Below, one piece after another: positions 1-64,000 of a DNA stretch of 64,000 nucleotides. The position numbers and the translations under genes were made by a program. The notes under the pieces were generated by a model. The model worked only from the letters and a program-made list of their open reading frames with translations. It did not search any database and had not been told where the DNA came from. Within the stretch, counting starts at the first letter, position 1; the number at the start of each line of letters is the position of its first letter. Source of the stretch: an uncultured Candidatus Rokubacteria bacterium (GTDB taxonomy: Bacteria; Methylomirabilota; Methylomirabilia; Rokubacteriales; CSP1-6); assembly GCA_963771355.1 (NCBI GenBank), contig CAVYTA010000006.1, forward strand, positions 1,728,001 to 1,792,000, written 5' to 3'.

Positions 1-114
1 TGGGGATCACTGATGGCGGGGGCGGTGCTGGCCAGCGTGCCGGTGGTGGTGGTCTACGTGCTCTTCCTCGACTACTACGTCACCGGTCTCACCGCCGGCG
101 CCGTGAAGGGCTAG
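1..114 (+). CDS. Carbohydrate ABC transporter permease, C-terminal fragment (partial)
   Basis: Frame 1 reads WGSLMAGAVLASVPVVVVYVLFLDYYVTGLTAGAVKG*, the typical MalG-like permease C-terminus; stop TAG at 112-114. Confidence 0.85.
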   Translation, partial: WGSLMAGAVLASVPVVVVYVLFLDYYVTGLTAGAVKG

Positions 115-149
115 CCGCTCACGCGGAGTCACCCCGCCGGGCGGGTCCG

Positions 150-201
150 TCACTCTCAATCACAAAGTACTTGACAGACGATAGCCCCGCCGGGCTATCC
201 T
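150..201 (+). promoter_or_regulatory. Putative promoter and operator of the wHTH-uppS operon
   Basis: TTGACA at 171-176 and TATCCT at 196-201 (19-bp spacer). 150-170 reverse-complements to GTACTTTGTGATTGAGAGTGA, matching the palindrome at 1260-1280. Inverted repeat GATAGCCC/GGGCTATC at 180-199. Confidence 0.55.
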
Positions 202-206
202 GGGCC

Positions 207-821
207 GTGACCTTCCTCTCCACGACGCCTGCCCCCCCGCCCGAGCCGCCCGCCCTCCACGACCGCGCCCTCGAGGACCTCCGCTTCATCCGCGCGACGA
301 TGGAGAACGCCTCCGCGTTCACCGCCTTCTCGGGGCCGGGTCTGGTGGCGATCGGCCTCATCGGCGGGACGGTGGGCCTGCTCGCCGCCCGCGAGCCGCG
401 GCCGCAGCGGTGGCTCGCGCTATGGCTCGGGGCCGCGGCGGCGTCGCTCGCCGTCGCCGCGCTGTCGACCCTGTGGAAGGCGCGCGCCGCCGGCCAGCCG
501 CTCGTGTCGGGACCCCTGAGGAAGTTCGGGCTGGCCCTCGCGCCGCCCGTCCTCGCCGGGGCCATCCTCACCGCGGTGCTCGGGCGCGCAGGGCTGTATG
601 CCTTGCTGCCGGGGCTCTGGCTGCTCCTCTACGGCACCGGGCTCGTGACCGGCGGGGCCTTCTCCGTCCGGATCGTCCCCCTGGTCGGGGCTGGATTCAT
701 GGTCCTCGGCGTCACCGCCCTGTTTCTCGCGCCGTCGTGGACCGCGGAGCTCATGATCGCGGGCTTCGGAGGACTGCACGTGACCTTCGGCCTGCTCGTC
801 GCGAGGCGGTACGGTGGCTGA
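207..821 (+). CDS. Conserved integral membrane protein (about 6 TM)
   Basis: Hydrophobic ORF with 'RALEDLRFIRATME' near the N-terminus and 'GFGGLHVTFG' near the C-terminus; overlaps the next gene. GTG 207 chosen as start (the ORF track starts at TTG 171). Confidence 0.75.
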   Translation: MTFLSTTPAPPPEPPALHDRALEDLRFIRATMENASAFTAFSGPGLVAIGLIGGTVGLLAAREPRPQRWLALWLGAAAASLAVAALSTLWKARAAGQPLVSGPLRKFGLALAPPVLAGAILTAVLGRAGLYALLPGLWLLLYGTGLVTGGAFSVRIVPLVGAGFMVLGVTALFLAPSWTAELMIAGFGGLHVTFGLLVARRYGG

Positions 822-1227
822 GTCGAATGCCGCACGGCGGGGGCGCGGGGCCGTCGAGGGTACCCCCGCTTCCCCGCGGAAGCGCGCGCCCGCCGCGGCG
901 GCGGCCGCGCGACCCGGTCGTGCCGGCGGTTCGCTCGATCACCTCATTCACCACCGGATGCGGCTGGGCATGGTGAGCGCGCTCGCCGCCGCCGAGACCC
1001 TCACCTTCAACGAGCTCAAGGCGGTGCTGGGCGCCACCGACGGCAACCTCAGCGTCCACGCGCGCAAGCTCGAGGAGGCCGGCTACGTGACGTGCACCAA
1101 GAGCTTCGACGGGCGGCGCCCCCGGACGGAGTATCGGTTGAGCCCGTCGGGACGCCGCGAGCTCGGCCGGTACGTCAACCACATGGAGGCCCTCATCCGC
1201 GTGACGCGCGACACCCTCGGACGCTGA
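814..1227 (+). CDS. Winged helix-turn-helix transcriptional regulator (HTH_34, MarR/ArsR-like)
   Basis: LDHLIHHRMRLGMVSAL...LTFNELK...TDGNLSVHARKLEEAGYV...KSFDGRRPRTEYRL pattern. Confidence 0.9.
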   Translation: MAESNAARRGRGAVEGTPASPRKRAPAAAAAARPGRAGGSLDHLIHHRMRLGMVSALAAAETLTFNELKAVLGATDGNLSVHARKLEEAGYVTCTKSFDGRRPRTEYRLSPSGRRELGRYVNHMEALIRVTRDTLGR

Positions 1228-1259
1228 GACTCCCGGGCCCGCCAAATTTTTTTGGAGGT

Positions 1260-1280
1260 GTACTTTGATATGAAAAGTAC
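1260..1280. promoter_or_regulatory. Palindromic operator overlapping the uppS start codon
   Basis: GTACTTT-gatatga-AAAGTAC is a perfect 7-7-7 inverted repeat, AT-rich in a high-GC background. Confidence 0.7.
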
Positions 1281-2013
1281 TTCTGATTCATGCGCGCCGG
1301 CGCCCTTCCACGTGGCGATCATCATGGACGGCAATGGTCGATGGGCCGCCGCGCGGGGCCTCGCGCGGGTCGAGGGGCACCGCCGTGGGGTCGCAGCGGT
1401 ACGGCGCGTCGTGCAGGCCGCGCCCGCCCTCGGGATCCACACGCTGACGCTCTACGCCTTCTCCGCCGACAACTGGAAGCGGCCGGGGCCCGAGGTCGGC
1501 CGCTTGATGGGTCTCTTCCTCGCCTATCTCCGGCGCGAGGCCCCCCGCCTGCGCGAGGAGGACGTGCGGCTCTCCGTGATCGGGCGCCGGGACCGGCTGC
1601 CCGGCGCGCTGCCCTCCGCCATCGCCGCCGTCGAGACGCTGACCGCGGGCGGACGCCGGCTCGAGCTCCGGATCGCCATCGACTACTCGGCTCGCGTCGC
1701 CATCCTGCGCGCGGCGGCGGGGCTCGGCGACGCCACCGCGGCGGGACGGCTGGAGTTCGAGCGTCGGCTCGCCGAGGCGGGTGGAGGTCCGCCCGACGTG
1801 GATCTCCTCGTCCGCACCGGCGGCGAGCAGCGCCTCAGCGATTTCCTCCTGTGGGAGAGCGCGTACGCGGAGCTCTACTTCACGCCGCGGATGTGGCCTG
1901 ACTTCGGCCCCGCCGATCTCGCGGAGGCCGTGCGGGCGTTCCGGGCCCGTGAGCGCCGCTTCGGCAGCCTCCCCGCCGCCGCTCCGGCCGCCGTCGGAGA
2001 GCTCGCGCGATGA
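1270..2013 (+). CDS. uppS: cis-prenyltransferase (undecaprenyl/decaprenyl diphosphate synthase)
   Basis: HVAIIMDGNGRWA, YAFSADNWKR and RTGGEQRLSDFLLWE motifs; RBS GGAGG before ATG 1270. Confidence 0.95.
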   Translation: MKSTSDSCAPAPFHVAIIMDGNGRWAAARGLARVEGHRRGVAAVRRVVQAAPALGIHTLTLYAFSADNWKRPGPEVGRLMGLFLAYLRREAPRLREEDVRLSVIGRRDRLPGALPSAIAAVETLTAGGRRLELRIAIDYSARVAILRAAAGLGDATAAGRLEFERRLAEAGGGPPDVDLLVRTGGEQRLSDFLLWESAYAELYFTPRMWPDFGPADLAEAVRAFRARERRFGSLPAAAPAAVGELAR

Positions 2014-3485
2014 CCTCCGTGCGCACTCTGTGGGCCGCCGCGCTCGTCTTCGCCACCCTCGGAACATGGCTCCTCTTCAAGGCTTCCATCGGCCTGAACT
2101 GGTCGCTCGTCTCACTCCTGTCGGCCCTGGGGCTCGGCCTGTTCCTGCGCCTGGGCGGACACCGTCCGTCGCCGGCGGTGGGAGCCCTGCTCGCCGGCGT
2201 GGCCGTTGCGGGCGGGGCGGCCGCGCTGACCGCCAACTCCGTCTTCCATGCGGGGGTGGCCCTCGCCGACCTGCTCCTCCTCTCCACGGCTCTCCTCCTC
2301 TCCACTGCCCCAGAACTCCCCTCCCTGGTCCGAGTCCCCCTCGTGGCGGTGGCCCGCGGCGTCGCGGAGGCAGTTCGGCGGTGCGGGGAGCTGCTCGACG
2401 CGCTCACCGCCGTCCGACACCGGGCGACCGTCAGGGGCAGCATCGCCGCGGGCGGCATCGTGGTGGTCTTCGGCTGGATCCTCGCGGGAGCCGATCCCGT
2501 TCTCGCGGCGATCCGCGACACCCTGCTCGAAGCCCTCGAGCGGGTCGATCTCGTCCCGCGCCTGGTGTTCTTCGTCGTCCTCGCGGTGGGAAGCCTCGGA
2601 GGCTTCGGGCTCGCGCTGCGCGAGACGGCCGCCGTGCTCGAGGCTCCCGCCCGGCCAGCGCCGCGCGCCCTCGCCACCGACACCGAGCGGCTCATCGTGC
2701 TGACCGCGGTGGTGGGACTCTTCGCCACCTTCCTGCTTCTGCAGCTCTCCTACCTCTTCGGCAATCCGCCCGCGCTTGCGGGCAGTGGCATCACGTTCGC
2801 GGAGTACGCCCGCCGGGGATTCGGCGAGCTGACGGTGGTGGTCACCCTCTCCACCCTGCTGGTCCTCGCGCTCGACCGGCATGCGCTCCGCGGCCCTCTC
2901 GACCGGCGGGTGCGACTGCTCGAGCTGGCGCTCGTCCTCGAGCTCGAGCTGCTCCTCGTGTCGGCCTTCCGCCGCGTTTGGCTATACGAGACGGCGTACG
3001 GATTCACGACCGCGCGCCTGTACGCGCAGACCTACATGATCGCCCTCGCCCCGCTTCTCTTGCTGCTCGCGCGCGACGCGCTCCGCGGTCGCCACGACGC
3101 GCGGCGCCTCGCCCGGCGCGCAGCGGTCGCGGCGCTCCTCGCCTTCTTCGCCCTCGTGTACGGCAACCACGAAGCGTGGATCGCGGAGTGGAATCTCGCT
3201 CGGCACCGCGCGACCGGCCAGCTGGACGTCCCCTACCTTGTGTGGTCGCTCTCGCTCGACGCGGTGCCCGTCCTCGTCCGGGCGCTCGAGGCCTTGCCGC
3301 CCAAGGAGCGGGAAGATCTCCGCCGCCGCCTGCACGAGCGCTACCGCGGGGAGCGGGGGCCCAAGGCGTGCCGGTGGTACGAGTGGAACTGGCGGGCGGG
3401 GCGGGCGGGGAGGGCGCTGGAGTCGACGGGCCTCGTCGGCCCCCTCCCGCCGCAGGCCCCGCCGCCCCGCTGCGTCACCTTCTAA
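2010..3485 (+). CDS. DUF4153/DUF4173-like polytopic membrane protein
   Basis: Many TM segments; 'TFAEYARRGFGEL', 'YETAYGFTTARLY' and 'LDVPYL..LSLDAVP' motifs; ATGA overlap with uppS. Confidence 0.8.
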   Translation: MTSVRTLWAAALVFATLGTWLLFKASIGLNWSLVSLLSALGLGLFLRLGGHRPSPAVGALLAGVAVAGGAAALTANSVFHAGVALADLLLLSTALLLSTAPELPSLVRVPLVAVARGVAEAVRRCGELLDALTAVRHRATVRGSIAAGGIVVVFGWILAGADPVLAAIRDTLLEALERVDLVPRLVFFVVLAVGSLGGFGLALRETAAVLEAPARPAPRALATDTERLIVLTAVVGLFATFLLLQLSYLFGNPPALAGSGITFAEYARRGFGELTVVVTLSTLLVLALDRHALRGPLDRRVRLLELALVLELELLLVSAFRRVWLYETAYGFTTARLYAQTYMIALAPLLLLLARDALRGRHDARRLARRAAVAALLAFFALVYGNHEAWIAEWNLARHRATGQLDVPYLVWSLSLDAVPVLVRALEALPPKEREDLRRRLHERYRGERGPKACRWYEWNWRAGRAGRALESTGLVGPLPPQAPPPRCVTF

Positions 3486-3510
3486 AGTGGGCGGGCGGAC
3501 TCGGCGCCGA

Positions 3511-4020
3511 TCAGCCGCTCTCGGCGAGCGCGAGGAGCTCACGCGGCCGGAAGTGATAGAGCAGCGTGCCCGCTCCCGCGACGGGACGCCCCTTGAAGTC
3601 CAGCCCCGCCACTCCGCTCTTCCGCATCTCGATCCGCACCGGGCCCCCGCGCGAGATGAGGGCGGCCTCCGCCTCGGACAGGAAGGGCTCGTGCCCGACG
3701 CACAGCACGGCGGCGTCCGCGGGGAGCCGGGCGAGGGCGGCAAGAAGATCGGCAAGCGTGGCACGGTCGCCCAGCGCGGGAGTTTCCTCGATGGCGGGGG
3801 CGCCGCCGTACACCGCGGCAATGATGTCGGCCGTCTGGCGGGCGCGCACGAGGGGGCTCGAGAGCAGCCGATCGAAGCGCACGCCCATGCGCCGGAGCGC
3901 GTCGGCCACCACCGCGTGCTTGCGCCGGCCCTTGTCGGAGAGCGGCCGCTGGCGATCGTCGGGCCACCGGCGGGGATCCGCCTCGCCGGCATGAGCATGA
4001 CGCATGAGGATGAGCCTCAT
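3511..4020 (-). CDS. sixA: Phosphohistidine phosphatase SixA
   Basis: LILMRHAHA, RPLSDKG, SSPLVRARQTA and VGHEP motifs. Confidence 0.9.
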   Translation of the reverse strand: MRLILMRHAHAGEADPRRWPDDRQRPLSDKGRRKHAVVADALRRMGVRFDRLLSSPLVRARQTADIIAAVYGGAPAIEETPALGDRATLADLLAALARLPADAAVLCVGHEPFLSEAEAALISRGGPVRIEMRKSGVAGLDFKGRPVAGAGTLLYHFRPRELLALAESG

Positions 4021-4167
4021 CGGCGCGGCGCCTCCATCCGGGAAAGGTGAACGGCGGGCCCGCGGCGCGGTGACCCCGGGCGAACGCGACGCTACTATCG
4101 GGGCGCCGCGCTGTCAACCAATGGCGGCCTCGCCGCCGGGGCGGAGCGTGGGTGTTATGCTGCGGCG

Positions 4168-4545
4168 ATGCGATCGCGCTGGCTGCTCATCATCTTCGGC
4201 CCGGCGCTGTTCATGCTCCTGGGCAGTCTGGCGGCGATGGTGTTCCTCCCACACCCGGTACCCCGCACCGCCACCCCCGCCCAGCGCCTGTACCTTTCCA
4301 ACTGCGCCACCTGTCACGGCGCCCGCGGCGACGGGTCCTGGCGGGCGACCGTCTTCCTCATGCGGCCCGGCGATCTCACCGACGCGCGCAGGATGGACGC
4401 GCTCAGCGACGAGTACCTCTACACCCTGATCAAGAACGGGGGCGCCGCCTTGGGCAAGCCCGGCATGCCCGCGTTCGGCTATCACTTGAGCGACGAGCAG
4501 ATCCGCGAGCTGATCCGCTATCTCCGGACGCTGCCGCGGCGTTGA
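4168..4545 (+). CDS. Membrane-anchored monoheme cytochrome c
   Basis: N-terminal TM helix, CATCH heme motif, distal Met in GMPAF. Confidence 0.9.
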   Translation: MRSRWLLIIFGPALFMLLGSLAAMVFLPHPVPRTATPAQRLYLSNCATCHGARGDGSWRATVFLMRPGDLTDARRMDALSDEYLYTLIKNGGAALGKPGMPAFGYHLSDEQIRELIRYLRTLPRR

Positions 4546-4585
4546 ACCTGGACTCCACGGCCGCCATCTGGTAGAAACGGAGCCA

Positions 4586-6178
4586 ATGCGCCGAGCCGCT
4601 GGCCCCCGTCCCGCCGGCCGCTTCACCCTGGTCGTCGCGCTCGGGACGGCATTGCTGCTCGCGCTCACCTCCCCGGCGCGCGCCCAGCAAAGTGAAGCCG
4701 ACGTCTTCGTCGCCCAGGCCATTCTCGCGTACGAGGACCGCCGCTACGACGAAGCCCTTGCCTTCCTCCGCCAGGCCCTCGCCCAGGACCCCGACAACCT
4801 GGACGCGCTCTACTACACCGGCCTCACCCTGTTCGCCCAGCGCAAACCTGCGGAGGCGGTGGTCCCTCTGGAACGGGCGCGCCGGCGGGCCCCCAACGAC
4901 CTCGCCCTCCTCTACCAGCTCGGCGTGGCCTATTTCTCGCTGAAGGACTACGACCGCGCGGAGGAGCCGCTCACCACCGTCTTCCGCGCGCAGCCCCAGG
5001 CGGACGGAGTGGGGTACTACGTGGGCTTCATGCGCTACCGGAAGCGCGACTACCGGGGCGCGCTGGAGGCGCTGCGCGCGGGGGCGTCCGACGATCCCGA
5101 CATCCAGCAGCTCTCCCGCTTCTACGCGGGGCTCTCGCTCGCCGCCCTCGGAGAGCGCGATGCCGCGGTGGCCGAGGTGCAGGAGGCGCTGCGCATACAA
5201 TCCACCTCCGCGCTGGCCGGCCCCGCCGAGCGCCTGCGCGACACCGTGCTCGCGCCTCGCCGGCGCGACCAGCGGCTGCAGGTCGAGCTCCGCGCCGGCC
5301 TGACCTATGACACCAACGTGATGGTGCTCCCCAACCCCAGCCACGACCCCATCGCGGAGGCGACGCGGGAGAGGCGGGACGAGCAGTCGAGCTTGGGCGA
5401 GCTCTTCAGCGCGCGGTTCGAGTACACCTTTCTTCGCACCGGCCCCTGGGAAGCCAGCGTCGGGTACCAGTTCTTCCAGCTCATCTACAACGATCTGCCG
5501 AGCTTCAATATCCAGAGCCACCTGGGCACCGTGGCCGGCTCCTATACCGGTAAGGTCGGCGACATGCCCTGGCAAGCGGCGGTGTCCTACGCCTACGACT
5601 ACACGACGCTCGACGACGACGAGTTCCTCCAGCGGCATACCGTGGGGCTGGTCGGGGTCCTGGTGGAGGGGCCGGTGAACCTCACCGCGCTGCAGTTCCG
5701 CTACCAGCACAAGGATTTCTCCAACAAGGGCACCCTCCTGGCCTCCGACGTCCGCGACGCCAACAACTGGATGGGGGGGGTGCTTCACGTCTTTCGCTTT
5801 GCGGGCGACCGGCACCTGGTACGGGTGGGCTATCAGCTCGACGCGGAGTACGCGACGGGACTGCCTTTCAACTATCTGGGCCATCGGGCCATCGTGGGCG
5901 GCCAGTACACCCTGCCCTGGTGGGGCACCCGCCTCCGCTACGACTTCGACGTCCACTTCCGGGACTACCAGCACTTCAGCGCGATCTTCCCCACGAACTC
6001 GCCCACCAAGAAAGAGCGCGCGGACGTGGAGCAGACTCACGTCGTGCGCATCGAGCAGCCGCTGCCGGCGGGCTTCACGCTCGCTGCGGAATATCAGGGA
6101 ATCATCGCGAAGTCGAACCTGCCCATCTTCAGCTACAACCGCAGCGTGCTTTCGCTGATCCTGTCCTGGCAGTACTAG
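4586..6178 (+). CDS. TPR-repeat plus outer-membrane beta-barrel protein (Slam/DUF560-like)
   Basis: Signal peptide (ARA-QQ), about 5 TPR-like repeats, then alternating Tyr-rich beta-strands ending ...LSLILSWQY. Confidence 0.7.
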   Translation: MRRAAGPRPAGRFTLVVALGTALLLALTSPARAQQSEADVFVAQAILAYEDRRYDEALAFLRQALAQDPDNLDALYYTGLTLFAQRKPAEAVVPLERARRRAPNDLALLYQLGVAYFSLKDYDRAEEPLTTVFRAQPQADGVGYYVGFMRYRKRDYRGALEALRAGASDDPDIQQLSRFYAGLSLAALGERDAAVAEVQEALRIQSTSALAGPAERLRDTVLAPRRRDQRLQVELRAGLTYDTNVMVLPNPSHDPIAEATRERRDEQSSLGELFSARFEYTFLRTGPWEASVGYQFFQLIYNDLPSFNIQSHLGTVAGSYTGKVGDMPWQAAVSYAYDYTTLDDDEFLQRHTVGLVGVLVEGPVNLTALQFRYQHKDFSNKGTLLASDVRDANNWMGGVLHVFRFAGDRHLVRVGYQLDAEYATGLPFNYLGHRAIVGGQYTLPWWGTRLRYDFDVHFRDYQHFSAIFPTNSPTKKERADVEQTHVVRIEQPLPAGFTLAAEYQGIIAKSNLPIFSYNRSVLSLILSWQY

Positions 6179-6234
6179 CGCCACGTCGTACCACAGCTCA
6201 CGCCGGACGGCCGTGCGCACGACGCCCTCCCGCG

Positions 6235-6570
6235 CTACTGGATCTTCTGGATGTCGACGAGGAGGAGCCGGTCGGCGGTGGTCCGGACGGTGAGACGCAC
6301 CCGATCGCCGGGTTTGAGCTGGGCGCGGTCGATCAGCTCCTTGGACTCCGCCATGAACACCATGGAATTCATCTCGTCCATGACCCCGGGGATGCGCTCG
6401 TGGCGCACGGAGATCATGAGGTCGGTGAGGCGAATCTCGTGGACGCCGCTGACGCGGTGGAGGCCCTGCCCCGGGAACGCCGCCCGGTAGGCACCCCAGA
6501 TGCCCGCCGCGAAGGCGGCGAGGAGCACGACGAAGAGGAGGGGGGCGACCCAGCCGCGCACCTGCGCCAT
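6235..6570 (-). CDS. CusF-like copper/silver-binding protein with membrane anchor
   Basis: HERIPGVMDEMNSMVF and LKPGDRVRLTV resemble the CusF metal site and OB fold; start ATG 6570 (or GTG 6606). Confidence 0.7.
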   Translation of the reverse strand: MAQVRGWVAPLLFVVLLAAFAAGIWGAYRAAFPGQGLHRVSGVHEIRLTDLMISVRHERIPGVMDEMNSMVFMAESKELIDRAQLKPGDRVRLTVRTTADRLLLVDIQKIQ

Positions 6571-6687
6571 CGCTATCGTTCCCGCGGTCGCCCGGTCCTC
6601 GCGCACGATCCCGGGGACCGCCGCGGGAGCAGCGGCGGAGCGGCCGCCGGCACGGGTCCCATGCGGCGGCGGCGTGCCGCCGGGCCG

Positions 6688-7071
6688 CTAGTACTCGAGG
6701 TCGCTCTTGGGCTGGATCTTCCCGGACAGGTGCTCGGCGGTGAGAATCCAGTCGCCGCCGCACCCTTCGTTGAATACCCACTTGGCGTGCTGATAGGCGC
6801 TGCCGAAGGTGACCAGGAGGACGCCGACGCTCGCGACGACGCCGGCCGTGCAGATGATGACCTTGCCGGGCACGTAGATGACGTTCATCATGCCCGCCGC
6901 CACCGCGTCGCCCCCCGTGGGCTCCACGGAGCCTGACGGCGGCTCGCTCAGAATCGAGCTCTGCGACTGCTGCATGGGACCCTGCGCGCCGGCGGTCCAG
7001 CTCGCGAACGGCCCGGCGAGGACCACGGTGAAGGCTACGAGCGCGCACAGCGAGCGGGGGAAGATCGTCAT
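6688..7071 (-). CDS. Hypothetical exported/membrane protein
   Basis: Signal-peptide-like N-terminus, hydrophobic core with two Cys, RBS GGAGG upstream. Confidence 0.65.
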   Translation of the reverse strand: MTIFPRSLCALVAFTVVLAGPFASWTAGAQGPMQQSQSSILSEPPSGSVEPTGGDAVAAGMMNVIYVPGKVIICTAGVVASVGVLLVTFGSAYQHAKWVFNEGCGGDWILTAEHLSGKIQPKSDLEY

Positions 7072-7318
7072 GAATTTGCCCTCCTGGAACTATGGTAGCA
7101 AAGCAAATGACGCTATCACAAGACATCCGGACGGCCCGGCGACGCCCACAGCCCCTAGAGGCGTGGCACGGATACCACACAGGATGCAGCCACCCCCCAA
7201 CCGCCCCCCCCAACCGCCCTCGAGGTGCGGACACCCCGCCCCGGTGCTAGAATCCCGGTCGGATGGCCCGCAACGGCCGCCTGAAGGACACACGCCTGAT
7301 CGATAAAGGAGCACGCCT

Positions 7319-8248
7319 ATGAAGATCGTCCGGTTCTCACAGAATGGGCACGCGCCCCGGCTAGGCTGCTTCGTGGACGGAGACCGCGTGATGGATCTCG
7401 CCGCCAGCGGGGCCGCCTATCTCGGCTCCCGCGGGGTCGTACGCGCGGAAGCCATCGCAGACGCGCACTTCCCGCAGAGTACGCGCGGATTCCTGGAGGG
7501 CGGCGCCGCCAGTCAGGACATGCTGGTGGCGATGCTCGATGCCTCCAAGGGCGGTAAGTTCGCCGCCATCACGCACCCCGCGGGCGCGGTGCGGCTGCAC
7601 GCCCCCATCAACGACCCCGGCAAGTTCATCTGCATCGGGCTCAATTACAAGGACCATGCCGCGGAGACCAACAACCCCGCCCCCAAGCAGCCACCGGTGT
7701 TCCCCAAGTGGGCCAACACCATCATCGATCCGGGCGAGCCCATCCTGCGGCCCCGGGGCGAGAAGACCCTGGACTGGGAGGTGGAGCTGGGGGTGGTGAT
7801 CGGACGCACCGCGCGCTTCGTCTCCCAGGACAAGGCGCTCGACTACGTCTACGGCTACACCATCGTCAACGACGCCAGCGCTCGGGACTTCCAGTTCCAC
7901 ACCACGCAATGGGGCGCGGGCAAGGTGGGCGACACCCTGGCGCCGGTGGGCCCATACATCGCCGACCGCGCGGAGATCCCGGATCCCCACGTCCTCGACC
8001 TCAAGACCTGGGTCAACGGCTCGCTGATGCAGAACGGGAACACCCGGAACTTCATCTTCGACGTGCGCTACGTGATCATGTACCTGACGAGCATCATGAC
8101 GCTGGCGCCGGGGGACCTCATCGCCACCGGCACCCCGGCCGGGGTGGGCTTCTCGCGCAAGCCGCAGGTCACGCTGCAACCCGGCGACACCGTGAAGCTG
8201 GAGATCACCGGCCTCGGCACGCTCGAGAATCCCGTCAAGGACGCGTAG
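7319..8248 (+). CDS. Fumarylacetoacetate hydrolase family protein
   Basis: KFICIGLNYKDH, LDWEVELGVVIG, NDASARDFQ and GDLIATGTPAGVG motifs; RBS AAGGAG. Confidence 0.93.
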   Translation: MKIVRFSQNGHAPRLGCFVDGDRVMDLAASGAAYLGSRGVVRAEAIADAHFPQSTRGFLEGGAASQDMLVAMLDASKGGKFAAITHPAGAVRLHAPINDPGKFICIGLNYKDHAAETNNPAPKQPPVFPKWANTIIDPGEPILRPRGEKTLDWEVELGVVIGRTARFVSQDKALDYVYGYTIVNDASARDFQFHTTQWGAGKVGDTLAPVGPYIADRAEIPDPHVLDLKTWVNGSLMQNGNTRNFIFDVRYVIMYLTSIMTLAPGDLIATGTPAGVGFSRKPQVTLQPGDTVKLEITGLGTLENPVKDA

Positions 8249-8258
8249 GAGGTCCGCC

Positions 8259-9170
8259 ATGGCGGTCAAGGCGCTCCTCCATTACGCCCTCGAGGTGCCG
8301 GATCAGTCCGTGGGCCAGCGCTACTACCGCGACTTCGGGCTCACCGAGACGGTCGGCGGCAATGTGGTACGGCTGCGGGCGCCGCGGCAGCAGCACGACA
8401 ACGTGCTGCTCTACGAGGGCCCGCGCAAGCGCCTCCATCACCTCTGTTTCGGCGCGCCGGGCGGCGCCTTCGCGGAGACCCGCGAGGCCATGCGGCGCGC
8501 CGGCGTGGCGGAGGTCACTCCCCCGCGCGGGGTCCCCGAGGGCGGGATCTGGCTCCGCGATCCAGACGACCACCTCGTCAATATCCGCGACGAGGCGGCT
8601 CCCGCCGAGCCGGTGGATCCGCCGCTCACCCTCAACGGGCCTGGCTACGCGGCGCGGGTGGCGGTGCGCGGAGCGCCGGAGCGGACCGCCGGGGTCGCGC
8701 CGCGGCGGCTCGGTCATGTGCTGCTGTTCACCCCCGACATGCCGCGCCAGATGGACTTCTACACGCGGGTGCTGGGGATGCGTCTCTCCGATCGCTCGGG
8801 CGACGTGATCTCCTTCCTCCGCTGCACCCCCGATCATCACAACCTGGCCTTCCTCACCTCTCACGCCCCCGGCTTTCATCATGGGTCCTTCCAGGTGGGG
8901 AGCGTGGACGAGATCGGAATGGGCGCGGGGCAGATGGTCGACCGCGGTTGGCAGCCCGGCTGGGGCTTCGGCCGTCACGTCATCGGCTCGAACTTCTTCT
9001 ACTACATCCGCGATCCGTGGGGGAGCTTCGCCGAGTACTTCTTCGACCTCGACGTGATCCCGGAGGACTGCGCGTGGGAGCCGCGGGACTGGCCGGGCGA
9101 GGATTCGCTGTACAGCTGGGGCCCGCCGGTGCCGCCCGATTTCGCCGAGAACAAGGAAGGGGCCGCGTGA
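8259..9170 (+). CDS. VOC-family two-domain extradiol dioxygenase-like protein
   Basis: RRLGHVLL, DHHNLAF, GFHHGSF and GRHVIGSNFFYYIRDPWGSFAEY motifs. Confidence 0.85.
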   Translation: MAVKALLHYALEVPDQSVGQRYYRDFGLTETVGGNVVRLRAPRQQHDNVLLYEGPRKRLHHLCFGAPGGAFAETREAMRRAGVAEVTPPRGVPEGGIWLRDPDDHLVNIRDEAAPAEPVDPPLTLNGPGYAARVAVRGAPERTAGVAPRRLGHVLLFTPDMPRQMDFYTRVLGMRLSDRSGDVISFLRCTPDHHNLAFLTSHAPGFHHGSFQVGSVDEIGMGAGQMVDRGWQPGWGFGRHVIGSNFFYYIRDPWGSFAEYFFDLDVIPEDCAWEPRDWPGEDSLYSWGPPVPPDFAENKEGAA

Positions 9171-10375
9171 CCCTGGACCTCGACGCCCTCCACGCCCTCG
9201 TCATCCCGGGCACGAGCAAGATCGTCCTCTGCTCCCTCGACGGGCTCGGCGGCCTCCCCCGCCCCGAGACGGGAAAGAGCGAGCTCGAGACGGCCCGCAT
9301 CCCCAATCTCCACGCGCTCGCCGCGCGCTCCGCGTGCGGGCTCCTGCGCCACGTGGCGCCCGGGATCACGCCCGGCAGCGGGCCTGGTCATCTCGGGCTC
9401 TTCGGCTACGACCCGCTCCGCTACCCGGTGGGGCGCGGCGTGCTGGAAGCCCTCGGCATCGACTTCGAGCTGCGGGACGGCGACGTGGCCGCGCGGGGAA
9501 ACTTCTGCACGGTGGACGCGCAGGGGCGCATCACCGATCGCCGGGCGGGCCGCATCTCCACCGAGGTCTGCATCCGGCTCTGCGATCGCCTGCGGGGGAT
9601 CCGCGTGGAGGGAGTCGAGCTCCTCGTCGAGCCGGTGAAGGAGCACCGTTTCGTGCTGGTGCTCCGCGGCGCCGGACTTTCCGGCCGTCTCACCGAGACC
9701 GATCCCCAGGCCACCGGCGTCCCTCCCCTCCCCGTCGCCGCCACCGCGCCGGAGGCCACCCGCACCGCCAACCTCGTCAACCACTTCGTGGAGGCGGCGC
9801 GGCCGCTGCTCGCCGATGCGGCGCCCGCCAACATGATTCTCCTCCGCGGCTTCGACCAGCGCCCGGAGATGCCGCGCTTCCCCGAGCTCTTCGGACTCCG
9901 CGCCGCCGCCATCGCCGCCTATCCCATGTATCGCGGCCTGGCCCGGCTGGTGGGCATGGAGGTGCTGAAAACCGGCGGGAGCTTCGCCGAGGAGGTGGCC
10001 ACGCTCCACGAGCACTGGAGTGGCTACGATTTCTTCTTCCTCCATTACAAGGACACCGACAAGGCGGGGGAGGACGGCGACTTCGACGCCAAGGTGGCGG
10101 CGCTGGAGCGCTGGGACGCGCTGCTGCCGGAAATCCTCGCGCTCTCGCCCGACGTCCTCGTGGTCTCCGGCGATCACGCCACGCCCTCCATCCTGGCCGG
10201 GCATGGCTGGCAGCCGGTGCCCGCGCTCGTGGCGAGCGCCTACTGCGGCGGCGATCCCGTCACGCGCTTCACCGAGCGCGACTGCGCCGGCGGCACGCTG
10301 GGGCTCGTCCCCGCCCATGCCCTGATGCCGGTGGTGATGGCCAACGCGCTGCGCTTCACCAAGTACGGCGCCTGA
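9167..10375 (+). CDS. apgM: 2,3-bisphosphoglycerate-independent phosphoglycerate mutase (ApgM type)
   Basis: DGLGG, TPGSGPGHL, RGNFCT, DRRAGRI, HYKDTDKAGEDG and SGDHATP motifs; GTG 9167 overlaps the upstream stop. Confidence 0.92.
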   Translation: MTLDLDALHALVIPGTSKIVLCSLDGLGGLPRPETGKSELETARIPNLHALAARSACGLLRHVAPGITPGSGPGHLGLFGYDPLRYPVGRGVLEALGIDFELRDGDVAARGNFCTVDAQGRITDRRAGRISTEVCIRLCDRLRGIRVEGVELLVEPVKEHRFVLVLRGAGLSGRLTETDPQATGVPPLPVAATAPEATRTANLVNHFVEAARPLLADAAPANMILLRGFDQRPEMPRFPELFGLRAAAIAAYPMYRGLARLVGMEVLKTGGSFAEEVATLHEHWSGYDFFFLHYKDTDKAGEDGDFDAKVAALERWDALLPEILALSPDVLVVSGDHATPSILAGHGWQPVPALVASAYCGGDPVTRFTERDCAGGTLGLVPAHALMPVVMANALRFTKYGA

Positions 10376-10435
10376 GGCGGCACGCGCCTTCGGGGTTGCC
10401 GCCACCGGCGGCCCCCGGTATCATCGGTCCATCCG

Positions 10436-11898
10436 ATGGGCCTGCGGCTGCGTCTCTTCTTCGTCCTCATCGTCCCGCTGACCCTTCTGGTCGGTCTCTA
10501 CGCGGTGGTGCGCGTGCGCGATGAAGAGGCCCAGCTCCTCGCCGCCGAACAGCGCAATGCCTCGGTGGCGGCGCGCGCCATCCAGATCGCGGTGGAAAAC
10601 GCGGTGCGCGACCGGCAGCTGGCCGACATCCGGCGCCTGCTCTCCGAGCTCGTCAACCGCCAGGAGCAGATCGACCGCATCCGCATCTTCGACAAGTCCC
10701 TCGCCCCCACGCTCGGGTCGGAGCCGGGCGCGGTGGGCGGCCCGGTGGCGGCGGAGCGCATCCAGCGCGTGATCACGCAGGGACGCGCGGAGGTGGTAGC
10801 GGAGGAGGGCGGCAGCGGCGACACCTTTTCCTACCTGATGCCGCTGCGGGGGCACAAGGGCGAGATGGTGGGCGCCATCGAGATCCTCTTCACCTCGCCG
10901 GGGGCGAAGGAGAAGCGCGAGCGCGCCACCCGTGACGTCATCATCCGGCTGGGTCTCCTCGCGCTGGGGCTGGCGGGGCTCACCGCCCTGGTGCTCTCGC
11001 GCCAGGTCCTGCGGCCGCTGTCGCGCCTCACGCGCTCGATCCGCGCCCTCGGCGAGGGAGCGCCGGGGCCGCCCCTGCCGGTGCAGCGGCGCGACGAGCT
11101 GGGCGAGGTGGCGGAGGCATTCAACCGCATGGCCGAGCAGCTCGACGGCGCGGGCCAGCGCCTGCTCCTCGAGAGCGACCGCGCGCTCGAGCTCGAGCAC
11201 CAGCTCCGCCGCGCCGAGACGCTGGCGGTGGCGGGCAAGCTCACCTCCGGCATCGCGCACGAAGTGGGCACCCCGTTGAACATCATCTCGGGGCGCGCGG
11301 AGATACTCCTCAAGAGTCTCCCCGCCGATCATCCGGGTCGGCCGGACCTCGAGGTGATCGTGGGCCAGATCGACCGGATCTCCAACATCATCCGGTCGCT
11401 GCTCGACACCGTGCGCCAGCAGAAGCCGGAGATCCAGTCGGTGCCCATCCCGCCGCTGCTGCAGCGTCTGGTTCCGCTCCTCGACCACCTGGCGCGCCGG
11501 CGCGGCGTCACCATCGCCGCCAAGGCGGGGGAGCCCCTGCCCGATGTGGCCGCCGATCCCAATCAGGTGCAGCAGGTGCTCATCAATCTCCTGATGAATG
11601 CGCTCGAGGCCACGCCGCGGGGTGGCCGCATCTCGGTGGAGGCGTGGGCGTGTCCCAACGACGGCCGGCCCGGCGTGGCGGTGGCGGTGAGCGACACCGG
11701 CTCGGGCATTCCCAGCGAAGTGTTGCCCCGGGTCTTCGAGCCGTTCTTCACCACCAAGCCGCAGGGCCAGGGCACCGGGCTGGGCCTCTCCATCTGCCGG
11801 GACATCCTTCGTGAGCACGGAGGCACGCTCGCGGTGCAGAGCCGGAGCGGTCAGGGCGCCACCTTCACCGCCTGGATGCCGGTACACGAGGCGGCGGG

Positions 11899-11902
<4 letters not shown>
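10436..11902 (+). CDS. Sensor histidine kinase (2 TM, HAMP, HisKA, HATPase)
   Basis: HAMP 'RRDELGEVAEAFNRM', H-box AHEVGTPLN, N/G boxes and GTGLGL. Confidence 0.95.
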
Positions 11903-13223
<1,321 letters not shown>

Positions 13224-13227
<4 letters not shown>

Positions 13228-14432
13228 CGCACCGCTTCGATGGCCCGCCGCAGCCCGTCGAGCATCCGGTCGATCTCCTCGCGGGTGACGTTGAGCGCGG
13301 GCATGAACCGGATGACGTCAGGCCGCGGGGCGTTGAGCAAGAGGCCCTGATTCTCCCAGCCGGAGTGCTTCTCCAGCGTGTCCCGCGCATAGGCCACCAC
13401 CGCCGGGGCGATCTCGACGCCGAGATCCAGCGCCCGCAGGAGACCCCATCCCCGCTCGTGCGAGAGCCCGAGCCGATCGACCATCGTCGTCAGGCGAGCA
13501 GCCAGGTACTGTCCCGACTCCGCCACCCCCTCCAGGAAGCCCGGGGCCAGGATCTGCTCCAGCACCGCGGCCCCCACCGCCGTCATGAGGGGACTGCCGT
13601 TGAAGGTGCCGCCCTGCTCGCCGTGCTCGAACACCGACGCCGCCTCGGTGGCGCAGAGCGCGGCGAGCGGGACGCCCGCGCCCAGGCCCTTGCCGAGGGT
13701 CATGATGTCCGGCGCCTCGTCCGCGCTGCGCGCGAAGTGCTGGTACGCGAATAGACGGCCGGTGCGGCCGATGCCGGTCTGCACTTCGTCCACGATGAGC
13801 AGACAGCGGTGCCGCCGGGTCAGCGTCCGTAGCGCCCGGAGGAACTCGACGGTGGCCGGCACCACGCCGCTCTCGCCCTGCACCGGCTCCAGCATCACCG
13901 CCGCGGTCCGCTCGCCGATCAACGCCTCCACCGAGGCAAGGTCGTTCAGCGTGGCCTTGGGAAAGCCGGGCACCTGCGGCGCGAACATGGTGTCCCAGCC
14001 GGGCTTGCCGCTCGCGGACATGGTGGCGAGGGTGCGCCCGTGAAAGCCGTGGTCGAAGGTGATGATTTCGTAGGCACCGCCCTTGAAGCGCCGGCCCCAC
14101 TTGCGGGCCAGCTTGATGGCGCCCTCGTTGGCCTCCGCCCCCGAATTGGTGAAGAAGCACCGCCGAAAGTCGGAGTGCTCGGCGAGCAGGCGCGCCAGCT
14201 TCAGCGACGGCTCGTTGTAGAAGGCGGGGCTCGGCGTGATGAGCGTCCGGGACTGCACGGCCAGCGCCTCCACCACCGCGGGCGGGCAATGCCCCAGGCA
14301 GTTGACCGCCCAGCCCTGGACAAAGTCGAGGTAGCGCTTGCCGGCATGATCGGTGAGCCAGGACCCGCGGCCCTCGACGAAGACGATCTCCGGCCGCTCG
14401 GTGATCTCCATCAGGGGTCCGAAGTCCATCAC
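13224..14432 (-). CDS. argD: Acetylornithine aminotransferase
   Basis: [32 protein letters not shown] and PLP-Lys in TLGKGL; directly downstream of argR. Confidence 0.92.
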
Positions 14433-14926
14433 GCCTCCTTCCGGAGCGCCGGCCGTGCCAGTGCCGCGGTGAGCCGGCGGGCCAGGGCGCGGGCGGCCCG
14501 TTCACTGGGGGTGGCAATGAAGACCGTGTCGTCGCCGGCGAGAGCTCCCACCGACTCCGGCAGTGCCGCCTCGTCGAGCGCGCGGGCCACCGGCGCGGCC
14601 GCCGCCGCCGGCGTCTTGAGCACCACCAGGGTGCTCGCCGCCCGTACGGAGAGCACGAAGCCCCTGAGCGTGCGGCCGAGCCGCGCCTCGCGCCGGGGCC
14701 CGGGCACGAAGCGCGTCGCCGCGGCCTCCGCCGCCACGTAGCCCCGCGGCGTCTTGGCCAGGCCCAGATCGCGCAAGTCGCGCGAAAGCGTGGGCTGGGC
14801 CACGGTGAGGCCACGCCGGCGCAGGAGGCGCTGGAGCTGGGTCTGGGAGCGGACGGGGACGGCGCGGATCAAGCCCAGGATGGTCTGGTGACGGCGCAGG
14901 GGTCGAGGGTCTGAATGTTCATTCAT
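14429..14926 (-). CDS. argR: Arginine repressor
   Basis: SQTQL...[14 protein letters not shown] and LVVLKT...[11 protein letters not shown] motifs. Confidence 0.93.
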
Positions 14927-14947
14927 AGGAATGCATAATCATGCATC
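14910..14947. promoter_or_regulatory. Tandem ARG boxes overlapping the argR start
   Basis: TGAAT-gttc-ATTCA (14912-14925) and ATGCAT-aatc-ATGCAT (14931-14946). Minus-strand TTGACG at 14963-14958 with GATTAT 17 bp downstream. Confidence 0.85.
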
Positions 14948-15043
14948 CCGGCCGCCGCGTCAAGCCCTCCACGAAATTCCTCCAAACGGAGGGAGAAACT
15001 GCGAGATCGTGGATCCGTCCGGGGGTGTATCCTAACGAAACGC

Positions 15044-16276
15044 ATGGCACGTCTCCCGCGCCTGCTCACCGCCGGCGGCTTCGCTGCCCTCATTGTCCTC
15101 GGCTGGGCGACCGCGCCCATCGACCCGGGCCCGCCCCTGGCCATGCGTGCACCGGAAGACGTGACGCCCGCGGTGACCGCCGCCGAGGAAACGCTCCTCC
15201 GCCCCCGCGAGACGCTGGAGGCGGCCCTGGTCCGGAGCGGGTTCGCCCGGACGGAGGCGGGCGAGGTCATCGGCCTCCTGCGTGGCACGGTGGACATGCG
15301 CCGCCTCCGCCCCGGCGAGCGTCTCAGCGTCTCGCGCGGCCCCGACGACGTCCCCGTGGCGGCCATCTACTGGCGCTCGCCGGTCGAGCGCTACGAGCTC
15401 ACCCGCGGGGAGGCCGGTTGGGCGCTCCGCGCGGTACGGGTGCCGGTGGACACGCGCATCGTGGCCGTCGCGGGCCGCCTGACGGACTCGCTGTTCGCCA
15501 GCATGGAGCGAATCGGCGAAGGACCCGCGCTCACCGCCGCCGTGGTCGGTCTCTTCGAGTGGGACTTCGACTTCGCCGCCGACTCGCTGCCCGGCGACCA
15601 CTTCCGGCTCCTGGTGGAGAAGCGGTACGCCGAGGGTGACTTCCTCGGCTACGGCGAGATTCTCGTCGCCCAGTACCGCTCCAGCGGCCGCGGGCGGCTG
15701 ACCGGCGTCGGGTTCGCCGATGGCGACGGCCGCACGGCCTACTACGACGCCTCGGGCCGGTCGGTGCGGAAGATGTTCCTGCGGGCGCCGCTGGACTTCA
15801 CCCGCATCACCTCCGGCTTCTCCCACGCGCGGCTGCATCCCGTACTCGGCGGCACGCGCCCGCACCTCGCCATCGACTACGGGGCCCCGACGGGCACGCC
15901 GGTGCGGGCGGTGGGGGACGGCACCGTCCTGATGGCCGGCTGGCAGGGGGGCAACGGCATCAGCGTGACGGTGCGCCACGCCCGCGGCTACGAGACCATG
16001 TACAACCACCTGTCGGCGGCGCTGGTCCGTGCCGGCGAGCGCGTGCGCCAGCGCCAGGTGATCGGTCGCGTGGGCGCCACCGGGCTCGCCACCGGCCCGC
16101 ACCTCGACTACCGCGTGAAGAAGGACGGTCGCTGGGTCAATCCGCTGGGCGAGAAGTTCATCCCGGGCGAGCCGGTATCCGCGCGTCGACGCGGCGCTTT
16201 CGACCGCCACCTGCAGACGCTCCTCGAGCACCTCGAGCGCGAAGCTCCGCTCGCGGCCGACGGGGCCCGGTCCTGA
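15044..16276 (+). CDS. M23 family peptidoglycan DD-endopeptidase (MepM-like)
   Basis: HLAIDY, YNHLS, TGLATGPHLDY and VNPL motifs with an N-terminal anchor. Confidence 0.92.
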   Translation: MARLPRLLTAGGFAALIVLGWATAPIDPGPPLAMRAPEDVTPAVTAAEETLLRPRETLEAALVRSGFARTEAGEVIGLLRGTVDMRRLRPGERLSVSRGPDDVPVAAIYWRSPVERYELTRGEAGWALRAVRVPVDTRIVAVAGRLTDSLFASMERIGEGPALTAAVVGLFEWDFDFAADSLPGDHFRLLVEKRYAEGDFLGYGEILVAQYRSSGRGRLTGVGFADGDGRTAYYDASGRSVRKMFLRAPLDFTRITSGFSHARLHPVLGGTRPHLAIDYGAPTGTPVRAVGDGTVLMAGWQGGNGISVTVRHARGYETMYNHLSAALVRAGERVRQRQVIGRVGATGLATGPHLDYRVKKDGRWVNPLGEKFIPGEPVSARRRGAFDRHLQTLLEHLEREAPLAADGARS

Positions 16277-16293
16277 CTTCGCGCTGAGGCCGC

Positions 16294-16329
16294 CGCGACA
16301 AGTTGTCGCGTCAGCGACAGCTTGTCCGG
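16294..16329. promoter_or_regulatory. Putative enhancer (bEBP binding) pair
   Basis: Perfect palindrome CGCGACAA-G-TTGTCGCG (16294-16310) and a second copy GCGACAGCTTGTCC (16314-16327), about 100-130 bp upstream of a sigma-54 promoter. Confidence 0.6.
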
Positions 16330-16424
16330 TAAGTCCTACCTAGGGGTCGTCACTACCCGCTGACATGGCGATTCTAAGTATCCGTCGTTGTGGATCTTTC
16401 GTTGGGGACTGAACTCCAAAGCGC

Positions 16425-16440
16425 TGGCGCGAGCATTGCA
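16425..16440 (+). promoter_or_regulatory. Sigma-54 (-24/-12) promoter
   Basis: TGGCGC-GAGCA-TTGCA matches TGGCAC-N5-TTGCW; intergenic, upstream of 16529. Confidence 0.7.
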
Positions 16441-16528
16441 GCCCCTTTTCCGCCATGCGAGATGGTAAGGGTACGAGCGTGCGCGCCACCCATCCCTTCC
16501 ACCTCACCGGCTGTCCACACCTCACCGC

Positions 16529-16969
16529 GTGATGGCCACCGCAACCGCGGAGCGCGACCTGCCGCGCGGAGCCCCTTCGGCACGCACCATCATGGTGGTG
16601 GAGGACGATCCCGGCATGCGCGCGGTGCTGCGCGATGTGCTCACCGACGCGGGCTTCCAGGTGCACGAGGAGCCCGGACCCGAGCGGGTACCCGCCGCGG
16701 TGGAGCGCATCCGGCCTCGGGCCATCGTCCTCGACCGGGAGATGCCGGGGGGCAACGGGACCGAGTTGCTCGCCACCCTGGGGCGCCGGTATCCCGGCAT
16801 CCCCGTACTCGTCATCACCGCCTTCGGGGGCGCAGCGGTGCGCGCGGAGGTGATCCGTGCCGGTGCCGCCGGCTATCTGGAGAAGCCGTTCCGCATGGCC
16901 ATGCTGCTGGACACGCTGCACGCGATCACCGGACCACGCGCGGCGGCGTTAGGAGCTTCTGATGCCTGA
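16529..16969 (+). CDS. Single-domain response regulator (receiver only)
   Basis: IMVVEDD, VLDREMPGGNG, VITAFG and YLEKPF motifs. Confidence 0.88.
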   Translation: MMATATAERDLPRGAPSARTIMVVEDDPGMRAVLRDVLTDAGFQVHEEPGPERVPAAVERIRPRAIVLDREMPGGNGTELLATLGRRYPGIPVLVITAFGGAAVRAEVIRAGAAGYLEKPFRMAMLLDTLHAITGPRAAALGASDA

Positions 16970-17231
16970 TCTCGCGCGTTTGCCTAGTCCCTCGCCCCCG
17001 CTAGGCGCTCCGGCGAGTCTGGCTCACCGAGGAGGAAGAGGGGGGCTCAATCCCTATGATTTGGATGGCACCGCGGAGCGGCTCGGCGCCGCCATCGCGA
17101 TGCCGGAGCCGCAGCGGCGAGGGCGCATGACGCGCCTTCGCGAGCGCGTGCTCGGGTGGAATATCTATCGCTGGGTGGGCGAGGTGCTCGGCACCGTGCT
17201 GCGCCTGCCCGATCCGGAGGTGATCTCATGA
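16962..17231 (+). CDS. Small hypothetical protein (start uncertain)
   Basis: Fills the gap between the receiver gene and otsB, with an ATGA overlap at its end; no recognisable motif. Confidence 0.35.
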   Translation: MPDLARLPSPSPPLGAPASLAHRGGRGGLNPYDLDGTAERLGAAIAMPEPQRRGRMTRLRERVLGWNIYRWVGEVLGTVLRLPDPEVIS

Positions 17232-18103
17232 GAGCTCCGTCGTCCCCCGCCCTGCTCGCCACGGAAGTCCGGGAGGCCGCGCGGGAGCGCGGCGCCCTCC
17301 TCATCATGGCCGATTTCGACGGCACCCTCGCGCCCATCGCGGACACGCCGGGCGAGGCGCGCCTGGCCCCGACCGCCCGCAAGGTCCTCGCGCGGCTGGC
17401 CACCGCGCCGGGCGTCGGCCTCGCGGTGATCTCCGGACGCGATCTCACCGACATCAAGACCCGGACGGATCTGCCCGACATCATCCATGCCGGCTGTCAC
17501 GGCCTCGTCATCGAGGGACCGTCGATGGGCTTCACCCATCTGCAGGCGGCGGAATGCCGCCAGATCCTCAAGGGCCTCGCCACCGACCTCACCGAGCGAC
17601 TGAGCGGGCTCCGGGGGGTGGAGGTCGAGCCCAAGGAGTTCGGCGTCGCCGTTCACTATCGCCGCGCGTATCCCTCGGATCTCGCCGAGGTCTTCTTCCA
17701 GGTGGAGGAGGCCCGCGAGGCGCATGCTCCGCACCTCACCACCCGTCCGGGCAAGAAGGTGCTCGAGCTGGTGCCGAACGTGCCCTGGAACAAGGGTGAG
17801 TGCGCGCTGTGGATCCGCGATCGCTGGGCGCGCACGCAGTCCCTCGATCCCGCCGTGGTCTATCTCGGCGACGACGAGACCGACGAGAGCGCGTTCCAGG
17901 CTCTCCGCGGCAAGGCCCTCACCGTTCGCGTCGGCTCCGGGCATCGCGGCAGCCGGGCCGCGCGGTGGGTCACCGACGTGTCTGCCGTCCATCGCTTCCT
18001 CGCCGCCCTGGCCCCGCCGGAGACAGCGGAGGGCGAGGGGCGGGAGACGCCGCGCGCCGCCACCGGCGAAGCCCCGCGGGTTGCCGGCCCGGAGTCTGCC
18101 TGA
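17228..18103 (+). CDS. otsB: Trehalose-6-phosphate phosphatase
   Basis: HAD motif DFDGTLAPI, ISGR, AVHYR, GKKVLEL.P...WNKG and GDDETDESAF. Confidence 0.92.
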   Translation: MRAPSSPALLATEVREAARERGALLIMADFDGTLAPIADTPGEARLAPTARKVLARLATAPGVGLAVISGRDLTDIKTRTDLPDIIHAGCHGLVIEGPSMGFTHLQAAECRQILKGLATDLTERLSGLRGVEVEPKEFGVAVHYRRAYPSDLAEVFFQVEEAREAHAPHLTTRPGKKVLELVPNVPWNKGECALWIRDRWARTQSLDPAVVYLGDDETDESAFQALRGKALTVRVGSGHRGSRAARWVTDVSAVHRFLAALAPPETAEGEGRETPRAATGEAPRVAGPESA

Positions 18104-18198
18104 CGCCGGACCTCATCACGACGCGCGCTCGCGACCGGCTGGTCACCACGGTGGAGAAGGACAACAGCCAGCCTCGCCGCCGGTGAGATACTGGCGGG

Positions 18199-19026
18199 GT
18201 GCTTCGCCGGACCACGGGCTCGAGTCTCTGCTATCGCTGCGGCCGTTTGAACCGGGTGGACGCGGAGCGCTGCTTCTACTGCGCCGCCCCGCGGCCCGGC
18301 CTCTGGGGCTGGGGGCATCTCCTCGGGCGAGTGGGGGCGGAGCTCGACCTCGCCCGCCTGGTCACCGTGGTCTGCGTGGTCGTCTACGTGGCCTCGCTGG
18401 GCCTGGATCCCGGCGCGATGTTTCAGGGGCGCGGGCCGTTCTCCCTGCTGGCTCCCAGCCACGGCGCGTTGCTCGCGCTGGGCATGACGGGCGCGCTGCC
18501 GTGGGAGGCCGGCCGCTGGTGGACGCTGCTCACCGCCATCTATCTCCACGGGAGCCTGCTCCACGGCCTCTTCAACGTGCTGTGGATCCGGCAGCTCGCT
18601 CCCGCGGTGGAGGAGGTGTACGGCCGGCCCCGCGCCTTCCTGCTTTTCACCGCGAGCGGCGTGGCGAGCTTCGTGCTCTCGAACGCGCTGGGTATCGGCT
18701 TCACCATCGGCGCCTCCGGCGCGGTGTTCGGGCTCCTGGGCGCGATGGTCCAGTTCGGGCGGAGCCGCGGCGGAACCTACGGGGTGGCGGTGGTCCGCCA
18801 GTACTGGCAGTGGGCGCTCGTGCTCTTCGTGATGGGCTTCCTGATGCCCGGCGTGAACAATGCCGCGCACGCGGGCGGCTTCGTGGGCGGCATGCTGGCC
18901 GGGCTGCTCCTCGGACACACCGGCACGCGGCCGGAGCGCCCCTGGCATACGCTCGCCGCGGGGCTGACGGCGCTGCTGACCTTCGCCGGCTTCGCCCTCT
19001 CGCTCTGGACAACCTTCGGCGCCTGA
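18199..19026 (+). CDS. Rhomboid intramembrane serine protease with N-terminal Cys (zinc-ribbon-like) motif
   Basis: CYRC..CFYC; HGSLLHGLFN, catalytic GASGAVFG and AHAGG. Confidence 0.9.
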   Translation: MLRRTTGSSLCYRCGRLNRVDAERCFYCAAPRPGLWGWGHLLGRVGAELDLARLVTVVCVVVYVASLGLDPGAMFQGRGPFSLLAPSHGALLALGMTGALPWEAGRWWTLLTAIYLHGSLLHGLFNVLWIRQLAPAVEEVYGRPRAFLLFTASGVASFVLSNALGIGFTIGASGAVFGLLGAMVQFGRSRGGTYGVAVVRQYWQWALVLFVMGFLMPGVNNAAHAGGFVGGMLAGLLLGHTGTRPERPWHTLAAGLTALLTFAGFALSLWTTFGA

Positions 19027-19042
19027 AGCACGGCCGCGCGCG

Positions 19043-20992
19043 CTAGGCTCGGGCCGCCGCCTCGCTGCGAAACGCGGCGATCTGCTCCGGCAGGCCGAAC
19101 ACGCGTACCCGATCGCCCGCGCGGAGAGTGGTCTCCGCCGAGGGGTTCACCACCGTGTCCCCTTCCGCGTGCGTGATCGCCACCACGGTGACTCCCAGCC
19201 GCTCGCGGATGCGCGCCTCGCGCAGCGACTGGTCGGCGAGCGCGCCGGGGCCGAGGGAGATGTCGGCCAGCTGGGGCAGGTGGTCGCGGGTGGACACGTC
19301 CGCGGCCGCGCCCAGGACCATGGCGCGGTGGAACCGGTCGAGGTAGGCGAGCACGCGGTCCTGCGGCAGCGCCAGCCGTCGCAGCGCGTGACGGATCAGG
19401 GTGGCGGCGGCTTCCACCTCGGGCTGAATGATCTCGGTGGCCCCCGCGCGGAGCAGCGCGTCGAGGGCGGCGGGGTCGTGGGAGCGCACGAGGACGGGCG
19501 CGTCCTGGTTGAGCGTCCGCACGTTCCGTACCACCATGTTGGCGCGATCGATCTCGGGTAGCGCAACCACCACCAGGGTGGCCCCGGCCGTGCCCGCCCG
19601 CTCGAGCACGCGCCGCCGCGTGGCGTCGCCGAAGACGCAGGGCACTCCCCGCTCCCGCAACCCTCGGATGATTCCCGCGTCGGGCTCGATGACGATGTAG
19701 GGCTGCTTGAAGCTGTCGAAGGCCTCGCCGATGGCGCTCCCCACCCGGCCGAAGCCGCAGAGCACGACGTGATTGGCGGGCGGCCCCGCATCGGCCGCCC
19801 GCGCCCGTCGGAAGCCGCCCCGCCCGAGCCGGAGGCGGCCGATCCAGCCGGGCCCCACGCGCATCAGCGCCGCATTGATCAGGATGGTGAGGAGGGAGGC
19901 GGCCAGAATGGCGCTGTAGATGTCATGGCCCACATGGCCGGCGTCCCGCGCCACCTGGACCAGGACGAACGAGAACTCGCCGATCTGGGCCAGGCCCACG
20001 CCCACGAGGGCCGCGATGGACAGCGGTTCTCCGAACAGCCAGACCACCCCCGCCCGGATCACCGCCTTGCCCACCACGATGAGCACGACGAGCACGGCCA
20101 GAACGGCCAGGTTGTCGAGCACGGAGCGCGGATCGATGAGCCCGCCCACGGTGACGAAGAAGAGCGCCCCGAAGGTATCGCGCAGCGGCAGCAGGCGCGC
20201 CAGGGTCTCGTGCGCGTAGTCCGATTCGCTGATGATGAGCCCGGCGAGGAAGGCGCCCAGCGCGAGCGACAGCCCCACCGCCTGGGTGAGGGCGGCGGTG
20301 CCGAGCCCGATCGCGAGCGCGACCAGGAGGAAGAGCTCGGCACTCCGCATCCGCGCCATCCGGTTCAAGACCGGGGGAACCACCCGCGATACCAGATAGA
20401 GGAAAGGGATGAGGATGATGGCGGCCTTGCCCAGCGCGAGCGCGATGGCGACGAAGCGCCCGGGCTCGAGCTCGCCCAGGCTGGGCAGCAGCACCATGAG
20501 GGCCACCGCGGCGAGATCCTCCACGAGGGACAGCCCCATCATGATGCGCCCGTGATGGGAGTGCAGCTCGCCCCGGTCGAGCAGGAGCCGCGCCAGCACC
20601 ATGGTGCTGGACACCGAGATCACGACCCCCACCGCCAGGCTGGGCAGCACGCCCCAGCCCAGCAGCACGCCGGTGCCGGTACCCATGGCGATGAAGAGGA
20701 GCACCGCCAGCGGACCTCCCAGCAGCGCGATCCACTTGACTCGCATGAGGTCGCGCACCGAGAACTCGAGACCGATGGAGAACATGAGCAGCACCACGCC
20801 GATTTCCGCGAAGAGGTCGAAGGAGCGGGGATCGCTGACGGAGGGGCCCGGCGTGAAGGGGCTGATGAGCAGCCCGCCGAAGACATAGCCCAGAATGAGC
20901 GGCTGACGGAGCGCCCAGGCCAGTGAGCCCCCCACCACCGCGGCGAGGAAGACGAATGCGAGGTCGCCGAAGACCTGGGGATCCGAGACCAT
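19043..20992 (-). CDS. CPA2 cation:proton antiporter with RCK_N and RCK_C domains (KefC/YbaL/CpaA-like)
   Basis: AEIGVVLLMFSIGLEFS, LAQIGEFSFVL, CGFGRVG, FGDAT and a C-terminal TrkA-C (NPSAETTLRAGDRV). Confidence 0.92.
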   Translation of the reverse strand: MVSDPQVFGDLAFVFLAAVVGGSLAWALRQPLILGYVFGGLLISPFTPGPSVSDPRSFDLFAEIGVVLLMFSIGLEFSVRDLMRVKWIALLGGPLAVLLFIAMGTGTGVLLGWGVLPSLAVGVVISVSSTMVLARLLLDRGELHSHHGRIMMGLSLVEDLAAVALMVLLPSLGELEPGRFVAIALALGKAAIILIPFLYLVSRVVPPVLNRMARMRSAELFLLVALAIGLGTAALTQAVGLSLALGAFLAGLIISESDYAHETLARLLPLRDTFGALFFVTVGGLIDPRSVLDNLAVLAVLVVLIVVGKAVIRAGVVWLFGEPLSIAALVGVGLAQIGEFSFVLVQVARDAGHVGHDIYSAILAASLLTILINAALMRVGPGWIGRLRLGRGGFRRARAADAGPPANHVVLCGFGRVGSAIGEAFDSFKQPYIVIEPDAGIIRGLRERGVPCVFGDATRRRVLERAGTAGATLVVVALPEIDRANMVVRNVRTLNQDAPVLVRSHDPAALDALLRAGATEIIQPEVEAAATLIRHALRRLALPQDRVLAYLDRFHRAMVLGAAADVSTRDHLPQLADISLGPGALADQSLREARIRERLGVTVVAITHAEGDTVVNPSAETTLRAGDRVRVFGLPEQIAAFRSEAAARA

Positions 20993-21158
20993 GGAGGCAA
21001 TCTAGCATGCACATCGCGGCCCTTCTCTCGCCTCTCGCGCGCCCGGACGGAGCTCCGGGTGCGCGGAGAGGGCGGGGCGACGGGCCGGGGGCTTGCCGCC
21101 CCCCTCCGATTGGGTTAGACCTGACCTGCAGGACAGCCGACCCGCAAGGAGATCACGC

Positions 21159-21506
21159 ATGCCGGTACGCGCGAAAGGCAAGGCCCCTGCCGCCGCCTCG
21201 GTGGGAAGTCAGATCAAGGAGCTCGAGGCGCGGCTGGCCCAGCTCGAGACGATGCTGGCCGAGCTGCGGTCCGAGGCCGGGAGCTCGAGCGGCGCGACGC
21301 GCATCCGCCTGGAGGGCGTGGCCGAGGCGGTGGCCGAGCGGATTGCCGCCACCAAGGCGACGCTCGGCGACTCCGTGACCCGTGTAGGCCGGGCGCTGTC
21401 GAGCTCGCGGGAGCGCGTCGAGCGCGAGGTTTCCGTGTTCACGCGCGGTTTCCGCGCCGGCGTGCGCGCGGGCCGGGCGGCGTACCGAGCGAAGAAGCGG
21501 GGGTAG
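21159..21506 (+). CDS. Hypothetical coiled-coil protein
   Basis: RBS AAGGAG; heptad-like IKELEARLAQLETMLAEL; basic termini. Confidence 0.6.
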   Translation: MPVRAKGKAPAAASVGSQIKELEARLAQLETMLAELRSEAGSSSGATRIRLEGVAEAVAERIAATKATLGDSVTRVGRALSSSRERVEREVSVFTRGFRAGVRAGRAAYRAKKRG

Positions 21507-21548
21507 AATTCGCTTGGAGGCCTCCCGCGGGAGGCCGACAATACCCTG

Positions 21549-22910
21549 ATGCGCTACGTCCTCCTCTGCCCCGACGATCTCCTCGAGCACCTCGCCGCCG
21601 GCACCACCTTCCCGGGCGACGCGCCGGTGTATCTCGTGTCGAGGCCCGCGCTGCGGGGGCGCCTGACCCGGGCGGGCGCCTCGGTGGTGGCCGGCGATCC
21701 CACGGATCCCGACGCCTACCGGAAGGCGGCGAAGCACCATCGCGGCGCGGTGGTGGCGGCCACGCCCAAGTCCCGCCTGGCCCGCGCGGTGGCGGCCGCG
21801 CGCGAGGCCTTTCCGGACGGGCCCGTGCTCGCGGTGACGGATGACGGGCGCGCGGTGCCGGGGGCCACCGTTGTGCCCCTCGGCGCCCTGGGAGAGTCGC
21901 TCATTCGCCCCGCGCTCGACCGGGCCTGCGGCCGGGCGCGAGTGGAGCGGATCCGCGAGCACTTTGCTGCCGCCGAGCGGGTACTCATCCTCATGCAGGA
22001 CGACCCGGATCCCGACGCCATCGCCTCCGCCCTCGCCCTGAAGACCTTGCTGGGCCGCACGCGGACGTCCGCGCCGCTCTGCACCTTCGGCACCATCACG
22101 CGGCCCGAGAACGTGGCCATGTGCAAGATCCTCGAGATCGAGGTCGAGGAGATCAGCGCACGGGAGATCGACCAGTTCGACCGCGTGGCCATGGTGGACG
22201 TGCAGCCGTCGTTCCTCGAGGAGCGCTTCCCCGACGTGGACCTCGTGATCGACCATCACCCGGTGGAGCGGCCCATCAAGACGCACATCAAGGACGTGCG
22301 TCCCGCCTACGGCGCCACCTCCACCATCCTGGTGGAATACCTCCGGGCCGCCGACGTGAAGATCAGCCAGCGGCTGGCCACCGCGCTGCTGTACGGGATC
22401 AAGTCCGACACGCTCGGCCTGGAGCGCGGCGGCACCAAGGCCGACCTCGACGCCTTCGCGTACCTCTACCTCCTCGCCAACCACAATGCCCTGCGCCGCA
22501 TCGAGCGGCCGGAGCTGTCCGACACCGCCCTGGACGTCCTCGCCCAGGGCCTGGCCCGGCGGCGGGTCCTCCACGGCGTCTTCTTCTCCCACCTCGGATC
22601 GGTGGCGGTGGCGGACCTCGTTCCGCTGTTCGCCGACTTCGGGCTGCAGGCCGAGGGCGTGGAGTGGTCGGTGGTGTCGGGCGTGGTGGGCGCCGAGGTG
22701 CACATCTCCATCCGCAACGTGGGCTATGTCAGGAGCGCGGGCGAGGTCGCGCGGGCGGCCTTCGGGGATCTGGGCTCCGCCGGCGGCCACCGCACCATGG
22801 CCAAGGCGGTGATCCCGCTCGCACGCCTCGGCGGCGAGGATGGGCGTGCCATCCAGGACCGCGTGGTCCAGCGTTTCCTGCGGGCGCTGGGCGGCAACGG
22901 CAAGGGGTGA
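21549..22910 (+). CDS. DHH family phosphoesterase with degenerate N-terminal RCK/TrkA-N-like domain
   Basis: DPDPDA, VDV, IDHH, YGATSTI, SDT and SAGGH motifs; N-terminal 'VVAGDPTDPDAY'. Confidence 0.88.
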   Translation: MRYVLLCPDDLLEHLAAGTTFPGDAPVYLVSRPALRGRLTRAGASVVAGDPTDPDAYRKAAKHHRGAVVAATPKSRLARAVAAAREAFPDGPVLAVTDDGRAVPGATVVPLGALGESLIRPALDRACGRARVERIREHFAAAERVLILMQDDPDPDAIASALALKTLLGRTRTSAPLCTFGTITRPENVAMCKILEIEVEEISAREIDQFDRVAMVDVQPSFLEERFPDVDLVIDHHPVERPIKTHIKDVRPAYGATSTILVEYLRAADVKISQRLATALLYGIKSDTLGLERGGTKADLDAFAYLYLLANHNALRRIERPELSDTALDVLAQGLARRRVLHGVFFSHLGSVAVADLVPLFADFGLQAEGVEWSVVSGVVGAEVHISIRNVGYVRSAGEVARAAFGDLGSAGGHRTMAKAVIPLARLGGEDGRAIQDRVVQRFLRALGGNGKG

Positions 22911-22916
22911 CCGGCG

Positions 22917-23192
22917 ATGGTGGTCGTCTACCTCCTCCTGGTGCTGATCGGCGCGGCCACCGCCATCTTTGCCATCCAGAACACCGACCCGGTGGTGATC
23001 CGATTCATCAGCTGGCGCGTGGAGGGGATGCCGCTGGCCCTGGTGATCCTGCTCTCGGTGCTGGTGGGACTCTTCGTCGGCTCCACCGTGGGGCTGATCC
23101 AGCAGTTCCGGCTCCGCGCCCGGATCCGGCATCTCGAGCGCATGCCCCCGCCGAGCCCGCCACCGGCTCCGGCGCCGCCGCCACCCCCGTGA
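22917..23192 (+). CDS. LapA (DUF1049) family membrane protein
   Basis: IFAIQNTDPVVIRF and PLALVILLSVLVG motifs; Pro-rich tail. Confidence 0.85.
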   Translation: MVVVYLLLVLIGAATAIFAIQNTDPVVIRFISWRVEGMPLALVILLSVLVGLFVGSTVGLIQQFRLRARIRHLERMPPPSPPPAPAPPPPP

Positions 23193-23193
23193 G

Positions 23194-24543
23194 ATGGAGC
23201 ACACCACCGCGAAGCTCGGCGAGACCATTCGCGACCTCCTCGAGGGAGGGCGGCACGAGCGCCTCGCCCAGATCCTGGAGGAGGCGCACGCGGCCGACAT
23301 CGCCGCCGCCCTCCGCGACCTTCCCCTCGTCGAGCAGGTCACGCTCTTCCGCCTCCTGAACCGCGAGCAGGCGGGCGCGGTGCTGTCGGAGCTGGACGAT
23401 CAGCCGCTACTCGAGCTGGTGCGGGCCCTGGACGAGGCCGAGATCTCCGGCATCCTCGACCGCATGCAGCCGGACGATGCGGCCCAGGTCATCGAGGAGC
23501 TCCCCGACGAGCAGGCGGAGAAAGTCCTCGACCTCATGAAGGAGCAGCAATCCGAGGACGTCCAGGAGCTGCTCGAGTACCGGGAGAAGACCGCCGGGCG
23601 CATCATGTCGCCCGACGTGCTCGCCGTCCACGAGTATGCCGCCGTGGCCCAGGCCATCGACCATGTCCGCAAGGCCCCCACCGCCGAGTCGGCCCACTAC
23701 CTCTATCTGGTGGACGATCACGACCACCTCGTCGGCGTGCTGCCGCTGCGGCGTCTCCTCACCGCGGATCCGTCCACCCCCATCCGGCTCCTCGCCCAGG
23801 AGGACGTGGTGACGGTGACGCCGGACACCGATCAGGAGGAGGTCGCGCGCCTGGTCGCGAAGTACGACATCGTGACGCTCCCCGTGGTGGACCGGGACCA
23901 CCGCCTCCTCGGCGTCATCACCGTCGACGACGTCATCGACGTCATCCGCGAGGAGGCCACCGAGGACATCCAGCGGCTGGCCGGCGCCGCCGGCGACGAG
24001 ACCGTCTTCGACCCGCCCGCGGTGGTGTTCCCCAAGCGCCTGCTCTGGCGGTTCATCAATCTGGCCACCGCCATCCTCGCCGCCTCCGTCATCGGCCTCT
24101 TCGAGGGCTCCATCAAGTCGCTCGCCACCCTGGCCATCTTCATGCCCATCGTGGCTTCCATGGGGGGCATCGGCACCACGCAGACCGCCACCGTGGTCGT
24201 GCGCGGCCTCGCCCTGGGCGACATGACCTCGGCGCATCTCTGGCGCGTGCTCAAGAAGGAGCTCTGGCTCGGCCTCACCACCGGCGCCGCCAACGCGGTG
24301 GTCATGGCGGCGATCGCCTACGTGTGGAAGGGGCAGCTCCTGCTGTCCCTGATCATCGGCACCGCGCTGGTCTTCAACATGCTGGTGGCTGCGGTGGTGG
24401 GCGTCACCATACCCATAGCGCTCAAGACGTTTCGGATCGACCCCGCCATTGCCTCCAGTGTTATCATCACCACATTCACGGATGTCTGTGGCTTCTTCTC
24501 CTTCCTCGGGCTTGCCACCCTGCTCATCACATTCCTCCTGTGA
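23194..24543 (+). CDS. mgtE: Magnesium transporter MgtE
   Basis: MgtE N-domain, TAGRIM, a CBS pair, GVITVDDVID and TM region with ITTFTDVCG. Confidence 0.95.
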   Translation: MEHTTAKLGETIRDLLEGGRHERLAQILEEAHAADIAAALRDLPLVEQVTLFRLLNREQAGAVLSELDDQPLLELVRALDEAEISGILDRMQPDDAAQVIEELPDEQAEKVLDLMKEQQSEDVQELLEYREKTAGRIMSPDVLAVHEYAAVAQAIDHVRKAPTAESAHYLYLVDDHDHLVGVLPLRRLLTADPSTPIRLLAQEDVVTVTPDTDQEEVARLVAKYDIVTLPVVDRDHRLLGVITVDDVIDVIREEATEDIQRLAGAAGDETVFDPPAVVFPKRLLWRFINLATAILAASVIGLFEGSIKSLATLAIFMPIVASMGGIGTTQTATVVVRGLALGDMTSAHLWRVLKKELWLGLTTGAANAVVMAAIAYVWKGQLLLSLIIGTALVFNMLVAAVVGVTIPIALKTFRIDPAIASSVIITTFTDVCGFFSFLGLATLLITFLL

Positions 24544-24649
24544 TTCCGGGAGGTAAGAAAGCACTTGGCAAGCCCTTGGCGCGTATGTTAAACCTTCGCA
24601 CGTTGGCCTGCGCCTCACCGGACCGACGGCACCAGGGAGGGCTGCGAGC

Positions 24650-25279
24650 GTGGACGTAGCGCTGGAAAAGCGGCAGGTCAAGCGAGCCTACAAGCTGTAC
24701 GCGCCGGCGTACGATCTGGTCTTCGACTGGATTTTCCATCCCGGCCGTGAGGCGGCGGTCAGGCTGTGCGACATCCGTTCCGGCCACCACGTGCTCGAGG
24801 TGGGCATCGGCACCGGGCTCAACCTCCCGCTCTACCCGAAGTGGAGTCGCATCACCGGCATCGATCTCTCCGAGGAGATGCTGCGCAAGGCGCAGGAGCG
24901 CGTGCGCGAGCAGCATCAGACCAACGTGACGCTGCGGGCGATGGATGCCACCGTCATGGACTTCCCCGAGAACGAGTTCGATTCCGCGCTGGCGACCTAC
25001 ACCATCAGCGCGGTACCGGATCCGGTCGGCGTGCTCCGCGAGATGAAGCGGGTGGTGAAGCCGGGCGGCAGCATCGTGGTGCTCAACCACTTCCGCAGCG
25101 ACCGGCGGATGGTGGGCCGCATCGAGGACCTGGTGGCGCCCGTCTGCACACGGCTGGGCTGGAAGTCCAATCTCTTGCTGGAGCCGCTCCTGGCCCGGGT
25201 CGGGCTCGAGCCAGAGATCTCCGCCAAGGTCAATCTCTTCAACGGCTGGCGCCTGATCAAGTGCATGAATCGGAAGTAG
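24650..25279 (+). CDS. Class I SAM methyltransferase, phospholipid N-methyltransferase (PmtA-like)
   Basis: YAPAYDLVF, VLEVGIGTGLNL, GIDLSEEML and VLNHF motifs. Confidence 0.8.
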   Translation: MDVALEKRQVKRAYKLYAPAYDLVFDWIFHPGREAAVRLCDIRSGHHVLEVGIGTGLNLPLYPKWSRITGIDLSEEMLRKAQERVREQHQTNVTLRAMDATVMDFPENEFDSALATYTISAVPDPVGVLREMKRVVKPGGSIVVLNHFRSDRRMVGRIEDLVAPVCTRLGWKSNLLLEPLLARVGLEPEISAKVNLFNGWRLIKCMNRK

Positions 25280-25346
25280 CGCGGGCCGCCGGCGGCCGCC
25301 CGCGCCGCTAGACCGATCCCTCCGAGCCGAGCGAGGGGAGGCGGGC

Positions 25347-26360
25347 ATGGGCAGGATCGCCTGGCTCGCGGTCGCCATCGTCGTCGTCCTCCCGGCCATT
25401 CCCGCCGCCGGCTTGGCTCTGCGCACCGGCTTCTTCTTGACCGAATTCCTGTCCGACGGCCGCTGGCCCGCGCTCTCCGCCGTCACCGCCGAGCCCCGGG
25501 TACGGCCCCTCCCCGCGCGTGCCGGCGCGCGCGAGATCCCCGCCGACCTCTACGCGAGCGGCCATCCGGCCACGCGGCCCGGCCTCATCCTCGTCCACGG
25601 GCTCAGCGTCGAGGGCAAAGACGACGCGCGCCTCCGCGAGGCGGCGCGGCTGCTGGCCCGGGCGGGCTGGACGGTGGCGGTGCCGACGGTGGAGGGCCTC
25701 ACGCGGCTGCGGCTGCGCCCGGAGGACGCGGACGCGGTGACGGCGGCGGGCCGGGCGCTGCGCGCCGAGGGCGTCCGCCCCATCGCCGTGCTGGCGGTGA
25801 GCGTGGGCGCGGGCCCCGCCCTGGCCGCCGCCGCGGATCCCGCGCTCGCCGGGGACGTCTCCGCGGTGCTCACCCTCGGGGGCTACGCCTCCGCCCGCGA
25901 GCTGCTGCGCCATACGTTGACCGGGGCGGGCGAACGGGAAGGACGCGGACGCCCGGACGAGAGCGCCATCGCGGCCTTCGTGACGGCGAACCCCGAGCTG
26001 ATGGACGAGGCGGGCCGGCGGCTCGCGGGCAATCGTGACCCCGCCGCGGCGGACGCCCTCCTCGCCGAGCTGCCGGAGTCCACCCAGCGGCTGCTGGACG
26101 CGCTCTCCCCCGCGCGCTACGTGGAGGCCCTGCGCGCGCCGCTCTTCCTCGTGCACGGGCACGACGATCCCGCGGTACCGGTGTCGGAGAGCCGGCGGCT
26201 GGCGGAGAGGGCCGCGCGGGCGGGCCGCCCGGCGCGGCTCGCGATGGTGAGCTCGGTGGGCCACGTGGAGCCCGGAGCGGGCGGGCGCCTCGCCGAGCTG
26301 GCACGGCTCGGCGCCCTCTTCCACGCCTTCGCCGCTACTTCGGCCGGGCCAGTCCCATGA
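25347..26360 (+). CDS. Membrane-anchored alpha/beta hydrolase fold protein
   Basis: ILVHG, AVSVGAG nucleophile elbow, LVHGHDDPAVP and C-terminal His (GH). Confidence 0.75.
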   Translation: MGRIAWLAVAIVVVLPAIPAAGLALRTGFFLTEFLSDGRWPALSAVTAEPRVRPLPARAGAREIPADLYASGHPATRPGLILVHGLSVEGKDDARLREAARLLARAGWTVAVPTVEGLTRLRLRPEDADAVTAAGRALRAEGVRPIAVLAVSVGAGPALAAAADPALAGDVSAVLTLGGYASARELLRHTLTGAGEREGRGRPDESAIAAFVTANPELMDEAGRRLAGNRDPAAADALLAELPESTQRLLDALSPARYVEALRAPLFLVHGHDDPAVPVSESRRLAERAARAGRPARLAMVSSVGHVEPGAGGRLAELARLGALFHAFAATSAGPVP

Positions 26361-27246
26361 GGCTGACCGCATCACGCACGGGATCGTAGTCGGCGTCGTC
26401 AGCCTCGACGAAGCCGTCGATGTTGTAGATGTTCTTGAGCACCGCCGCGTGCTCGGGGCCCTTCATGGCGAGAAGCGCGCTCTTCACCCGCGCCACCGCG
26501 TCGGGGGGAAGTCCGGGCCGAGCGCAGATTCCCGCCTCGGGAATCGGCGGGGTCTCGCCCACGAAGGTCAGGCGGGCGATGAGAGCGGGATCCTTGAGCT
26601 CCAGCTCGGGGGACTTGTCGAAGGACGCCGCGGCGTCCACCCGGCCCTGGATGAGCGAGCGCAGCGCCGAGTCGTGCGTCCCGGCGAAGAGGGCCTCCTT
26701 GAAGAAGGTCTTGGGATCGCGGTCGCGCACCAGTCCCTGCTTGATGAGGAGCATCATCGGGTAGATGTAGCCCGAGCTCGACGCGGGGTCCACGAAGGCC
26801 ACCGTCTTACCGCGCAGGTCCTCCACGCGCTGGATGCCGCTGTCCCGGCGAACGTAGAAGCGCGCGGTATAGGCGGTCTTGCCCTGCCAGATGTCGCGAA
26901 CCAGGATGAGGCAGCCCGCCTCGCGGTGGGCGAGGACGTAGCCCACCGGATGCACGAAGGCCAGATCCACGCGGCGGCTCCGCAAGGCCTCCACCACGCC
27001 CGCGTAGTCAGACGCCACCTGCGCGCGCATCGGCACGCCTGAGAGGCGCGTGATGGTCCGGACGAAGGCGTCGCCCGCCTCCTGGAGGGCGGCGGGATCG
27101 CGCGACGGAGTGAGCGCCATCGTGAGCGGGGCGTCGGCCGCCCGCGCGGCCGCGAGGGGGAGGAAGCTCCCCGCTCCCGCCAGGGCGAGTCCCAGCGCGA
27201 CGGGGAGGAGCGCGGCGAGCAGAACGAGCCCGCGCCGGCGGCTCAC
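26335..27246 (-). CDS. PhnD-family phosphate/phosphite/phosphonate-binding protein
   Basis: ASDYAGVVEAL, AFVDPASSSGYIYP and FAGTHDS motifs; signal peptide. Confidence 0.88.
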   Translation of the reverse strand: MSRRRGLVLLAALLPVALGLALAGAGSFLPLAAARAADAPLTMALTPSRDPAALQEAGDAFVRTITRLSGVPMRAQVASDYAGVVEALRSRRVDLAFVHPVGYVLAHREAGCLILVRDIWQGKTAYTARFYVRRDSGIQRVEDLRGKTVAFVDPASSSGYIYPMMLLIKQGLVRDRDPKTFFKEALFAGTHDSALRSLIQGRVDAAASFDKSPELELKDPALIARLTFVGETPPIPEAGICARPGLPPDAVARVKSALLAMKGPEHAAVLKNIYNIDGFVEADDADYDPVRDAVSLMGLARPK

Positions 27247-28682
27247 CGGGCGGACACGTCCCCGCGCGCGGCGGCCGACTCATCGTCCCGGCGTATCCCC
27301 CACCCGGCCAGCCGCGCCAGGAGGGTGTTCCGGTGCACGCCGAGACTGCGGGCGGCTCGGCTCTGGTTCCAGTTCTCCCGCTCCAGCGCCCGCAGGATGT
27401 ACACCTGCTCGAAGCGGTCGCGCGCTTCCTTGAGCGACAGCGCCGCCCCCGCGCCCGGCCCGCGCGCGGGCTCGTCGTGGATGGCCAGGTCGAGCGGAAG
27501 ATCGTCGAGGCGGATCACCGCGCGGGTGGCCAGGGCCACGCTGCGCTCGATCACGTTCTCGAGCTCCCGGACATTGCCGGGCCAGTCATAGGCAGCCAGC
27601 GACGGCAGCGCGCCGCGGGAGATGCCGCGCACGTCCTTCTTGAACTCTCGCGCGTACTTGCGGATGAAATGCTCGACCAGGATGGGAATGTCGTCCTTCC
27701 GCTCGCGCAGGGGCGGGATGGCGAGGGTGGCCACGTTGAGCCGGTAGAAGAGATCCTCGCGGAAGGCCCGCGCGCGCACCAGGTGGCGCAGGTCCGCGTT
27801 GGTGGCGGCGATCACCCGGACGTCCACCGGAATGGTCCGCGTGCCGCCCAGCCGCTCCACCTCGCGCTCCTGCAGGGCGCGCAGCAGCTTGGCCTGGAGA
27901 TCTATCCGCAGGCTGCCCACCTCGTCGAGGAACAGGGTGCCCCCATGGGCGAGCTCGAAGCGGCCGAGCTTGCGCGAGTGGGCCCCCGTGAAAGCCCCTT
28001 TCTCGTGGCCGAACATCTCCGACTCGAAGAGCCCGTCGGGAATGGCGGCGACGTTGACGGCGACGAAGGGGGCGTCGCGTCGGGGGCTCTGGCGGTGCAC
28101 CGCGCGCGCCACCAGCTCCTTGCCGGTCCCGCTCTCCCCGGTGACGAGCACGGTGGCATGCGTCTGCGCCACCTGGGCGACGTGCTCGTAGAGGCGGACC
28201 ATGGCGGGGTGGCGGCCCACCAGGGAGTCGAAGCCATGCGCGCGATCCAGCTCGGCCCGGAGATAGCACACCTCGCGCTCGAGCACCCGCTGCTGCGCGG
28301 CCTGCCGCACCAGGAGGTGGATCTCGTCCACGTCGAAGGGCTTGACGATGTAGTCGTACGCGCCCGCCTTGATGGCGTCCACCGCGGTGCGGACGTCCGG
28401 CACCGCCGTCATCAGGATCACCGCGATGGAATCGTCGAGCGCCAGGATCCTGGGCAGCACCACCGGGCCGCGCTCGCCGGGCAGCCGCACATCGAGCATG
28501 GCCACGTCCACCCGGCGCGAGCGCACCAGCTCGAGACCGGCGGCACCGTCTTCCGCCTCGAGCACCTCGAAGTCAAGCTTGAGGATCTCCCGCAGCGACT
28601 CGCGCACCCCGGGCTCGTCGTCGATGACGAGCACCACGGGCAGAGGCCGGTAGACGTGCGTGGGATCGAGCTCGGCGGACAC
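27243..28682 (-). CDS. Sigma-54-dependent response regulator (no adjacent kinase)
   Basis: Receiver domain, GESGTGKE, GAFTGA, WPGNVRELEN and HTH. Confidence 0.95.
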   Translation of the reverse strand: MSAELDPTHVYRPLPVVLVIDDEPGVRESLREILKLDFEVLEAEDGAAGLELVRSRRVDVAMLDVRLPGERGPVVLPRILALDDSIAVILMTAVPDVRTAVDAIKAGAYDYIVKPFDVDEIHLLVRQAAQQRVLEREVCYLRAELDRAHGFDSLVGRHPAMVRLYEHVAQVAQTHATVLVTGESGTGKELVARAVHRQSPRRDAPFVAVNVAAIPDGLFESEMFGHEKGAFTGAHSRKLGRFELAHGGTLFLDEVGSLRIDLQAKLLRALQEREVERLGGTRTIPVDVRVIAATNADLRHLVRARAFREDLFYRLNVATLAIPPLRERKDDIPILVEHFIRKYAREFKKDVRGISRGALPSLAAYDWPGNVRELENVIERSVALATRAVIRLDDLPLDLAIHDEPARGPGAGAALSLKEARDRFEQVYILRALERENWNQSRAARSLGVHRNTLLARLAGWGIRRDDESAAARGDVSAR

Positions 28683-28687
28683 AGGGC

Positions 28688-30160
28688 TCAGGGCTTGGAG
28701 GGCTCGGCCGACTTGAGCACGACATACTCGTTGCCGCCGCCGCCCCGCTGGATGTACACCGGGACCACGTCGCCCGGCCGTACCGCCCCCATCGACTCAC
28801 GGAAGCTGTCCACCCCGGTGATGGGGCGGCGGTTCACCTCGAGGATGGCGTCGCCGGGCCGGATGCCGGCCTCGGCTCCCGCGCTGCCCGCCCTGACCTC
28901 CGTGACCACCACCCCCGCGCGGGCGGCAAGGCCGAAGCGCTCCGCGGACTCCGCGGTGAGTGGCTCCACGGTGAGGCCGAGCCGCTCCTCGCGCGGCTGG
29001 GCCACCACCGGGACTTCCTCCGAGGGCTGCTCGCCGATGCGCACCGAGAGCCGGGTGGGCCGCTTGTCGCGGATGACCGTGAGGGCGGCCGGCTTGCCCG
29101 GCTCGACGGCGGCCACGCGCTTCTGGAGGTCGGTGACCTCCTTGATGGGCATCCCCGCGAACTCCACGATGACATCGCCGGCGCGCATCCCCGCGCCTTC
29201 CGCGGGTCCGTCATGCACCACGTCGGAGACGAGCACGCCGCCGGCGTTCGGGAGGCCGAAGCCCGCGGCGAGATCCGGAGTGAGATCCTGGATCACGATG
29301 CCCAGCCAGCCGCGCACCACGCGGCCGCGGGCAATGAGCTGGTCCAGGACCTCGCGGGCCATGTTGATGGGGATGGAGAACCCGATACCCTGTCCGGTGG
29401 CGACGATGGCGGTGTTGATGCCGATGACGCGGCCCTGGAGATTGAGCAGCGGCCCCCCCGAGTTGCCCGGATTGATGGAGGCGTCGGTCTGGATGAACGC
29501 CTCATACGTGGCCACCCCCACGCGAGTGCGACCGGTGGCGGAGATGATGCCCACCGTCACCGTGCGGTCGAGGCCGAAGGGATTGCCGATGGCCACCGCC
29601 CACTGTCCCACCCGCAGCCGATCGGAGTCCCCCAGCTCCGCGACCGGGAGCGTGCCCGGGGGCGCCTCGATCTTCAGCACGGCCAGGTCGGTCTTGGGGT
29701 CCCGTCCCACCAGGGTCCCCTTGAACTTGCGGTCGTCCGACAGCCCGACCTCGATCTCGGCCGCGCTCTCCACCACGTGATTGTTGGTGAGGATATAGCC
29801 GCGGGGATCGACGATGACGCCGGACCCGCCGGCGCGGCCCTCATCGCGCGGCGAGCGGCGCCGGAAGAAGCGGTCGAAGAACTCCGGACCGAAGAACTCC
29901 TTGAAGCGCTCTTCCATCTCCGGCCGCTCGGGCGCCTCCGAGACGGCGGGAGCGCGCTTGGACTTGACGTTCACGTTGACCACCGCCGGCATCACGCGGT
30001 CGGCCACGGCGACGAAGGCGGTTTCCAGCGCCTCCAGGATACGCGCCGACTCGGGCGGCACCGGCGCCGGCCGCTGGGCGCGGGCGGAGGCCGGCGCGAG
30101 CAGCAGCAGCGCGGCGAGCGCGAGCATGCCGAGCGCGAGGGAGCCGCGGACGATGCGCAT
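28688..30160 (-). CDS. degQ: Do/DegQ family serine endoprotease with 2 PDZ domains
   Basis: Catalytic triad motifs TNNHV, DLAV and INPGNSGG; two PDZ domains; signal peptide. Confidence 0.93.
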
Positions 30161-30185
30161 GGGGACTTAACCTCCGGCGGGCATC

Positions 30186-31595
30186 TTACCCCGGCGCCGG
30201 AGGCACCGCCAGCGGAGAAGCGAGTGTCACCTCGAGGATACGGCGCGTATCGTCGGTAACCGGTGCCGCCCGACCCCGGCGGAGCCCCGCGACCCAGATG
30301 ATCTCGCCATCGGCCTCGAGCAGCGGGATGCGCGAGCGCTCCCAGCGCGGGATGCCCGCGTCGATGAGGAAGGTCTTGAGCCGCCGCTCTCCCGGTCCCC
30401 CCCACGGCAGGAAGCGATCGCCGACACGCCGCGCCCGCACGGTGAGCCGGGCCGGGACGCGATCGGCATCGAACTCGGCACGGGCGGGATCGTGGGCGGG
30501 CATCCAGCCCCCGGGACGGACGAAGCAGCGCGCGGAGAGCCGCGTGCCCAGCTCGGGCAGCGGCAGCTCGCCCGGCACCTGCCAGGCGCGCTCGCGGAGA
30601 TCCGCGCCGGGCGCGGCGCCCACGCGCACCCACCGGCCGCTGCGCTCGCAGCGCACCCGCCCGAGCCGGACGGCCCGCGGCCGGCCCCCGGCGAGCACGA
30701 GGCGCAGCGCGCGCTCGCCGGCCGCGCGCTGCGCGCCGCCGCCCCCGAGGCCCGCCGCCGCCGCGCGCAGGACCTCGGCGGCCAGCTCGCCGGGCAGGCG
30801 CTCGAGCTCGTGGGCGGGCAGGACGATGGCGCCGGACACGGCGCGGCCGAGCGCGGCCACGATCGCCCGCGCCTCCGTCTCGAGCGCCGACTCCAGGGCG
30901 CGGGCCCGCGCGGCGCCGCGGGTGAGCCGCTCCACCGCGTCGATGTCCCAGGCCGCCACTAGGAACGGCAGGACGTCGTGGCGGATCCGGTTGCGCAGGA
31001 AGCGCGGATCGGCATTCGAAGCGTCATCACGCCACCCAATTCCGCGAGCCAAGAGGTGCGCCTCGATGAGATGCCGGCGCGTCTCGAGCAGCGGCCGGAT
31101 ATAGGGGCCCCGCACGGGCGCGATGCCGCCGAGACCGCGCGGGCCGGCCCCGTCGAGCAGCCGCATCACCACCGTCTCTGCCTGGTCGTCGGCGGTGTGC
31201 CCGGTGGCCACGCAGTCGGCGCCGGTGGCGGCGGCGACGCGCCGGAAGGCGGCATAGCGGGCGCGGCGCGCCGCGGCCTCGAGCCCGTCCCAGGCGCCGC
31301 CCGGCCCGGGCCGGGCGATCTCCACCCGCTCAACGCGCAGCGGAATGCCCCGGGCGCAGCACAGGTCCGTCACGAAGGCGGCGTCCGCCGCCGACTCGGG
31401 GCGGAGACCGTGGTCGACGTGCACGGCGTGGAGCGTGAGACCGAGCGAGGGAGCCAGCGTGTGGAGGACGTCGAGGAGCGCGACGGAGTCGGCGCCGCCG
31501 GAGACCGCCGCCAAGACAGCTTCGCCGCCGCGGAGCATCCCGTGGCGGCGAATGGTGGCCAGACAGCGAGCGGGCAGGCTAGTGGCGGTGGTCAC
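30186..31595 (-). CDS. tilS: tRNA(Ile)-lysidine synthetase
   Basis: PP-loop AVSGGADS, HVDHGLR, GHTADDQAET, RNRIRH and TilS C-terminal domain; start GTG 31595 inferred. Confidence 0.93.
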   Translation of the reverse strand: MTTATSLPARCLATIRRHGMLRGGEAVLAAVSGGADSVALLDVLHTLAPSLGLTLHAVHVDHGLRPESAADAAFVTDLCCARGIPLRVERVEIARPGPGGAWDGLEAAARRARYAAFRRVAAATGADCVATGHTADDQAETVVMRLLDGAGPRGLGGIAPVRGPYIRPLLETRRHLIEAHLLARGIGWRDDASNADPRFLRNRIRHDVLPFLVAAWDIDAVERLTRGAARARALESALETEARAIVAALGRAVSGAIVLPAHELERLPGELAAEVLRAAAAGLGGGGAQRAAGERALRLVLAGGRPRAVRLGRVRCERSGRWVRVGAAPGADLRERAWQVPGELPLPELGTRLSARCFVRPGGWMPAHDPARAEFDADRVPARLTVRARRVGDRFLPWGGPGERRLKTFLIDAGIPRWERSRIPLLEADGEIIWVAGLRRGRAAPVTDDTRRILEVTLASPLAVPPAPG

Positions 31596-32298
31596 ATTCC
31601 GACTGCAGCCCCACCCAGACCTCGCCGTCCTCGAAGTATTCCTTCTTCCAGATGGGCACCGTCTCCTTGAGCGTGTCGATGGCGAACCGGCAGGCGTCGA
31701 AGCCCTCGCCCCGATGGGCGGTGGAGACCGCGATGAGCACGCTCGACTCGCCGATCTCGAGCCGCCCCACGCGGTGGACAATGGCCAGCCGCCGGATGCC
31801 GGGATGGCGCTGACGCGCCGCCGCCGCGATCTCCCGCATCTTGGCCACCGCCATCGGCGCGTGGGCCTCGTACTCGAGGAACTTCACCCGGCGCCCGCCC
31901 GTCTGGTCGCGCACCACGCCCGAGAAGAGCACGACGGCGCCGGCGCCGGGGTCCTCGACCGCGGCGACCAGGGCCGGCTCGGACAGGGGCCCGGCCACCA
32001 GGTCGACCAGATCGTCGGTCGGGATCGAAGGGGGCGGGCCCGCGGGGACGGAGGATCCGCCGCTCACGGGGGGAAAGAGGCACAGCTCCTCCCCGGACCG
32101 GAGCGGGCGCTCGGGTCCGACGTAGTCATTGTCCACCGCGAACAACGTGAAAGGGCGGTACGCCGAGAGCGAGGGGAACCGGCTCGTCACCGCCTCCCAC
32201 GCCGTCTCGACCGTACCGCCCTCGGGAAGATCCAGCTCGACGCGGTCACGCCCGGCCGCCTCGCGATACCGGGCGAACAACCGCACCTGCACCTTCAT
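31579..32298 (-). CDS. moaX: Fused molybdopterin synthase MoaD-MoaE (MoaX-like)
   Basis: MKVQVRLFA...PPVSGG (MoaD), a linker, then GAVVLFSGVVRD, LEYEAH, HRVG and PIWKKE (MoaE). Confidence 0.9.
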   Translation of the reverse strand: MKVQVRLFARYREAAGRDRVELDLPEGGTVETAWEAVTSRFPSLSAYRPFTLFAVDNDYVGPERPLRSGEELCLFPPVSGGSSVPAGPPPSIPTDDLVDLVAGPLSEPALVAAVEDPGAGAVVLFSGVVRDQTGGRRVKFLEYEAHAPMAVAKMREIAAAARQRHPGIRRLAIVHRVGRLEIGESSVLIAVSTAHRGEGFDACRFAIDTLKETVPIWKKEYFEDGEVWVGLQSECDHRH

Positions 32299-32315
32299 GC
32301 GCGGCTCCCGCGCGA

Positions 32316-32642
32316 CTAGAACTGGTGAGAGGAGCCGCAGCCGCAGGACGACTTCACGTTGGGGTTGTTGATCGCGAAGCCCGCCCCCATCATGTTGTTG
32401 TCCACGTAGTCGATCTCGCTGCCCGCGACATACTGCGCGCTCTTGGCGTCCACGAATACCTTGACGCCCTGCGACTCGACCACGTTGTCGTCTTCCGCCG
32501 CCGCATCGTCCCAGCCCAGTTCGTAGGACATCCCCGAGCAGCCGCCGCCGACAATCCGGATGCGCAGCCCCCACTCGGGCTTGCCCTCTTCGAGCCGGAG
32601 CTCGGAGATCTTCTTCGCGGCCGTTTCGGTCAATGTGACCAT
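32316..32642 (-). CDS. A-type Fe-S cluster carrier (HesB/IscA/ErpA family)
   Basis: GGGCSGMSY and NPN..SSCGCGSS motifs. Confidence 0.93.
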   Translation of the reverse strand: MVTLTETAAKKISELRLEEGKPEWGLRIRIVGGGCSGMSYELGWDDAAAEDDNVVESQGVKVFVDAKSAQYVAGSEIDYVDNNMMGAGFAINNPNVKSSCGCGSSHQF

Positions 32643-32717
32643 GCGATCCTCCTTGGATTTCAGGTTCCGCGGAGCCTTGGCTCCGGCCTCAGTATATCAG
32701 ACTCGCGCGGCCGCGGG

Positions 32718-33443
32718 TCAGAGCACCCCGCGGGCAGGCATCAGGGTCATCTCCTCGAGGGCCGCATTGGCGTCCAGGGTGGCCATGAAGAGGGCGGCGT
32801 CGGCGACCTGGGCCGGGGTGATCATGAGCGCTCGGTCGGGGGCGCCCGGGTTGCCGTCCCAGAGCGGCGTGTCGACCGCCCCCGCGGAGAGCACGCCCAC
32901 GCGCACTCCCGTGCCACGCAGCTCCTCGGTGAGGACCCGGCCCAGCCCGAGCAGTCCGTACTTGGAGGCGGTATACGCGGCGCTGCCCGGGAGGGTCCGC
33001 CCGGTGACCATGGAGCTGATCAGGATGAGGGTGCCCCGGCCCTGGGCCACCATGGTGGGGAGCACGGCGCGGCAGCAGAGATAGGCGCCCCGCAGGTTCA
33101 CCGCCATCATCTCGTCCCAGTCGGCGGGCCGGCTTTCGCTCACCGGGGCGAACACCGCCACCCCCGCCGCGGCCACGAGCACGTCCACCCGCCCGAGCTC
33201 CGCCCGAGTCCGAGCCACCAGCGCGGCCACCGCGGGCTCCTGGCGGACGTCGGTGGGGACGGCCAGGGCTCGCCCGCCGGCCGCCTCCACCGCCGCCACC
33301 GCGCTGCCGAGCTGCCGCGTCGAGCGGGCGGCCAACGTCACCGCCGCCCCCTCGCGCGCGAAGGTCTCGGCCACCGCCCGGCCGATGCCCCGTCCCGCGC
33401 CGGTGACGAGGGCGACCTGACCGGCCAGGCGCTGGTCACTCAC
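32718..33443 (-). CDS. SDR family oxidoreductase (possible sepiapterin-reductase-like)
   Basis: TGAGRGIG and YTASK motifs; GTG start overlaps the folE stop. Confidence 0.85.
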
Positions 33444-34018
33444 AGCATCAGCCCGCCGCGCGACTTGATCAGCTCCATGAACTCGGCCCGCGTCTCCGGC
33501 CGGTCGCGGAAGGCGCCGAGCATGGCCGAGGTCACCGCCTTGGAGTTCTGCTTCTCCACACCCCGCATGAGCATGCAGAGGTGCAGGCCCTCGATCACCA
33601 CCGCCACCCCGCGCGGCTGCAGCACGTCGTTGATGGTGTGCGCGATCTGGGTGGTGAGGCGCTCCTGCACCTGAAGGCGCCGGCTGAACATCTCCACCAG
33701 CCGCGGAATCTTGGACAGCCCCACGATCTTCCGCGACGGCATGTAGGCGATGTGCGCCTTGCCGAAGAATGGGAGCATGTGGTGCTCGCACATCGAGAAG
33801 TAGTCGATGTCCTTCACCACCACCATCTCGTCGTAATCCTCGGTGAAGAGCGCGGAGTTGAGCACCTCCTCCACGTTCTGGTGATAGCCCGAGGTCAGGT
33901 ACTCGTAAGCCTTGGCCACCCGGGCGGGGGTCCTCTCCAGGCCCTCGCGGCTCGGGTCCTCGCCGAGCTCCTTCAGGAAGTCGCGGATCAGGCGCTCCAT
34001 CGCGTTCAGGTCGCTCAC
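33440..34018 (-). CDS. folE: GTP cyclohydrolase I
   Basis: [36 protein letters not shown] and HLCMLMRGV motifs. Confidence 0.96.
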
Positions 34019-34440
34019 CGGGGGCTCCTTGTGGCCTCGCCGCAGTACTCGAACGAGTTGTTGGCGGTCTCGATCACCGCCACGCGCTCCAGGTGGCCGG
34101 GCGGCAGCGCCTCGGCCAGCCAGTCCCAGAACGTGCGGGCCAGGTTCTCGCCGGTGGTGATCACGCCCTCGAGCTCGGGCACCGCGCCGGAGAGATCGTA
34201 GTGGTCCACGCGCTCGAGGAGCACGCGGCGCACGGCGGCATCGAGGGCGCCGAGATCGGCGGCCATCCCCGTGACGGGATCGAGGGCGCCCGCCAGCGTC
34301 ACCTCCACCACGTAGTTGTGCCCGTGCGGGCGGTAGCACTGGCCATACACCCGCTCGTTCTCGGCCGGAGACAAGGCCGCGCTGGCCAGCTGGTGCCCGG
34401 CGCTGAAGTGATAAGCGCGCGTGAGCCGGTAGCCGCTCAT
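34015..34440 (-). CDS. 6-pyruvoyl-tetrahydropterin synthase / QueD family protein (with Cys)
   Basis: [21 protein letters not shown] and IET motifs. Confidence 0.9.
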
Positions 34441-34862
34441 GGCCCGAGGTACTCCACGTGGAAGGTGGGGTCCTCCCAGAGCCGCAGGCGGTAGAGACGA
34501 TCCCCTCCGAGCTTGGGGACGAGCAGGTCCCAGAGCGCGCGGACGAGGTTCTCGGTGGTCGGGATGAGACCCCCGGCGAAGAGCGGGTCCGCATTGAGAT
34601 CGGCATGATCGAAGCGCTGGATCACGGTGTCGCCCACCAGCCGCTTGAGCTCGGCCAGGTCCATCACCATGCCGGTGATGGGATCCACCGACCCCACCAG
34701 GGTCACGTCCAGCACGTAGTTGTGCCCGTGGGTGACCGTGAGCGAGCCGAAGGCGCGCGCGTTCTCTTCCGCGCTCCACCGCGGCTGCCAGTAGCGGTGG
34801 GCGGCGGAGAATGTGAACTTCCGCGTCACGTAGACAGGGCCGGGGGTCATGGACGGGGTCAT
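34437..34862 (-). CDS. 6-pyruvoyl-tetrahydropterin synthase / QueD family protein (no Cys before HGH)
   Basis: [23 protein letters not shown] and PTTENL motifs. Confidence 0.88.
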
Positions 34863-35935
34863 GGGAGCACGCAATATGATCGTACCGTATCGAGGAAGCG
34901 CTGCGCGACCCTCTCCACCGCATAGTCCGCCACCCGATGCCGGGCGGCGGCGCCGAGGGCCCGCGCCCGCTCGGGGCTCCGCAGGAGGCCCGCCAGCGCC
35001 CCCGCCAGGGCCGGGGGGTCCCGCGGCGGGACGAGCACACCCGTTTCTCCCTCCCGCACCACCTCGGGGACGGCGGCGGCGCGGCAGGCCACCACCGGCA
35101 GGCCCGCCGCCATGGCCTCGAGGAAGACGATGCCGAACCCTTCCTGCACCGTGGGGAGACAGAAGCAGTCGGCGTTCACGTACTCCTCCGCCAGCTGCTC
35201 CCAGGTCACGTCGCCCAGGAGGGTCACCGTCCCGTCGAGCGCAAGCTCGGCGTGGAGCCGCGCGAGCGCCTCCCACTCCGGGCCCTTCCCGACCACGCGG
35301 ACGCGCAGCCCGGGGATGGCCGATCGCAATCGTGCCGCGGCCTGCAGGAGATCCGGAAAGCGCTTCCGCGCGTAGGTCCGGCCCACCGCGAGCACGGTCG
35401 GGCCCGCGCGCGGCCGGCGCGGGGCGGCGGCGAGGCGCGCCTGCCACGCCGCGAGATCGATGGACTCGGGCACCACGCCGATGCGGGAGGCCGGCACGCC
35501 GTACACGTCCTGGGCCACCGCGGCGGAGTAGTGGCTCGGCACCAGGACCGCGTCGGCGCGCGCGGTGTTGCGTTGCTCCCAGCGCGCCTGCACGGAGAGG
35601 AGGGCCCGCACGAGGCCGCGCTCGTTGCGGAGCTCGTCCGCGATGATGCCCTTGAGCAGGACCACGAAGGGCTGGCGGCCTCGTCGGCGCGCCCAGAGAA
35701 AGCCGTCGAGATCGTACCCGACGACGAGGTCCGCATCCCGGGGCGGGGCCGCCGCCACCCCCGCGTTGTAGAGCCAGCGGTCGAAGGTGTGGAAGCGGGT
35801 GCGGGTGCGCAGGGGGCGCAGCTCCACCGTGTGCCCCCACGCCTCGAGACCGGCGCGGAAGTTGGCGAGCGAGACGTAGGTGCCGCTCCCCTCGCGCGGA
35901 TTGAGCGGCGTGGAGGTGAGGACCGCGATGCGCAC
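34859..35935 (-). CDS. Glycosyltransferase family 4 (GT-B)
   Basis: VGR..RK and EGFGIVFLEAMAAGLPVV motifs; ATGA overlap with the PTPS gene; start GTG 35935. Confidence 0.92.
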   Translation of the reverse strand: MRIAVLTSTPLNPREGSGTYVSLANFRAGLEAWGHTVELRPLRTRTRFHTFDRWLYNAGVAAAPPRDADLVVGYDLDGFLWARRRGRQPFVVLLKGIIADELRNERGLVRALLSVQARWEQRNTARADAVLVPSHYSAAVAQDVYGVPASRIGVVPESIDLAAWQARLAAAPRRPRAGPTVLAVGRTYARKRFPDLLQAAARLRSAIPGLRVRVVGKGPEWEALARLHAELALDGTVTLLGDVTWEQLAEEYVNADCFCLPTVQEGFGIVFLEAMAAGLPVVACRAAAVPEVVREGETGVLVPPRDPPALAGALAGLLRSPERARALGAAARHRVADYAVERVAQRFLDTVRSYCVLP

Positions 35936-35964
35936 CGGGGCGGCCCGGGGGCGGGGGCGCCCCG

Positions 35965-36750
35965 CTAGCGGCCCTGGAAGCGGGGGGCGCGCTTCTCGAG
36001 GAACGCGGTGGTGCCTTCCTTGTAGTCCTGGCTGTTGAAGGTCTCGAGCCCGAGCTCGGCGAGGTCGGCGCGATGCTGGTCGGTGATGCCCTCGAAGATC
36101 GCGCGCACCTGGGTCTTGGTGCCGCGGATGGACAGGGGCGCGTTGCTCGCCACCTTGCCGAGGTAGTCGAGCGTGTGCGCCTCGAGCTGGGCGGCGGGCA
36201 CCAGACGCTGGATGAGGCCGATGCGCAGCGCCTCCTCCGCCTCCACCGTGCGCGCGGAGTACAGGATGTCCTTGGCGTAGGCCGGTCCCACGAGGTCCAC
36301 CAGCTGGTGGACGGGATCGAGCCCGTAGATGATGGACAGCCGCGCGGCGGGGATGCCGAACTTCGAGCCCTCGGCGGCGAAGCGGAGGTCGCACGCCATG
36401 GCCAGCGCCATCGCGCCCCCCATGCAGTAGCCGAAGATCATCGCCACCGTGGGCTTGGGGCAGTTGCGGATGGAGCGGTAGGCGATCTCGGTCTGCTGGT
36501 TGTAGTGCAGCGCGGTCTCGGTGTCCTTGCGGTTCTCCTTGAACTCGGAGATGTCGGCGCCGGAGGCGAAGGCGTCTGTCCCCGCGCCCCGAAAGACGAT
36601 CGCCCGCACGGAGTCGTCTTTGGCGAGCACCTGTGTCTCCTGACCGATCGCGGTCCACATCGCCAGGCTGACCGCGTTGCGCATCTTCGGGCGGTTGATG
36701 GTGACGGTGGCGATACCGTCCGCGCGCTCGACCAGGATGTGATCGCTCAT
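35965..36750 (-). CDS. Enoyl-CoA hydratase/isomerase family protein
   Basis: INRPKMRNA, AFASGADISE, GYCMGG, CDLR and AFLEKRAPRFQGR motifs. Confidence 0.92.
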   Translation of the reverse strand: MSDHILVERADGIATVTINRPKMRNAVSLAMWTAIGQETQVLAKDDSVRAIVFRGAGTDAFASGADISEFKENRKDTETALHYNQQTEIAYRSIRNCPKPTVAMIFGYCMGGAMALAMACDLRFAAEGSKFGIPAARLSIIYGLDPVHQLVDLVGPAYAKDILYSARTVEAEEALRIGLIQRLVPAAQLEAHTLDYLGKVASNAPLSIRGTKTQVRAIFEGITDQHRADLAELGLETFNSQDYKEGTTAFLEKRAPRFQGR

Positions 36751-36853
36751 TCCTCTCCTCCGGTCTGCTTCTCGGCAATGGGCGGCTGGCTACTCTGCCC
36801 TTGGGTCACGCTCCCGGCCAGGAGCGGTCGACGGCGTCGGTGTCGGACCCGAA

Positions 36854-36929
36854 TGGTGGCGGCGGGAGGACTCGAACCTCCGACACGGGGCTTATGAGAC
36901 CCCTGCTCTGCCACCTGAGCTACGCCGCC
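36854..36929 (-). tRNA. tRNA-Met (CAT), elongator type
   Basis: GGCGGCGTAGCTCAGGTGGCAGAGCAGGGGTCTCATAAGCCCCGTGTCGGAGGTTCGAGTCCTCCCGCCGCCACCA: cloverleaf, CAT anticodon, encoded CCA, G1-C72 pair. Confidence 0.93.
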
Positions 36930-36938
36930 AAAATGGCG

Positions 36939-37013
36939 TGGACACGAAAAACCCGTTTGTTATAATCCCGCCGAACGGAGTCCAACAGTAACGACTCTCA
37001 CCTGTCAAGTCAA
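36939..37013. promoter_or_regulatory. Face-to-face sigma-70-type promoters
   Basis: Plus strand TGGACA-16bp-TATAAT with extended TG (36939-36966); minus strand TTGACT(37013)-17bp-TACTGT(36985) pointing to the tRNA. Confidence 0.6.
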
Positions 37014-37041
37014 GCGCGGCAGCCGCCCGGAGGAGCCCTTC

Positions 37042-37308
37042 ATGGCATGTAGCGCTCGGCCATGGACCGACGACGAGCAGACGATCTACCTGCGCCAGAT
37101 CGACGACCCCGACGTCGTCGAAGACGACGATGATGATGATGACGAGGACGACGATCTCGAGGACGACGATGCCCTCGACGACGACGACGAGGAGGACGAC
37201 GACGATCTCGAGGATGACGACGACGATCTCGAGGACGACGACCTCGACGACGACGAGGATGATGACGACGACGACGAGGACGAGGCGGACGACGCTGAGG
37301 ACGAGTAG
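37042..37308 (+). CDS. Small extremely acidic (poly-Asp/Glu) protein
   Basis: RBS GGAGGAG; 88 aa with about 60 D/E; near-consensus promoter upstream. Confidence 0.7.
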   Translation: MACSARPWTDDEQTIYLRQIDDPDVVEDDDDDDDEDDDLEDDDALDDDDEEDDDDLEDDDDDLEDDDLDDDEDDDDDDEDEADDAEDE

Positions 37309-37349
37309 CTCACCGGCATCGGCCTAACCCCTTCACCAAGGAGGGCTTC

Positions 37350-38054
37350 ATGGCACTCTTCTCCGAAGCTGGTTGGTTATTCCTCCTACGCTGGATCCAC
37401 TTCCTGTCCGGCATCACCTGGATCGGTCTCCTCTACTATTTCAACTTCGTCCAGACCCCGTTCTTCGCGGAGACCGAGGCGCCGGTGCGGAGCGGCGCCC
37501 AGCAGAAGCTCCTCCCGCGGGCGATGTGGTGGTTCCGCTGGGCCGCGATGATCACCTTCATCTCCGGCTGGCTCTACTTCCTCCACTGGTGGTACGGAAA
37601 GGTCGGCTTCGCGGCGAGCTCGGGGACCTGGGCGATTCTGCTCGGCGCGCTCCTCGGCTCCATCATGTGGGCCAATGTCTGGTTCGTCATTCACCCCAAG
37701 CAGAAGATCGTCATCCAGAACGCGCTCGACACCGCGGCGGGAAAGCCGGCCAATCCCGCCGCCGCTCCCTCGGGCGCCCGCGCCGGTCTCGCCTCCCGCA
37801 CCAACACCATGCTGTCGGTGCCCATGCTCTTCTTCATGGGCGCGGCGAGCCATCTCCAGGGACTGGGCATACCCCGCTCCGGCCTCGTATTCTGGATTGG
37901 CGCCATCGTGATCATGGCCCTGGTGGAGATCAACGCGCTCCAGGCCACCCCCGGCAAGGGCGCGGCCAAGCCGCTCGCCACCGTATCCGGCACCCTCTGG
38001 GCGGGCTTCATCCTCTCGGCGGTCTTCTACATCTGGTTCGAGATCATGCGCTAG
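37350..38054 (+). CDS. PuuD/DUF989-like membrane protein (urate hydroxylase N-terminal family)
   Basis: RWIHFLSGITWIGLLYYFNF, WWFRW, IMWANVWFVI.P.QK and SRTNTMLSVPMLFFM motifs; RBS AAGGAGG. Confidence 0.8.
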   Translation: MALFSEAGWLFLLRWIHFLSGITWIGLLYYFNFVQTPFFAETEAPVRSGAQQKLLPRAMWWFRWAAMITFISGWLYFLHWWYGKVGFAASSGTWAILLGALLGSIMWANVWFVIHPKQKIVIQNALDTAAGKPANPAAAPSGARAGLASRTNTMLSVPMLFFMGAASHLQGLGIPRSGLVFWIGAIVIMALVEINALQATPGKGAAKPLATVSGTLWAGFILSAVFYIWFEIMR

Positions 38055-38123
38055 TCGGGCGCTCGCGGCGGCGCGAGTCACCGGCACGCCGGGCGGGGCT
38101 GCGGGCCCCTCCCGGCGTTTCCG

Positions 38124-38546
38124 TCACTGGAGATAGGCGGCGAGGTCGGGCACGCTCGGCGCCAGGTCGGGGCGCGGCGGCATGACCTTGGTAGGACGCT
38201 TGGGCTTGTAGGCGGGCGGGTACTCCCCCCGAACCACCCGTGCCTCGAGCAATGCGGGCGAGGCCCCCTTCACTGCCGGCCCCAAGGGGCCGTCCTTGGT
38301 GGGATCGGGGTTGTGGCAGGCCACGCACTGGCCCAGCCAGACTTGCTTGCCCTTATCCGCTGAGCCCCTGGACGGCGGCACCGCCGCCACCGGTTCGACC
38401 GGCGCCTTCTCGGCGGGCGCCGGCGCCGAGGCGGAGGGGGCCGGTGGGGCGCTCTTCGCTCCGGGCGGCGGCGGCTGGTCGCCGCAAGCGGCGACCACGA
38501 GCATGGCCGCGGCCAGCCCCGCGGCGCGGCGGACGCCCCGCCTCAC
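38124..38546 (-). CDS. Cytochrome c lipoprotein
   Basis: Lipobox VAAC, Pro/Ala linker, CVACH and distal Met (VMPP); coupled to DUF3501. Confidence 0.85.
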   Translation of the reverse strand: MRRGVRRAAGLAAAMLVVAACGDQPPPPGAKSAPPAPSASAPAPAEKAPVEPVAAVPPSRGSADKGKQVWLGQCVACHNPDPTKDGPLGPAVKGASPALLEARVVRGEYPPAYKPKRPTKVMPPRPDLAPSVPDLAAYLQ

Positions 38547-39130
38547 TCGGCGAGGTCCGGAAGCAGCGCCGCCCGGGTCTCGTCGGAGAGGCGCGTCCGC
38601 GCCCGGTCCGCGGGGTGATCCAGCACCAGGTGCACCTCGGCCTCGCGAAACGCGCGCGCCGCCTCGGGCGAGAAGCGGAAGCGGACGAAGTGCACCGCGG
38701 CGAGCTTGCCCTTCTCCTCGTCGGAGTGACCGGCCTCGAACTCACCGGGCACCGCGAACTCCCGGCCCACCTGCAGCCACACGCATTGCGCGGTGTCGAT
38801 GCCCATCAGCTCGTCCAGGATGGGCTGGATGCGCGCCATGTCCTCGATCTCGATGAAGAGCGTCGCGGACAGCTCGCGGGGCCCCGGTAAGAGCGCGTTG
38901 TAGACGTCGATCTCCTCCCGCACCTTGGCGTCGTCGGCGATGCGCTCGGCGCGGCACATCTCCTGGATCTGGAACAGCACCGTCTCGCGGTTCTCGAAGA
39001 CGAGCGAGAGGTACCGTCCCACCGAGACGCGCCGCCGGCGCTTGAGCTCGATCACGCTCGCCCGCCGCGCGTCGCGGACCTTCTCGTACTCGAAGAAGTT
39101 GATCACCTCGTCCGGCCGGATCTTGTCCAT
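38543..39130 (-). CDS. DUF3501 family protein
   Basis: FENRETVLFQIQEM.RAE, YNALLPG..ELSATLFIE and AVHFVRF motifs; rubrerythrin context. Confidence 0.85.
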   Translation of the reverse strand: MDKIRPDEVINFFEYEKVRDARRASVIELKRRRRVSVGRYLSLVFENRETVLFQIQEMCRAERIADDAKVREEIDVYNALLPGPRELSATLFIEIEDMARIQPILDELMGIDTAQCVWLQVGREFAVPGEFEAGHSDEEKGKLAAVHFVRFRFSPEAARAFREAEVHLVLDHPADRARTRLSDETRAALLPDLAE

Positions 39131-39138
39131 GGCCCCGC

Positions 39139-40422
39139 TCACTCCTCCACCTCGAGGCCGTAGGCCGAGGCGAGGATGCGGATGGGGTGCTCGGCGGTAC
39201 GGCCGGTGCCTTGGTTGATCTGCAACGCGGCCAGCGGGCAGTCGGTAGCCACCCGATCGGGTCGCGCCGCCTCGATGTCCTTGAACAGCGGCTCGGCCAG
39301 CTTCATGGAGAGCTGGAAGTACTCTTTCTTCATGCCCCAGGTCCCGTCCACCGCGGAACAGCGCTCCACCGTCTCCACCTCGGCCCCGGTGAGCCGCAGC
39401 ACGTCGGCGGAGCGCGTGCCCATGTTCTGCGCCTTGAGATGGCAGGGCAGCTGATACGCGATCTTCCTCGGCGGCCGCGGGAAGCGCGTGTCCAGGCGCC
39501 CCTGCGCGTGAAGGCCGGACAGGTACTCGAAGAGGTCGCGGGTGTGGGCGGCCACGAGGTTCGCGTCCTCCGACCCGTCCAGCCACGGATACTCCTGCTT
39601 GAGCATGTAGGAGCAGGTGGGACCCGGCACCACGATCTCGCGCCCTTCCCGCACCGCCTGCGCGAGGCTCTGGGCATTGTCCGCGATGAGGGCCTTGGCC
39701 TCCTTGACCGCGCCCCCGTCGAGGTACGGCATGCCGCAGCAACGCTGCGCGGGCAGGGACACGTCCACGCCGTTCTTCTCCAGCACTGCCACCATCGCCT
39801 TGCCGGTGCCGGGGTCGTTGTATTCCACCGAGCACGTGGCGAAGAGCGCGACCTTCAAATTGGCCGGGGCCGCCAGCGGCGCCGGCACGGTCGGGCGGCG
39901 GCGCTGGTCGAACCACTTCGAGAACGTCTCGCGGTGGAAGCGAGGGAGCTGGCGACCCTTGTGGATGCCGACCACCGACTGCATCACCGCCCGGTTGGGC
40001 GGGAACTCGTTCATCCAGTTCGAGAGCGGGGCGGTCAGGCTGCCCAGCCGCCCCACCAGCTCGGTATTGCCGAGGAAGCGGTCCTGCAGGGTGACGCCCT
40101 GCGCCCGCGCCTCCGCCGAGCGCGCGCGCAGCATGAGGCGGGGGAAATCTACCTGCCACCGGTGCGGCGGAGTGTACGGGCAGTGGTTGTAGCAGAGCTT
40201 GCACTGGTAGCAGAGATCCACCACTTCCTTCACGTCGGCGGCGGAAAGCTTCTCCACGTCCCCGTCCACCGCGTCGACGTCCAGGCGGTCGAACATCACC
40301 TTGAACGACGGGCAGAGCGGCAAGCAGCGCCGGCAGCCGGCGCAGATGTCGTAGACGCGGCGCAGCTCGTGGTCCACCGCGTCCTGCTTCCAGAATTCCG
40401 GCTGCCTGATGTCGAGCGTCAT
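39139..40422 (-). CDS. Rubrerythrin-associated Fe-S oxidoreductase (GlpC/HdrD-like, CCG domains)
   Basis: CAGCRRCLPLC, CYQCKLCYNHC, CCGMP, PCH and TDCPLA motifs. Confidence 0.9.
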   Translation of the reverse strand: MTLDIRQPEFWKQDAVDHELRRVYDICAGCRRCLPLCPSFKVMFDRLDVDAVDGDVEKLSAADVKEVVDLCYQCKLCYNHCPYTPPHRWQVDFPRLMLRARSAEARAQGVTLQDRFLGNTELVGRLGSLTAPLSNWMNEFPPNRAVMQSVVGIHKGRQLPRFHRETFSKWFDQRRRPTVPAPLAAPANLKVALFATCSVEYNDPGTGKAMVAVLEKNGVDVSLPAQRCCGMPYLDGGAVKEAKALIADNAQSLAQAVREGREIVVPGPTCSYMLKQEYPWLDGSEDANLVAAHTRDLFEYLSGLHAQGRLDTRFPRPPRKIAYQLPCHLKAQNMGTRSADVLRLTGAEVETVERCSAVDGTWGMKKEYFQLSMKLAEPLFKDIEAARPDRVATDCPLAALQINQGTGRTAEHPIRILASAYGLEVEE

Positions 40423-40440
40423 CCGTTTGGCTCTCAGGTG

Positions 40441-40488
40441 AAGAAAGGGGCGGCGGGCCGGGCGCCCGGGGATCACGGCGCCCGGCCC
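40441..40488 (-). terminator. Intercistronic hairpin after rubrerythrin (terminator/stabiliser)
   Basis: 12-bp stem GGGCCGGGCGCC/GGCGCCCGGCCC (40455-40488), followed on the minus strand by ...CCCCTTTCTT. Confidence 0.5.
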
Positions 40489-40495
40489 GGCACGA

Positions 40496-40945
40496 TCAGA
40501 TCGCGTCGGCTGGATCTTTCCCGGCCACCTGCGTGAGACCCTTGGCGAAGCGGCCGGCGTGGGACTTCTCCGCCTTGGCCAGCGTCTCGAACCACTCCGC
40601 CAGCTCGGGGTAGCCTTCCTCGCGGGCGGTCTTGGCCATGCCGGGATACATCTGGGTGTACTCGTAGGTCTCGCCCGCCACCGCCGCCTTGAGATTCTTC
40701 TCCGTCTTGCCGATGGGCTCGCCGGTGGCAGGGTCCCCGACTTCCTTGATGAAGTCGAGATGCCCGAACGCATGACCCGTCTCCGCGTCGGCGGTGTCCT
40801 TGAACAGGCCCGCGATGTCCGGGAACCCTTCGATGTCGGCGACGCGGGCGAAGTAGAGGTAGCGCCGATTCGCCTGCGACTCTCCCGCGAAGGCCTCCTT
40901 GAGGTTCTCGTGGCTCTTGCTGCCCTTCAGGCTCTTCCCTGCCAT
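40496..40945 (-). CDS. rbr: Rubrerythrin (short form without rubredoxin domain)
   Basis: AFAGESQANRRYLYFA, ETGHA, GETYEYTQMYP and AEKSHA diiron ligands; RBS GAGGAG. Confidence 0.93.
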   Translation of the reverse strand: MAGKSLKGSKSHENLKEAFAGESQANRRYLYFARVADIEGFPDIAGLFKDTADAETGHAFGHLDFIKEVGDPATGEPIGKTEKNLKAAVAGETYEYTQMYPGMAKTAREEGYPELAEWFETLAKAEKSHAGRFAKGLTQVAGKDPADAI

Positions 40946-40986
40946 GGTGATTCTCCTCTCGCCCCCACGGTCGCCCGGAGGGCCGG

Positions 40987-41583
40987 TCAGGATGAACGAC
41001 GGGATCGCCCGTGCGGGGAGCGATCCGGCCCGCGCCGGGCCGGAGTCGGCCGGCAGGCGGGACAGCGGCCGAAGAACTCGATGCGGTGATGCGTGATGGT
41101 GAGCCCGGTGAGCGCGGCCACCCGGGCGGAGACGGCGCGGGTGGACGGATCGCAGAGGGGTCCGTCCACGTCCACGATGCGACCACAGCCGGTACACGTG
41201 AAGTGATGGTGCCGCTCGAGGTTCCCATCGAAGCGGGCGTGCGGTCCCGGCAGCTCGTGCACCAGCCCCTCCGCCACCAGCAGGCGCAGGTTGCGGTACA
41301 CCGTGCCCAGGCTCACCCGCGGCAGGCGCCGCCGCACCATGCGATGCACCGACTCCGCGGTGGGATGGGCCTCGGTGCCGCGCACCACCTCGAGGACGAT
41401 GCGGCGGGGCCCGGTGAGCCGCAGGCCCCGCGTGCGCAGCGAGCCCGCCGCGCTGGTATCGGGAGCGCGACCGGTGGTCGCCCCCCCGGCGGGGGTGGAC
41501 TTTTTTCTGGGAATCGTTCTCGGAATCATTTTCGGTTTAGAGATCATCTTCGCTTTAGAAGTCGGGCTCGTTTTAGGAATCAT
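40987..41583 (-). CDS. perR: Fur family regulator, PerR-like
   Basis: [23 protein letters not shown] and GRCPAC motifs; upstream of rubrerythrin. Confidence 0.85.
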
Positions 41584-41627
41584 TCTCAATTTGGCCCCAC
41601 CGTAGCCGGAGGCGCGGACCCTGTCAA
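41508..41627 (-). promoter_or_regulatory. perR promoter plus Fur/Per-box-like array
   Basis: TTGACA(41627)-17bp-TACGGT(41599); TTGAGAATGATTCCTAA covers the ATG, and degenerate copies continue into the CDS. Confidence 0.7.
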
Positions 41628-41692
41628 GCGCTTCGTGTTGCTCCCCGCGCGCGCCTTCCTGTAGACTGACGACCTCAGGAGGACCTGTTCGA

Positions 41693-44503
41693 ATGCCCCA
41701 ACCCCGGTGGCTCCGGATCGAGGGAGCCCGGCAGAACAATCTCAAGAACGTGTCCCTCGCCATCCCGCACGATGCGGTGACCGTGGTCACCGGCGTGTCG
41801 GGCTCCGGAAAATCCTCGCTCGCCTTCGACACGCTCTTCGCGGAAGGCCAGTGGCGGTACGTCGAGTCCCTGTCCACCTACGCCCGCATGTTCCTCGACC
41901 GGGTGGACCGGCCCGACGTGGACCGGATCGAGAACATCCGGCCCGCCATCGCGCTGGAGCAGAAGAACCCCGTGCGGACGGCCCGCTCCACGGTGGGCAC
42001 GGCCACCGAGCTCTACGACTACCTTCGCCTCCTCTTCGGCCGCATTGGGCGCGTCCACTGCCCGCGCTGCGGAAGCGAGGCGCGGAGCGACGCCGCCGAC
42101 ACGGTGACGGAGGCACTGGTGCGCGAGCACCCCGACGCGCGCGCCCTCGTGTGCTTCCCGCTGCCCGTCCCCGTCGGCGTGGACACGCAGGCGACCTATG
42201 CCGCGCTACTCCGCCGCGGCTTCGCGCGGGTCAAGGTCGCCGGGGAGGTCCGCGAGCTGGCCGACGCCGCCGGCCAGCCCGCCGCCCTGCCCGCGCCCGA
42301 GCCGGGGCAGCCTCTCCTGATCGTGCTGGACCGCGTGACGCTCGGCCGGGAGTCCCGGCGCCGGGTGGCGGAGTCCCTCGATGCCGCGCTGGCCGAAGGC
42401 GAGGGCCGGGCCGAGGTGGACGTGCTCGGCCGGGCGGTGATCTCGGTCAGCCGCGAGTACCGGTGCCCCAGCTGCGAGACTCCACTCACCCGGCCGCAGC
42501 CGCTCCTCTTCTCGTTCAATCACCCGGTGGGGGCCTGCCCCGAGTGCAAGGGCTTCGGCAATATCCTGCGCTACGACGAGCGCCTGGTGGTGCCCGATCC
42601 CACCCGGAGCCTCGCCGACGGGGCGGTGGAGCCCTGGACCCATCCGTCGGGGCGCTGGTACCAGAAGCAGCTCCTCAAGGCGGCCAAGAAGCGCGGGGTG
42701 GACCTGAGCCGGCCGTATGCCGAGCTCCCCAGCGCCGACCGCGAGTGGGTGTACGCGGGCGCCGACGGCTATGGCGGGATCCAGGGATTCTTCGAGGAGG
42801 TGGAGTCGTACCGTTACAAGCTCCACGTGCGCGTGTTTCTCTCGCGCTACCGCACCCAGTCGCGCTGTCCGCGCTGCGAGGGCACGCGGCTCAAGCCGGA
42901 GGCGCTGTCGGTCAAGGTGGGCGGCGCCACCATCGCCGAGCTCTGTGACCGGACCATCGAGGACCTGGCCGCCTTCGTCGAGGACCTCCGCCTCGGCAGC
43001 CTCGAGGCGGCGGTGGCGCGCGACGTCCTCCGCCTTCTCCGCGCCAAGCTGTCCTTCCTGCTGCGCGTGGGCCTGGGCTACATCACGCTCGGGCGCCAGA
43101 CGCGGACGCTCTCCGGGGGCGAGGCCCAGCGCATCAACCTGGCCAATCAGCTCGGCGCCCAGCTGGTGGGAACGCTCTACATCCTGGACGAGCCCTCCAT
43201 CGGGCTCCACGCCCGCGACACCTCGCGTCTGGCCGAGCTCTGCGGCGAGCTGGCCGCCGCCGGCAACACCGTGGTGGTGGTCGAGCACGACCGCTCGTTC
43301 ATCCAGGCGGCCGACTACGTGGTGGAGATGGGCCCCGGCTCGGGCGATCGCGGGGGGACCGTCACCTTCGCGGGGAACCAGGCAGAGTTCGCGCGCGACC
43401 CGCACTCCCTCACCGCCCGCTACCTCAGCGGTCGCGAGGGTATCCCGCTGCCCATCACCCGGCGCGAGGGCCGGCGGGCCCTCGTGGTGCGCGGCGCTCG
43501 GGCCCACAACCTCAAGGACGTCACCCTCCGCATCCCGCTCCACACCCTCACCTGCGTGTCCGGCGTGTCCGGATCCGGCAAGTCCACCCTCGTGCACGAG
43601 ACGCTCTATCGCGCGGTGGCCCGGCACTTCAAGGCGGACTTCAAGACTCCCGGCGAGCACGACGAGGTGCGTGGGCTGGAGTACCTCAAGGGCGTGCGCC
43701 TCATCGATCAGGAGCCCATCGGCCGCACGCCCCGGTCCAACCCGGTCACCTATGTGAAGATCTTCGACGAGATCCGGAAGCTCTTCGCGGCGCTGCCACG
43801 GGCGCGGACGCTGGGCCTCGGCGCGGGTGCCTTCTCCTTCAACGTGCCGGGCGGCCGTTGCGAGGCCTGCGAGGGCGGCGGGTTCCAGAAGCTCGAGATG
43901 TACTTCTTCGAGGACGTCTACGTGTCGTGTCCAGAGTGCGAGGGCCGCCGCTACCGGTCCGAGGTGCTCAAGGTCACCTACAAGGGCAAGGACATCAGCC
44001 AGGTCCTGCAGCTCACCGTGGACGAGTCAGTGGACTTCTTCGGAGCCCATACCGTGCTGGCCCGGCGCCTCAAGCTGCTGCAGGACGTGGGCCTGGGCTA
44101 TCTTCGCCTCGGCCAGCCCGCCACCACCCTCTCCGGCGGCGAGGCGCAGCGGCTGAAGATCGCGGCCGAGCTGGGGACGCGCCAGACCTCGGATCATCTG
44201 TACATCCTCGACGAGCCGACCACCGGCCTGCACCTCGACGACGTCAAGAAGCTGCTCGTGGTGCTCAGCCGCTTGGTCGACTCGGGCAACACCGTGATCG
44301 TAGTCGAGCATCACCTCGACGTCATCAAGTCCGCGGACTGGGTGGTGGATCTCGGGCCCGAGGGCGGCGGGGCCGGCGGCGCTATCATCGCCGAGGGCAC
44401 TCCGGAGCAGCTGGCCCAGGTGGACGGCTCCTACACCGGCAAGTTCCTCCGCGAGCTCCTTCCTCGACCCAACGGCAAGGGCGCCGGCGGGCGGATGGGA
44501 TGA
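41693..44503 (+). CDS. uvrA: Excinuclease ABC subunit A
   Basis: Two ABC modules ([10 protein letters not shown] and LSGGEAQR, each twice), FSFN motifs and zinc fingers. Confidence 0.95.
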
Positions 44504-45792
44504 ACCCCTACCACATCCTCGAGGCCATCGGTCTCCTCATCCTCGGCCTGCTCTTCTACTCGTACACCTTCGAGTGGTTCGCCGGCACCCGACCCACCCA
44601 CCGTCTGAGTCGCGCCCTCCTTCACGGCGTGGGCTTCGGCGCGCTCACGGTGGCCATCATGATCGCCCGCATCGAGATCGCGCCCGGCATCTTCATCGAC
44701 GTCCGCGGGGTACCGGTGGCGCTCATCGGCCTCTTCGAGGGCGGGCCGGCGGCCCTGGTGGCCGCCGGCATCGCTTGCGCGTACCGCCTCGCGCTCGGCG
44801 GCGACGGCAAATGGGCGGGAGGCTCGAGCCTCCTCGTCACCGCCGCCGTCGCGGGCCTCGCGCACGTGTGGGTGCGGCGCGACGGCCGGATGCGCCCCCG
44901 CCACGTCATCGGCCTCGCCGCCGCCACCTTCGCGGTCACCGGCCTCGCCTTCGCGATGCTCGGCGCCGGGGGCCTGGCCCTCTTCTCCCGGGTGTGGTCG
45001 GAGTACGCCGTCGCCTTTGGCGTGGGAATCGGGCTGGTGGCGCGGCTCTTCTACGACGTGGCGGAGCAACACCGGCTGGCCGCCGCCCAGGGCCGCTTCC
45101 GCGCCGTGCTCGACGAGGCCACCGACGCCATCCGGATCATCGACTGCGACAACCAGCGCATCGTGGACGTCAACCGTGCCGACTGCGTGCTGTCGGGCTG
45201 CCCTCGCGAGGAGCTGGTGGGACGCGACCGGCATGAGTTCTGGCCCGACGATCCCGAGGCCCGCCGGACCCAGGAGCGGTCCTTTGCCGAGACGTACGCG
45301 ACCGGGTTCTTGACGACGAGGAGCTCGCCCTTCCGCAACCAGGGCGGAACCGTCTTCCCGGTGGACACCACGCGCCGGATTGTCGAGTTCCAGGGGCGGC
45401 GCTACGAGATCATCGTGTGGCGCGATGCCGCCGCGCGCATCGCCGCGGAAACGGCGGACCACGAGACCTCGGCACTGCGGGCGGCCACCCTCCTCGCCCG
45501 GGCCGCCGCCCACGAGATCAACAACCCGCTCGCCGTGGTGCTGGGATATCTGCAGCTCATGGGCGGCCGCGTGGCCCCCGAGACCAAGGAAGCGGGATGG
45601 ATACGCCAGATGACCGACTCCTGCGTCCGCATCCGCGACGCCGTCGGACGGTTCAACAGCATCACCAAGATCGAGGCGACCACGCCCGTCGGCAGCGTTC
45701 CCCCCATGCTCGACACCGCCCGCTCCTCCGCGCCGGCGGCGACCGCTCCCCCGCCGCCCGCGCCTCCGCCGCCCCCTTCGCCCGCTCCGTGA
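44500..45792 (+). CDS. 5TMR-LYT membrane sensor + PAS + HisKA, lacking the ATPase domain
   Basis: GIFIDVR..LIGLF.G LytS-like TM region, PAS (IVDVNRA..LSG..REELVG) and AHEINNPL, then a Pro-rich end with no N/G boxes. Confidence 0.8.
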   Translation: MNPYHILEAIGLLILGLLFYSYTFEWFAGTRPTHRLSRALLHGVGFGALTVAIMIARIEIAPGIFIDVRGVPVALIGLFEGGPAALVAAGIACAYRLALGGDGKWAGGSSLLVTAAVAGLAHVWVRRDGRMRPRHVIGLAAATFAVTGLAFAMLGAGGLALFSRVWSEYAVAFGVGIGLVARLFYDVAEQHRLAAAQGRFRAVLDEATDAIRIIDCDNQRIVDVNRADCVLSGCPREELVGRDRHEFWPDDPEARRTQERSFAETYATGFLTTRSSPFRNQGGTVFPVDTTRRIVEFQGRRYEIIVWRDAAARIAAETADHETSALRAATLLARAAAHEINNPLAVVLGYLQLMGGRVAPETKEAGWIRQMTDSCVRIRDAVGRFNSITKIEATTPVGSVPPMLDTARSSAPAATAPPPPAPPPPPSPAP

Positions 45793-47024
45793 GGGCCCCG
45801 CTCTACTACGGCTGGGTCGTCGTCGCGGGCGCCTTCCTCGTCCTCTTCCTCGCCTACGGCACGCAGTACGCCTTCGGCGTCTTCTTCGCCGCGCTGCTCG
45901 CCGAGTTCCACTGGTCGCGCGCCAGTCTCTCGGGCGCTTTTTCGCTCTATGCCTTCGTCTACAGCGTGTTCGGACTGGTGGCGGGACGCCTCACCGATCG
46001 CTGGGGACCCCGCGCGGTGATCGGCGGGGGCGGCGTGCTCCTCGGGGCCGGGCTCGCCGGTATGAGTCGCGTGGATGCGCTCTGGCAGCCCTATGTCCTC
46101 TACGGCGGCGTGGCCGCATTGGGCATGTCCACCGCCTTCGTTCCCTGCAACGCCACCGTGGTGCGGTGGTTCGTGCGCCGCCGCGGGCTCGCGGTGGGGC
46201 TGGCCACCGCGGGCGGCAGTCTCGGCACCTTTGTCTTGCCCCCGGTGGCCCACTGGCTGGTGAGCGGGCTCGGCTGGAGAGGCGCCTACCTCGCCTTCGG
46301 GGTGGCGGTCTTCCTCGTGCTCAATGGGGTCGCCTTCCTGATGCGCCGCGATCCGGAATCCCTCGGCCTTTCTCCCGATGGCGCGGCCCGACCTCTCACC
46401 GCCGAGGCGGAAGTCGCCGGCTGGCCGGTGCGGGCGGCGATGCGGACCCGCGCCTTCTGGATGCTCTTCTGCATCTTCGGTCTCACCTGGATGTCCGTCT
46501 TCGTGCCCCTCGTGCACCTCGTGCCCCTGGCGCGCGATCTCGGCGTGGACTCGCTCCGCGCGGCGACCCTGGTCAGCGCGCTGGGCATCGCCGCGGTGGC
46601 GGGGCGGATCGCCATGGGGTGGGTGTCGGACCGCATCGGCCGGCGTCCCGTGCTCGCCGTCGGGCTCGCGCTCCAGTCGGTGTCCTTCGTGGGGCTCGCG
46701 CAGGCGACCGGACTGCCCGCGCTGTACGCGGCCGCGCTGACCTTCGGCTTCTCCTATGGAACGATCTCGACGATCTTCCCCGCCATGGTGGCGGACTTCT
46801 TCGGCCGCGCCAACGCGGGCAGCCTGGTCGGGCTCCTGTTCGGGATCGCCGCGCCCTCGGCGGCCGTCGGCCCGGTGGCGGCGGGCTGGATCTACGATCG
46901 CCACGGCGGCTACGAGCTCGCCTGGTGGCTCAGCGCGGGCATCAACCTGGCGGCGTTGGCCCTGCTCGCGTTCGCGCGCCCGCCCGGGCGGGCGCCGATT
47001 GACCGGTCCGCGCGCGCCCGCTAG
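45789..47024 (+). CDS. MFS transporter (OFA/MCT-like)
   Basis: YYGWVVV, GRLTDRWGPR, WFVRRRGLAVG and GWVSDRIGRR motifs; 12 TM. Confidence 0.92.
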   Translation: MRAPLYYGWVVVAGAFLVLFLAYGTQYAFGVFFAALLAEFHWSRASLSGAFSLYAFVYSVFGLVAGRLTDRWGPRAVIGGGGVLLGAGLAGMSRVDALWQPYVLYGGVAALGMSTAFVPCNATVVRWFVRRRGLAVGLATAGGSLGTFVLPPVAHWLVSGLGWRGAYLAFGVAVFLVLNGVAFLMRRDPESLGLSPDGAARPLTAEAEVAGWPVRAAMRTRAFWMLFCIFGLTWMSVFVPLVHLVPLARDLGVDSLRAATLVSALGIAAVAGRIAMGWVSDRIGRRPVLAVGLALQSVSFVGLAQATGLPALYAAALTFGFSYGTISTIFPAMVADFFGRANAGSLVGLLFGIAAPSAAVGPVAAGWIYDRHGGYELAWWLSAGINLAALALLAFARPPGRAPIDRSARAR

Positions 47025-47089
47025 ACTGGGCCGGCCGCCGGCCGCCACGAACCGAAGCCGGCGCCAACGAACTTCTCCAGGGAGGCGCG

Positions 47090-48304
47090 ATGGCCGGGCT
47101 CAAGGACAAGTACTGCATCGTCGGCGTCGGTGAAACCGAGTACAGCCGCGAATCCCGCCGGAGCACGCGCGCGATGGCGGTGGAAGCGGTCCGGAAGGCC
47201 ATGGACGACGCCGGGCTCGCCTCCGCCCAGGTGGACGGGATGATGTCCTACCAGAGCGGCGACTCCACTCCCGCCCCCTGGGTCTCCGGCGACCTCGGCC
47301 TGCGGCTGAACTTCTACATGGACGTATTCGGCGGCGGCTCGTCCACCGAGGCGCTCGTCGGACTCGCCATCGGCGCCATCGAGGCGGGGATGTGCAACAC
47401 GGTGGCGCTGTTTCGCTCGATGAACGGCTATTCCGACTTCCGCATCGGAGGCACCGGGGCGCGCGCGGCCCAGCCGGTGCGCGGCCTGGACCTGGCGCAG
47501 GTGCCCTTCGGCATGCGGAGCGCGGGCCAGAACTTCGCGCCCACCTTCATGCGGCACATGTACGAGTACGGCACCACCTCGGAGCAGGTGGCGGCCGTGC
47601 GCGTGGCCCACAGCCGGCACGCCTCCCAGAACCCGAAGGCCTTCCTGAAGGACCGGGTGACGGTGGCGGACGTGGTGGGCTCGCGCTGGATCGTGAAGCC
47701 GCTGCACCTCCTCGACTGCTGCCTGGAGACGGACAACGCCACCGCCCTCATCGTCACCTCCACCGAGCGCGCGCGCGACCTCAAGCGGAAGCCCGCCCAC
47801 ATCATGGGCGTCGCCGGCCGCGTCAACAAGCCGCGCCTCGACTTCCACTGGGCGCACGGGCCGATCAGCCGCGTGGCCGGCTACTACGCCAAGGAGGTCG
47901 TGTTCGGCCAGGCCGGCATCGGGCCCGAGGACGTGGACGTCACCGGCTCCTACGACGCCTTCACCTTCACCACCATGCTCCAGCTCGAGGAGTACGGCTT
48001 CTGCAAGAAGGGCGAGGGCGGGGCCTACGTCTCGAGCGGAATCATCGAGCTGGGCGGCAAGCGGCCCAATAACACCTCCGGCGGGCATCTCTGCGAGGGT
48101 TACACCCACGGCATGAGCATGGTCATCGAGAACGTGCGCCAGCTGCGGGGCACCGTGGACGACTATTGCCCGGGAGCCGCCGACGGCAAGCACTCGTATG
48201 ACTACGCGCCGGGCAAGTGCCGGCAGGTCAAGGACGCGCGCATCACCATGAACCTCGGCTGGGCGATGCCCCCGACCGGCTCGGCCCTGATCCTCCACAC
48301 CTGA
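47090..48304 (+). CDS. SCP2/Ltp2-type thiolase-like protein
   Basis: IVGVGET, PLHLLDCCLETD, YDAFT and NTSGGHLCEGYTHG motifs. Confidence 0.88.
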   Translation: MAGLKDKYCIVGVGETEYSRESRRSTRAMAVEAVRKAMDDAGLASAQVDGMMSYQSGDSTPAPWVSGDLGLRLNFYMDVFGGGSSTEALVGLAIGAIEAGMCNTVALFRSMNGYSDFRIGGTGARAAQPVRGLDLAQVPFGMRSAGQNFAPTFMRHMYEYGTTSEQVAAVRVAHSRHASQNPKAFLKDRVTVADVVGSRWIVKPLHLLDCCLETDNATALIVTSTERARDLKRKPAHIMGVAGRVNKPRLDFHWAHGPISRVAGYYAKEVVFGQAGIGPEDVDVTGSYDAFTFTTMLQLEEYGFCKKGEGGAYVSSGIIELGGKRPNNTSGGHLCEGYTHGMSMVIENVRQLRGTVDDYCPGAADGKHSYDYAPGKCRQVKDARITMNLGWAMPPTGSALILHT

Positions 48305-48320
48305 GAGCGGAGATCGCCCC

Positions 48321-48827
48321 ATGGCCAACGTGGAATACCGCGGTATGAACCTGGTGATCCCCGAGAACGACTCGGAGTGGCGCGAGCACTTCAAGCTGGC
48401 CCGGCAGCGGCGGAAGCTTGTGCTCCGCAGGTGCACGAAGTGCGGGCTCATGCGCTATCCCCCCAGCCACGGCTGTCCCTGGTGCCCGTCGCTCGAGTGG
48501 AGCTGGCAGGACGTGTCAGGGGGCGGCCACATCTACTCCTACGAGGTGGTGCATCACGCCATCCAGCCCGGCTTCAAGGAGTGGACGCCCTACACGGTGG
48601 CCCTGGTGGAGCTCGACGAGCAGCGGGGCGCGCCCACGGCCGACGAGGCGCTCCGCATCATCGCCAATGTGGTCACGCGGGAGTTCCGGCCCGAGCCCGA
48701 GGCCAATGTCGCCATCGGCAAGCGGGTGCGTGTGGTCTTCCAGGACATCGGGGAGGACTGGGCCCTGCCCCAGGTGAGCCTCACCGACGAGCCGCCGGTG
48801 GGCCGGGTCTGGCGCTTCCCCGGGTAG
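48321..48827 (+). CDS. DUF35 zinc-ribbon/OB-fold protein
   Basis: CTKC..YPP..CPWC, IYSY and PYTVALVELDE motifs; adjacent to the thiolase-like gene. Confidence 0.88.
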   Translation: MANVEYRGMNLVIPENDSEWREHFKLARQRRKLVLRRCTKCGLMRYPPSHGCPWCPSLEWSWQDVSGGGHIYSYEVVHHAIQPGFKEWTPYTVALVELDEQRGAPTADEALRIIANVVTREFRPEPEANVAIGKRVRVVFQDIGEDWALPQVSLTDEPPVGRVWRFPG

Positions 48828-48870
48828 CGGACCTGACCACGCCGGCGGGGGCGGACGCTCTGGTGCCGTC

Positions 48871-49395
48871 CTACCCCCGCGTCAGCCGGGCCACGATGGC
48901 CTCGAACGCCTTGTCCGCCAGGTCGCGCACCTCGTCCCGGGTGAGCGGCTGGATGGGGTGCTGCACCATCACCGTCTCGTAGTCGTCCGCGCCCAGCGCC
49001 GACGCCTGCGCCCGTGCCGCCCGCTGGAACTCCGTCGAGATGACGGTGGCGGTGGGGATCCCGTGGTCCTCGAAAAATACGCCGTCGTGCACACTGCACG
49101 TTGTGCAGGACCCTCAGTCGGCGAGGCCCTCGATGAGCACCTCCGTCTCCTCGAGGATCTTCTTGCGCAGGTCCTCCGGCGCCGGGCGCGCGAAGGTGGG
49201 CTTCTTGCGGCGATGGATCGCCTTGGGCCGGTGCCGCTCGCGCAGCAACTCCTCCACGCGGTCCAGCAGGTGGTCGCCCTTGGCCTTGGAGATGTCGAGC
49301 AGGGTGATCACCTTCCCGTCGAGGGAGTCGGGACGCGGGGCGCGGTGCCGGGGCACCGCCACGGAGTCGGTGGGATCCAGGAATTCGTCGCTCAT
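48871..49395 (-). CDS. UGSC-family selenoprotein (in-frame TGA = Sec at 49114-49116)
   Basis: ORFs 49114..49395 and 48871..49092 are in the same frame; the junction reads GAC TGA GGG TCC TGC ACA ACG TGC AGT GTG CAC GAC = D-U-G-S-C-T-T-C-S-V-H-D; 174 aa in total. Confidence 0.88.
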
Positions 49396-49403
49396 GTCGC
49401 CTC

Positions 49404-50459
49404 CTAGTCGGCCTCGATCTTGCGATGGACCATCCGCGACATCTTGGGAAACGTCCAGCCCGCCACCACCGCCGAGAAGCGGCCGGCGGTGCCGCCCGCC
49501 ACCACGAACTTGAGGTTGGCCGGCTCACGGAACTTGGCGATCAGCGTCTCCTCGGTGGCGGGGGCGGCGAACTTCGCCAGCACGTGGGCGGGCAGCCCCT
49601 CGCCGCCGTCCATGCCCGGGATGAGCGCGCGCACCGGCTTGCGCAGGCGCTCCCACAGGAAGGCGCGCATGCGGCCCCGGTCCCACCCGTCGGCGGCGAG
49701 CAGGCGCGCGTGCTCGGGCGAGAGCACGATCAGGGTATCGCCGTGGTGAGTGGACTTGTGATGGGAGATCACCGCCAGCGAGTGCGCGAGGGTGACGAGG
49801 AGGTCCTCGCCCGTGCGGCTCAGGTGGTCGTAGACGGTCTGCGGGGCCGCGCCGGCGAAGGCGCTGATCACGCTCTCCCCGGGCGCGAAGCCCGCCTCCA
49901 TCGAGAGCGGCGACCAGGGGCTCTCCTCCTCGTTCTCCGCGATGCAGTAAGTGAAGTAGCCTGGATGCGCGAGGGTGGACATGGTGATGCCGCCGGCGGC
50001 GGCCCCGCCCACGTTGCGTATGATGAGGCGCAGCGCCCGCCCGATGGTGGCGTTGGCGCGATGGCCGGGTCCGAACACCCCCGCTCCCGCGTTGAAGTCG
50101 AGCCGCTTGCGCACCGGGCCGTTCACGATGAAGAGCGGCGCCGCGCTGTTGGTGGTGGCGGCCACGCCGTGGAGGTCGAAGGCGTCGTCGCACATCGCTT
50201 CCACCCCGGCGATCACCACCGGCAGGTATTCGGGCCGGCAGCCCGCCATCACCGCGTTGACCGCGATCTTCTCCACGGTGGCGTGGCCGAAGTTGGGCGG
50301 GACGAGGGCGACCAGGCCATCGGCGGGGCGACCCGCGGCGGCCACCGCCGCCGCCACCCGCTCGCGGGTGGGCGGCACCACCGGCAGCCCGTCGGTCACC
50401 CCCCGCGCGTCGAGCGCCTCGAAGGGGTCATCGGCGGGGTCCACCTCGCGACCGCTCAC
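49404..50459 (-). CDS. Conserved uncharacterised protein ('TDGLPVVPPT' family), partner of the UGSC protein
   Basis: TDGLPVVPPT, ATVEKIAVNAVMAGC.PEY, RANATIGRALRL, AENEEESPW and VVAGG motifs. Confidence 0.85.
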   Translation of the reverse strand: MSGREVDPADDPFEALDARGVTDGLPVVPPTRERVAAAVAAAGRPADGLVALVPPNFGHATVEKIAVNAVMAGCRPEYLPVVIAGVEAMCDDAFDLHGVAATTNSAAPLFIVNGPVRKRLDFNAGAGVFGPGHRANATIGRALRLIIRNVGGAAAGGITMSTLAHPGYFTYCIAENEEESPWSPLSMEAGFAPGESVISAFAGAAPQTVYDHLSRTGEDLLVTLAHSLAVISHHKSTHHGDTLIVLSPEHARLLAADGWDRGRMRAFLWERLRKPVRALIPGMDGGEGLPAHVLAKFAAPATEETLIAKFREPANLKFVVAGGTAGRFSAVVAGWTFPKMSRMVHRKIEAD

Positions 50460-51106
50460 GACCGACAGGCGCGAAAATTCGCGTAGTCACCGGCAGCGCG
50501 ACTCTTGGTATCGTCGGCGTCGGTGAGGACGGCGATGCCCGCGAGCTTCGGGGTCTCGGCCTCCTTGAAGCGCGCGCGATACTCCTCGGCCACGTTGACA
50601 CGCTCCTCCACCCACTGACCCTTCGCGCCATTCCCGCTCCGGAGCACGCGCGCCTGCGTGAGCCCCGCGCTCGAGGTCAGCGTCGTTCCCACCGGCACCA
50701 CCGCGCTCCAGATGTACTTGAGCGACTTCAGGGACACGGAGGAGTGGGGCCACACCGCGTACACGGACAGCGCGCTGTCGTTGGTCTTGCTGTTGCGCTC
50801 GTCCGATCCCTTGGGATGCTCCCCCAGCCGCCAGGCCCAGGCGAGGATGGGGTAGGCGGCGTGGTCCCAGGGCTGCTCGCGGGCGGCCTGGATGCCGATG
50901 CCCTCGGAGACCGCCCTCAAGAATCGGCGCCCCCCTTCCTCGCGCACCGTGTAGACGCCGCGCCCGGAGTCCTTCCGCAGCTTCCAGTCGACCGGGAACT
51001 CGCCGACCTTGGAGCGCGAGAAGTCCTCGAGCACGATACAGTCGGCCGCCCGCGCGGAGGGAGCGGCGAGGAGGACGATGAGGCCGACGAGGACGAGGTA
51101 TCGCAT
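50456..51106 (-). CDS. DUF3047-like exported protein
   Basis: Signal peptide; YPILAWAW, SLKYIWS, WVEERVNV..Y and IAVLTDADDT motifs. Confidence 0.8.
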   Translation of the reverse strand: MRYLVLVGLIVLLAAPSARAADCIVLEDFSRSKVGEFPVDWKLRKDSGRGVYTVREEGGRRFLRAVSEGIGIQAAREQPWDHAAYPILAWAWRLGEHPKGSDERNSKTNDSALSVYAVWPHSSVSLKSLKYIWSAVVPVGTTLTSSAGLTQARVLRSGNGAKGQWVEERVNVAEEYRARFKEAETPKLAGIAVLTDADDTKSRAAGDYANFRACRS

Positions 51107-51111
51107 GTCCG

Positions 51112-52521
51112 CTACCGCCCTCGGCGCCACCACTGGTGGACGAGCTGGTCCACCACCTGGACGAGCTGCGCCACCGTGCGGCACTCCTTGACGATGTCGC
51201 ACGAGGGCGAGTAGAGCGGCATCACGCTGTCGCCGATGCCCCAGCCCCACTGTCCCTCGGGGTTGAGCCAGATGATGCCCTTCACGCGCTCGCGGATCTG
51301 GCGGATGGCCCAGGCCTGGGGATCGTTGTAGTTGTTGCGCGCATCCCCGAGGACCAGCACGGTCGTCTTGCGGTCCAGCGTGTCCAGCTCCGTGCGGACG
51401 AAGCGGTTGAAGGCATAGCCGAAGTCGGAGCGGCAGTGATAGTCCACCGGCGAGCCCTTGAGCGCCCACTCGATGGCCCGGTCCACCGGGTAGGTCTTGA
51501 AGGCCTGAGTGACCTCGGCGATCTCCGACACGAACACGTAGGAGCGCATCCGGGAGAAGCAGTCCTGGAGGCTCCACACCAGCTGGAGCATGAAGCGCGA
51601 CGCGTTGCGCACCGAATCGGACACGTCGCAGAGGGTGACGAGCTTGGGCTTCTCCCGGTGCCGGCGCCGGTAGCGTACCTCCATGGGGATGCCGCCATAC
51701 TGCAGGCTCTTCCGGATGGTCCGCCGCGAGTCGAGCCGCCCCTTCTCCTCCTGGCGCTGGCGGAGGGCGAGGGCGTCCTTGATCTTGCGCGCGAGCCGCG
51801 CCACCACCGCCTTCATCTGCGCCACCTCGTCCGGCGACAGCGCGAAGAGGGGCTTGTCGGTGAGGACCTCGCGGGTGAGCTTCTCGCCTTCACGGTAGGC
51901 CCGCCGCTCCAGCTCGCGCTCCACGTGCTGGCGGATCATGCGCCGGAAGGCTTCCAGGCGCAGGTCGAGATAGTTGCGGATGCGGGCGAGCTGGCCGGGA
52001 TCGAGCCCCTGCGCTTCCAGCATCTGCATGATGCGGGAGAGATCGCGCTCGATGGCCTCCCAGTCGAACTTGTCGTAGATGCGCCGGGAGAAGTAGCCGA
52101 TCTGGAGGAAGTACATGAGCCGCTCGAGCCCGGCCCCCTGCCCCTGGCCGCGGATCGCCATCTCCATCTCCGCGCCCTCGCCCTGGAGCATGAGCTCGGT
52201 CATCTCGTCCAGCTCGAGCCCGTCCTGGGCCATGAGCTTGTCGAGCATCTCGCGCATCTTCGGGTCCTCGGGCCCCAGGGCCTTCTTGAGCCCGGCCCCC
52301 AGCGCCTCGAGGTCGAGGAAGTAGAGGTCGAAGATGCGGTCGAAGGTCGGCAGGTCGCGGGCCTCCTTCACCAGGGTCGCGGCCAGCGCGGACTTGAAGG
52401 TCTCCCGCGTCTCGACGCCGATCTCGGTGGAGGCGGAGAGCGCGTCCATGGCCTCGCTGGTGGAGATGCGCAGCTCCGCCCGGCGCAGATCGCTGATGAA
52501 CTCCAGGATGCGTTGGTCCAT
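51112..52521 (-). CDS. VWA domain protein, CoxE-like
   Basis: MIDAS LCDVSDSV, LD.RRTIRKSL, VLGDARNN and WLNPE motifs. Confidence 0.9.
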   Translation of the reverse strand: MDQRILEFISDLRRAELRISTSEAMDALSASTEIGVETRETFKSALAATLVKEARDLPTFDRIFDLYFLDLEALGAGLKKALGPEDPKMREMLDKLMAQDGLELDEMTELMLQGEGAEMEMAIRGQGQGAGLERLMYFLQIGYFSRRIYDKFDWEAIERDLSRIMQMLEAQGLDPGQLARIRNYLDLRLEAFRRMIRQHVERELERRAYREGEKLTREVLTDKPLFALSPDEVAQMKAVVARLARKIKDALALRQRQEEKGRLDSRRTIRKSLQYGGIPMEVRYRRRHREKPKLVTLCDVSDSVRNASRFMLQLVWSLQDCFSRMRSYVFVSEIAEVTQAFKTYPVDRAIEWALKGSPVDYHCRSDFGYAFNRFVRTELDTLDRKTTVLVLGDARNNYNDPQAWAIRQIRERVKGIIWLNPEGQWGWGIGDSVMPLYSPSCDIVKECRTVAQLVQVVDQLVHQWWRRGR

Positions 52522-52574
52522 CTAGTAGCCTATGCGCGATTTATCATGGTTTGGCGGTTTGGCCTCTTCGCCCC

Positions 52575-52725
52575 GGGGGCTCATCGGGGCGGGGTCTCGA
52601 TGGGGAGCACCCGCGCGCGGGGGCTCATCGGGGCGTCGTTTCCACCTTGAACACTCGCGCGTGGGGGCTCATCGGGGCGTGGTCTCGATGGGAACTGTCG
52701 CGCCGCGCGGCGGGGGCTCATCGGG
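52575..52725. repeat. Four-copy direct repeat array, GGGGGCTCATCGGG(GCG), period 44/44/49 bp
   Basis: Copies start at 52575, 52619, 52663 and 52712; the intervening segments are partly similar to one another. Confidence 0.85.
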
Positions 52726-53272
52726 AGAAGGTCACCCAGGAGGACTTGAACACGTCCTCGTTGCCGTCGCGGCTGATGGGGTGGAGCCGGCCGTCCTCCA
52801 GTCGCAGGAGCCCGTGGAAGGACCCGCGGCACACGAAGTGGCTCATGCGGAACTTCCAGCCGAGCGAGCCGAGGGGGACCTCCTCGTCCAGCTCCACCGC
52901 CCGGGTCACGTCGGGGACGTCGCCGACCAGGTGCAGGACCCGCACCGGCCCCTCCGCGCAGCGCAGGCCGAGCACCACTTTGTAGGAGAGGCCCTGGCGG
53001 AACGTCTCCACCGTCATCTCGCCCGGGTGGAGGAGATGCGGCACCGCGTCCGGCATGGTGGCCCGGAAGAAGTCGCGCGGCGTCGGGTGGACGTAGTAGA
53101 AGTGCCAGCGGCCGGCGGCGGAGATCCAGAGCTTGGTGTACTCGCCCAGCGCGCCCGAGACGCAGCGGCCGCCCTCGATGAACACCGGCCCGGACGGCCC
53201 GAGCTCGGGGAGCCGGATGCGGGGCGCCGGAAACCAGAGCTCCCGGAACTCGGAAAGACCCGCCCACTCCAT
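52718..53272 (-). CDS. Hypothetical protein
   Basis: Lies between the MoxR and VWA genes on the same strand, 9 bp after the MoxR stop; globular-looking composition. Confidence 0.65.
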   Translation of the reverse strand: MEWAGLSEFRELWFPAPRIRLPELGPSGPVFIEGGRCVSGALGEYTKLWISAAGRWHFYYVHPTPRDFFRATMPDAVPHLLHPGEMTVETFRQGLSYKVVLGLRCAEGPVRVLHLVGDVPDVTRAVELDEEVPLGSLGWKFRMSHFVCRGSFHGLLRLEDGRLHPISRDGNEDVFKSSWVTFSR

Positions 53273-53281
53273 CGTCGCCGC

Positions 53282-54202
53282 CTACTTGACCGGCGCCTCG
53301 GCGAGCACCTTGTCCAGCGCGCCCCGCACCCGCTCGAGGTCCTTCTCGTGCTTGACGAGCATGGTCAGGGTGGACTCCACCAGCTCCCGGTCCAGCGAGT
53401 CCGCGTTCAAGATCACCAGCGAGCGCGCCCAGTCGAGGCTCTCCGACACGGACGGCGCCTTCCGGAGCTCCAGTCCGCGGATCTTGTTCACCACCCCGAC
53501 CACCGCCTGGGCCAGGCGCTCCGGAAGCTCCGGCACCTTGAGCCGGATGATGGCGAGCTCCTCGTCCGGGGGCGGAAAGTCGATGAAGAGATGGAGGCAC
53601 CGGCGCTTGAGGCCGTCCGACAGCTCGCGCGCGTTGTTCGAGGTGAGGACGACCAGCGGGATGTTGGTGGCCTTGATGGTGCCGAGCTCGGGCACGGAGA
53701 CCTGAAAATCCGAGAGGACCTCGAGCAAGAACGCCTCGAATTCCGGCTCGGCCTTGTCGATCTCGTCGACCAGCAGCACCACCGGATCCGTCGACTCGAT
53801 GGCCTGGAGCAGCGGCCGCGGAGACAGGAAGCGGTGGGAGAAGAAGGCGTCGTCCTGGCCGGAGATCTTGGCCACCGCGTCGGGCAGCGAGGGCGCGTCG
53901 GCGATCAGCTCGCCGATGCGATCGCGGAGGAGCTGGGTATACAGGAGCTGCTTGGCGTACTTCCACTCGTAGAGCGCCTTGCCCTCGTCGAGCCCCTCGT
54001 AACACTGGAGACGAATGAGCCGCCGGCCCGCGATGTCGGCCAGCGTCTTGGCCAGCTCCGTCTTCCCGACGCCCGCGGGCCCCTCGACCAGCACCGGCCG
54101 GCCCATCTTCGCCGCGAGGTACACGACGGTGCAGATGCGCCGGTTGGCGATGTAGCGGGCGTTCTTGAAGCTCTGCTGGACGTCCTCCACCGATCGGAAC
54201 AT
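53282..54202 (-). CDS. MoxR-family AAA+ ATPase (CoxD-like)
   Basis: EGPAGVGKTE, RLQCYEGLDE, LLVDEIDK, LTSN and LKRRC motifs; RBS AAGGAG before ATG 54202. Confidence 0.93.
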   Translation of the reverse strand: MFRSVEDVQQSFKNARYIANRRICTVVYLAAKMGRPVLVEGPAGVGKTELAKTLADIAGRRLIRLQCYEGLDEGKALYEWKYAKQLLYTQLLRDRIGELIADAPSLPDAVAKISGQDDAFFSHRFLSPRPLLQAIESTDPVVLLVDEIDKAEPEFEAFLLEVLSDFQVSVPELGTIKATNIPLVVLTSNNARELSDGLKRRCLHLFIDFPPPDEELAIIRLKVPELPERLAQAVVGVVNKIRGLELRKAPSVSESLDWARSLVILNADSLDRELVESTLTMLVKHEKDLERVRGALDKVLAEAPVK

Positions 54203-54287
54203 GGCGGCTCCTTGGAATGAATTGGCGTTCATCCTAGCATCACGGCGCGGGTTTGGCGAGCGGCCCGCGCGGTGGGACACTGAAGCC

Positions 54288-55397
54288 GTGACCGACGAGC
54301 GCGCGCGCGGCTATCATCGCCTCCAGCTCGGCCTCTCCGTGCTGGCCTTCGCGCTGGGCGTGGGCTATCTTTCCGTCCTGCTCGTCACCGGCAGCAGCGC
54401 CCGGCTGGCCGCGCGGATCGCGGAGTGGACCGCGCGGCCCTGGCTCGCGCTCGCCGCCATGACACTCGTGGTCGGCGCGGGCTGGCGCCTGCTCACGCTC
54501 CCCCTGGCCTGGCTGGGCGGGTTCTGGTTGCCGCGCCGCTTCGGCCTCCTCCACCAGCCCTTCGCGCGCTGGGCCTGGGACGCGGTGAAGGCGGGCGCGA
54601 TCGGCGGCGTTCTGGCCCTGGCCGGCATCGAGGTGGTCTACGCGCTGCTACGCTGGACCCCGTGGTGGTGGCTGGCCGCCGCGGCGGCATTCCTCGTCGC
54701 CGCCATTCTTCTCACCCTGGTCGCGCCGGTCTGGCTGGTCCCGCTCTTCTATCGACTGGAGCCGCTGGCGGACGGCGAGCTGCGCGAGCGCCTGCTCCGG
54801 CTCGGTCGGCGAACCGGCGTGCCCGTGCTGGGAGTCTGGGTGGGCGATCAATCGCGAAAGAGCCGCACCGCGAATGCCGCGGTGACCGGGCTCGGTCGCA
54901 CCCGCCGCGTCATCCTGTTCGACACGCTCGTGCGCGAGTTCCCCGCGGACGAGATCGAGGCGGTGCTGGCCCACGAGCTGGCCCATCATGCCCACGCCGA
55001 CATCTGGCGCGGGCTCGCCGTTCAGGGCGCGGTCACGCTCGCGACCTTCTGGCTGGCTGATCGGCTGCTCGCGGCCGGTGCGGCGAGCCTCGGCCTCGCG
55101 GGACCGGCAGACCTCGCCGCCCTTCCGCTACTTCTTCTCATCGGGCTGGGCGCCGGCATGGTGGCGCTGCCACTGACCAATGGGTGGTCTCGCCATGTGG
55201 AGCGTCAGGCCGACGACTTTGCGGTACGAGCGCTGGGATCCGCCGGCGCCTTCGTCGCGGCCATGGAGCGCCTGGCGCGGCTCAACCTGGCCGAACGCGA
55301 GCCCCATCGACTCAAGGAGATCCTCCTCTACTCCCACCCGGCCATCGGCCGGCGGGTGGCCCGGGCCCAGGCGCTCGCGGCGGGGTCGCCCGGCTGA
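54288..55397 (+). CDS. M48 family metallopeptidase (Ste24-like)
   Basis: ANAAVTGLG.TRRVILFDTL, HELAH, ERQAD and YSHP motifs. Confidence 0.9.
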   Translation: MTDERARGYHRLQLGLSVLAFALGVGYLSVLLVTGSSARLAARIAEWTARPWLALAAMTLVVGAGWRLLTLPLAWLGGFWLPRRFGLLHQPFARWAWDAVKAGAIGGVLALAGIEVVYALLRWTPWWWLAAAAAFLVAAILLTLVAPVWLVPLFYRLEPLADGELRERLLRLGRRTGVPVLGVWVGDQSRKSRTANAAVTGLGRTRRVILFDTLVREFPADEIEAVLAHELAHHAHADIWRGLAVQGAVTLATFWLADRLLAAGAASLGLAGPADLAALPLLLLIGLGAGMVALPLTNGWSRHVERQADDFAVRALGSAGAFVAAMERLARLNLAEREPHRLKEILLYSHPAIGRRVARAQALAAGSPG

Positions 55398-55464
55398 CAC
55401 TGTACCCTCCAGCTTGTTTCTCAGCCGACGTAGGCGCCCCTGTTCCACTTCTAAACATTCATTG

Positions 55465-55507
55465 TTTCAATGAGTTGAGGGCCGGGAGCCCTGGCACCCC
55501 AATTGCT
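55465..55507 (+). promoter_or_regulatory. Sigma-54 promoter with upstream IHF-like site
   Basis: TGGCAC-CCCAA-TTGCT at 55492-55507 is an exact consensus match; TTTCAATGAGTTG at 55465-55477 is one mismatch from WATCARNNNNTTR. Confidence 0.75.
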
Positions 55508-55559
55508 GCTCAGTAGGCTCGGAGACCACGTGGCCACCCACGGAACGACAGCACTTGAG

Positions 55560-56843
55560 ATGAGTTCCAAGCCCGCCGGCCCCCAGAGTGCGCTGTTGCG
55601 ACACCTTCGGGTGATCCGCATCGTCTCCGAGGCCGTGAGCCGGTCGCTGGACCTGGAAGAGGTCCTCGATCGCTCGCTCGACGCCCTCACCCAGGTCACC
55701 GGACACGAGATCTCGAGCCTGCACCTGGTTTCCCCGGACGGGGAGCGGCTGCTCCTGCGGGGCGACCGCGGCCTGTCGCCGCGCCTCCGCGAAGTCAACC
55801 TCGTCCTCCCGATGGGCGTGGGGCTGATCGGCAGCGTGGCCCAGTCCGGCCAGCCGCGCCGCGTGGACGACGTCGCCCGGGCCGGCGACCTCCTGCACGC
55901 GGCGCGCGAGGCCGTGATCGCCGACGGCATCCGCGCCTTCGTCTGCGTGCCCATCCGCGCCCGCCAGCGCCTGCTGGGCACGCTCGCGCTGGGGCGGCAG
56001 ACGGGCCATCGCTTCTCCGACGCGGAGGTCTCGCTGCTGGAGTGCGTGTCCGATCAGATCGGGCTGGCCCTTGACAATGCGCGGCTGTACTCCGAGACGC
56101 GGCATCAGCTCCAGGAGCACGAGAAGGTGCGGGCGGCCGCGGTGCGCGCGGAGCGGATGTCCGCCATCGACGGCCTCGCCGCGGGCGTGGCCCACGAGAT
56201 CAACAACCCGCTCACCATCATCCTGGGCCAGATCCACGTGATGCTGCAGGGCGAACCGGAGGAGGAGCTGGAGACCCAGCTCCGCGTGATCGATGGCGCC
56301 GCCAAGCGCGCGGCCAAGATCGTGAAGGACCTGCGCTCCTTCGCCGAGCCCTCGCCCGCCCAGCGCGCCCCCGTCTCGATTCCGGCGCTCATCCGGCAGG
56401 TGCTGGACGCCAACGAGTCGCGCCTCCGCGCCGACCACGTGGAGTGGGAGACCGTGCTCGAGCAGGTGCCCGCCATCTGGGCCGACGGCCCACAGCTCAC
56501 CCAGGTGCTCCAGAGCCTGGTGGACAATGCCCGCTTCGCGATGGCGTCGTCCCACGACGGCGGCCGGCTCACCCTCCGGGTCATGCCGGTGCCCGCCGGC
56601 GTCCGCATCGAGGTCGCCGACGACGGGCCCGGCATCCTGCCGAACCACCTGCCCCGCATCTTCAACCCCTTCTTCACGACCAAGGGGCCGGATCAGGGGC
56701 GCGGGCTCGGGCTCGCCGTCGCGCACGGAGTCATCAAGGAGCATGGCGGCCGGCTCTGGGCCGAGAACGGCTCCTCCGGCGGCGCTCTCCTCGTCGTCGA
56801 GCTGCCGGTGAGCCTCCGCCGCACCGAACGCGCCTCCGCCTGA
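55560..56843 (+). CDS. Cytoplasmic GAF-domain histidine kinase
   Basis: GAF (CVPIRAR..LLGTL..ALDNARLY), AHEINNPL, DDGPGI, FFTTK and GRGLGL. Confidence 0.92.
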   Translation: MSSKPAGPQSALLRHLRVIRIVSEAVSRSLDLEEVLDRSLDALTQVTGHEISSLHLVSPDGERLLLRGDRGLSPRLREVNLVLPMGVGLIGSVAQSGQPRRVDDVARAGDLLHAAREAVIADGIRAFVCVPIRARQRLLGTLALGRQTGHRFSDAEVSLLECVSDQIGLALDNARLYSETRHQLQEHEKVRAAAVRAERMSAIDGLAAGVAHEINNPLTIILGQIHVMLQGEPEEELETQLRVIDGAAKRAAKIVKDLRSFAEPSPAQRAPVSIPALIRQVLDANESRLRADHVEWETVLEQVPAIWADGPQLTQVLQSLVDNARFAMASSHDGGRLTLRVMPVPAGVRIEVADDGPGILPNHLPRIFNPFFTTKGPDQGRGLGLAVAHGVIKEHGGRLWAENGSSGGALLVVELPVSLRRTERASA

Positions 56844-56890
56844 TCGGCGCCGCTCCCGGCGCCGGAATCGCTGTGGTAGGCTGAAGCGCC

Positions 56891-57100
56891 ATGCGGCGCT
56901 TTGTTTCTCCCGCGATCCTCTGCTTCGCGCTCACCCTCGTCGCCGCCTGCGCGCCCATGGGCGGCTCCGCCCCCCGGAGCAGCGGCGGCGCCTCGGTGCG
57001 GTGTCTGAACCCGGGCGACTCCGGCGGTACCGGCGCCGCCGGCTCGTCCGAGTCGCCGGATCGGCCCATCTTCTTCCTCTTCTGCGCCCAGTCTCCCTGA
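56891..57100 (+). CDS. Small putative lipoprotein
   Basis: Lipobox LVAAC, Gly/Ser-rich linker, and a C-terminal RPIFFLFC; two further Cys after the lipobox. Confidence 0.6.
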   Translation: MRRFVSPAILCFALTLVAACAPMGGSAPRSSGGASVRCLNPGDSGGTGAAGSSESPDRPIFFLFCAQSP

Positions 57101-57159
57101 GTGCTAGGCTCCGCTCTGTTCACAACTACCAATCTCCCGAACCCACGGGGAGGACTCGC

Positions 57160-58332
57160 ATGAGCACCGCGAAGGACGCCGTCACTCAGGCCGTCGACGG
57201 CATCGCCGACGAGCTCGAAGCCCTGTCCCGCCGTATCCACGATCATCCGGAGCTGGGCTACCAGGAAAAGCAGGCGGCAGGCTGGCTGACCGGGTTCCTC
57301 GCCGCCAAGGGCTTCAAGGTCGAATCGGGGGTGGCGGGCGTGGAGACCGCCTTCCGCGCGACCATCGAGACGGGCGACGGCCCCACCATCGCCATCCTGT
57401 GCGAGTACGACGCGCTGCCGGGCATCGGGCATGCGTGCGGCCACAACGTCATCGCCGCCTCCGGCGCGGGCGCGGGCGCGGCGCTGGCGCTGTCGAAGAG
57501 CCGGCTGCCCAAGGGCCGCGTCCAGGTCATCGGGACGCCGGCGGAGGAGGGCGGCGGCGGGAAGAACCGCCTCATCAAGGGCGGCGTCTTCAAGGACGTC
57601 GACTGCGCCATGATGATCCACGGCTTCGACCGCACCATCCTGCACCAGGATCTCCTCGGCATCGTGCGGGGGACCTTCGAGTTCCACGGCAAGGCCTCCC
57701 ACGCCTCCGCCGATCCCTGGGAGGGAATCAACGCCCTCGATGGCTGTATCGCAATGTTCAACGCAGTGGCCATGCTGCGCCAGCAGGTGCGGCCCGACTG
57801 CCGCATCCACGGGATCATCACCAACGGGGGTGCCGCCGCCAACATCATCCCGGAGTACGCGGCGGCCGTCTTCTACGTGCGCGCCCCGCGCATCGACGTC
57901 ATGTGGGACCTCTACAAGCGCGTGGTGGCCTGCGCGGAGGGCGCGGCCAAGGCGACGGGCGCCGCGGTGAAGGTGACGCAGCAGACCGACAATGTCTACG
58001 AGCCCATGAAGCGGAACCAGACCCTGCTCGACCTCTTCGCCGCGAACATGACCGCGGTCGGCCTCGCCGAGGGCCCCGCGGTGCTCGACCGGCTCGGCTC
58101 CTCCGACGTCGGCAACGTGAGCCAGGTGATCCCCACCATCCAGCCCATGATCGGCATCGCCCCGCTGGGGACGGCCATCCACACGCGCGAATTCGCCGAC
58201 GCGGCGGTGACGCCGCTGGCGCGGGCTGGGCTCCTCGCCGCCGCCAAGACCATGGCCCTCACCACCTTCGATCTCCTCGCCGATCCGGCCCGGGTGCGAG
58301 CGGCGAAGGACGAGTTCGCCCGGAGCCGGTAG
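57160..58332 (+). CDS. M20 family amidohydrolase (ACY1L2/AbgB-like), copy 1
   Basis: HPELGYQE, EYDALPGIGHACGHN, GTPAEEGGG and GSSDVGNVS motifs. Confidence 0.92.
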   Translation: MSTAKDAVTQAVDGIADELEALSRRIHDHPELGYQEKQAAGWLTGFLAAKGFKVESGVAGVETAFRATIETGDGPTIAILCEYDALPGIGHACGHNVIAASGAGAGAALALSKSRLPKGRVQVIGTPAEEGGGGKNRLIKGGVFKDVDCAMMIHGFDRTILHQDLLGIVRGTFEFHGKASHASADPWEGINALDGCIAMFNAVAMLRQQVRPDCRIHGIITNGGAAANIIPEYAAAVFYVRAPRIDVMWDLYKRVVACAEGAAKATGAAVKVTQQTDNVYEPMKRNQTLLDLFAANMTAVGLAEGPAVLDRLGSSDVGNVSQVIPTIQPMIGIAPLGTAIHTREFADAAVTPLARAGLLAAAKTMALTTFDLLADPARVRAAKDEFARSR

Positions 58333-58334
58333 CC

Positions 58335-59537
58335 ATGACCGGCGCGAATCCGACGCTCGACGCCGCGAAGAGCAAGGTTGCGGAGGCGGTGGACCGGCTG
58401 AGCGGCGAGCTGGAGGCGCTGAGCCTCCAGATCCACGGCAATCCGGAGCTCTGCTTCAAGGAGGAGAAGGCCTCCGCGTGGCTCACCGAGTTCCTCGGCA
58501 AGCACGGGGCCCAGGTGGAGCGGGGGATCGGCGGGCTTCCCACCGCGTTCCGGGCCACCATTCCGGGGCAAGGCCCCGGGCCGACGGTGGCCATTCTCGC
58601 CGAGTACGACGCGCTGCCCGGCATCGGGCATGCCTGCGGGCACAACATCATCGCGACCTCCGGCGCGGGAGCGGGCGCCGCGCTCGCCGCCGCGCTCACC
58701 ACTCTGCCCTTCGCGGGGCGCATCCAGGTCATCGGCACTCCCGCCGAGGAGGGCGGCGCGGGCAAGGTGCGCCTCATGGAGGCGGGCGTCTTCAAGGACG
58801 TGGACGCGGCCATGATGATTCACGGGCGCCCGGGCACCCAGGTCTGGCGGCCGAGCCTCGGCATCATCAAGGTGAAGGTGGAGTTCTTCGGCCGCGCCGC
58901 CCATGCCTCGTCCTGGCCGTGGCGGGGCGTCAACGCGCTCAACGCGATGATCCAGCTCTTCGTGTCGCTCGATCAGATGCGCCAGCAGGTGAAGCCGGAC
59001 GCGCGCATCCACGGGGTGATCACCAAGGGCGGCGACCAGGCCAATATCATTCCCGAGCACACCGCGGCGGAGTTCTACCTGCGCGCGCCCACGCGCGACT
59101 ACTGCCACGAGCTGCTCCGGAAGTTCGAGGCGGTGGCGGAAGGCGCGGCGCTGGCCACCGGCTGCACGGCCAAGGTGATGCCGGACGCCACTATCCATGA
59201 CCCGCTCAAGCCGAACTTCACCATGGCCGCGCTGTTCAAGCAGAACCTCGCGCGCATCGACTTCCCCGAGGACCCGGACGACGGTCAGGCCGGCTACGGC
59301 TCCACCGACTGCGGCAACGTGAGCCAGGCCCTCCCCACCATTCACCCGTACATCCGCATCAGCCCCGACGGGATTCCCGGCCATTCGCGGGAGTTTGCCG
59401 AGTGGGCCAAATCTCCGATCGCGCATACCGGCATGGTGGCGGCGGCCAAGACGCTGGCCATGACGGCGCTGGATCTTCTCGCCGCGCCCGACGAATTGCG
59501 AAAGGCGAAGGCGGAATTCGCGTCGACCGCCGGCTAG
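58335..59537 (+). CDS. M20 family amidohydrolase (ACY1L2/AbgB-like), copy 2
   Basis: NPELCFKE, EYDALPGIGHACGHN, GTPAEEGG and GSTDCGNVS motifs. Confidence 0.92.
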   Translation: MTGANPTLDAAKSKVAEAVDRLSGELEALSLQIHGNPELCFKEEKASAWLTEFLGKHGAQVERGIGGLPTAFRATIPGQGPGPTVAILAEYDALPGIGHACGHNIIATSGAGAGAALAAALTTLPFAGRIQVIGTPAEEGGAGKVRLMEAGVFKDVDAAMMIHGRPGTQVWRPSLGIIKVKVEFFGRAAHASSWPWRGVNALNAMIQLFVSLDQMRQQVKPDARIHGVITKGGDQANIIPEHTAAEFYLRAPTRDYCHELLRKFEAVAEGAALATGCTAKVMPDATIHDPLKPNFTMAALFKQNLARIDFPEDPDDGQAGYGSTDCGNVSQALPTIHPYIRISPDGIPGHSREFAEWAKSPIAHTGMVAAAKTLAMTALDLLAAPDELRKAKAEFASTAG

Positions 59538-59572
59538 GCGGATGACGCGGCTCGGCGGCGAATAGCCCGCGA

Positions 59573-60169
59573 CTAGGACGCGGCTGCCGGGGAATCCGCC
59601 CGCCGCCCCGCCGCCAGGAGCTTCCGGACCTGGCCGATGTGATCCAGGGTGTGGAGGCGGAAGGCGAAGACCGCATAGGCCTTCCACGCGATCTCCTCCT
59701 CCCAGTGAAGGGGCGCCTCGCCGCCGTCGGCGCCGCGAACATTGACCACCGCCACCACCGGCGCCCGCGCGTCGGTGGGGGCATCACGCGCGCCGTCGAG
59801 CACGTGGAGCGCGGCGGCGTGCTGGGCCTGGAGCGCGCTCCGCAACGCATCCCAGGGGCGCGCGAGCGGATCGCGGGACTGTAGCCCCGCGGGGATGGGC
59901 GGGCCGGCGGGCCGGCGCCCGGCAAGGAGATCCACGAGCTCGCCCACGCTCGGGGCATGGGTGAGGATGAGATGGTCCACCACCTCGTGGATGCTCCACT
60001 CGCCCGGCAGGGGCCGGCGGGCGGCCTCGGCCGCGGACACGGGGGCGAGGAGCGCTTCCATGGTGTCGAAGGCGCCCGCCACGCGCGCGCGGACCTGGGT
60101 CAGCGGCAGCCCGTCGCCCTTGTCGCGCAGATATTCCCGCATCCGGACCTGCTCCATCACGTCGGTCAT
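59573..60169 (-). CDS. DinB family protein
   Basis: PGEWSIHEVVDHL and HTLDHIGQV motifs. Confidence 0.85.
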   Translation of the reverse strand: MTDVMEQVRMREYLRDKGDGLPLTQVRARVAGAFDTMEALLAPVSAAEAARRPLPGEWSIHEVVDHLILTHAPSVGELVDLLAGRRPAGPPIPAGLQSRDPLARPWDALRSALQAQHAAALHVLDGARDAPTDARAPVVAVVNVRGADGGEAPLHWEEEIAWKAYAVFAFRLHTLDHIGQVRKLLAAGRRADSPAAAS

Positions 60170-60774
60170 CGCTTGCCTCCCCGGCGGAGATACGCCCACA
60201 AGACGTCGGTGCAGAGCCGCTCCGCCTCGGCCCGCGGCAGGCCTCGGCGGTCGAAGGTGTGCTGCAGCGAGAGCCCGTCCAGGAGCCCGAGCACCGCCGC
60301 GGCGGCGGAGCCGGGGTCGATCCGGCGGAACGCGCCGCTGGCCACTCCCCCCGCGATCATGCGGGCGATGAGCCGGCGGCTGCGCGCGTACGTCCGCGCG
60401 TTGAGGGTGGCCAGCGCGCGATCGTGCAGGGACTCGCCCCAGAACTCGATGAACACGGTCCAGAACTCCCGGTCGCGCGCGGCCACCGTCAGGCAGGCCC
60501 GCACCAGGGCGCGCAGGCGCCCGCGCGCGTCGCGGGCCCCGCGCGCTTCCGCCGCCACGCGGCGGTCGAGATCGGCGGTGACCCGGAGGGCGGCGGCGGC
60601 GAGGATGGCCCGCTTGTCCGCGAAGTAGTAGTGGAGGATGCCCTGGCTGAGGCCGGCGGCGGCGGCCACGCGCTTCATGGTGAGGCCGGCATAGCCGTCG
60701 CGGGCCAGGCAGCGGATGGTGGCGCGCACGATCTGCTCGCGCCGGAGGGGCGCCACGCCGACCCTGGGGGTCAT
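60166..60774 (-). CDS. TetR family regulator (BetI-like)
   Basis: RREQIVRAT...VAAAAGLSQGILHYYFADK HTH; LLDGL in the C-terminal domain. Confidence 0.92.
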   Translation of the reverse strand: MTPRVGVAPLRREQIVRATIRCLARDGYAGLTMKRVAAAAGLSQGILHYYFADKRAILAAAALRVTADLDRRVAAEARGARDARGRLRALVRACLTVAARDREFWTVFIEFWGESLHDRALATLNARTYARSRRLIARMIAGGVASGAFRRIDPGSAAAAVLGLLDGLSLQHTFDRRGLPRAEAERLCTDVLWAYLRRGGKR

Positions 60775-60795
60775 ACCCCCAGGGTCTACGCGATG

Positions 60796-60820
60796 TTTAT
60801 TGGTCGGTCAACCAGTTAAA
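60796..60820. promoter_or_regulatory. Putative TetR operator
   Basis: Imperfect palindrome TGGTCGGTCAACCA (60801-60814) with AT-rich flanks, just upstream of tetR. Confidence 0.55.
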
Positions 60821-60849
60821 GTGCACCACTTACAAGTGCTCGGCGAGCG

Positions 60850-61209
60850 TCACCCCTGGTGCCGCGTCACGTGGGCCGACACCGCGCGCCAGCGGCCTCC
60901 CTGGCGCGCCCACACGTCCGTGTAGCGCCCCGCCCCCGGCTTCCCGTCCCCCAGGGTGTAGGCGGTCCGGGCATGAATGATGGCCACGTCGCCCAGGATC
61001 CGGACCTTGACGTCGTGCGCGGTGAGTTCCGAGATCTTGACCGGCACCGCGGTCTGCTTCAGGAAGGCCGCCCGATCGATCAGGGATCCGTCGGGATTCG
61101 AGCAGTAGAACTCGTCGGCGAGCAGCTCCTCGAAGCGCCCCACGTCCGAGTTCTGCACAGACCGGATATAGTCGCGATTGAGCTCGAGCAGGATGTCGAG
61201 ATCGGACAT
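60850..61209 (-). CDS. NTF2-like / DUF4440 protein
   Basis: LLADEF..NPDGSLIDRAAFL, VRILGDVAII and YTDVW..GRWRAVSAH motifs. Confidence 0.85.
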   Translation of the reverse strand: MSDLDILLELNRDYIRSVQNSDVGRFEELLADEFYCSNPDGSLIDRAAFLKQTAVPVKISELTAHDVKVRILGDVAIIHARTAYTLGDGKPGAGRYTDVWARQGGRWRAVSAHVTRHQG

Positions 61210-61229
61210 GACGCGCCTCCCCGGCCGGG

Positions 61230-61760
61230 CTAGCCGGCCGCCTTCTTGGCCGCGGCCAGCGCCGCCTCGTAGTTCGGCTCCTGGCTGATGTCCTTCACGT
61301 ACTCCGCATGCGCCACCTTGCCGTCCTTGCCCACCACGAAGACGGCGCGGGCGCTGAGCCCGGCCAGCGGGCCATCCTTCACGAGGGTGCCGTAGGCCGG
61401 TGCGAAGGACCGCTCGCGGAAGTCGGACAAGGTCTTCACCGCGCTGGCCCCGGCGGCGGCGCACCAGCGCTTCTGGGCGAACGGCAAATCCATGCTGATC
61501 GTCCACACCTCCACCCCGCCGGGAAGCTTGCCGGCTTCCATATTGAAGCGACGTGTCTCGGTGTCGCAGGTGGGGGTATCGAGGGACGGCACCGCGCTGA
61601 GGATGAGCACCTTACCCTTGGCGTCCGAGAACTTCACGGAGGCGAGGGAGTTGTCCACCGCGGTGAAGTCGGGCGCGGGCTGTCCGGGCTTGATCTCGGG
61701 TCCCACCAGGGTCACGGGATTTCCGCGAAGTGTCACCGCATTCGGTCTGGCGTCGGGCAT
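61230..61760 (-). CDS. tpx: Thiol peroxidase (atypical 2-Cys peroxiredoxin)
   Basis: VPSLDTPTC..ETRRFN, SMDLPFAQKRWC and EPNYE motifs. Confidence 0.95.
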   Translation of the reverse strand: MPDARPNAVTLRGNPVTLVGPEIKPGQPAPDFTAVDNSLASVKFSDAKGKVLILSAVPSLDTPTCDTETRRFNMEAGKLPGGVEVWTISMDLPFAQKRWCAAAGASAVKTLSDFRERSFAPAYGTLVKDGPLAGLSARAVFVVGKDGKVAHAEYVKDISQEPNYEAALAAAKKAAG

Positions 61761-61791
61761 CGGTTGGTCTCCTTCGTGGTGCGTGGGGTGG

Positions 61792-63377
<1,586 letters not shown>

Positions 63378-63432
63378 GGCCGGTATCTTAGCGCAGGCGG
63401 CCGGGCTCGCGGCGTGCATTCCCCGTACCGGC

Positions 63433-63700
63433 TCAGCCGCCATAGCCCCAGTTCCAGCATGGCAGACGCTCCTTCCAGAACCATTCGTCGCAGAGCTGCT
63501 CGTCGCAGCGCTGGCCGCATACCCCCAGCGTGAGGTCGGCGGTGCAGGAGAGCCGGCCCTCGGAGCGGCAGTAGCACGAGCCGAGGAACTCCGACTGCGC
63601 GGCGGGCATCGGGGGCGCGCGATTCGGCAGCAGGCACGGCCGCGAGCATCGCGACGACCAGGAGCCGGAGAATGCGAGCGACGAGGCGTGGGTTGCGCAT
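63433..63700 (-). CDS. Small secreted Cys-rich protein, frameshifted in a C-run
   Basis: Signal peptide from ATG 63700; removing one base from the run at 63611-63615 joins it to [58 protein letters not shown]. Confidence 0.6.
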
Positions 63701-63728
63701 TGACCCTATTCCAGCACCTCCCTATACT
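63700..63728 (+). promoter_or_regulatory. Sigma-70-type promoter, probably leaderless
   Basis: TTGACC-17bp-TATACT, 7 nt before ATG 63736; no RBS. Confidence 0.65.
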
Positions 63729-63735
63729 CCGCGCA

Positions 63736-64000
63736 ATGAGTCGTGGCCTCGCGCTCAGCGCCTTTGTGGCCGGCATCCTGCTGGCCGCGCTCCCGGTCGC
63801 CTCGGCGCCCTCCACCGCGGTTCGCGCGGTGGCCGCCGTCGGTGATTCGGCTCCCGGCGGCGGGCGATTCGGCGGCTTCACGGTGGAATCCCTTCCCGTG
63901 CTCGCTCCCACCAATAGCCGGGGGCAGGTCGCCTTCTTCGCCGCCATTCACCGCGGCCCCGGCGGCGAGGGTTTCTTTCTCCGCTCGCGGGACCGGGTCA
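63736..64000 (+). CDS. Secreted NxxGxxAF tandem-repeat protein (partial, runs off the window)
   Basis: [24 protein letters not shown] signal peptide, then [14 protein letters not shown] and NSRGQVAF. Confidence 0.75.

Follow-up and report, generated by a model that had tools for sequence, protein, structure and literature searches.

A candidate operon for reduced pterin glycoside synthesis in a Rokubacteria-like bacterium

Introduction

In Synechococcus sp. PCC 7942, a BH4-alpha-glucoside is produced by a pathway of four activities (FolE, dual-domain PTPS-II, sepiapterin reductase and BGluT; PDB 5ZE7/5ZER), whilst Chlorobium tepidum makes tepidopterin, an L-threo-BH4 N-acetylglucosaminide, with a sepiapterin reductase (2BD0) and the glycosyltransferase CtPGT. 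A dual-domain PTPS of Synechococcus is reportedly the subject of work by Kong and colleagues in 2006. The Synechococcus dual-domain PTPS-II enters the present analysis by description only (PMC5041015). Biopterin-type enzymes (PTPS-II) are distinguished by a CxxxxxHGH motif (PMC5041015) and QueD enzymes (PTPS-I) by the shorter CxxxHGH (PMC5041015; PMC9894224). Pterin glycosides are described from cyanobacteria, Chlorobium and Sulfolobus, with their function unsettled (PMC3546692; PMC5683033), and biopterin is said to be rare among bacteria (PMC13259868).

Here we describe a five-gene operon which, judging from its sequence, probably makes a reduced pterin glycoside, that is, a sugar-bearing tetrahydrobiopterin-type pterin, from GTP; we put the probability of this at roughly 0.55. 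In a search of the open-licence literature, neither the operon itself nor the occurrence of pterin glycosides in Rokubacteria or Acidobacteria was the subject of any paper found.

Organisation of the locus

The window, the whole 64,000-nucleotide stretch of DNA that was analysed, comes from a Rokubacteria-like soil bacterium of the Methylomirabilota with a genome that is 99.8% complete. The minus strand carries all five ORFs, in the order GT4, PTPS_A, PTPS_B, FolE, SDR (Table 1). A sequence-only reading had proposed that the five are joined by four 4-bp stop/start overlaps, and this is confirmed (ATGA, ATGA, GTGA and GTGA in turn); its family labels are likewise upheld by the models listed in the table. 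As a rough genome-wide estimate from crude ORF calling, such an overlap is possible for 14% of closely spaced genes on one strand (160 of 1177 neighbours), a rate at which four consecutive overlaps would arise by chance with a probability of ~3e-4 if they are independent.

Table 1. Features of the pterin gene cluster and its neighbours, with positions in the window
Feature	Coordinates	Strand	Remarks
GT4 (GT-B fold) glycosyltransferase	34859..35935	-	358 aa, GTG start; PF00534/PF13692
PTPS_A	34437..34862	-	141 aa; PF01242; counterpart of dual-domain PTPS N-half
PTPS_B	34015..34440	-	141 aa; PF01242; counterpart of dual-domain PTPS C-half
FolE, GTP cyclohydrolase I	33440..34018	-	192 aa; PF01227; TIGR00063 262.6 bits, cut-off 181.6
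Classical SDR	32718..33443	-	241 aa; PF00106; S144, Y157, K161, R40
Enoyl-CoA hydratase (ECH), flanking	35965..36750	-	Pfam/NCBIfam; 29 bp upstream of the five genes
HesB/ErpA-type Fe-S carrier, flanking	32316..32642	-	Pfam/NCBIfam; 75-bp gap downstream of SDR
MoaD-MoaE fusion (molybdopterin synthase), flanking	31579..32298	-	Pfam/NCBIfam; 17-bp gap from hesB/erpA

The same-strand run extends beyond the five genes, with ECH upstream and hesB/erpA and the moaD-moaE fusion downstream. ECH is syntenic across the Rokubacteriales but is missing near the cluster in family f11, and for that reason it probably lies outside the pathway. A promoter and terminator scan found no site on this strand upstream of the cluster, an Rfam scan of the window returned one tRNA and no riboswitch, and PTPS_B had no match in a plasmid collection at E<=1e-12. 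RNA runs (4 of the 24 listed) gave short contigs only, mostly less than 95% alike, which may derive from DNA. One genome flagged as unpublished (G190) is excluded from every count given here.

A biopterin-type PTPS pair

The sequence-only reading listed PTPS twice. Both proteins do belong to PF01242, but the two copies are not equivalent: each is the counterpart of a different half of a dual-domain enzyme, and PTPS_A is without the catalytic Cys. When compared with fused dual-domain PTPS proteins, PTPS_A matches best on the N-half and PTPS_B on the C-half, each in 106 of 120 cases. For both, the best match is rat/human PTPS (98 and 91 bits), with E. coli QueD at only 44 bits, and both miss the 89.25-bit cut-off of the QueD model TIGR03367 (60.0 and 60.9 bits). 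Further evidence comes from a quick tree of few columns, where all copies of the pair split from ten canonical QueD-type rows (SH-aLRT 91), and from the clustering of the pair with folE and a sepiapterin-reductase-like SDR. In these comparisons, the pair groups with biopterin-type PTPS and apart from QueD.

Alignment to rat/human PTPS places the Zn-His triad, the Asp-His pair and two Glu residues in both subunits of 28/28 relatives; we presume that these have the roles familiar from other PTPS enzymes, and an Asp sits at the position presumed to be that of Asp54 in E. coli QueD. PTPS_A retains all of these, with Leu41 in place of the catalytic Cys (the 11-residue motif stretch contains no Cys at all), and the site is Leu or Val in every one of the 28 relatives. 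That PTPS_A is a pseudogene was ruled out, all other site residues being invariant. PTPS_B retains Cys35 with CxxxHGH spacing (CYRPHGH) on a mammalian-like scaffold, its Cys loop being two residues shorter than that of PTPS-II; the CxxxxxHGH signature is absent from both proteins. As this signature occurs in both halves of 108 of the 120 fused relatives, the ancestral state looks PTPS-II-like. Complex prediction for PTPS_A with PTPS_B, run on single sequences with one copy each, gave a score of 0.02, which is weighed neither for nor against their association.

A Cys-less subunit and a shortened Cys loop might alter the chemistry, in which case the pterin made by the operon would still be glycosylated but would differ from biopterin in its side chain. 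The uniform Leu/Val substitution alongside intact Zn ligands and both Glu, the missing loop residues of PTPS_B, and the lineages that have a glycosyltransferase and the pair with no adjacent SDR would all fit this, and cyanopterin shows that bacterial pterin glycosides can be non-biopterin (PMC3546692). We nevertheless think it improbable, given that almost every Rokubacteriales locus has, next after folE, a Chlorobium-type SDR with both substrate-binding residues, and given the PTPS-II motifs of the fused relatives; in addition, folB is present, so a FolB bypass is not needed.

Queuosine synthesis

The sequence-only reading had also cited the lack of queC, queE and queF. None of the three has a match within the window, but the argument fails, since queE-queC, queF, tgt and queA are present elsewhere in the same genome. 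Moreover, PTPS_A and PTPS_B are the only COG0720 genes of this genome, which has no other QueD. Here and in 5/7 same-genus genomes, queE-queC has no adjacent queD and the pair provides the sole PF01242 matches; the YhhQ salvage transporter has no match in the genome either. Together with the PTPS-I motif of PTPS_B (CxxxHGH; PMC5041015; PMC9894224), these findings would suit a scheme in which the pair is simply the organism's QueD, making CPH4 for queuosine with FolE, and the SDR and GT4 are unrelated neighbours. This is highly unlikely. Of 29 relatives that carry the pair, 16 have no queC match, 11 of these being at least 90% complete. The pair is also kept in five genomes that have a canonical QueD as well, including copies with CxxxHGH spacing, and both the tree and structure matches put it among biopterin-type PTPS.

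A double function is a separate matter from the main claim. The genome has queuosine genes but no other QueD, and the pair may therefore also supply CPH4 for queuosine in this genus, a suggestion that we make tentatively.

The SDR

In Chlorobium sepiapterin reductase, Phe99 and Trp196 are described as binding substrate alongside a Ser-Tyr-Lys triad (PMC7520308). Through a profile of folE-adjacent SDRs, F98 and W195 of the SDR align to F99/W196 of 2BD0, and S144, Y157, K161, F98 and W195 are invariant in 30/30 Rokubacteriales SDRs. 2BD0 ranks first with this mixed profile, which may contain closer kin of 2BD0, tenth with a Rokubacteriales-only SDR profile (168 vs 205 bits), twentieth with the C-half of the SDR and outside the top 60 with the single sequence. 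The order PTPS-folE-SDR also occurs in 19 of the best 30 loci of another phylum. No SDR was found near the pair in family f11 or in GT2-type Acidobacteria, and in GT4-type Acidobacteria the SDR beside the pair is generic, without the Trp motif.

The glycosyltransferase

GT4 reached no NCBIfam cut-off. Its model (pLDDT 89) is closest in fold to MshA, sucrose-phosphate synthase and BshA, and it has the GT-B fold and GT4-type donor domain in common with the BGluT/PgtA class. GT4 is neither a close relative nor an orthologue of cyanobacterial BGluT, the match being confined to residues 168-333 at a score below those of MshA/PimA/BshA-type enzymes. BGluT is absent from the 33 GT4 profile matches at E<=1e-15 and from the best 50 structural matches listed; a structural likeness to BGluT may still lie beyond these 50. 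Pterin glycosylation by GT4 is therefore deduced from gene context, not from homology to a tested enzyme, and GT4 is a candidate for this role from outside the BGluT family.

GT4 lies directly upstream of the pair in 19/19 loci of family f1 and in 11/11 f11 loci reaching that far, families that belong to two orders of the Methylomirabilota, and within the phylum is found only in these families (86/95 and 11/12, respectively). Adjacency within the Rokubacteriales is weak evidence by itself, because synteny there is generally conserved; the f11 loci are without ECH, SDR, hesB and moaDE as neighbours, yet GT4 is retained. Outside the phylum, 6/14 GT4 orthologues lie directly behind phhB, an arrangement found in two other phyla. 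Within a core clade of seven orthologues (SH-aLRT 99), six do so; in the genome of the remaining one, PTPS-PTPS-folE-SDR is found at another locus. The five phhB-linked Nitrospirota genomes are kin and represent about one event; four of them also have queE upstream. None of the 14 orthologues is within ~6 kb of PTPS, folE or SDR. All six usable Acidobacteriota genomes with GT4 have the tandem PTPS pair, and the alternative GT2 is present in none; the other 144 genomes in this comparison include 40 with a PTPS-II-like match. GT4 also co-occurs with the pair in one Planctomycetota genome. No GT4-PTPS fusion was seen in the 11 of 150 representatives scanned, the sole fusion being with a DCC1-like domain. 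The link between the GT4 family and pterin genes spans three phyla, which supports the pathway reading.

A GT2 occupies the GT4 slot in all nine loci of families f2-f4 and also in Acidobacteria; among non-Rokubacteria loci it does so in 67 of 74. It resembles the membrane enzymes HpnB/CruG of lipid glycosylation. A role for this GT2 as a Chlorobium-type beta-GlcNAc transferase was considered and dropped, CtPGT being described as GT-1/AviGT4-like (PMC5683033).

These comparisons also bear on whether the pterin is glycosylated at all. The operon might make an unglycosylated tetrahydrobiopterin-type pterin, with GT4 a mere neighbour acting on a lipid, an envelope polymer or another small molecule. 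Its nearest relatives in sequence or fold (MshA, PimA/PimB, BshA and sucrose-phosphate synthase) and the HpnB/CruG likeness of the GT2 in its slot would be in keeping with this, as would the equal synteny of ECH, hesB and moaDE with GT4 inside the Rokubacteriales and the 8/14 outside-phylum orthologues with no pterin gene detected alongside. We consider it unlikely, if less so than an altered side chain: GT4 keeps its place by the pair in f11 despite the change of other neighbours, follows phhB in two other phyla, and accompanies the pair in the Acidobacteriota and Planctomycetota genomes, whilst no user of free BH4 was found, PhhA occurring in 0/41 genomes and NO synthase being absent from the organism's own genome.

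Proposed pathway and its significance

In the proposed route to a glycosylated reduced pterin, FolE, encoded by the only folE that tblastn detects in the genome, converts GTP to dihydroneopterin triphosphate by established chemistry, and this product also supplies folate synthesis via folB and folK, both of which are present elsewhere. A PTPS-III/FolB-bypass role for the pair was ruled out, the ExxHGH motif being absent and folB and folK present. PTPS_A and PTPS_B, acting as a two-gene dual-domain PTPS, would then form 6-pyruvoyl-tetrahydropterin, PTPS_B giving the catalytic Cys and PTPS_A giving structure and the Asp-His pair of the neighbouring subunit. The NADPH-type SDR would then carry out side-chain reduction, probably as the Chlorobium enzyme does, and GT4, from its gene context, is predicted to move a sugar from a nucleotide-sugar onto the pterin side chain. 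As neither an aromatic amino acid hydroxylase nor an NO synthase was found, the pathway probably ends with the glycoside, serving as a redox or protective metabolite or as cofactor of some enzyme. The glycosylated reduced pterin put forward in the sequence-only reading is supported in part, by the biopterin-type PTPS, the Chlorobium-type SDR residues and the linkage of GT4 to pterin genes; the que argument fails, and GT4 is no BGluT orthologue.

If this is true, widespread uncultured soil bacteria make a pterin glycoside, which would suggest that such compounds do more than protect against light; the pteridine glycosyltransferases would gain a new family; and the CxxxHGH rule for QueD annotation would misfile part of the biopterin-type clade. 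The missing queD would be a hole that a biopterin-type PTPS might fill, and the five genes would form a cassette directly testable in E. coli. More speculatively, and at long odds, abundant soil bacteria that are not phototrophs, among them Rokubacteriales and Acidobacteriota, might make pterin glycosides through two undescribed, interchangeable transferase families (GT4 and membrane GT2) and an obligate two-subunit PTPS with one Cys-less subunit, which in this genus would also replace QueD, splitting flux between biopterin and queuosine.

Comparison with known systems

QueD (PTPS-I) resembles the pair in the CxxxHGH spacing of PTPS_B, and the remaining queuosine genes are all present in a genome whose only COG0720 genes are the pair; the pair differs in falling below the TIGR03367 cut-off, in its separate branch, in lying apart from queC/queE and in being kept in queC-less genomes. 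With the Chlorobium group, the locus shares the PTPS-folE-SDR order, and its SDR has, like 2BD0, EE..L.P..G.L as its C-terminal tail and counterparts of F99/W196; C. tepidum has a single-domain PTPS in place of a pair, and CtPGT, GT-1/AviGT4-like as described, can be set beside GT4 by description only (PMC5683033). The same four activities as in Synechococcus are predicted here, with a GT-B/GT4 transferase in both and a PTPS pair that matches dual-domain PTPS proteins half by half. Unlike in Synechococcus, the PTPS is encoded by two genes, one product being without the catalytic Cys and neither having CxxxxxHGH; GT4 matches BGluT in the donor-binding half only (41 bits); and all the genes lie in one operon, in a host that is no cyanobacterium.

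The operon and its genomic setting

Re-reading of the window confirmed in every detail the arrangement described in the sequence-only reading: five open reading frames, encoding the glycosyltransferase GT4, two PTPS proteins (PTPS_A and PTPS_B, hereafter the pair), FolE and an SDR, with four 4-bp overlaps between them. Family searches bore out its labels for all five proteins. By a crude count, such an overlap is possible at 160 of 1177 close same-strand neighbour pairs in the genome carrying the window (5.5 Mb, 70% GC, 99.8% complete), and at this rate four in succession indicate a coupled operon. Among loci that bear a name, the closest to this one belong to Rokubacteria/Methylomirabilota. 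The operon is real and the pathway directly testable: we give a probability of about 0.55 to a joint reading in which the pair carries out biopterin-type (PTPS-II) chemistry, the SDR acts as reductase and GT4 glycosylates the pterin. The gene order, the overlaps, the protein families, the residues and the distributions are observed, and these three activities are inferred.

Features of the window and of related loci
Feature	Location	Strand	Remark
GT4	35935-34859	minus
PTPS_A	34862-34437	minus
PTPS_B	34440-34015	minus
folE	34018-33440	minus	without the insertion seen in relatives
SDR	33443-32718	minus
hesB	32316-32642	minus
moaD-moaE fusion (moaDE)	31579-32298	minus
Enoyl-CoA hydratase gene (ECH)	35965-36750	minus
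tRNA-Met	36854-36929	minus	just upstream of ECH
Sigma-70 promoter	36939-36966	plus	near-consensus; directed away from cluster
Short ORF	37042-37308		chiefly Asp and Glu codons
queE-queC operon	G000:C5:987081-988433		same genome, outside window; without queD
MoCF_biosynth protein and Mrp/NUBPL ATPase genes	L266:3546-4058; L269:9063-9926		after cluster in family f11
folE with insertion	L126:3568-5196; L228:1271-2869; L123, L149, L178, L198, L237, L246, L250		about 340 aa, in frame, just before CEHH motif
TlpA/ResA-like redoxin gene	L057:2272-2802	divergent	upstream of GT2-PTPS-PTPS-folE

Molybdopterin and Fe-S genes follow the cluster both here and in f11, a family of another order, the genes differing between the two. 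The whole cluster also occurs, at 88-99% identity, in a record labelled archaeon (L004), a label that is probably wrong. At one locus (L142, from a 95% complete genome, G038) the SDR gene lies directly after PTPS_A, with PTPS_B and folE missing from the cluster.

The PTPS pair

Rat and human PTPS are nearest to both PTPS_A and PTPS_B (98 and 91 bits), with E. coli QueD far off at 44 bits. For comparison we used the class motifs (PTPS-II, QueD-type CxxxHGH) set out in section 5 of PMC5041015, the portion drawn on here. PTPS_A has Leu at the catalytic Cys site, whilst PTPS_B keeps the Cys in a CxxxHGH spacing two residues shorter than that of PTPS-II. Across 29 loci, one per genome (one incomplete for PTPS_A, another without PTPS_B), PTPS_A carries Leu at this site in 26 and Val in two, and PTPS_B has Cys in 28; neither protein shows any change in the zinc histidines, the Asp-His pair or the two glutamates.

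A search for longer relatives gave 186 proteins, with 120 listed PF01242 matches of about 270 aa that are fused proteins, their sources by name being Chloroflexota, Nitrospirota and Acidimicrobiia. Among these 120, PTPS_A favoured the N-half in 106 and PTPS_B the C-half in 106; CxxxxxHGH is found in both halves of 108, and the N-half Cys is missing in 10. In a quick tree of 93 rows and few columns, upstream pair copies group with N-halves and the single PTPS of the Candidatus Kapaibacterium phylum, downstream copies fall among C-halves and ten canonical QueD-type rows stand apart (SH-aLRT 91). From these sequences we read PTPS_A and PTPS_B as a split dual-domain PTPS. The two proteins would bind one another, and PTPS-II chemistry by the A/B enzyme is probable.

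A further possibility is that the pair also serves queuosine synthesis. The sequence-only reading had noted that queC, queE and queF are absent from the window, but this argument fails, as all three lie elsewhere in the genome, together with tgt and queA. The pair are the only PF01242 genes there, a pattern shared by five of seven same-genus genomes, and the pair may therefore supply CPH4 for queuosine in this organism. It cannot, however, be QueD alone, because 16 of 29 pair-bearing relatives keep it and give no match to queC, among them 11 genomes of 90% completeness or more, and five genomes (G019, G025, G184, G201 and G289) keep it in addition to a canonical QueD adjoining queC or queE. 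Both pair copies have CxxxHGH in G184 and G289 despite the separate QueD. The genome also contains folB and folK, so there is no need for a FolB bypass, and gave no match to YhhQ. In G011, G019 and G025 the queC locus reads queD-queE-queC. A third COG0720 gene, with the PTPS-I/III hybrid motif CExxHGH, occurs at loci L134-L138 in genus g23 of family f4 and in G014, where there is no queC match.

FolE and the SDR

FolE chemistry is established for the family. The insertion in relatives' folE genes begins with Cys, ends in His-Asn and gives a LAGLIDADG match and a sub-threshold intein match.

The SDR has the Ser-Tyr-Lys triad. Its F98 and W195, unchanged across all 30 Rokubacteriales SDRs compared, align to F99 and W196 of Chlorobium sepiapterin reductase, described in the part of a review used here as indispensable for binding substrate (PMC7520308); W195 is also invariant in 20 of 20 SDRs adjoining folE or PTPS in several phyla. 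The rank of the Chlorobium structure (2BD0) varies with the query: first with a mixed profile (249 bits), tenth with a Rokubacteriales-only profile and outside the best 60 with a single sequence. In the Kapaibacterium phylum, where 114 of 121 genomes have a match, 19 of the best 30 loci have the order PTPS-folE-SDR. Reduction of the sepiapterin-reductase type is probable for this SDR.

The glycosyltransferase

The GT4 model has a confident GT-B fold (pLDDT 89), with MshA, sucrose-phosphate synthase, BshA and PimA as best sequence and fold matches. Similarity to cyanobacterial BH4 glucosyltransferase (BGluT) does not extend beyond residues 168-333 (41 bits), the donor-binding half, and for this reason we do not file GT4 as BGluT; the acceptor is bound mainly by the N-half, according to the portion of PMC4133829 used.

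The co-conservation of GT4 with the pair and folE, synteny included, was upheld in the families f1 and f11. Upstream DNA is available at 19 f1 genome loci, and at all 19 GT4 stands before the pair; it does so at 49 of 60 f1 metagenome loci (eight end too early, two are distant matches). Synteny in f1 alone is weak evidence, since ECH, hesB and moaDE keep their places in that family just as well. Stronger evidence comes from f11, where every one of the 11 loci extending upstream of the pair reads GT4-PTPS-PTPS-folE, and ECH, SDR, hesB and moaDE are absent within up to 7 kb on each side. Within the phylum (151 genomes searched) GT4 was found in 86 of 95 f1 and 11 of 12 f11 genomes, and in no other family.

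Outside Methylomirabilota the GT4 profile, whose matches show a gap in E between 1e-80 and 1e-55, found 2/201, 7/251, 1/251 and 5/251 genomes in four phyla (one of the seven, unpublished, was left out). None of the 14 orthologues examined has PTPS, folE or SDR nearby; six (five Nitrospirota-phylum genomes and G263) have phhB, for pterin-4a-carbinolamine dehydratase, directly before GT4. These six form a core clade with a Planctomycetota protein, f1 and f11 (SH-aLRT 99), and PTPS-PTPS-folE-SDR lies on a different contig of the Planctomycetota genome. All six usable GT4-bearing Acidobacteriota have a tandem PTPS pair, against a PTPS-II-like match in 40 of 144 other genomes. The Fisher value for this comparison overstates the association, because five of these GT4-bearing genomes are closely related. 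It is mainly because two different pterin genes neighbour GT4 in separate phyla that we believe its acceptor to be a pterin, and on balance we favour pterin glycosylation as its role. In four of five Nitrospirota-phylum loci (L388, L389, L391, L392), phhB-GT4 is preceded at a distance of 2-5 kb by a queE-like gene in the same orientation.

In families f2-f4 the slot of GT4 is occupied by an HpnB/CruG-like glycosyltransferase (GT2) at 9 of 9 loci. Of 74 non-Rokubacteria loci, for the most part from Acidobacteriota, 67 have this GT2 ahead of the pair (the rest include two incomplete loci and four from other phyla without GT2), and in the reverse search PTPS adjoins GT2 in 13 of its best 30 Acidobacteriota loci. 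The six usable GT4-bearing Acidobacteriota have no GT2 match at E<=1e-30. The divergent redoxin gene accompanies most acidobacterial loci (cluster in 68 of 74 loci).

Use of the product and comparison with known pathways

No aromatic amino acid hydroxylase was found among 41 genomes searched and no NO synthase in the genome carrying the window, which has phhB away from the cluster. Such a gene content would suit a reduced pterin which some partner oxidises and recycles, or which is stored as a glycoside. Our search of the open-licence literature found no paper on this operon. Biopterin in a non-phototroph is not unprecedented, as BH4 from gut Actinobacteria is reported in the section of PMC5227711 consulted.

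The pair differs from PTPS-II in lacking the CxxxxxHGH motif, and GT4 from BGluT in sharing similarity with it over the donor-binding half only. The cluster as a whole is predicted to work like the pterin-glycoside pathways of Synechococcus and Chlorobium, as far as these are set out in the extracts used of PMC3546692, PMC5683033 and PMC5041015.

Follow-up and report, generated by a model that had tools for sequence, protein, structure and literature searches.

The stretch of DNA analysed here (64,000 nucleotides, hereafter the window) contains a 174-codon minus-strand frame, 49395-48871, interrupted by a single internal stop, a TGA at 49116-49114 lying within EGLAD-U-GSCTTCSVHDG. Mechanical ORF calling renders this frame as two pieces, 49114-49395 (93 aa) and 48871-49092 (73 aa), which a preliminary description of this DNA had joined, correctly as to the frame, into one hidden selenoprotein of oxidoreductase type. 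The locus raises the question of whether this TGA is read as selenocysteine (Sec), and of what kind of enzyme would result. The features considered are the following:

48871..49395, minus strand: UGSC-family selenoprotein gene, 174 aa, with U94-G-S-C97-T-T-C100, assigned from family scores and an AlphaFold2 model.
49114..49116, minus strand: in-frame TGA, inferred Sec codon (U94), with TGA at 80/80 orthologous loci and 6/6 paralogues and Cys in 119/120 unsplit homologues.
49086..49100, minus strand: bacterial SECIS core CGUGCA-GUG-UGCACG, from invariant codons and compensatory changes, its G-starting loop 19 nt after the UGA.
49400..49405, minus strand: AGGAGG ribosome-binding site, predicted from the sequence, overlapping the TAG stop of the partner gene, with the ATG 4 nt further on.
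49404..50459, minus strand: partner gene, 351 aa ("Unknown_1", Zhang and Gladyshev 2008), without Pfam or NCBIfam family and with no solved relative.
50456..54280, minus strand: DUF3047, CoxE-like VWA, 184-aa unknown and MoxR-like AAA+ genes, upstream and co-oriented, probably context only.
47090..48827, plus strand: thiolase-like and ChsH2/DUF35 pair, convergent and downstream, the distance varying among relatives; probably context only.

Membership of the UGSC family, proposed from the motif, was confirmed by profile searches: the read-through product scored 165.3 bits against NF041046, "UGSC family (seleno)protein" (curated cut-off 125), and 174.4 bits against PF24696 (cut-off 25), with both halves co-linear over profile positions 2-171. 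The U/C-G-S-C motif is present at the Sec column of the family, for which Cys homologues exist. Of four DNA sequencing runs compared, two from different studies have contigs that bridge the TGA with zero differences, given that contigs drop rare variants and that one of the two runs may be the source sample. The TGA is neither a chance event nor a sequencing error, because the PF24696 alignment is co-linear, the codon is TGA at 80/80 orthologous loci and the contigs agree. Listings of the family go back to 2007 (PMC1976440). It was among the most abundant selenoproteins of the GOS survey with 255 sequences (PMC2398784) and is still described as uncharacterised in function in PMC13188914 and PMC9312934; no biochemical data on any of its members were encountered in the literature found. 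The gene of the window is a further member of this catalogued orphan family, and its gene call is an annotation correction, pipelines splitting the gene.

Conservation of the codon was examined at three depths. Within the genome, six PF24696 genes each carry one TGA, all at the same column. Among orthologues, for which the best 80 were taken from 103 relatives confirmed in GTDB genomes, every locus reads TGA followed by GSCTTCSV. Across the phylum, a PF24696 match was found in 124 of 151 genomes, including 93/93 other genomes of the same family, whose members have 2-13 matches per genome; among the 150 phylum matches listed (506 more are unlisted), every one has one TGA. Unsplit database homologues (the best 120 of 3,883, mostly from one clade) have Cys at the Sec column in 119 cases and Gly in one, and 16 UGSC-bearing plasmid loci of distant taxa have Cys in 12, a stop codon in two and neither in two. 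For one of the two plasmid loci with a stop codon, TGA was shown; selA and selB are close to the other. In public annotation, the plasmid UGSC genes with an in-frame stop of Acidovorax sp. T1 (L150:8715-9158) and Paracoccus ferrooxidans (L156:8734-9303; near selA and selB) are split or truncated. Only U94 and C97 are family-wide residues; C100 is limited to the orthologue clade of the window and a few others, its position being occupied by W or G in most other UGSC clades.

The selA, selB, selC and selD genes, predicted to lie elsewhere in the genome, were all found there above their cut-offs. This Rokubacteria-like genome (5.5 Mb, 99.8% complete), whose nearest named relatives are Rokubacteria/Methylomirabilota MAGs at 98% identity, encodes tRNA-Sec (selC) at C7:111447 (69.1 bits, cut-off 47; UCA anticodon, loop CUUCAAA), and profile searches located selA at C7:113232, selB at C7:114503 and selD at C4:225335. 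The selD gene (C4:225335-226252) lies inside an 817-codon open frame, behind an apparent FAD-oxidoreductase domain; it has a CGGC motif instead of Sec and resembles the Ndh-SelD fusion described in part of PMC2398784. For one Methylomirabilota MAG, 63 predicted selenoprotein genes are mentioned in a passage of a review (PMC13188914). In the window itself, the Rfam scan returned a tRNA-Met only and zero SECIS family matches; an ARAGORN call "tRNA-???" at 10962-11055, which is without Rfam support and looks coding, is not tRNA-Sec and is probably false.

The preliminary description had placed a hairpin immediately 3' of the TGA, in two alternative forms. Codons +5 to +11 (ACG TGC AGT GTG CAC GAC GGC) are invariant at 80/80 loci, synonymous sites included, while four-fold sites elsewhere vary freely, a count in which independence is overstated by the kinship of the loci. 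Of 105 distinct 45-nt sequences taken across the clades, a total that still includes 3 false pattern hits, 51 have C-G and 49 have G-C at pair 21-27, and in 100 GU opens the loop. The stem 15-22/26-33, evaluated on 20 representatives of 24 distinct cores after removal of 3 false hits and a divergent fused paralogue, was 86% paired and showed a covariation of 0.191 against 0.068 in shuffles (0/500 shuffles as high); slid controls did not exceed 0.083. The stem CGUGCA-GUG-UGCACG is the one retained for its covariation, a correction to that description, whose alternative CTGCAC-AAC-GTGCAG covaries at shuffle level (267/500). A further register, UGCACA/UGUGCA, seems unlikely: A15 varies in 27/80 orthologues, and this register is not kept in paralogues. 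The bSECIS model given in the Figure 2 legend of PMC13188914 specifies a loop of 3-9 nt that has G within its first two nucleotides, a stem of 4-16 bp, a distance of 16-37 nt from the UGA and an MFE of at most -7.5; the window hairpin fits it with a GUG loop, a 6-bp stem and a 19-nt spacing, its energy being borderline (the core by itself gives -7.4, and inclusion of the lower stem -10.1). Folding of the SECIS region gave energies not better than those of shuffles (z -0.83 to +0.48), and it is covariation instead that backs the SECIS. At nine metagenome loci with a Cys codon, the stem is lost in most.

The possibility that translation really stops at the TGA, or that this codon is a sequencing error, with the two ORFs as separate genes or a pseudogene, agrees with the splitting of the frame by standard gene calling, with database entries that are mostly N-terminal fragments of about 95 aa and with the unremarkable folding energy of the hairpin; it is nevertheless left with scarcely any probability, the TGA being conserved exactly at the Cys column, the Sec machinery complete, the hairpin covarying and independent contigs in agreement. 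Homologues continue past this column with Cys or TGA, the Sec machinery is present and contigs do not read TGC or TGT, so that none of the three outcomes which had been named in advance as contrary to recoding occurred. Judged from codon conservation, the Sec genes and hairpin covariation, the TGA at 49116-49114 is almost certainly read as selenocysteine through SelB-dependent insertion of Sec94, as had been proposed.

The second element of the locus, overlooked in the preliminary description, is the 351-aa partner, whose TAG stop is overlapped by the AGGAGG of the UGSC gene, an arrangement which suggests translational coupling of the two. A UGSC/Unknown_1 link has already been published, in the form of a fusion (PMC2398784, supplementary Figure S1A), and the partner matches the Unknown_1 alignment of that figure by eye (AVNAVMAGCRPEY...). 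The window differs from the published fusion of Zhang and Gladyshev (2008) in that the partner is a separate, apparently coupled gene, a fused paralogue being present in the same genome, and its UGSC clade adds a third Cys (UxxCxxC) to the protein described by those authors. The association is recurrent: the partner is adjacent to five of the six UGSC genes of the genome and fused to the sixth; where at least 1.1 kb of upstream DNA is available (73 orthologous loci), it is adjacent in 64, nearby or split in 6 and absent in 3; in other clades, 101 of 105 additional loci have it within 1.5-kb flanks, some places occurring twice in that set; and the pair is adjacent or fused at 16 of 17 distant plasmid loci. 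Among the best 150 partner representatives are 64 long proteins: PF24696 sequence is present in 35, a redoxin domain in 5 and a ferredoxin-thioredoxin reductase domain in 1, and 23 have no Pfam family. Taken together, gene order and fusion make it probable that the UGSC protein and the 351-aa partner form a two-subunit enzyme. The fused paralogue (C5:163680-165323) is a read-through protein of about 540 aa with its own in-frame TGA (in a U-S-T-C motif) and a different hairpin; about 7 kb upstream of it is a gene of the proline racemase family. Two of the eight partner copies of the genome (C6:2676276-2677253 and C5:215717-216673), 53-54% identical to the window partner, have no UGSC neighbour; these lone copies might use a UGSC subunit in trans.

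The partner family comprises 5,205 clusters at 50% identity. Residues D23, N136, R141 and E175 are near-invariant; C74 (140/146 representatives), R134 and C172 (131/149) are also conserved. Pfam and NCBIfam scans returned no family for it, and PDB sequence searches with the partner and its alignment returned no relative. Its structure model has a pLDDT of 95.1, and fold searches gave no chain at Z of at least 8 (best 5.3), which is not proof of a new fold; in the ESM Atlas, only unnamed clusters were retrieved, plus one with 16% UGSC. Below an E of 0.001, Foldseek gave a single match, to the alpha subunit of class I fumarate hydratase (E 3.8e-4, TM 0.29, rmsd 15.9), a weak match according to VIA-align (Z 3.8-4.4, rmsd >5; at Z 3.8, rmsd 5.2 over 189 aligned residues), and comparison with 25 PF05681 sequences showed no profile similarity (HHalign probability 0.1). 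HHalign against 23 GrdE-like sequences likewise gave a probability of 0.1, and no similarity to the GrdB profile was detected either.

The UGSC protein itself was modelled by AlphaFold2 from 73 sequences, with U given as C (pLDDT 94.7), as five strands alternating with five helices, U94 opening helix 95-110 after strand 86-92. The top Foldseek and VIA-align matches were flavodoxin-like/Rossmannoid (best natural Z 10.2, rmsd 3.4, 132 aligned residues), none standing clear of the others, and there was no thioredoxin-fold entry among the top fold matches listed; PDB sequence searches with the protein and its alignment returned nothing significant. A thioredoxin-like fold was assumed for the UGSC protein in the text of PMC2398784 that concerns it; the model indicates that the fold is likely flavodoxin-like rather than thioredoxin-like, which would correct this assumption.

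Profile comparison with the C-terminal domain of GrdB (GrdB-family sequences from relatives, 30 of which passed a length filter) gave an HHalign probability of 96.5 (E 8.5e-10, 94 columns, residues 73-172) with U aligned on U; the probability was 91.5 with every Cys masked and 1.2 with reversed sequences. In the other direction, one of two GrdB C-terminal fragments scanned against all NCBIfam models matched NF041046 (E 1.1e-4). By these profile alignments, the second, Sec-bearing half of the UGSC protein is a homologue of the GrdB/PrdB Sec domain, sharing with GrdB/F/H (TIGR01918) and PrdB the segment U-G-[ST]-C-T-x-C...FE..GIPT...HP. The UxxCxxC motif given for GrdB in a section of PMC13188914 equals that of the UGSC clade of the window, although C100 is not family-wide. 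The UGSC protein differs from GrdB/PrdB in its size (174 aa versus about 430, with homology over residues 73-172 only), in the absence of the PF07355 domain and in a partner that is not GrdE/PrdA-like. PF07355 has no match in the UGSC protein and is absent from the 25 families shown, of 26, for 73 family members; it has no match in the genome either, 139 of 201 phylum genomes having one. GrdA (PF04723) has no match in the 99.8%-complete genome, two positive-control relatives matching, and for GrdC-beta (NF040746) the best score in the genome is 23.6 bits against a cut-off of 450. The UGSC protein is thus a relative of GrdB/PrdB and not a member of that group, and works like GrdB at most. No statement of a UGSC-GrdB relationship was found in the open-access literature. 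Of the redox motif first described at this locus as a Sec analogue of CxxC, the U94 and C97 pair stands as family-wide, but the thioredoxin-type picture is probably wrong, the model being flavodoxin-like and GrdB/PrdB the nearest functional relatives; the product is a putative oxidoreductase. Two relatives (G051:C107 and G099:C89) have a GrdE/GrdB/GrdC-beta cluster no more than about 5 kb from a UGSC-partner pair, and in G051 grdA is nearby as well; many Rokubacteria GrdB-like genes have UxxS/GxxC in place of UxxCxxC.

Gene neighbourhoods were compared as well. Among close kin, MoxR, VWA and DUF3047 genes accompany the pair in 33, 31 and 29 of 50 cases, and thiolase and ChsH2 genes in 56 and 58 of 69; as functional partners they were rejected and treated as synteny, being annotated at 0/17 distant loci (17 of 24 partner-bearing plasmid records, 6 near-duplicates and 1 unannotated record being skipped). 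The MoxR/VWA pair of the window (51112-54280, with the gene for the 184-aa protein) scores below the MadB/MadC cut-offs. At the distant loci, annotation shows trxB in Arthrobacter (together with trxA), in Roseovarius and in Variovorax SRS16, which makes 3 of 17; a Pyr_redox_2 gene of 303-364 aa occurs at 3 more, TRAP/TTT/ABC solute-binding genes occur at 10 and CoA transferases at 6; these are raw counts without a background rate, several of the records being related haloarchaea. In the genome itself, dctPQM directly follows two of the six UGSC loci, and trxB was absent from the genes scanned at the window locus and the other five, the trxB of the genome lying elsewhere. Two UGSC-partner fusions (L189:7224-8909 and L190:7200-8924) lie beside aconitase X and DUF126 and have lost both redox residues, DMGT replacing CxxC, which means that the scaffold can exist without selenol or thiol; they are possibly a non-redox subfamily. 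A proline or hydroxyproline substrate, considered from the aconitase X neighbours and the proline racemase near the fused paralogue, was rejected, the neighbours being too inconsistent. A promoter and terminator scan of the locus was uninformative, and parts of the locus appear in contigs of four metatranscriptome libraries, from which neither transcription nor strand can be deduced. Elsewhere in the window, the minus strand at 39139-41877 has ORFs whose sequences suggest a Fur/PerR regulator, a rubrerythrin and an Fe-S oxidoreductase.

From these elements, the pair is proposed to be a GrdB/PrdB-like, thioredoxin-recycled two-subunit selenol reductase acting on an imported small organic compound, a reading drawn by analogy to which a probability of roughly 0.55 is attached. 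In a first step, virtually beyond doubt, SelB with Sec-tRNA would bind the hairpin whose GUG loop lies 19 nt past the UGA, leading to insertion of Sec94. In the folded protein as modelled, U94 would open helix 95-110 of a flavodoxin-like domain, the second half of this domain being the one homologous to the GrdB/PrdB Sec domain. The partner, judging from adjacency, fusion and coupling, would bind the UGSC protein and supply the substrate pocket. By analogy with GrdB/PrdB, the selenolate may then attack an activated carbon-heteroatom or S-S bond of the imported compound, after which C97 would resolve the adduct as a selenenyl-sulfide, to be re-reduced by thioredoxin and thioredoxin reductase; the GrdB/PrdB chemistry invoked here is taken in part from PMC13188914 and PMC10838667. 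Turnover would be PrdB-like, without acetyl phosphate, because the genome has no GrdA, GrdB or GrdC match. Paralogues probably differ in substrate. A precedent for such retargeting is the fluoroacetate reductase FarEB of Cloacibacillus, in which, according to PMC10838667, a GrdB-type selenol is predicted to cleave a non-amino-acid C-X bond, so that a GrdB-type Sec domain can be retargeted; in the same source FarEB uses a GrdE-like subunit and GrdA/GrdC, and neither of these turned up alongside the UGSC pair in this genome.

Several observations count against a reductase: the lack of trxB among the genes scanned at the six own loci, the restriction of GrdB homology to residues 73-172, a partner unrelated to GrdE, the Cys-less fusions beside aconitase X and the two of eight partner copies without a UGSC neighbour. 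The same pair could instead be a general thiol-disulfide or peroxide/sulfoxide-repair system, a real selenoprotein in which UxxC passes electrons to the partner cysteines but which is not catabolic. The UxxC motif, the kept C74 and C172 of the partner and its fusions to AhpC/redoxin and ferredoxin-thioredoxin reductase domains would suit this, and a redox role is the assumption made in the relevant part of PMC2398784; it is nonetheless judged unlikely, the best fold matches being flavodoxin-like, and 2-13 matches per genome, several beside dedicated importers and regulators, being a better fit to substrate-specific enzymes. Slightly less likely again is an enzyme that depends on a metal or performs no redox chemistry (lyase, hydratase or transferase), with catalytic residues on the partner and with Sec and Cys binding a metal or Fe-S cluster or acting as a transient nucleophile. 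To this would correspond the Cys-less fusions next to aconitase X/DUF126, the fumarate hydratase alpha match, the near-invariant D23, N136, R141 and E175 of the partner and the three closely spaced Sec/Cys residues of the window clade; set against it are the weakness of that match by VIA-align and its HHalign value of 0.1, a C100 that is not family-wide and the recurrence of trxB-like genes as neighbours.

Within the preferred reading of a selenol reductase, a broader and more tentative view, held as somewhat short of an even chance, is that UGSC and Unknown_1 add a third branch, in minimal form, to the selenol chemistry of the glycine and proline reductases: a reduced GrdB-type Sec domain, docked on its partner and recycled by thioredoxin, with which Rokubacteria (2-13 copies per genome) may reductively cleave different imported organics. 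At the level of the family, an abundant group of selenoproteins gains a testable unit, consisting of two genes plus Trx/TrxB, together with a mechanistic precedent in GrdB/PrdB and a likely fix of the published fold assumption. The 351-aa partner makes a good target for structure determination, and culturable organisms carry Cys versions.

Follow-up and report, generated by a model that had tools for sequence, protein, structure and literature searches.

The six same-strand genes at positions 48871 to 54202 of the window, by which we mean the whole 64,000-nt stretch of Candidatus Rokubacteria DNA analysed here, probably form two independent modules. One is a MoxR/VWA chaperone block, and the other is a selenoprotein of the UGSC family paired with a conserved 351-aa protein, which would work as one reductase, probably recycled by thioredoxin. 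The features of the locus are as follows:

53282..54202, minus strand: MoxR-type AAA+ ATPase, 306 aa (Pfam/NCBIfam AAA; Walker A GPAGVGKT, Walker B VLLVDE, TSN..RR)
52718..53272, minus strand: hypothetical protein, 184 aa, an optional insert between MoxR and VWA
52561..52705, minus strand: tandem hairpin-element copies (TRF; motif CCGATGAG-stem-CGAAG)
51112..52521, minus strand: VWA_CoxE protein, 469 aa, MIDAS DVSDS, partner of the MoxR ATPase (Pfam/NCBIfam)
50456..51106, minus strand: DUF3047 protein, 216 aa, signal-peptide-like N-terminus (Pfam/NCBIfam)
49404..50459, minus strand: 'DGLPVVPPT' protein, 351 aa, likely substrate-binding subunit (motif block equivalent to Unknown_1)
48871..49395, minus strand: UGSC-family selenoprotein, 174 aa read through UGA94 (NF041046, PF24696)
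49114..49116, minus strand: in-frame UGA, selenocysteine codon (orthologues, Cys homologues, Sec machinery)
49084..49113, minus strand: likely SECIS, 10 codons, hairpin-capable (frozen synonymous sites)

From MoxR to the selenoprotein, the intergenic gaps are 9, 196, 5, −4 (a GTGA overlap) and 8 bp, exactly as given in the original prediction, and the genes flanking the six-gene stretch encode an M48 peptidase, ChsH2 and a thiolase. The prediction was also right that no CO dehydrogenase lies nearby, none being found among the ORFs of positions 40000–64000, the part of the window that was scanned; neither coxMSL nor mdo adjoins the MoxR/VWA genes, and no Ald_Xan_dh_C match lies closer than about 80 kb. 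An Rfam search of positions 46000–57000 gave zero matches at E ≤ 1. The RNA data, which consist of contigs only, cover all genes and both flanks, and they are uninformative on co-transcription because no piece spans the operon.

The original prediction read all six genes as one system, in which the MoxR/VWA pair matures the 351-aa/UGSC enzyme and the DUF3047 protein is an envelope component. The tight same-strand spacing with its GTGA overlap fits this reading, as do the few promoter- and terminator-like sites predicted over the locus (one on the plus strand and one on the minus strand, inside the 184-aa gene, respectively) and the precedent of CoxD/CoxE, which mature the metalloenzyme encoded beside them (PMC3471820). 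In 46 loci of relatives, taken from VWA to the opposite-strand ChsH2, the pair is present in 30; however, 14 have neither gene and two have UGSC only, and unrelated flanking genes on the opposite strand are kept with VWA equally often. Of 42 loci, 27 have the 351-aa gene after VWA, 32 have ChsH2 there and 29 thiolase, and the M48 peptidase precedes the VWA block in 39 of 51. Among 40 relatives, 33 have a VWA orthologue and 23 a 351-aa orthologue; 13 have the former without the latter, eight of these genomes being at least 94% complete. Outside this neighbourhood, MoxR, VWA and DUF3047 occur at none of 74 distant 351-aa family loci (below 60% identity; 38 of them with at least 4 kb upstream), nor beside the five other paired copies in the window's genome. 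Opposite-strand ORFs separate VWA/DUF3047 from the pair in six relatives, and one and the same gene lies 3′ of UGSC in two loci and directly 3′ of DUF3047 in two others. No UGSC or partner gene accompanies the VWA relatives on the four plasmid records opened out of 31, and the Pfam matches of the 31 + 57 long 351-aa family members contain no AAA or VWA domain. The six parts therefore do not travel together across lineages, and a single six-gene system is, in our estimate, very improbable. The pattern that would count against the original prediction, the two gene pairs being unlinked in relatives, holds at the distant loci and fails inside Rokubacteria, where roughly two thirds of the loci have the pair behind VWA, reaching other families of the order. 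This two-thirds linkage, together with the presence of some 351-aa paralogue in all 41 genomes, makes chaperoning in trans possible.

Within the chaperone block, MoxR lies at most 5 kb upstream of VWA in 50 of 51 loci. Like CoxD/CoxE of Afipia (Oligotropha) carboxidovorans and MadB/MadC, the window pair combines a MoxR AAA+ ATPase with a VWA protein carrying a MIDAS, and by sequence the ATPase is placed in the CoxD/MadB-like group. MadB and MadC are the best NCBIfam models for the two proteins, both scoring below cut-off (356.5 bits against 475 for MoxR, 158.6 against 600 for VWA). The C-terminal part of the window VWA shares 40–43% identity with VWA proteins of mycobacteria, of which one adjoins mdo; MadB/MadC-type pairs of Actinobacteria adjoin mdo, whereas the window pair has no adjacent cox or mdo genes. 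A separate, CoxD/CoxE-like pair belongs to a molybdo-hydroxylase cluster of the same genome; its CoxD-like gene is 47% identical to the window MoxR. The client of the window pair is probably encoded elsewhere. A literature search on MadB/MadC as a MoxR/VWA pair found nothing relevant.

Nor is there support for the proposal that the companions of this block tie it to the redox pair. DUF3047 is present in 38 of the 46 VWA-to-ChsH2 loci and at none of the 74 distant ones, and it has a signal-peptide-like N-terminus, which the 351-aa protein and UGSC lack; it travels with the MoxR/VWA block rather than with the redox pair. The genome has four DUF3047 copies, a second of which lies near another copy of the pair, on the opposite strand and behind an insertion-sequence-like ORF, an arrangement that we take as chance. 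The 184-aa gene occurs in 33 of 67 MoxR+VWA loci, and an atlas search with its product gave no usable match. The repeat array comprises about three copies of a 44-nt unit at 52574–52705, 75–77% alike; its TRF score of 142 tops the 95 rows of the window. It is a dispersed hairpin element of variable copy number and no conserved part of a system; a literature search on this repeat class found nothing relevant.

The selenoprotein call of the original prediction stood, and the protein belongs to a catalogued family that had gone unrecognised there: it matches NF041046 with 165.3 bits (cut-off 125) and PF24696 with 174.4 bits (cut-off 25). The codon is TGA in 39 of 39 orthologues, Cys replaces Sec in five distant plasmid homologues, and the genome encodes tRNA-Sec, selA, selB and selD; on this comparative evidence UGA94 is read as selenocysteine. 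Eight of the ten codons after the UGA are invariant at synonymous sites, compared with 7 of 97 elsewhere in the gene, suggesting that they are the likely SECIS; the stability of the hairpin 3′ of the UGA is not above that of shuffles (z −0.06). The active-site motif is U94-G-S-C97-T-T-C100, the third Cys being found only in the orthologue group of the window protein and a few others. UGSC was reported among the five largest selenoprotein families of the Global Ocean Sampling data, with 255 sequences, and as the commonest in several non-marine samples (PMC2398784), and a 2026 review counts it among the uncharacterised selenoproteins (PMC13188914). A literature search on Rokubacteria selenoproteins found nothing relevant.

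Both Zhang and Gladyshev in 2008 (PMC2398784) and the 2026 review (PMC13188914) held UGSC to be probably thioredoxin-like. The structural model instead predicts a parallel flavodoxin-like alpha/beta sandwich, the matches listed for it being flavodoxin-like or Rossmann-like, with Z up to 11.3. The UGSC profile scores at background against redoxins (CxxC redoxins reach at most 18.4), and PDB sequence searches with the protein and its alignment gave nothing significant. HHalign aligned UGSC residues 74–171 with the Sec domain of GrdB, at a probability of 94%, E 8.7e-8 and a score of 54.7 over 92 columns, where the maximum was 25.2 in 30 shuffles and the reversed control gave 18.8; short PrdB-like sequences gave 76% and E 2.4e-5. 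The GrdB-like and PrdB-like sets held just 10 sequences each, trimmed around the UGA, and masking of seven motif columns lowered the GrdB score to 28.8 (probability 17%, E 0.0015). UGSC thus resembles the Sec-bearing C-terminal domain of GrdB in a way that suggests homology and is partly motif-driven. At E ≤ 1, PF07355 (GRDB) matched none of the 50 UGSC sequences, the genome has zero matches to GRDB, Gly_reductase or GrdE/PrdA (PF09338), and no GrdB or PrdB chain is among the matches listed for the UGSC model, from a library that may hold none.

The likeness to GrdB/GrdE and PrdB/PrdA extends to the general arrangement, a Sec subunit with a larger partner, and the UxxCxxC motif stated for GrdB (PMC13188914) is shared by the window selenoprotein. 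We note two differences. GrdB has an N-terminal GRDB region of about 350 residues, which UGSC lacks, and GrdE and PrdA are pyruvoyl proproteins, whereas the 351-aa protein is unrelated to either: its profile reached a probability of 0.1% against 14 GrdE-like sequences, and homology with GrdE/PrdA is unsupported.

The motif block of the 351-aa protein matches Unknown_1 in Fig. S1A of Zhang and Gladyshev, a domain reported there as fused to UGSC (PMC2398784); in the window the two are separate genes. Neither this protein nor the 184-aa protein has a Pfam or NCBIfam match at E ≤ 0.01, the atlas search with the former returned only 'hypothetical' clusters, and PDB sequence searches with it and its alignment gave nothing significant. 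The family conserves D23, C74, T103, N136, R141, N149, C172 and E175. Its AF2 model (pLDDT 95.6) has no structural match above background, the best Z being 5.1–5.3 over 80–90 residues, by which a new fold is not proven. The Foldseek search proposed earlier did return a top match, the fumarate hydratase alpha chain of M. jannaschii (E 1.2e-3, TM 0.29), and nothing above structural background. Homology with fumarate hydratase alpha is unsupported, the profile score against 19 such sequences (17.6) lying at shuffle level (maximum 23.6).

As originally suggested, the 351-aa and Sec proteins are likely one redox unit. In 61 of 88 loci, among them some of Proteobacteria, Actinobacteria and haloarchaea, UGSC adjoins the 351-aa family or is fused to it, and a UGSC domain is present in 31 of 57 long family representatives, 11 of those being full length, and in 14 of 31 of a second set of longer proteins. 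The pairing is not obligate, because 27 of the 88 loci, some truncated, show no adjacent UGSC; a stand-alone 351-aa subgroup exists, with two copies in the window's genome. These locus samples are from kin genomes, with some loci sampled twice, and a Spearman coefficient of 0.93 relating partner identity to UGSC identity over 144 adjacent pairs is set aside as evidence, since these pairs come from kin and include duplicates. Links to the thioredoxin system recur: a redoxin domain is fused in 5 and a ferredoxin-thioredoxin reductase domain in 1 of the 57 representatives, thioredoxin-reductase-like fusions occur in 3 of the 31 longer proteins, and 3 of the 8 plasmid loci covered (8 of 24 records opened) have trxB next to the pair, although TrxB is found in just 4 of the 74 distant loci. 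The same eight plasmid loci have TRAP/TTT/TAXI transporters near the pair in four cases, CoA transferases in three and aconitase X genes in two, and acyl-CoA enzymes are scattered near metagenomic 351-aa loci, where 85 of 159 called neighbouring ORFs were scanned. These transporters and enzymes speak for the proposed substrate class, small organic acids or compounds derived from acyl-CoA; the neighbours are heterogeneous and point to no single substrate.

Two other readings of the pair deserve consideration. It may be a general thiol-redox or detoxification device acting on peroxide, sulfoxide, disulfide, persulfide or metalloid, with C74 and C172 of the 351-aa protein relaying electrons, rather than a catabolic reductase of carbon–heteroatom bonds. 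The UxxC motif, the conservation of both cysteines (135 and 129 of 140 sequences, respectively) and the redoxin and thioredoxin-reductase fusions are consistent with this, as is a Paracoccus pair locus that has sulfur-handling genes and selB alongside. However, no thioredoxin fold is predicted for UGSC, whose alignment is with GrdB and not with redoxins, and the up to 12 UGSC matches per genome in Rokubacteria, several beside transporter or catabolic genes, fit substrate-specific enzymes better, which makes the device unlikely. Alternatively, the pair could be a hydro-lyase or isomerase, in which case the 351-aa protein would be remotely related to the alpha domain of class I fumarate hydratases, with Sec/Cys as metal-cluster ligands or a reversible nucleophile. 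Besides the Foldseek top match, the aconitase X neighbours favour this possibility, and the alignment of Leishmania fumarate hydratase spans most of the 351-aa model (181–199 residues, Z 4.0–4.4, rmsd about 5.5); yet the Z values for fumarate hydratase (3.7–4.4 overall) are within background, the profile score is below the shuffle maximum, and the links to the thioredoxin system are left unexplained, and we consider it quite unlikely.

For the favoured reading, that of a two-subunit reductase, we infer the physical complex, the chemistry and the substrate class by analogy. In D-proline reductase, the substrate is held by the partner PrdA and attacked by the Sec of PrdB (PMC11229817). By analogy with GrdB/PrdB, conserved Asp, Asn, Thr, Arg and Glu residues of the 351-aa subunit would form a pocket that binds and polarises the substrate, a small organic acid or a compound derived from acyl-CoA; such substrate activation is without precedent because the partner is unrelated to GrdE/PrdA. 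The U94 selenolate would then attack the substrate, breaking a carbon–heteroatom bond, and C97 would resolve the resulting adduct into a selenenyl-sulfide, to be re-reduced by thioredoxin/thioredoxin reductase or by a fused redoxin domain. More tentatively, and with doubt outweighing confidence, UGSC and the 351-aa protein may constitute a so far undescribed branch of the glycine/proline-reductase selenoenzymes, one that is independent of pyruvoyl and has multiplied in Rokubacteria.

While the six-gene finding dissolves into ordinary synteny, the two-gene core is the part worth work. The function of UGSC is directly testable in E. coli thanks to its GrdB-like Sec domain, the links to thioredoxin and the single-chain fusions that naturally contain Cys, and the 351-aa partner, for which no close solved relative was found, is a target for structure determination. 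If the two proteins do form such a branch, it would combine a GrdB-type Sec domain that stands alone with a substrate-activating subunit whose fold is unsolved; the Rokubacteria copies would use electrons from thioredoxin to reduce different organic acids, and a selenoprotein family that ranks with the most abundant in the environment would gain a testable function.

The six genes at window positions 48871–54202 are indeed arranged as the original prediction described, i.e., all on the minus strand, with gaps of 9, 196, 5, −4 and 8 bp. Family scans assigned three of them as a MoxR-type AAA+ ATPase, a VWA_CoxE protein and a DUF3047 protein, and the UGSC selenoprotein scored over the cut-offs of both NF041046 and PF24696, while the 184-aa and 351-aa proteins gave zero family matches. 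The 184-aa protein (52718–53272), for which paralogue and atlas searches gave no match either, is 73–97% conserved among the Rokubacteria that have it. By every sequence test run, the in-frame UGA of the UGSC gene is a real selenocysteine (Sec) codon. It is TGA in 39/39 UGSC orthologues, and synonymous sites are frozen in eight of the ten codons that follow it, compared with seven of 97 elsewhere in the gene. Cys replaces Sec in five plasmid homologues, and the genome encodes the Sec machinery (tRNA-Sec, selA, selB and selD). Forms with Cys also include natural fusions, such as P0348 and P0385, and pairs in Roseovarius and Arthrobacter. The folding energy of the post-UGA hairpin is by itself unremarkable.

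All six genes had been proposed to form one system, in which the MoxR/VWA pair would mature a redox enzyme composed of the 351-aa protein and the selenoprotein. A search with the VWA protein returned 78 loci, nearly all from Rokubacteria or Methylomirabilota, with top identities of 96–98%, which points to a Rokubacterium as the most likely host. In the linkage counts, which are descriptive given that the genomes are kin and that some loci overlap between sets, MoxR and VWA occur together in 50/51 loci with 5 kb upstream, an opposite-strand M48 peptidase gene lies upstream in 39/51, and the 184-aa gene is found in 33/67 MoxR+VWA loci. Downstream of VWA, the 42 loci with 7 kb carry DUF3047 (34), the 351-aa gene (27) and UGSC (28), together with opposite-strand ChsH2 (32) and thiolase (29) genes. 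Neighbourhood conservation across relatives therefore speaks against the proposed system, as the flanking opposite-strand genes stay with VWA about as often as the 351-aa/UGSC pair does. Loci spanning VWA to ChsH2 (n = 46) contain the pair in 30 cases, neither gene in 14 and UGSC alone in two. UGSC is retained downstream of DUF3047, with the partner gene missing, in L077, L083 and L099. This interval carries variable cargo: by crude gene calling in 24 hand-chosen intervals, an opposite-strand ORF separates VWA/DUF3047 from the pair in six relatives, and a 269-aa gene follows UGSC in two loci and DUF3047 directly in two others. Among 40 related genomes, at orthologue thresholds of E ≤ 1e-170 and E ≤ 1e-130, the VWA orthologue is present in 33 and the 351-aa orthologue in 23, with both in 20, VWA only in 13 and the 351-aa protein only in three.

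Viewed from the 351-aa family, sampled as 88 loci from plasmids and metagenomes, MoxR, VWA and DUF3047 are absent from all 74 loci below 60% identity, of which 38 have at least 4 kb upstream. The genome's five further copies of the pair lack MoxR, VWA and DUF3047 within 5 kb, with one exception, an opposite-strand DUF3047 gene behind the following feature:

L148:6773–7381 (around 166000 on contig C5 of this genome), apparently interrupted insertion-sequence-like ORF, flanked by a divergent UGSC/partner copy and a DUF3047 gene

The four VWA relatives examined on plasmids neighbour mdo, acyl-CoA or housekeeping genes, one of the records carrying no annotation, and all four loci lack both UGSC and its partner. 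For the two thirds of Rokubacterial loci in which the genes are linked, inherited gene order is the best explanation. Given the intervals that lack the pair and the more distant loci that lack the chaperone genes, a six-gene chaperone–client system is very unlikely; what survives of the earlier interpretation is the pair as a conserved unit, UGSC being adjacent to or fused with the 351-aa homologue in 61/88 loci. MoxR/VWA could conceivably chaperone 351-aa-family proteins in trans, since 41/41 searched genomes have some 351-aa paralogue. CO dehydrogenase is matured by CoxD/CoxE, which are encoded beside it (accessible text of PMC3471820). For the MoxR/VWA pair of the window, MadB/MadC were the best-scoring models, yet under their cut-offs. 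This genome also holds 17 molybdo-hydroxylase large-subunit matches above cut-off, which are possible clients in trans, and a separate CoxD/CoxE-like pair adjoins one molybdo-hydroxylase copy (L151).

The spacer upstream of the VWA gene contains a repeat whose units end in a hairpin motif that recurs in other VWA loci:

52574–52705, minus strand, repeat array of about three units of 44 nt
52561–52587, minus strand, repeat-unit end with the hairpin motif CCGATGAG-[stem]-CGAAG
L036:9938; L040:9247 and 9932; L048:4329; L077:4244; L093:2204, same hairpin motif elsewhere

The stem varies with its pairing preserved (CCCC/GGGG, CGC/GCG, GGCC/GGCC). The core motif has three occurrences in this genome, where reversed and complemented controls gave zero, and 19 among the 78 VWA loci, some of them at different positions and on the opposite strand. 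Of these 19, 15 lie either a short way upstream of VWA or in the gap separating MoxR from the 184-aa gene. Among relatives, the spacer upstream of VWA has between zero and three units or contains repeats of an unrelated kind; in one case, units sit in two separate spacers. The repeat thus behaves as a dispersed intergenic element, no fixed part of a system. The hairpin, for which Rfam gave no match, may resemble a REP-like element or, with two positions changed, the core of a hammerhead ribozyme.

The 351-aa family is very large, with 5205 representatives at 50% clustering, and a UGSC domain is present in 31 of its 57 long representatives, 11 of them full length. Its motif block matches "Unknown_1" when compared with Fig. 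S1 of PMC2398784, in the accessible text of which Zhang and Gladyshev describe "Unknown_1" fused to UGSC; both the name of the family and the fusion have thus already been published. The 27/88 loci without an adjacent UGSC, some of them cut short, count against an obligate partnership, and one subgroup at 50–57% identity (L173–L186) clearly stands alone. Its copies in this genome are:

contig C6, 2676276–2677253, stand-alone 351-aa-family copy
contig C5, 215717–216673, stand-alone 351-aa-family copy

This subgroup may rely on UGSC proteins from other loci. A search of 61 genomes revealed an expansion of UGSC in the family of the host (2–12 matches per genome, each listed match with a single TGA), and 9/9 genomes from one other family of that class gave no match.

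Genomic links connect the 351-aa family to thioredoxin: a redoxin domain occurs in 5/57 long representatives, a ferredoxin-thioredoxin reductase domain in 1/57, and thioredoxin-reductase-like fusions in 3/31 longer proteins. Eight plasmid loci of the family that were examined include trxB (3), TRAP/TTT/TAXI transporters (4), CoA transferases (3) and aconitase X (2). Possible substrate leads are the phosphosulfolactate synthase genes in the vicinity of the pair in one haloarchaeon and one actinobacterium (L155:3859–6148, L157:4527–5315), and aconitase X with DUF126 close to the fused forms of Vibrio and Sporomusa (L156:3902–5611, L158:2770–4475).

The UGSC model (pLDDT 94) predicts an alpha/beta sandwich of five strands, with the UGSC motif beginning the helix after the third strand. 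Its listed structural matches are flavodoxin-like and Rossmann-like, with Z up to 11.3 and no standout. A thioredoxin-like fold has been assumed (accessible text of PMC2398784 and PMC13188914), whereas the fold predicted here departs from it. In a comparison prompted by the GrdB motif, UGSC residues 74–171 align with a GrdB-type profile built from ten sequences of relatives (probability 94%, E 8.7e-8, score 54.7), compared with at most 25.2 for 30 shuffles, 18.8 for the reversed alignment and 18.4 for CxxC redoxins. Homology to the GrdB Sec domain is therefore likely but leans on the motif, because masking the seven motif columns lowers the score to 28.8. Phylum relatives encode full GrdB/GrdE-like pairs (Gly_reductase in 13/61 genomes) and numerous short PrdB-like proteins whose genes contain an in-frame TGA (L240–L269, L274–L288), neither of which was found in this genome. 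The partner model is confident (pLDDT 95.6, pTM 0.93), and its predicted fold has no structural match above background. A weak whole-domain likeness of the partner to class I fumarate hydratase found no support in profile comparison, nor is the partner related to GrdE/PrdA.

D-proline reductase works through attack of the PrdB Sec on a substrate bound by the partner subunit, with an electron carrier regenerating the enzyme (accessible text of PMC11229817). By analogy, the 351-aa/UGSC pair is probably a thioredoxin-recycled reductase with a PrdB-like mechanism. In the putative complex, conserved polar residues of the 351-aa protein, such as D23, T103, N136, R141 and E175, would hold the substrate (a small organic acid or a compound derived from CoA), U94 would break a carbon–heteroatom bond of the substrate, C97 would resolve the adduct formed on U94, and thioredoxin would recycle the enzyme. 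General thiol-redox detoxification is an unlikely role for the pair, and that of a hydro-lyase a quite unlikely one. The accessible text of UGSC surveys and reviews, mostly outside subscription journals, assigns no function and states no link to GrdB. The locus is a member of a known, uncharacterised kind beside an independent chaperone block, and its value lies in offering a testable orphan selenoenzyme, rather than in the six-gene arrangement.
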